Source of the DNA: Archangiaceae bacterium
Lineage (GTDB): Bacteria > Myxococcota > Myxococcia > Myxococcales > Myxococcaceae
Assembly (NCBI GenBank): GCA_043750125.1
Contig: JAYVCD010000275.1
Coordinates: 1-12,142, forward strand
Reading direction: 5' to 3'
Length of the DNA: 12,142 nucleotides
Shown: positions 1 to 12,142 of the stretch, in pieces
Layout of the letters: every line of letters begins with the position of its first letter
Position numbering within the stretch: position 1 is the first letter of the stretch
Made by a program: the position numbers and the translations under genes
Notes under the pieces: model-generated
Databases searched by the model: none
What the model saw: the letters and a program-made list of their open reading frames with translations, nothing else
What the model was told of the DNA's origin: nothing

Positions 1-2
1 AC

Positions 3-587
3 GTGGCGTCCCGCATCTTCGAAGCATTCTTCACCACCCGGCCCGCCGGCGAAGGCACCGGGCTGGGCCTCGTCCTCTGTCAGAACGTGGTGCACGCGAT
101 GGGAGGTGAAATTTCTTTCACCAGCGTCCCGGGAGCCACGACCTTCAAAGTCGCGCTGCCGCCTGCCCCGCCCCGGAAAACCGAGCCGCCTCGTGCTCCC
201 GACCCCGCGCCGCCGCCGCTGCCGCCGGAACAGAAGTCGCGCAGGGTGCTGGTGATCGACGACCACACCGCGATGGGGACTTCGCTGCAGATGATGTTGC
301 GCGGCGAGCACGAGGTCGACGCCGTGACGTCCGCCGGAGCCGCGCTCGAGCGAATGGAAGCGGTGCTCTACGACGTCATTCTGTGCGACGTGATGATGCC
401 GGGCGTGACGGGCATGGACCTCTACCGGCGGGTGCTCGAGTTCAACCCCCGCCTCGCCGAACGCTTCGTATTCATGACCGGCGGCGCCACCTCGGCCTCG
501 GTGCAGCGGTTCCTCGACTCGTCGAGGCGACGGGTGCTCGAAAAGCCGTTCGCCTCAGAGACGCTACGGGCGGTGCTCAGAGGCTGA
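3..587 (+). CDS. Hybrid sensor histidine kinase/response regulator, C-terminal part (5'-truncated by the window edge)
   Basis: HATPase_c F/G2 boxes (IFEAFFTTRPAGEGTGLGL), a Pro-rich linker, then a receiver domain with an acidic pair (VLVIDD), phospho-acceptor Asp (DVILCDVMMPG), Thr (MTGG) and KPF. The H-box/DHp lies upstream of the window. Confidence 0.93.
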   Translation: MASRIFEAFFTTRPAGEGTGLGLVLCQNVVHAMGGEISFTSVPGATTFKVALPPAPPRKTEPPRAPDPAPPPLPPEQKSRRVLVIDDHTAMGTSLQMMLRGEHEVDAVTSAGAALERMEAVLYDVILCDVMMPGVTGMDLYRRVLEFNPRLAERFVFMTGGATSASVQRFLDSSRRRVLEKPFASETLRAVLRG

Positions 588-611
588 GGACCGTGGTATG
601 CGCCCCGCGCC

Positions 612-2171
612 ATGAGCAACCTGGATGCAGATCCTCTCCGCGCGCGGTTGAAGAAACTCGAAGAGCTCGCCGAGCAGGGCGGTGGCCCCGAGCGGGTGGC
701 CAAGCAGCACGAAGCCGGCAAGCTGACCGCGCGCGAGCGCATCGACCTCTTCCTCGACCCGGGCAGCTTTCAAGAGCTCGACAAGTTCGTCACCCACCGC
801 GCGACCGACTTCGGCATGGCGGACAAAAAGATTCCCGGCGACGGGGTTATCACCGGCTATGGCGCAGTCGAAGGCCGCAAGGTGTTCATCTTCGCCCAGG
901 ACTTCACTGTCTTTGGCGGCAGCCTCTCGGGTGCCTACGCGCAGAAGATCTGCAAGGTGATGGACCTGGCGACCCGGGTCGGAGCGCCGATCATCGGCCT
1001 CAACGACAGCGGCGGCGCGCGGATTCAAGAAGGCGTCGAATCGTTGGCCGGCTACGCGGACATCTTCCTGCGCAACACGCTGACCTCGGGGGTGGTGCCG
1101 CAGATTTCCGTCATCCTCGGGCCGTGCGCGGGCGGCGCGGTCTACTCGCCGGCGATCACCGACTTCATCGTGATGGCGAAGAACACCAGCTACATGTTCA
1201 TCACCGGGCCCGACGTGATCAAGACCGTCACCCACGAAGAGGTGACGAAGGAAGCGCTCGGCGGAGCGGTCGCTCACAACCAGAAGTCCGGCGTGGCGCA
1301 CTTCGCCGCCGAGAACGAGCAAGCGGCGCTGATGCTGACCCGCGAATTGCTCTCGTACCTGCCCAGCAACAACACCGACGATCTGCCGGTGCAGGCCACC
1401 ACCGACGATTCGGCCCGGGCCGATGCGCTGCTCGCCACCCTCGTGCCGGCGAACCCGAACAAGCCGTACGAGATGAAAGAAGTGATCAAAGCGGTGGTCG
1501 ACGATCGCCACTTCTTCGAGGTCCAGGAGCACTACGCGAAGAACATCGTGATCGGCTTCGCGCGCATGGCGGGCCGGCCGGTCGGGCTCGTGGCCAACAA
1601 CCCCGCGGTGCTCGCCGGCTGTCTGGACATCGACGCCAGCGTCAAGGCGGCGCGCTTCGTTCGCTTCTGCGACTGCTTCAACATTCCCCTCGTCACTTTC
1701 GTCGACGTCCCCGGCTTCTTGCCCGGCACGACCCAGGAATGGGGAGGGATCATCAAGCACGGCGCGAAGCTGCTCTACGCGTACGCGGAAGCGACGGTGC
1801 CGAAGGTGACGGTGATTACCCGCAAGGCCTATGGCGGCGCGTACGACGTGATGGCCAGCAAGCACATCCGGGCCGACGTGAACTACGCGTGGCCCACCGC
1901 AGAGATCGCGGTGATGGGCCCCGAAGGCGCGGTGAACATCGTCTTTCGCAAAGAGCTCGACGGGGCGAAGGACCCCGTGGCCGAGAAGGCGCGGCTGGTC
2001 GCGGAATACCGCGAGAAGTTCGCCAACCCGTTCAAGGCCGCCGAGCTCGGCTACGTGGACGAAGTGATTCGGCCCGAGGCCACGCGCGAGAAGCTGATTC
2101 GATCGCTCGAGCTGCTGAAGGACAAACGACAGGAAAATCTGCCGCGCAAGCACGGCAACATTCCACTGTAG
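612..2171 (+). CDS. pccB: Acyl-CoA (propionyl-/methylmalonyl-CoA type) carboxylase carboxyltransferase beta subunit, 519 aa
   Basis: Hallmark motifs [65 protein letters not shown] and C-terminal RKHGNIPL. Exact substrate cannot be determined from sequence. Confidence 0.95.
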
Positions 2172-2212
2172 AGCTCAAGGGGCTGCCGAGGGCTTCGAGT
2201 TGCGGCGGGCAA

Positions 2213-3421
2213 TCACCCCTGCAAATCCGCGAGTCGTCTCTTCATCAGGTCGATCAGCAGCTTCGTGGTGCGGGGCTCGAAGCCGATTTCTTTCACCCGG
2301 GCGATGAAGGGCGCGGCCAACCCGATCATCCGATCCAACCGCGAGGCGATCGCCCTGGCTGGCAGGTTGAAGCGCCGACCAAAATCGATCAGGTGGGCGC
2401 GCTTGAGGTTGTCGTCTCGGCCTTCGATCTTCAGCGCGAGGTGAAGATCAAGGTAGGGCCGGGTCGAAAGCACGTCGTAGAGCGGACTGAGCTGAAGCGA
2501 GTTGTGAGCGGCGCTGACGCTGATGTTCTTTCCGTGCAGATCTCCGTTGCCAACCAGGTAGCTGAAGGCAGTCAGGTCGATCAACCGAGCGCGTTCAGCG
2601 GCCGGTGAATCGCAGACCTCGAGCGCTTGCGCGACTTCGTGGGTCTTCAGGTTGTACTTGTCGGCGGGGTACCGATTGAGGAATTGGCACGCGTCTTCCT
2701 GGTGGATCCCGCGCCACTGCCTGCCCTTGCGTTCGCGGTCGAAGCGCTCGACCAGCAAGCCTGCTGCGTTGTCCTTGTCTCTGACGAGGAAGGTTTTTGC
2801 GGCGTCGAAGCCGCAGGCCGTGGCCATGGTCATGAAGAAGTGTTCGTTCTCCACCAGCAGCGGCTTGTCCGCGGGATTCAGCTTCAGGATCCACCGTTTG
2901 CCGGGCGTGGCGAGGGGAATCGAAATGACCGAGGGAGACAGCTTGTCCTGCACTCCGGGAACGGAAGGCTCATGGCTCGACCCGAGGCTGATTCGGAAAA
3001 GCTCTCGAAACGAGACCTGGTCCAGAGGGCTTCGCTCTTCGAGCTCCGTCTTGAAAGGCTCGACTTTTTCCCCTGGCAGAATCGGAAACAAATCGCCCAC
3101 GCAATTCGACCCCGCAGCGACAAGCAGGGTGAAGAGGTCGTCCGCAGATGTCTTGGTGCGGGCCAGCAGCGAACGCAGCCGCAGCCCCTCGGGAATGAGC
3201 CCGGCGAAGTAGGTGTGGAGGTTGACCCCCTGAGTCTCGATCGTCTTTGGCGCGTAGGGCAGATGAAGGGCCAGACCGCCGGGAAGGTCGTGGTGCGCCT
3301 CGTAGAACGCGGTGTCGTATTCGAACACCGCACCTCGAGGCGTCCGACGCAGTTCACCGGCACGGATGGCGTTTCGGTAGATGTCGATGGCCTCGACGCT
3401 GCGTGGATCCCCCGAGGTCAT
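2213..3421 (-). CDS. hipA: HipA-family serine/threonine kinase toxin with fused N-terminal (couple_hipA) domain, 402 aa
   Basis: Gly-rich loop SVPGVQDK, WILK lysine, ENEH, LLVERFDR, HQEDACQ, catalytic GNGDLHGKN and LSPLYD. The ATG at 3421-3419 overlaps the hipB TGA (ATGA), so it is preferred over the ORF-track start at 3445. Confidence 0.93.
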   Translation of the reverse strand: MTSGDPRSVEAIDIYRNAIRAGELRRTPRGAVFEYDTAFYEAHHDLPGGLALHLPYAPKTIETQGVNLHTYFAGLIPEGLRLRSLLARTKTSADDLFTLLVAAGSNCVGDLFPILPGEKVEPFKTELEERSPLDQVSFRELFRISLGSSHEPSVPGVQDKLSPSVISIPLATPGKRWILKLNPADKPLLVENEHFFMTMATACGFDAAKTFLVRDKDNAAGLLVERFDRERKGRQWRGIHQEDACQFLNRYPADKYNLKTHEVAQALEVCDSPAAERARLIDLTAFSYLVGNGDLHGKNISVSAAHNSLQLSPLYDVLSTRPYLDLHLALKIEGRDDNLKRAHLIDFGRRFNLPARAIASRLDRMIGLAAPFIARVKEIGFEPRTTKLLIDLMKRRLADLQG

Positions 3422-3735
3422 TTCGTCAGTGACCCGGAAATCCAATCGCCCGCGACGACGACTTCCCCTTCCGGGCGGCCGCTGCGTACCTCGAGCTTCA
3501 GCCCCAGCGCGTCAAGCACCGCCAACAGCTTGCCCAACTGCACCGTCGACTTGCCCCGCTCGAGGTCGTAGAGGAAATCGGGTCCACAATTGGAAAGCTC
3601 GGCCAGCTGCTTCTGGGTGAGTCGCAGAAGCTTCCGTCGCTTGCGAACGATGGCGCCGAGCTCCGTGGCCCACGCGCCGGGGCTCGACTCAGAAGTCAGC
3701 GCAGACTCGGCCGATCGGCTGGATTTGGGCCTCAT
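3418..3735 (-). CDS. hipB: HipB-like XRE/Cro HTH antitoxin and transcriptional regulator, ~105 aa
   Basis: LGAIVRKRRKLLRLTQKQLAELSNCGPDFLYDLERGKSTVQLGKLLAVLDALGL is a typical HTH_3/y4mF-type domain. It lies directly upstream of hipA with a 4-nt overlap. ATG at 3735 chosen over the upstream ORF-track start at 3840. Confidence 0.88.
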   Translation of the reverse strand: MRPKSSRSAESALTSESSPGAWATELGAIVRKRRKLLRLTQKQLAELSNCGPDFLYDLERGKSTVQLGKLLAVLDALGLKLEVRSGRPEGEVVVAGDWISGSLTK

Positions 3736-3742
3736 CCCGGCC

Positions 3743-3771
3743 ACCTTAAAGACCAAATCGACAAGATTCAA
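3743..3771 (-). promoter_or_regulatory. Putative sigma70-type promoter of hipBA
   Basis: Minus strand reads TTGAAT (3771-3766), a 17-nt spacer, then TAAGGT (3748-3743), ending 7 nt before the hipB ATG. Confidence 0.5.
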
Positions 3772-3799
3772 TCCGAGCGCATGGATTGTATGGGGGGGA

Positions 3800-3837
3800 C
3801 GGCTGGTTGGGGGCTCGACTTCCCCGCAATCCAGCCG
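3800..3837 (-). terminator. Imperfect GC-rich hairpin downstream of the cupin gene; possible terminator or insulator
   Basis: On the + strand CGGCTGG (3800-3806) pairs with CCAGCCG (3831-3837), TTG with CAA and GGGG with CCCC, with two bulges. No U-tract, so the call is weak. Confidence 0.25.
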
Positions 3838-3879
3838 CACGACCGGAAAACGTTTCGGGACGGAAACTGCGACAGACGC

Positions 3880-4431
3880 CTACTTCTTGGCCTGGTTCCG
3901 CGGGTCGTCGGTCGGGTTCACGTAGGTGATCGCCCAGGGGCCGACACCGTGGACCTGCACGACGGTCTCGACCTTGGTCGCGCCGAAGTGGTGATGGCCG
4001 ACCGGCATGACGAGAAAGCTGCCCGCGGGAAATTCCTTCATCTGCGCGGGATCCAGCTTGTCGCCCATGCCCATCGAGAAGGCCCCGCTGATCACCGTGA
4101 CGTGCTCATCGGCCGGGTGGGAATGCGGCATCACCTTGTAGTTGGCCGGCAGCTTCAGGCGCATGGTGAAGAGCGCGTTCGGCGCCTTCGGGTCTCCCTC
4201 GACCACCGCCATCTTGGCTCCGGCCGGCAGGCTGGGCGGACCATCGACCCACTTGATGTCCGTCGGCAACAACATCACCTGCGACGTCATCGTCGCACCG
4301 ACCGAGCCCATCGTGGGGGCGGGGGCGGGGGCGGCAGCGGCCGGCTTCTTGTCTTCGGCGCGTGCCACCGAAACTCCAGCGAGGGTCGTCAGCACGGCAA
4401 CGCCAACGCCTGCGAAAATCAGCTTTTTCAT
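3880..4431 (-). CDS. Exported cupin-domain protein (DUF4437-like), 183 aa
   Basis: Signal peptide MKKLIFAGVGVAVLTTLAGVSVARA, Ala/Pro linker, cupin motif 1 (PHSHPADEHVTVISG) and motif 2 (PAGSFLVMPVGHHHF). An AGGA RBS precedes the ATG at 4431. Confidence 0.85.
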   Translation of the reverse strand: MKKLIFAGVGVAVLTTLAGVSVARAEDKKPAAAAPAPAPTMGSVGATMTSQVMLLPTDIKWVDGPPSLPAGAKMAVVEGDPKAPNALFTMRLKLPANYKVMPHSHPADEHVTVISGAFSMGMGDKLDPAQMKEFPAGSFLVMPVGHHHFGATKVETVVQVHGVGPWAITYVNPTDDPRNQAKK

Positions 4432-4565
4432 CGGTAGGTCCTGGGTTGAGTTGAAAAGCCCCGCCGATTTACTCCAGACGGGAGGCAGGCATTCGAAGAG
4501 TTGCCACGACATTTGCGGCCCCTCGATTTTCACCCCCGAGATCATTTCCGGGCTAGGGCCCTCTC

Positions 4566-4940
4566 ATGCTCAAAGACTTCAAGTCGTTTCTGCTGAAGCA
4601 GAACATCATTGGGCTGGCGATCGCCGTGGTGGTCGGCACCTCGCTCAACGCGCTGGTCAAATCGATCGTCGACGATTTCATCATGCCCGTCGTCCTCAGC
4701 TTTTCTCCCGGAGGTGAGTGGCAGAAGACGACCTGGAACCTCGGGCCGGTCAGCCTCGGAATCGGCCACTTCCTCAGCGCCGCGATCAACTTCCTGATCG
4801 TCGGGCTGGTCGCGTGGAGGATCGCTCGGCTCTTTCTCAAGGCCGACCTGCCGACCCGGACATGCGTCCATTGCAAGTTGTCGATCGACGCGACGGCGAC
4901 GCGGTGCCCCCACTGCACCAGCGAGCTTTCTGCCGCCTGA
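4566..4940 (+). CDS. mscL: Large-conductance mechanosensitive channel MscL with C-terminal CxxC-x10-CxxC tail, 124 aa
   Basis: N-terminal amphipathic MLKDFKSFL, TM1 NIIGLAIAVVVG...IVDDFIMP, TM2 GHFLSAAINFLIVGLV, then tail CVHC-x10-CPHC. Confidence 0.9.
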   Translation: MLKDFKSFLLKQNIIGLAIAVVVGTSLNALVKSIVDDFIMPVVLSFSPGGEWQKTTWNLGPVSLGIGHFLSAAINFLIVGLVAWRIARLFLKADLPTRTCVHCKLSIDATATRCPHCTSELSAA

Positions 4941-4951
4941 ACAACCTGGGG

Positions 4952-7900
4952 TCAGCCCCCGGTTCTCCAGATGCGTACCCCACTGACGCCATTGCCGGTG
5001 ACCAGGTACAGCCACGACGCGGCGCCGAAGGTGAGGGCCCGCGCATCGAAGATTTGCCGATTGATCGCCGCTGCCCCGAGCCCATTGCCGCCCAGCCCCT
5101 GACACCCTACGACGCCGGCGACGCAGCCCAGCGCGCCGGTGAAGTCCGCCCGGGTCGTCGGTGTCGCCGCCATCGTCTTGAAAATCTGCACTCCCATCGG
5201 GTTGTTGAAACCCACGAAGAGCGTGGTGGCGGTGGCGGCGAGCAGACCGATCGAGTTGTTCGCCGCGTCGTTGAACTGCGACAGCTGGCCGTCGCCCTGG
5301 TTGTTGAACGCGATCAAAGACCACTCGGAAGGGGCGCAGAAGCCATCGACGCCCGGATCGCACACCCACAACTGCGGTCCGCTCAAGGTGTTGCGGGCGG
5401 CGTACAACCGGCCCTGGTAGCTGACCAGCGCGGGGAAGGCTTTGTCCGAAGGAATGATCTCGGACATCTTGGTCGAGGTCTGCGATGTCTTCGACGTGTA
5501 GCCCGCCGCGGTCGGTGTGCTCAGGGACCAGTCTGCAGGGGAAACCACCGGGCTGACGGGGGTGGCGGTGGTGGTTCTGATGATGCCCCCGTTGTTGGCG
5601 ACGTAGAGGCGATCGTTGAAGTCGGTGAGGGCGTCGATCATCACCACCGGGGTGGTGTTTCCACCAAACTGACCCAGCCCCGGCATCCGGCCGCTTTCGA
5701 GGTCGAGCACGTCGGTGCTAGCCAACAGGCTCTTGCTGACCACGGCGTTGAGTCCGGGCGTCGGTACCGGGGACAACAACGACAACAGATAGGGCCGAGT
5801 GCCTCCCGAGTCGGGGAAGCCCAGGTAGAGCCGGTTCTTGAACGCGTGCGCGGCTGAAATTCCTTTGGTGCTTCCCCCGAGTGCCGCCGAAATGTCCACG
5901 AACCGGAAGTTGAGCGTCGAGGCCGTGTCGTTGGACAAATAGACGTAGTTGATGGCGCCGTTGAGGTTCGCTCCAGCGATGCCCAGGAATTCGATTCCTT
6001 GAAGCGTGCCCGAGAAAAAGATTCCACGACCGTTCTCGTTGTGCGGGCCACACGCAGGCGTGTTGGCCGTGCAACCCAAAGTGCCGATCGACGGGTAGGG
6101 GGCCGCCGACGTGTTGGCGTGGCTGGTGCCGCCGTTTCCTACGTCGCGGGCGAAAGCGAAGGCGTAGTTGGCGGCACCGGTTCCGTCGGGATTCATCGCC
6201 ACTGCGCCGAAGCCCGTTTTTCGCGGTCCGAGCCAGACCTTCCCCGCATACGAAAAGATGTACGAGAACGCAGTCGCGTCTGCGAAGGGGTCGGTGGCCA
6301 GCAAGGTCACTTCGCCGCCCATCGCGGCGAGGTTCGAGGTGAGCGGACCGGTGCTGAGCGGCTTCGCGTCGTTGGCGTCCGTGCCGCTGGCGCTCCCCGA
6401 GACCTGCGCGGTTCCCGTCGTCCCCGCGGCCAGAACCCAGGTGAAGGTCACGCCTCCATCGGCAGCGAGCGCCGCGGTGGCGGGCACCGGCCCCGAGACC
6501 ACCGTCGCGCTGCCCGAAACCACCAGCGCCGAAGGAGTGACCGACAGCGCCACCGCCTGGCCCGAGTTGGTGACCTGCATCGTCGCGTTGAATTGCGAGG
6601 CAGGCGCGACCGAGGGGGGAATCGAGAGCACTCCGTCCAGGCGTGCTGGGCGATCGACCTGGATGATCGCCGAGCTCGCCAGCGCAGCCGTCACGGGCAT
6701 CGCGTCAATCGCGTCGGTGCCGGACGGACGCGCCTGGAACCCCAGCGGGCCGCCCGCCGACGCGGCGCTGGTGTAGACGAAAGATCGCAACCCACCCGGG
6801 GGAATGTCCCCAGCGGTGGGCACCGGCCCCGCGTCCGGGATCAAGATCGCGCTGCCCAGCACGGCGATCGGGCCGGGGCCAACCAGCGTCGCCATCGAGT
6901 CGCCGGCATTGGCCACCTCGAGCGACCACCCGAAGCTCTGCCCGACGTTGACCCGCGCCGGGGTGGTGAAGGTGGCCGTCAGGCTCGCCCGTTGCCCGAC
7001 GACGAGCGTGCCGCCCATCGGGGCCGCGTTCACCGGCAGGCCCGAATATTCGTCGGATCCCCCGGCGCCCACGGTCAGCTGCACCCCGCCCCGGGTTGCC
7101 CCGTCGAAGACCCAGACGAAGCTCACGGGCGAGCCCCCCACCGCCGCGGGCCCCGGGGCAGAGACGAGACTCAACGCTCCGACGCCGCTGAGCGCGAGGG
7201 TCGGGACGACCGCGAGCGCTCGCGCGTCACCCGAGTTGGTGACCATCGCCGTGAGGGTGAAGCGCTGACCCACAGCAATGCGAGTGGCGCTCTGAGTCAC
7301 TGCGACCGCCAGCTGCGCAGGGTTGATGATGTTCACGGTCTCGACCGCGGGGGACATCGCCACCGTGGCCCCGGTCAGCGCGTCCAGACCCAGCGCATCG
7401 ACCCGAAAGGACACCGAGCCCGTGGCGAGGGTATCGAAGAAAAACGAGAACGGCTGCTTTGCCCCCACCGGGACATCGCGCTTGAGCGGAGCGTTCTTCA
7501 AGTCCACCCGTGCCGGCGGTGTCGCGACCGCGGTGGGCAACAGATCTCGAACAGCCACCCCTCCGACGTTGGTCGCCTCGAGCACCAGCTCGATGACCTG
7601 CCCCCGACTGACCGTCTTCTGCGTCGCCACCAGCGTGCTGATGATGTCGGGGGGAGGCACGATCTGCACCGCCGTGGACAGGGGCTCCACCCGCACCTCG
7701 AGCCCCGTGCGTTGATCGACGCCCCGGGCCTCGGCCCAGAGCACCTCGTCACCCACTTTCGTGCTGACCCAGGTGAGCTCAAAGCGGGTTGACTCGCCCG
7801 GCTTCAGCGACATTTGCCCCAGGCTCACCCCGAGCGCGGTGACTTCCGCCGAGCCCATCGCGGGAAGCTGGAGCGGGCCGATCATCACCACCGGGGCATC

Positions 7901-8359
7901 GCCCACGTTGGTCAAATCGAGGTGCGCGACGATCTCTTTGAGCACCCGCACCGCGCTCGCCCCGGTCGAAAGCGTGGCGATCAGCCTGCCCCCACGGCGC
8001 GGCAAGATTTCCAGCGCGTCCTCGAGAACGGTCGATTGCCCATAAGGGTCGACCAGGCGCACCGCCTGCTTTCCCAGAGGCAGCCCGGCCGGGACCACCG
8101 CGGTCAGCGTCTTCGAATCGACCCATTCGACCGGGTTCAACTTCTGGTCTGCCACGAAGACTTCGAAGGCCGGGTTGACCGAAACGTCGCCGGTGCCGCC
8201 TCCCCATCGCACGCTCGCTTTCGGGGTGAAGAACTCTCCGAGCAGCCGCGCGGGGGTCGCTTCGTCGACGAACGAGGTCGCGGGGCTGACCTCGTCCAGC
8301 CGGGGGGGATGCCCGGGCTTGCCCGCCGACGTGCAGCCGACGAGCGTGAAAAGCAGCAC
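4952..8359 (-). CDS. Large surface lipoprotein (~1135 aa): lipobox, IPT/TIG domain, five Ig-like (CARDB/DUF11-type) repeats, and a LigB-like C-terminal domain
   Basis: LVGC lipobox; TIG-like segment (LDEVSP...WVDSKTLTAVVPAGLPLG...VRLVDPYG); five repeats each with an (T/A)NxG motif; ~450-aa beta-rich C-terminal domain with three close Cys pairs. The start codon is uncertain. Confidence 0.88.
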   Translation of the reverse strand: MLLFTLVGCTSAGKPGHPPRLDEVSPATSFVDEATPARLLGEFFTPKASVRWGGGTGDVSVNPAFEVFVADQKLNPVEWVDSKTLTAVVPAGLPLGKQAVRLVDPYGQSTVLEDALEILPRRGGRLIATLSTGASAVRVLKEIVAHLDLTNVGDAPVVMIGPLQLPAMGSAEVTALGVSLGQMSLKPGESTRFELTWVSTKVGDEVLWAEARGVDQRTGLEVRVEPLSTAVQIVPPPDIISTLVATQKTVSRGQVIELVLEATNVGGVAVRDLLPTAVATPPARVDLKNAPLKRDVPVGAKQPFSFFFDTLATGSVSFRVDALGLDALTGATVAMSPAVETVNIINPAQLAVAVTQSATRIAVGQRFTLTAMVTNSGDARALAVVPTLALSGVGALSLVSAPGPAAVGGSPVSFVWVFDGATRGGVQLTVGAGGSDEYSGLPVNAAPMGGTLVVGQRASLTATFTTPARVNVGQSFGWSLEVANAGDSMATLVGPGPIAVLGSAILIPDAGPVPTAGDIPPGGLRSFVYTSAASAGGPLGFQARPSGTDAIDAMPVTAALASSAIIQVDRPARLDGVLSIPPSVAPASQFNATMQVTNSGQAVALSVTPSALVVSGSATVVSGPVPATAALAADGGVTFTWVLAAGTTGTAQVSGSASGTDANDAKPLSTGPLTSNLAAMGGEVTLLATDPFADATAFSYIFSYAGKVWLGPRKTGFGAVAMNPDGTGAANYAFAFARDVGNGGTSHANTSAAPYPSIGTLGCTANTPACGPHNENGRGIFFSGTLQGIEFLGIAGANLNGAINYVYLSNDTASTLNFRFVDISAALGGSTKGISAAHAFKNRLYLGFPDSGGTRPYLLSLLSPVPTPGLNAVVSKSLLASTDVLDLESGRMPGLGQFGGNTTPVVMIDALTDFNDRLYVANNGGIIRTTTATPVSPVVSPADWSLSTPTAAGYTSKTSQTSTKMSEIIPSDKAFPALVSYQGRLYAARNTLSGPQLWVCDPGVDGFCAPSEWSLIAFNNQGDGQLSQFNDAANNSIGLLAATATTLFVGFNNPMGVQIFKTMAATPTTRADFTGALGCVAGVVGCQGLGGNGLGAAAINRQIFDARALTFGAASWLYLVTGNGVSGVRIWRTGG
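6321..7993 (-). repeat. Five tandem, diverged ~110-aa Ig-like protein repeats
   Basis: Asn codons of the NxG motifs start at 7909, 7570, 7237, 6910 and 6568 (spacing 339, 333, 327, 342 nt). Each unit also has a GxD motif near its end. An identical 15-mer CCCGAGTTGGTGACC occurs at 6561-6575 and 7230-7244. Confidence 0.8.
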
Positions 8360-8428
8360 TCCCTGCCATCTGCTGCGTGGGACCCAGAAAATCAGACGGA
8401 CACCCGCGCGAGTTGAAACAACGCTGGG

Positions 8429-8458
8429 ACCTTACCCGTTCTGCGGCCCCGCTCTCAA
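8429..8458 (-). promoter_or_regulatory. Possible sigma70-type promoter for the large lipoprotein gene
   Basis: Minus strand reads TTGAGA (8458-8453), an 18-nt spacer, then TAAGGT (8434-8429). This is the same -10 hexamer as upstream of hipB. Confidence 0.3.
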
Positions 8459-8539
8459 AGGGCTGTCTGTATGCAGAAGTCGGCAACGGTGAGGTCGAGG
8501 AACGCTTCGGCTCGTCTCGAAGTCGACCTGCGGGCGCAG

Positions 8540-8944
8540 CTACGGCGACTGGTAAGAGTAGTCGCTGCCCGCTTTGGCGCAGTCGGCCATCACGTCCGCG
8601 CTGGTGTTGAGCGTGACCGGGGCGGTTGAAGTCCCGACCACGGCTCCGGGGAAGTACCAGGTGATGATGCTGGCGCCGGCCATGATCGCCGCTTCGTCGG
8701 CCTTGCACCCGCCGATCGAGCCCGACCGATCGCAGGTCGTGGTGGCGGGCACTCCGCTGTTCTGGGTGCAGCTGCTCTTGACCGTGGTGACCGTCAGCGT
8801 GCTCTGGCCGATGTAGTCGAAGCACTCTTTGCGCGCGGCGTACTTGCAGCTGGTGCTGCCGGTGGCACCCAGTCCCGGAATCACGTTGCCGCAGGACATC
8901 GTCAAAAGCAGGGCCAGAGCGACGAGGGTGAGGCGCGAGGTCAT
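8540..8944 (-). CDS. Small Cys-rich lipoprotein, 134 aa, function unknown
   Basis: C-terminal part of the 8540..9574 track ORF. AAGGA RBS before the ATG at 8944, signal MTSRLTLVALALLLTMS-C with lipobox, and six further Cys in the mature part. Confidence 0.82.
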   Translation of the reverse strand: MTSRLTLVALALLLTMSCGNVIPGLGATGSTSCKYAARKECFDYIGQSTLTVTTVKSSCTQNSGVPATTTCDRSGSIGGCKADEAAIMAGASIITWYFPGAVVGTSTAPVTLNTSADVMADCAKAGSDYSYQSP

Positions 8945-9025
8945 GGATTCCTTGGGAAGACGGCATCGTACGCGAAGGCACTGCCGGCCGCGGCGCAGGA
9001 ATCTGGTAGGTGTCGGGGCACTCAA

Positions 9026-10333
9026 ATGCCTGCACCCACGGTCGAGACGACGAGCCGACGCACCGTGCTGGACATGAACCGCTACCAGTGGACCGTGCTG
9101 TTCGCGGCCTGGCTGGGGTGGGGCTTCGATTGCTTTGACGGCCTGCTCTTCAACTACGTGGCCCCCAACTGCGTGCCCACCCTGCTCGGCCTTCCGCTCA
9201 AATCTCCGGAAGCGGTGGCCGCGACTTCCCAGTGGGTCGGAATCCTCACTTCGGTGCTGCTGATCGGCTGGGCGGCGGGCGGAATTCTCTTTGGCCGCAT
9301 CGCAGATCGCATCGGCCGCGCGCGCACCTTGCTGCTGACGATGGCGCTGTATTCGGTGGGCACCGCCCTGTGCGCCCTGGCCCCCAACATCTGGGTGCTG
9401 CTGTTGTGCCGGGTCATCGCGGCGCTGGGCATCGGGGGCGAATGGGCCGCCGGCGCTTCGATGGTCGCCGAGGTGGTGCCCGAAAAGCGCAGAGTCGAAG
9501 CCGGAGCCCTGCTCTACACCGCCGCTCCGCTGGGGCTGTTTCTGGCGACCTTCGTCACGTTTCAAATCAGCCACGAATGGCTGGGCGATTCTCCCAGCAC
9601 CAGCTGGCGGTACGTTTTTTTGTGTGGGCTGATTCCTGCCGCGGTCGCATTTCTGGTCCGGCTGTTCATCAAGGAACCCGAGCGCTGGGCGGCGATCGCC
9701 GCGCGGACGAAGCCGCCTGAAATTCGCGAGCTGTTCAGCCCTGCGATGCGACGCTCGACGTACAGCGGGCTGCTGATGGCGATCACCGCGCTGCTGATGT
9801 GGTGGAGCATCAATGCCTTCATCCCCAAGGTGGCCGTCGACCTCGCGAAGGTCGCCGGGGCCAACGCCGAAAACTGGAAACGAATCGCCACCAACAGCTT
9901 CAACGCCGGAGGGCTGATCGGCACCTTGCTCACCGTTCCGCTCTCGAAGGTGCTCGGGCGCAAGGCGATGTTCGGAATTTATTTCGCCGCGAGCGCGGTG
10001 GCGATCATGGCCACCTTCGGGCTCGACCTGAGCGGCGAGAACCGCCTCTACATGTATTTCTTCATCGGCCTGACGGTGTTCGGGGTCTTCGGCAGCTTCA
10101 CCTATTACCTGCCTGAGCTGTTCCCCACCCGGCTGCGCGGCACCGGCGCTGGCTTTTGCTACAACATCGGCCGCGTCATCGCGGCCGCCGGCCCGTTCTT
10201 CGTCGGCTCCGTCAGCGCCCGTGGGCTCCAGACCGAGCTGCAGGTGTTGTTCTGGGTGGGCGTGGTGCCGCTGCTGGGTCTGCTCGCAATGCCACTGGTC
10301 GTCGAGACCCGCGACGGCGTGCTGGCCGATTAG
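9026..10333 (+). CDS. MFS transporter, resembling the NanT/JEN (sialate/carboxylate:H+ symporter) group
   Basis: About 12 hydrophobic segments, WLGWGFDCFD in TM1, motif A (GRIADRIGRARTL), motif C (GIGGEWAAGASMVAE) and PELFPTRLRGTG. An alternative start exists at 9074. Confidence 0.92.
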   Translation: MPAPTVETTSRRTVLDMNRYQWTVLFAAWLGWGFDCFDGLLFNYVAPNCVPTLLGLPLKSPEAVAATSQWVGILTSVLLIGWAAGGILFGRIADRIGRARTLLLTMALYSVGTALCALAPNIWVLLLCRVIAALGIGGEWAAGASMVAEVVPEKRRVEAGALLYTAAPLGLFLATFVTFQISHEWLGDSPSTSWRYVFLCGLIPAAVAFLVRLFIKEPERWAAIAARTKPPEIRELFSPAMRRSTYSGLLMAITALLMWWSINAFIPKVAVDLAKVAGANAENWKRIATNSFNAGGLIGTLLTVPLSKVLGRKAMFGIYFAASAVAIMATFGLDLSGENRLYMYFFIGLTVFGVFGSFTYYLPELFPTRLRGTGAGFCYNIGRVIAAAGPFFVGSVSARGLQTELQVLFWVGVVPLLGLLAMPLVVETRDGVLAD

Positions 10334-10367
10334 CCGCGATTAGCCGGGAATCGCAGGCGACGTCTTC

Positions 10368-11105
10368 CTAGCCGGCGCGGACGAGCACCTGGCTGAAGTC
10401 GAGCGACCGCAGCGACTCGCGCGCGATGCAAAAGCATTGGCGCATCATTTCGCCGCCAAAGTTCAGGCCGGCGTTGTCATCAGAATTGATCGCCAGCAAC
10501 AGCTCGAAGCCCGGCAGGTCCTCGACGCTGCCCAGCAGCTGATGCGAATTGAATCCGTACCCGAGCGCTTCGCGCAGCTGGTCGCAGAGATCCGGGTAAT
10601 CAGCCTCGGGAATCGAGACCTCGCCCTTGATGTCGAAGCCCCAGGCGAAGGTCCGGTCCTCCTCGTCGATCGCCTCGGGCAACTCGCGCCGCTCGAGCAT
10701 CGAGCCCTGCGGCGCAAAGCGCACGTGGCCGGCGGTCAGACTCCTGGCGAAGAACGACAGCAGCCCGGACTGCGGCAGCACCCGGTGCACATCGTGGGGC
10801 GCCACGTCTTCGAGGCGAAGCTGGGCGAGAAACGGCAGCGGCACTCCGTTGTGCTCGGGCCAGGCTGAGCCCGGGGTGAGATCCGGTTCGCCTCCGAGGC
10901 GACTGGCTCCCAGCGCGAGGTCGGCCCGGACCGCCTTCCGGGTGACGAGGATCACGATCGGCTCGGTGACCTGCGCGATCTCGGCGGCCTGCGCTTCCAG
11001 GCCTTCCTCGAGAATCAGCTGGGTGAGCGTCGCTTGCGCGTCTTGTTGTTCGGGGCTCAGCGGCCGCGGAGCCGCGTCGAGCGGTCCTGAAAAAGTCTGG
11101 GACAT
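10368..11105 (-). CDS. DUF1963/YwqG-family protein, ~245 aa
   Basis: SRLGGEPDL..G..WP....PLPFLAQL.L......LP..GLLSFF, HQLLG, LLLAINSD and the terminal FCIARESLRSLDFS match the YwqG pattern. ATG at 11105 preferred over 11168. Confidence 0.8.
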   Translation of the reverse strand: MSQTFSGPLDAAPRPLSPEQQDAQATLTQLILEEGLEAQAAEIAQVTEPIVILVTRKAVRADLALGASRLGGEPDLTPGSAWPEHNGVPLPFLAQLRLEDVAPHDVHRVLPQSGLLSFFARSLTAGHVRFAPQGSMLERRELPEAIDEEDRTFAWGFDIKGEVSIPEADYPDLCDQLREALGYGFNSHQLLGSVEDLPGFELLLAINSDDNAGLNFGGEMMRQCFCIARESLRSLDFSQVLVRAG

Positions 11106-11219
11106 GAGCGCAAACTTAGGCACCCCCTCGCGCGACGACGACAGCGATTTTCGCCGCCCCCGAAGCAAGGGCTAAGAACCCCTCATGAACCCAGACGAAC
11201 GACGGCGCAGGTCGCAACG

Positions 11220-12101
11220 GTGGTGATGCCGCTGGTATTGGGGTTGACCCTTTCCGCCTGGTCGGAATCGATCACCGTGAAGGGGACGATCGACGGCCAG
11301 ACCGCGAGCGGGACGATGCGGGTCTACCTGCCGCGGGGGTACTCGAAGAGCCAACAATGCCCATTGATGATCGGGCTCCACGGGTGGGGCGACTCGGCCG
11401 AGAACTGGAAATCGAAAGGGGATCTCGCCTCACTCGCCGACCAGTACGGCTTCGTGATCGCGATCCCCAACATGGGAAAGACGATCTACGAGACGCGCTT
11501 CTACCCAGAGAGCAAAGCGCGTTGGGCGGCGGTCCCCGGGACGCGCTGGGTGGCCGAGGTGATCCTCCCCTGGCTGCGTTCGAACTATTCGGTCTGGCCA
11601 GATCGCGCGCATACCGCGGTGATCGGCTACTCGACCGGCGGTCGCGGGGCAGTGCTGCTGGCCGAGGCGTACCCGCAGTTTGCTTTTGTCGGCAGCCTGT
11701 CGGGCACCTACGAGCTGATGACGCTCGAGCCTTCCGAAGGCGAGTACAAGATTCACGCGGCGGTGTACGGCGACCGGGAACAGTTCAAACCGCGCTGGGC
11801 GCTGGACAACGTCGTCGCGCTCGACCGGCTCGAGAAGCTCACCGGGACGCAGCTGTTCATCGCCCACGGAGCCGAAGATCCGGTGGTGAACCCCGACCAG
11901 CTCGAGTCCTTGCGGAAGGCCTTGAAAGGCCGTCCGGTCGAGGCGGAGCTCGTCGTCGTGCCCCGGGCCGGCCACGACTGGAAATTCTGGAGCTCACAAT
12001 GGCCGCGCGTCTTCGAGCTCGCCGCGCAGACCCTCAACGCGAGGCAACCCGCAGGGCCGCGGGAAGGCACTCCCGGAAAAAATGTTCCCCCGGTGAAGTA
12101 G
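11220..12101 (+). CDS. Exported alpha/beta-hydrolase (putative esterase family)
   Basis: Signal peptide, VYLPRGY, oxyanion LHGWG, nucleophile elbow GYSTG, acid HGAEDPVV and His in GHDW give a complete Ser-Asp-His triad. The start may be 11226. Confidence 0.9.
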   Translation: MVMPLVLGLTLSAWSESITVKGTIDGQTASGTMRVYLPRGYSKSQQCPLMIGLHGWGDSAENWKSKGDLASLADQYGFVIAIPNMGKTIYETRFYPESKARWAAVPGTRWVAEVILPWLRSNYSVWPDRAHTAVIGYSTGGRGAVLLAEAYPQFAFVGSLSGTYELMTLEPSEGEYKIHAAVYGDREQFKPRWALDNVVALDRLEKLTGTQLFIAHGAEDPVVNPDQLESLRKALKGRPVEAELVVVPRAGHDWKFWSSQWPRVFELAAQTLNARQPAGPREGTPGKNVPPVK

Positions 12102-12142
12102 CGGTCGTTTCCAAGCGCGCCCTACGAATCGTCGCTGCGCGC

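What the first reader, a model, noticed from the sequence alone, without database searches (positions are those of the whole stretch)
4952..6320. C-terminal domain resembling the Leptospira LigB non-repeat domain in a high-GC, non-spirochaete genome
Seen: the last ~450 aa contain, in order, DPFADATAF..Y.GKVWLGP...G..A...NPDGT, SIGTLGC...CGPHNENGRGIFFSG, NYVYLSNDT...LNFRFV, IDAL..FNDRLYVANNG, IPSDKAF.....YQGRLY..R, PQLWVCDP......C....WSLI, GFNNPMGVQIFKT, NRQIF and GN....VRIWR. Recalled knowledge (from memory, not a search): the LigB C-terminus has collinear motifs such as DPFGDG, IYLGPN, GCGPDNEDGRGVF, DTDTNLNFKY, IPADKAF, NGRLY, PQLWKCDP, GFDNENGIQIWRT and NRQIY, including the corresponding Cys pairs. 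Lig proteins are known as adhesins and vaccine antigens of pathogenic Leptospira, and this domain is poorly understood. Inference: it is a wider, probably beta-propeller-like ligand-binding tip domain that also occurs in environmental (myxobacteria-like) cells, for example for prey or surface attachment.
Basis: partly seen in the sequence, partly recalled or inferred. Interest (0 to 1): 0.85.

Follow-up and report, generated by a model that had tools for sequence, protein, structure and literature searches.

The report
LigB-type propeller head on myxobacterial lipoprotein
The end of this myxobacterial surface lipoprotein is a seven-bladed beta-propeller that is clearly related to the poorly understood tail of the Leptospira adhesins LigB and LigC, so that tail belongs to a wider, unnamed domain family also found in environmental bacteria.

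Summary
Observation confirmed. Window 4952-8359 (-) is one 1135-aa ORF. Its last ~450 aa align end to end with the C-terminus of Leptospira LigB (L. noguchii LigB: BLASTP E 2e-53, 28% identity; 1892-aa L. tipperaryensis Lig protein: E 8e-61).

AlphaFold2 models both domains as confident seven-bladed beta-propellers (window pLDDT 95.9, LigB 87.0). Both hit the same solved propellers at Z 21.5-24.3.

No Pfam-A or NCBIfam model in the local copies covers the domain. An exhaustive phmmer search finds 360 cluster representatives. The domain sits at the extreme C-terminus in 233 of 236 full-length cases, behind interchangeable Ig-like stalks (CARDB/DUF11, Big_2, Calx-beta).

The window protein is not a Lig protein. 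It has a lipobox, five CARDB-like repeats and no Big_2. Trees split a Leptospira-type clade from a high-GC clade holding the window.

In 8 of 9 relatives' loci the gene sits in a cassette with histidine kinases and FecR- and Big_1-domain proteins. The window copy does not. A ligand-binding head is inferred, not shown.

The parts
4952..8395 (-). Whole gene for the lipoprotein. The ORF as listed runs 4952-8359 from GTG (1135 aa). The true start is probably the in-frame CTG at 8395 (or ATT at 8392).
   Evidence: ORF; upstream sequence. GTG leaves only 8 residues before the lipobox Cys. CTG/ATT gives a 20-residue signal peptide with Arg residues, matching the TTG-started signal peptide of the paralogue remnant and that of homologue P0004.
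8333..8344 (-). Lipobox L-V-G-C (aa 6-9 of the GTG ORF). Cys9 is the predicted lipidated first residue of the mature protein.
   Evidence: Read directly. Homologues P0003 and P0004 have equivalent lipoboxes. No signal-peptide predictor was run.
7994..8308 (-). N-terminal beta-rich module of about 105 aa (aa ~18-122), family unassigned.
   Evidence: No Pfam hit at E<=0.1. The only hint is a sub-threshold TIG hit (18.4 bits against a 20.9-bit cut-off, E 0.0022) at the same position in the distant homologue P0086.
6320..7987 (-). Five CARDB/DUF11-type Ig-like repeats of about 111 aa each (aa ~125-680): the stalk.
   Evidence: CARDB PF07705 scores 28.6 bits against a 22.7-bit cut-off on aa 349-432. 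The (T/A)N(V/S/A)G hallmark recurs at aa 150, 263, 374, 483 and 597. Close homologues carry CARDB, DUF11, DUF7507 and BatD hits. A self-BLAST found no repeat, so the copies are divergent.
4955..6304 (-). C-terminal seven-bladed beta-propeller (aa 686-1135), homologous to the terminal domain of LigB/LigC.
   Evidence: BLASTP; 360 family representatives; AF2 pLDDT 95.9, pTM 0.94; propeller matches, Z up to 24.2.
6050..6073 (-). Cys763/Cys770 in the most conserved motif of the family (GC...CGPxNExGRG), in the loop between blades 1 and 2. A disulfide is presumed.
   Evidence: C, G, P and E are conserved in at least 90% of rows in A1 and A2 and align with the LigB Cys pair. The disulfide itself is inferred.
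5336..5362 (-). Cys1000/Cys1008 in the PQLWxCxP...C...W motif (blade 5). A disulfide is presumed.
   Evidence: Conserved in both clades and aligned with PQLWKCDP...C in LigB.
5102..5125 (-). Cys1079/Cys1086, a third short-range Cys pair, present in the high-GC clade and absent from LigB.
   Evidence: (positions), the consensus, and the aligned LigB segment without Cys.
8543..8944 (-). Neighbouring gene directly upstream on the same strand: a 134-aa Cys-rich predicted lipoprotein (signal ...LLTMSC). Not a conserved partner.
   Evidence: coordinates; 144-nt gap to the CTG start. No Pfam family. Not found in 0 of 5 relatives that carry the propeller gene.

Best explanation
SHOWN (confidence above 0.95 for this part).
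- The gene encodes a lipoprotein of about 1147 aa: an N-terminal lipobox, a module of about 105 aa, five CARDB-type Ig-like repeats, and a C-terminal domain of about 450 aa.
- That terminal domain is a true homologue of the last ~500-545 aa of Leptospira LigB and LigC.
- It is predicted with high confidence to be a seven-bladed beta-propeller, and so is the LigB tail.
- It belongs to a large family that the local Pfam-A and NCBIfam copies do not cover. Its members nearly always carry the domain at the very C-terminus, behind a variable number of Ig-like repeats of different families.

INFERRED.
- After export and lipidation the Ig-like repeats form an extended stalk. The stalk holds the disulfide-stabilised propeller away from the membrane as a distal binding head (adhesin or receptor).
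- The conserved disulfide loop GC..CGPxNExGRG and the invariant Tyr and Arg residues are the likely functional surface.
- The protein works like a Lig-type 'stalk and head' surface protein but is not a Lig protein.
- The ligand is unknown.
For: Homology:
- BLASTP E 8e-61, 5e-57 and 2e-53 against three Leptospira Lig-type proteins, collinear over the whole domain. L008 is identified as LigB through PDB 2MQG.
- 35 positions carry the same residue in at least 80% of rows in both clades. They include C763, C1000 and C1008; C770's partner column reaches 90% over all rows.

Fold:
- AF2 gives pLDDT 95.9 and pTM 0.94 for the window domain, and 87.0 and 0.89 for LigB.
- Both models match the same seven-bladed propellers at Z 21.5-24.3 with ~270-345 residues aligned.
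- Seven x-[RK]-L-Y-x-G/A-type blade motifs are readable in the sequence.

Head on a stalk:
- Lipobox at the N-terminus.
- The domain ends within 20 residues of the C-terminus in 233 of 236 proteins with a full-length domain. The preceding part ranges from 0 to 2599 aa, median 569.
- The stalks are CARDB/DUF11/DUF7507/BatD in the high-GC clade and Big_2 or Calx-beta in the Leptospira-type clade.

Extracytoplasmic location: three i/i+7-8 Cys pairs occur only in the head.

Binding: the literature reports that LigBCtv (aa 1418-1889, i.e. most of the propeller) binds fibronectin weakly (Kd 8.55 uM) and binds MDCK cells (PMC2839090, passages read).
Against: - No binding, surface exposure or expression was tested for this protein, and no ligand is known.
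- The LigBCtv construct starts inside the domain as I map it by homology (about aa 1387 in the L. noguchii protein). It may therefore have been misfolded, and its affinity is low.
- Fold matches are a flat list of unrelated propellers: WD40 proteins, lectins, integrin alpha, a lyase and YncE. The fold therefore does not discriminate binding from catalysis.
- In 8 of 9 relatives' loci the gene sits next to a Big_1/Invasin_D3 protein. In most of these, and in the own genome's second copy, FecR-domain and histidine-kinase genes lie further upstream. That suggests sensing rather than plain adhesion.
- The window copy lacks this context.
- The start codon is non-canonical or the signal peptide is too short. 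No signal-peptide predictor was run.
Confidence: 0.6

Rival explanations
1. The propeller lipoprotein is the ligand-sensing input of a cell-envelope signalling module. It would work with the adjacent Big_1/Invasin_D3 protein (probably barrel-anchored), a FecR-domain protein and two histidine kinases. Binding at the head is relayed to gene regulation rather than serving attachment. The window copy would be a dispersed paralogue acting in trans or on its own.
For: - In 8 of 9 relatives' loci from several families a 600-740-aa Big_1/Invasin_D3 protein lies next to the propeller gene.
- Further upstream lie a dCache-HAMP histidine kinase, a hybrid kinase-receiver and a FecR-domain protein.
- The same cassette is on contig C51 of the window's own genome, where the propeller gene is only a remnant.
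- Cassette-linked copies are scattered through the whole high-GC clade.
Against: - The window gene has no such neighbours. Upstream are a small lipoprotein and an MFS transporter.
- The kinase fragment at 3-587 lies downstream and on the other strand.
- No FecR or Big_1-protein homologue was found within 6 kb of 9 Leptospira lig loci (tblastn E<=1e-3).
- Synteny alone shows no physical or functional link, and no interaction was tested.
- This reading overlaps with the best explanation, since a sensing head also binds a ligand.
Confidence: 0.2
2. The propeller is an extracellular enzyme (lyase or hydrolase on a polymer or small molecule) tethered to the cell by the Ig-like stalk.
For: - Catalytic propellers are among the top fold matches: virginiamycin B lyase at Z 23.6 and 24.3, and GH74 and GH43 enzymes by Foldseek.
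- A few polar residues are conserved in at least ~90% of rows: E in CGPxNExGRG, D909, and the invariant Y807 and R989.
Against: - These matches are tied with non-catalytic WD40 proteins, lectins and integrin propellers, at 4-13% identity.
- No enzyme family is hit by sequence.
Confidence: 0.12
3. The resemblance reflects a recent horizontal transfer between Leptospira and myxobacteria, or is a compositional or chance artefact.
For: - The domain is patchy in both phyla: 30 of 301 genomes sampled in the window's phylum and 41 of 301 in Spirochaetota.
- One protein named 'Deltaproteobacteria bacterium' (P0204) falls in the Leptospira-type clade.
Against: - Chance is excluded by the E-values.
- Identity between the window and LigB is only 28-33%.
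- Two trees separate a Leptospira-type clade from the high-GC clade: local support 100 with 139 rows (FastTree), and SH-aLRT 99 with 59 rows (IQ-TREE LG+C20). This is not what a recent transfer would give.
- Caveat: both trees flag composition differences between the clades, and the root is unknown.
Confidence: 0.03

Closest known systems
C-terminal extension (CTE) of Leptospira LigB and LigC
   Same: - The last ~500-545 aa are homologous to window aa 686-1135: collinear, with shared motifs and two shared Cys pairs.
- Both are predicted as seven-bladed propellers.
- Both proteins are N-terminally lipidated and carry the domain at the far end of a run of Ig-like repeats.
   Different: - The stalk is Big_2 x12 plus weak Big_5-like modules in Lig proteins (PMC7821625 passages). 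It is five CARDB-like repeats here, with no Big_2 hit at E<=1.
- LigB has insertions of about 90 aa, including a low-confidence Lys-rich loop (model residues 235-277).
- LigB lacks the third Cys pair.
- The window protein comes from a free-living high-GC lineage. Its relatives sit in a kinase/FecR/Big_1 cassette not seen beside lig genes.
Seven-bladed beta-propellers of solved structure (WD40 domains such as LRRK2 and Cdc20, PLL/BP39L lectins, integrin alpha head, YncE, leptospiral Lp49, virginiamycin B lyase)
   Same: Same overall fold: Z 21.5-24.3, rmsd 2.7-3.6 A, ~270-345 residues aligned.
   Different: - 4-13% identity and no sequence-family match.
- The list is flat, so none stands out as a specific relative.
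- About 110-170 residues of the window domain lie outside the aligned core. These include the conserved disulfide loop.
Stalk-and-head surface proteins built on Ig-like repeats (invasin/intimin, integrin-like adhesins); comparison from general knowledge
   Same: The architecture logic is the same: membrane anchor, a rod of Ig-like domains, and a distal globular head.
   Different: - The anchor here is an N-terminal lipid, not a beta-barrel.
- The head is a propeller, not a C-type-lectin-like domain.
- No homology was tested or claimed.

Membership tests
Lig proteins (LigA/LigB/LigC) of Leptospira | N-terminal lipoprotein signal with a lipobox Cys | tested here: met
   L-V-G-C at aa 6-9, with a plausible 20-aa signal if translation starts at CTG 8395. 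Read by eye; no predictor was run.
Lig proteins (LigA/LigB/LigC) of Leptospira | Tandem Big_2 (PF02368) domains, 12-13 copies | tested here: not met
   No Big_2 hit at E<=1. Only CARDB, DUF11 and a sub-threshold Trs65 Ig hit appear. By contrast, P0082 scores 266.8 bits on Big_2.
Lig proteins (LigA/LigB/LigC) of Leptospira | C-terminal extension as in LigB/LigC | tested here: met
   This holds for the terminal propeller only: E 2e-53 to L. noguchii LigB. The weak Big_5-like part of the CTE (E 0.011) has no counterpart here.
Lig proteins (LigA/LigB/LigC) of Leptospira | Binding of host matrix or plasma proteins | not testable with these tools
   Known only from the literature, and only for LigB fragments (PMC2839090 and PMC7821625, passages).
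Unnamed LigB/LigC-type C-terminal propeller domain family (as delimited here) | Full-length collinear match with significant E-value to other members | tested here: met
   360 representatives at E<=1e-3 and 215 at E<=1e-30. E 7e-54 to the Big_2 protein P0082. Pairwise results.
Unnamed LigB/LigC-type C-terminal propeller domain family (as delimited here) | Conserved motifs GC..CGPxNExGRG and PQLWxCxP..C..W with their Cys pairs | tested here: met
Unnamed LigB/LigC-type C-terminal propeller domain family (as delimited here) | Seven-bladed beta-propeller fold | tested here: met
   Prediction only.
Unnamed LigB/LigC-type C-terminal propeller domain family (as delimited here) | Position at the extreme C-terminus | tested here: met
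   The window domain ends 2 residues before the stop. 233 of 236 full-length hits end within 20 aa of the C-terminus.
CARDB (PF07705) | Score above Pfam's gathering threshold | tested here: met
   28.6 bits against a 22.7-bit cut-off for aa 349-432. The other four repeats are recognised only by motif and spacing.
Named propeller repeat families (WD40, Kelch, NHL, YVTN, SBBP and others in Pfam-A) | Sequence match to a repeat model | tested here: inconclusive
   No such hit at E<=1 for the window protein or the LigB tail. Only fold-level similarity. Profile-profile comparison with these families was not run.

The most novel reading that the evidence does not exclude
The terminal propeller of LigB/LigC is not a host-specific invention. 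It would be an old environmental surface-sensing head. In Myxococcota it is ancestrally wired to a cassette of a Big_1 outer-membrane protein, a FecR-domain protein and two histidine kinases. The Leptospira lineage would have kept the head on a Big_2 stalk and lost the cassette. Its native ligand would then be a non-host molecule (a polysaccharide or a microbial surface component), and the weak fibronectin binding of LigBCtv would be incidental.
Probability: 0.25. Interest if true: 0.7.

Novelty: new variant of a known kind. Interest (0 to 1): 0.55.

Why it matters
LigB is a leading vaccine and virulence candidate of pathogenic Leptospira. Yet its ~770-aa C-terminal extension is described in the reviews I read as 'putative Big_5 domains' whose structure and function 'remain to be investigated' (PMC7821625) and as 'largely disordered' (PMC12183334).

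The work here indicates three things:
- About two thirds of that extension is a well-folded, disulfide-bearing seven-bladed propeller.
- The propeller belongs to a large domain family that the local Pfam-A and NCBIfam copies do not cover.
- Family members exist in cultivable, harmless myxobacteria (Archangium, Aggregicoccus), where genetics and biochemistry are easier.

This gives correct construct boundaries. The classic LigBCtv fragment starts inside the domain as mapped here. It also gives a set of 35 cross-clade conserved positions to mutate. Finally, the conserved signalling cassette in relatives offers a testable lead to the domain's native function.

Tried and rejected
- PDB by sequence: no solved relative of the propeller (no hit covers the tail).
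- NCBIfam: no family for the window protein or for three Lig-type proteins.
- ESM Atlas: only unnamed clusters at 0.93-0.94, with recognition below the trusted level (1485). Not used as evidence.
- The search for related loci with the mixed alignment A1 failed because no stretch was conserved enough. It was replaced by a single-protein query.
- Newer Pfam accessions PF26918 and PF25852 appear in precomputed annotations of one hit each (P0082 and P0083). They are not in the local library, so I could not test whether they touch the propeller. Against that, most of the 86 hits carry the domain at 94-100% coverage but list no Pfam family or only Ig-like ones.
- Self-BLAST of the stalk found no repeats.
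- The upstream small lipoprotein was not found in 5 relatives with this query.
- Earlier findings of this scan: none.
- Cluster look-up of 10 unnamed members of the Leptospira-type clade gave one organism name only.
- Literature: four searches combining LigB with propeller, AlphaFold, C-terminal extension or Myxococc gave no paper describing the tail as a propeller or linking it to myxobacteria. For most papers I saw search listings only; for six I read passages. Subscription journals, supplements and AlphaFold DB or InterPro pages were not visible, so prior notice elsewhere cannot be excluded.
- Recent horizontal transfer and chance similarity were rejected (see rival explanations).
- Complex prediction was not used. 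Neighbouring genes alone did not justify a job.
Full report
THE GENE

The window is a whole 12,142-bp contig (C275) of a 6.17-Mb, 460-contig, 89%-complete genome bin. Its GC content is 0.61-0.70.

On the minus strand, 4952..8359 is a 1135-aa ORF. The listed GTG start leaves only eight residues before a lipobox (L-V-G-C). The frame stays open upstream, and an in-frame CTG (8395) or ATT (8392) would give a 20-residue signal peptide with two Arg residues. That peptide lines up with the TTG-started signal of a paralogue remnant in the same genome and with homologue P0004. I take the protein to be a lipoprotein of about 1147 aa. No predictor was run for this.

Behind the lipobox come three parts:
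- An unassigned module of about 105 aa, with no Pfam hit at E<=0.1.
- Five divergent CARDB/DUF11-type Ig-like repeats. One passes Pfam's threshold (28.6 against 22.7 bits, aa 349-432). The (T/A)N(V/S/A)G hallmark recurs at aa 150, 263, 374, 483 and 597.
- The C-terminal domain of about 450 aa that the finding is about.

The protein has seven Cys: the lipobox Cys and three i/i+7-8 pairs, all of them in the terminal domain.

CHECK OF THE OBSERVATION

A word-indexed search with aa 682-1135 gave 86 hits at E<=1e-3 among 8000 scored candidates. The best were 61-66% identical across the domain. Every hit that carries an organism name is from Myxococcota-type taxa: Archangium gephyra, A. violaceum, Aggregicoccus sp., and Myxococcaceae, Myxococcales, Polyangia, Kofleriaceae and 'Deltaproteobacteria' bins.

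One hit was P0082, 1812 aa, with at least nine Big_2 repeats (266.8 bits) followed by the same domain. That is the Lig architecture. Searching with its tail returned 29 proteins, among them 1892-aa Big_2 proteins of L. sanjuanensis, L. ellisii and L. tipperaryensis, a 1631-aa one of L. santarosai and a 1929-aa one of L. inadai.

Direct BLASTP of the window protein:
- E 8e-61 (30% identity, query 661-1132 against subject 1358-1888) to the L. tipperaryensis protein.
- E 5e-57 to the L. santarosai protein.

To be sure that LigB itself is meant, I fetched nine Leptospira loci with the typed tail of P0220. The 1932-aa ORF on L008 (L. noguchii) matches PDB 2MQG, deposited as LigB, over its residues 1027-1128 at E 1.2e-46. 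By my count of the printed alignment, 88 of 102 residues are identical. Its tail aligns with the window domain at E 2e-53 (28% identity, 6-451 of 454 against 40-576 of 580). It shows IYLGPN, GCGPDNEDGRGVF, IPADKAF, PQLWKCDP, GFDNENGIQIWRT and NRQIY in register with the window's motifs.

L. noguchii and L. borgpetersenii each have a second locus with the domain, at 54-58% identity to LigB in open frames of 1958-1963 aa. This is consistent with LigC.

FOLD

With a 47-row alignment, AlphaFold2 models the window domain at mean pLDDT 95.9 and pTM 0.94, all-beta. The DSSP strands group into seven four-stranded blades, with the N-terminal strand closing the last blade. Seven x-[RK]-L-Y-x-(G/A)-type motifs mark the blades in the sequence. 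This grouping is my reading.

Foldseek against the PDB returns only beta-propellers, with TM normalised by query up to 0.48. An exhaustive VIA-align pass gives Z 24.2-21.6 for the first 50 entries. These include the LRRK2 WD40 domain, virginiamycin B lyase, Cdc20, integrin alphaM, the PLL and BP39L lectins, YncE and leptospiral Lp49.

The L. noguchii LigB tail (545 aa, 52-row alignment) is modelled at pLDDT 87.0 and pTM 0.89. Only one loop, 235-277, falls below 50. It hits the same set of propellers at Z 24.3-21.5.

The lists are flat, so the fold is a generic seven-bladed propeller with no specific solved relative. I could not superpose the two models on each other.

THE FAMILY

An exhaustive phmmer search over 1.84 billion representatives finds 360 proteins at E<=1e-3, 318 at E<=1e-10 and 215 at E<=1e-30.

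Architecture was counted on the 263 proteins in hand. This set includes 29 near-identical Leptospira cluster members.
- 261 match a domain HMM, and 236 carry a full-length domain.
- In 233 of those 236 the domain ends within 20 residues of the C-terminus.
- The part in front ranges from 0 to 2599 aa, median 569.

Stalk families differ between clades. They are CARDB, DUF11, DUF7507 and BatD in the high-GC proteins, and Big_2 or Calx-beta in the Leptospira-type ones.

No model in the local Pfam-A (24,736 models) or NCBIfam 20.0 covers the domain, whether in the window protein, in P0082 or in LigB. The best hit on the LigB tail is a sub-threshold CBM65_1 at E 0.018.

Thirty-five positions carry the same residue in at least 80% of rows of both clades. 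They include G759, C763, G771, P772, Y807, D909, R989, the QLW.C.P block, C1008 and W1013.

Distribution is patchy:
- 30 of 301 sampled genomes of the window's phylum, and 20 of 137 genera.
- 41 of 301 sampled Spirochaetota genomes.

TREES

The first tree was a FastTree of 139 rows. Before building it I dropped the 29 cluster members and P0001, and thinned 209 domains to 132 at 60% identity. I then added the window and 6 of the 9 Leptospira loci. It splits 20 Leptospira-type rows from 119 high-GC rows with support 100.

The second tree was an IQ-TREE LG+C20 'quick' tree of 59 chosen rows. These were:
- the 6 Leptospira loci;
- 13 rows of the Leptospira-type clade;
- the window;
- 29 high-GC rows, 14 of them drawn at random;
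- 10 domains from relatives' loci.

It gives the same split, 19 against 40, with SH-aLRT 99. Both trees flag compositional differences, and the root is unknown.

The window groups with P0002 and P0004 (support 98 and 100). One locus protein is identical to the Aggregicoccus protein P0019, and another is sister to an Archangium gephyra protein. This places the window's 'family f1' among Myxococcaceae-type myxobacteria.

SURROUNDINGS

In the window the gene is flanked as follows:
- Upstream, on the same strand: a 134-aa Cys-rich lipoprotein with no family. Beyond it, on the other strand, lies an MFS transporter.
- Downstream, on the same strand: a cupin-domain protein and a HipA/HTH pair.
- Further downstream, on the plus strand: a carboxyltransferase and the end of a hybrid kinase.

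The small lipoprotein was not found in five relatives.

Relatives tell a different story. In 8 of 9 fetched loci a 600-740-aa Big_1/Invasin_D3 protein lies next to the propeller gene. Its last ~170 aa look like a small beta-barrel ending in an aromatic residue; this is my reading. In most of these loci a FecR-domain protein, a hybrid kinase-receiver and a dCache-HAMP histidine kinase lie beyond it.

The window's own genome has this cassette on contig C51. There the propeller gene is a remnant with two internal deletions, a frameshift and one TGA. The remnant could also be an assembly artefact of the bin.

No FecR or Big_1-protein homologue lies within 6 kb of the nine Leptospira loci.

WHAT IS KNOWN

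- The Lig review (PMC7821625; passages read) draws the LigB/LigC C-terminal extension as 'putative Big_5 domains' whose structure and function remain to be investigated.
- Lin and Chang 2008 (PMC2839090; passages) found that LigBCtv, aa 1418-1889, binds fibronectin with Kd 8.55 uM and binds MDCK cells.

By my mapping, the extension consists of about 260 aa with a weak Big_5 signal (E 0.011) followed by the propeller. The propeller starts near aa 1387 in L. noguchii LigB. LigBCtv therefore starts about 30 residues inside the domain as mapped by homology.

Searches combining LigB with propeller, AlphaFold, C-terminal extension or Myxococc gave no paper describing the tail as a propeller or linking it to myxobacteria. 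I saw passages of six papers and otherwise only listings. Supplements were closed.

VERDICT

The window protein is not a Lig protein, because the defining Big_2 array was tested and is absent. It is a new variant of the same design: a lipid anchor, an Ig-like stalk of another family, and the same propeller head.

The head's role as a binding module is inferred from position, modularity, disulfides and the LigBCtv literature (confidence about 0.6). A sensing role tied to the cassette (0.2) and catalysis (0.12) remain open.

The main value lies in three results. The LigB/LigC tail is reclassified as a folded member of a broad environmental domain family. Construct boundaries are corrected. Tractable myxobacterial models are now available for study.

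Noticed in passing
L017-L025 (relatives) and L026 7336-14576 (own genome, contig C51): There is a conserved cassette beside the propeller-lipoprotein genes of the high-GC clade. Its order is dCache-HAMP histidine kinase, hybrid kinase-receiver, FecR-domain protein, Big_1/Invasin_D3 protein with a probable C-terminal barrel, then the propeller gene. The Big_1 neighbour is present in 8 of 9 loci. The cassette is absent around the window's copy.
   Followed up: partly
L002 953-1929 = G000:C51:47602-48578: A second copy of the gene in the same genome is only a remnant. It keeps the signal peptide, the first module and the start of repeat 1. It then jumps to a short piece of the propeller, changes frame and ends with the last ~140 aa (70% identical to the window), with one TGA inside. 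This is either real decay or an assembly artefact of the bin.
   Followed up: partly
window 8359-8395 (-): The start codon is ambiguous. The first ATG/GTG/TTG gives a signal peptide that is too short. An in-frame CTG or ATT upstream gives a normal one, at the position of the paralogue's TTG start.
   Followed up: partly
window 2213-3840 (-): A HipA-like kinase (HipA_C plus Couple_hipA, 410 aa) is preceded by an HTH_3 protein: a HipBA-type toxin-antitoxin pair.
   Followed up: no
window 8543-8944 (-): A 134-aa Cys-rich predicted lipoprotein with no Pfam family lies directly upstream of the target on the same strand. It was not found in five relatives.
   Followed up: partly
L008 6001-7635 (L. 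noguchii LigB tail), model residues 235-277: The only low-confidence part of the LigB propeller model is a Lys-rich insertion of about 43 aa that the myxobacterial domain lacks.
   Followed up: no
P0204 (2463 aa), P0223, P0227 (2749-3072 aa): The Leptospira-type clade also holds very long proteins with Calx-beta repeats, and one from a bin named 'Deltaproteobacteria bacterium'. The two clades are therefore not strictly one phylum each.
   Followed up: no
G110:C12:605892-611536 (L019) and G092:C351:2-3164: Two propeller-lipoprotein genes stand in tandem in two relatives, which suggests local duplication and diversification.
   Followed up: no
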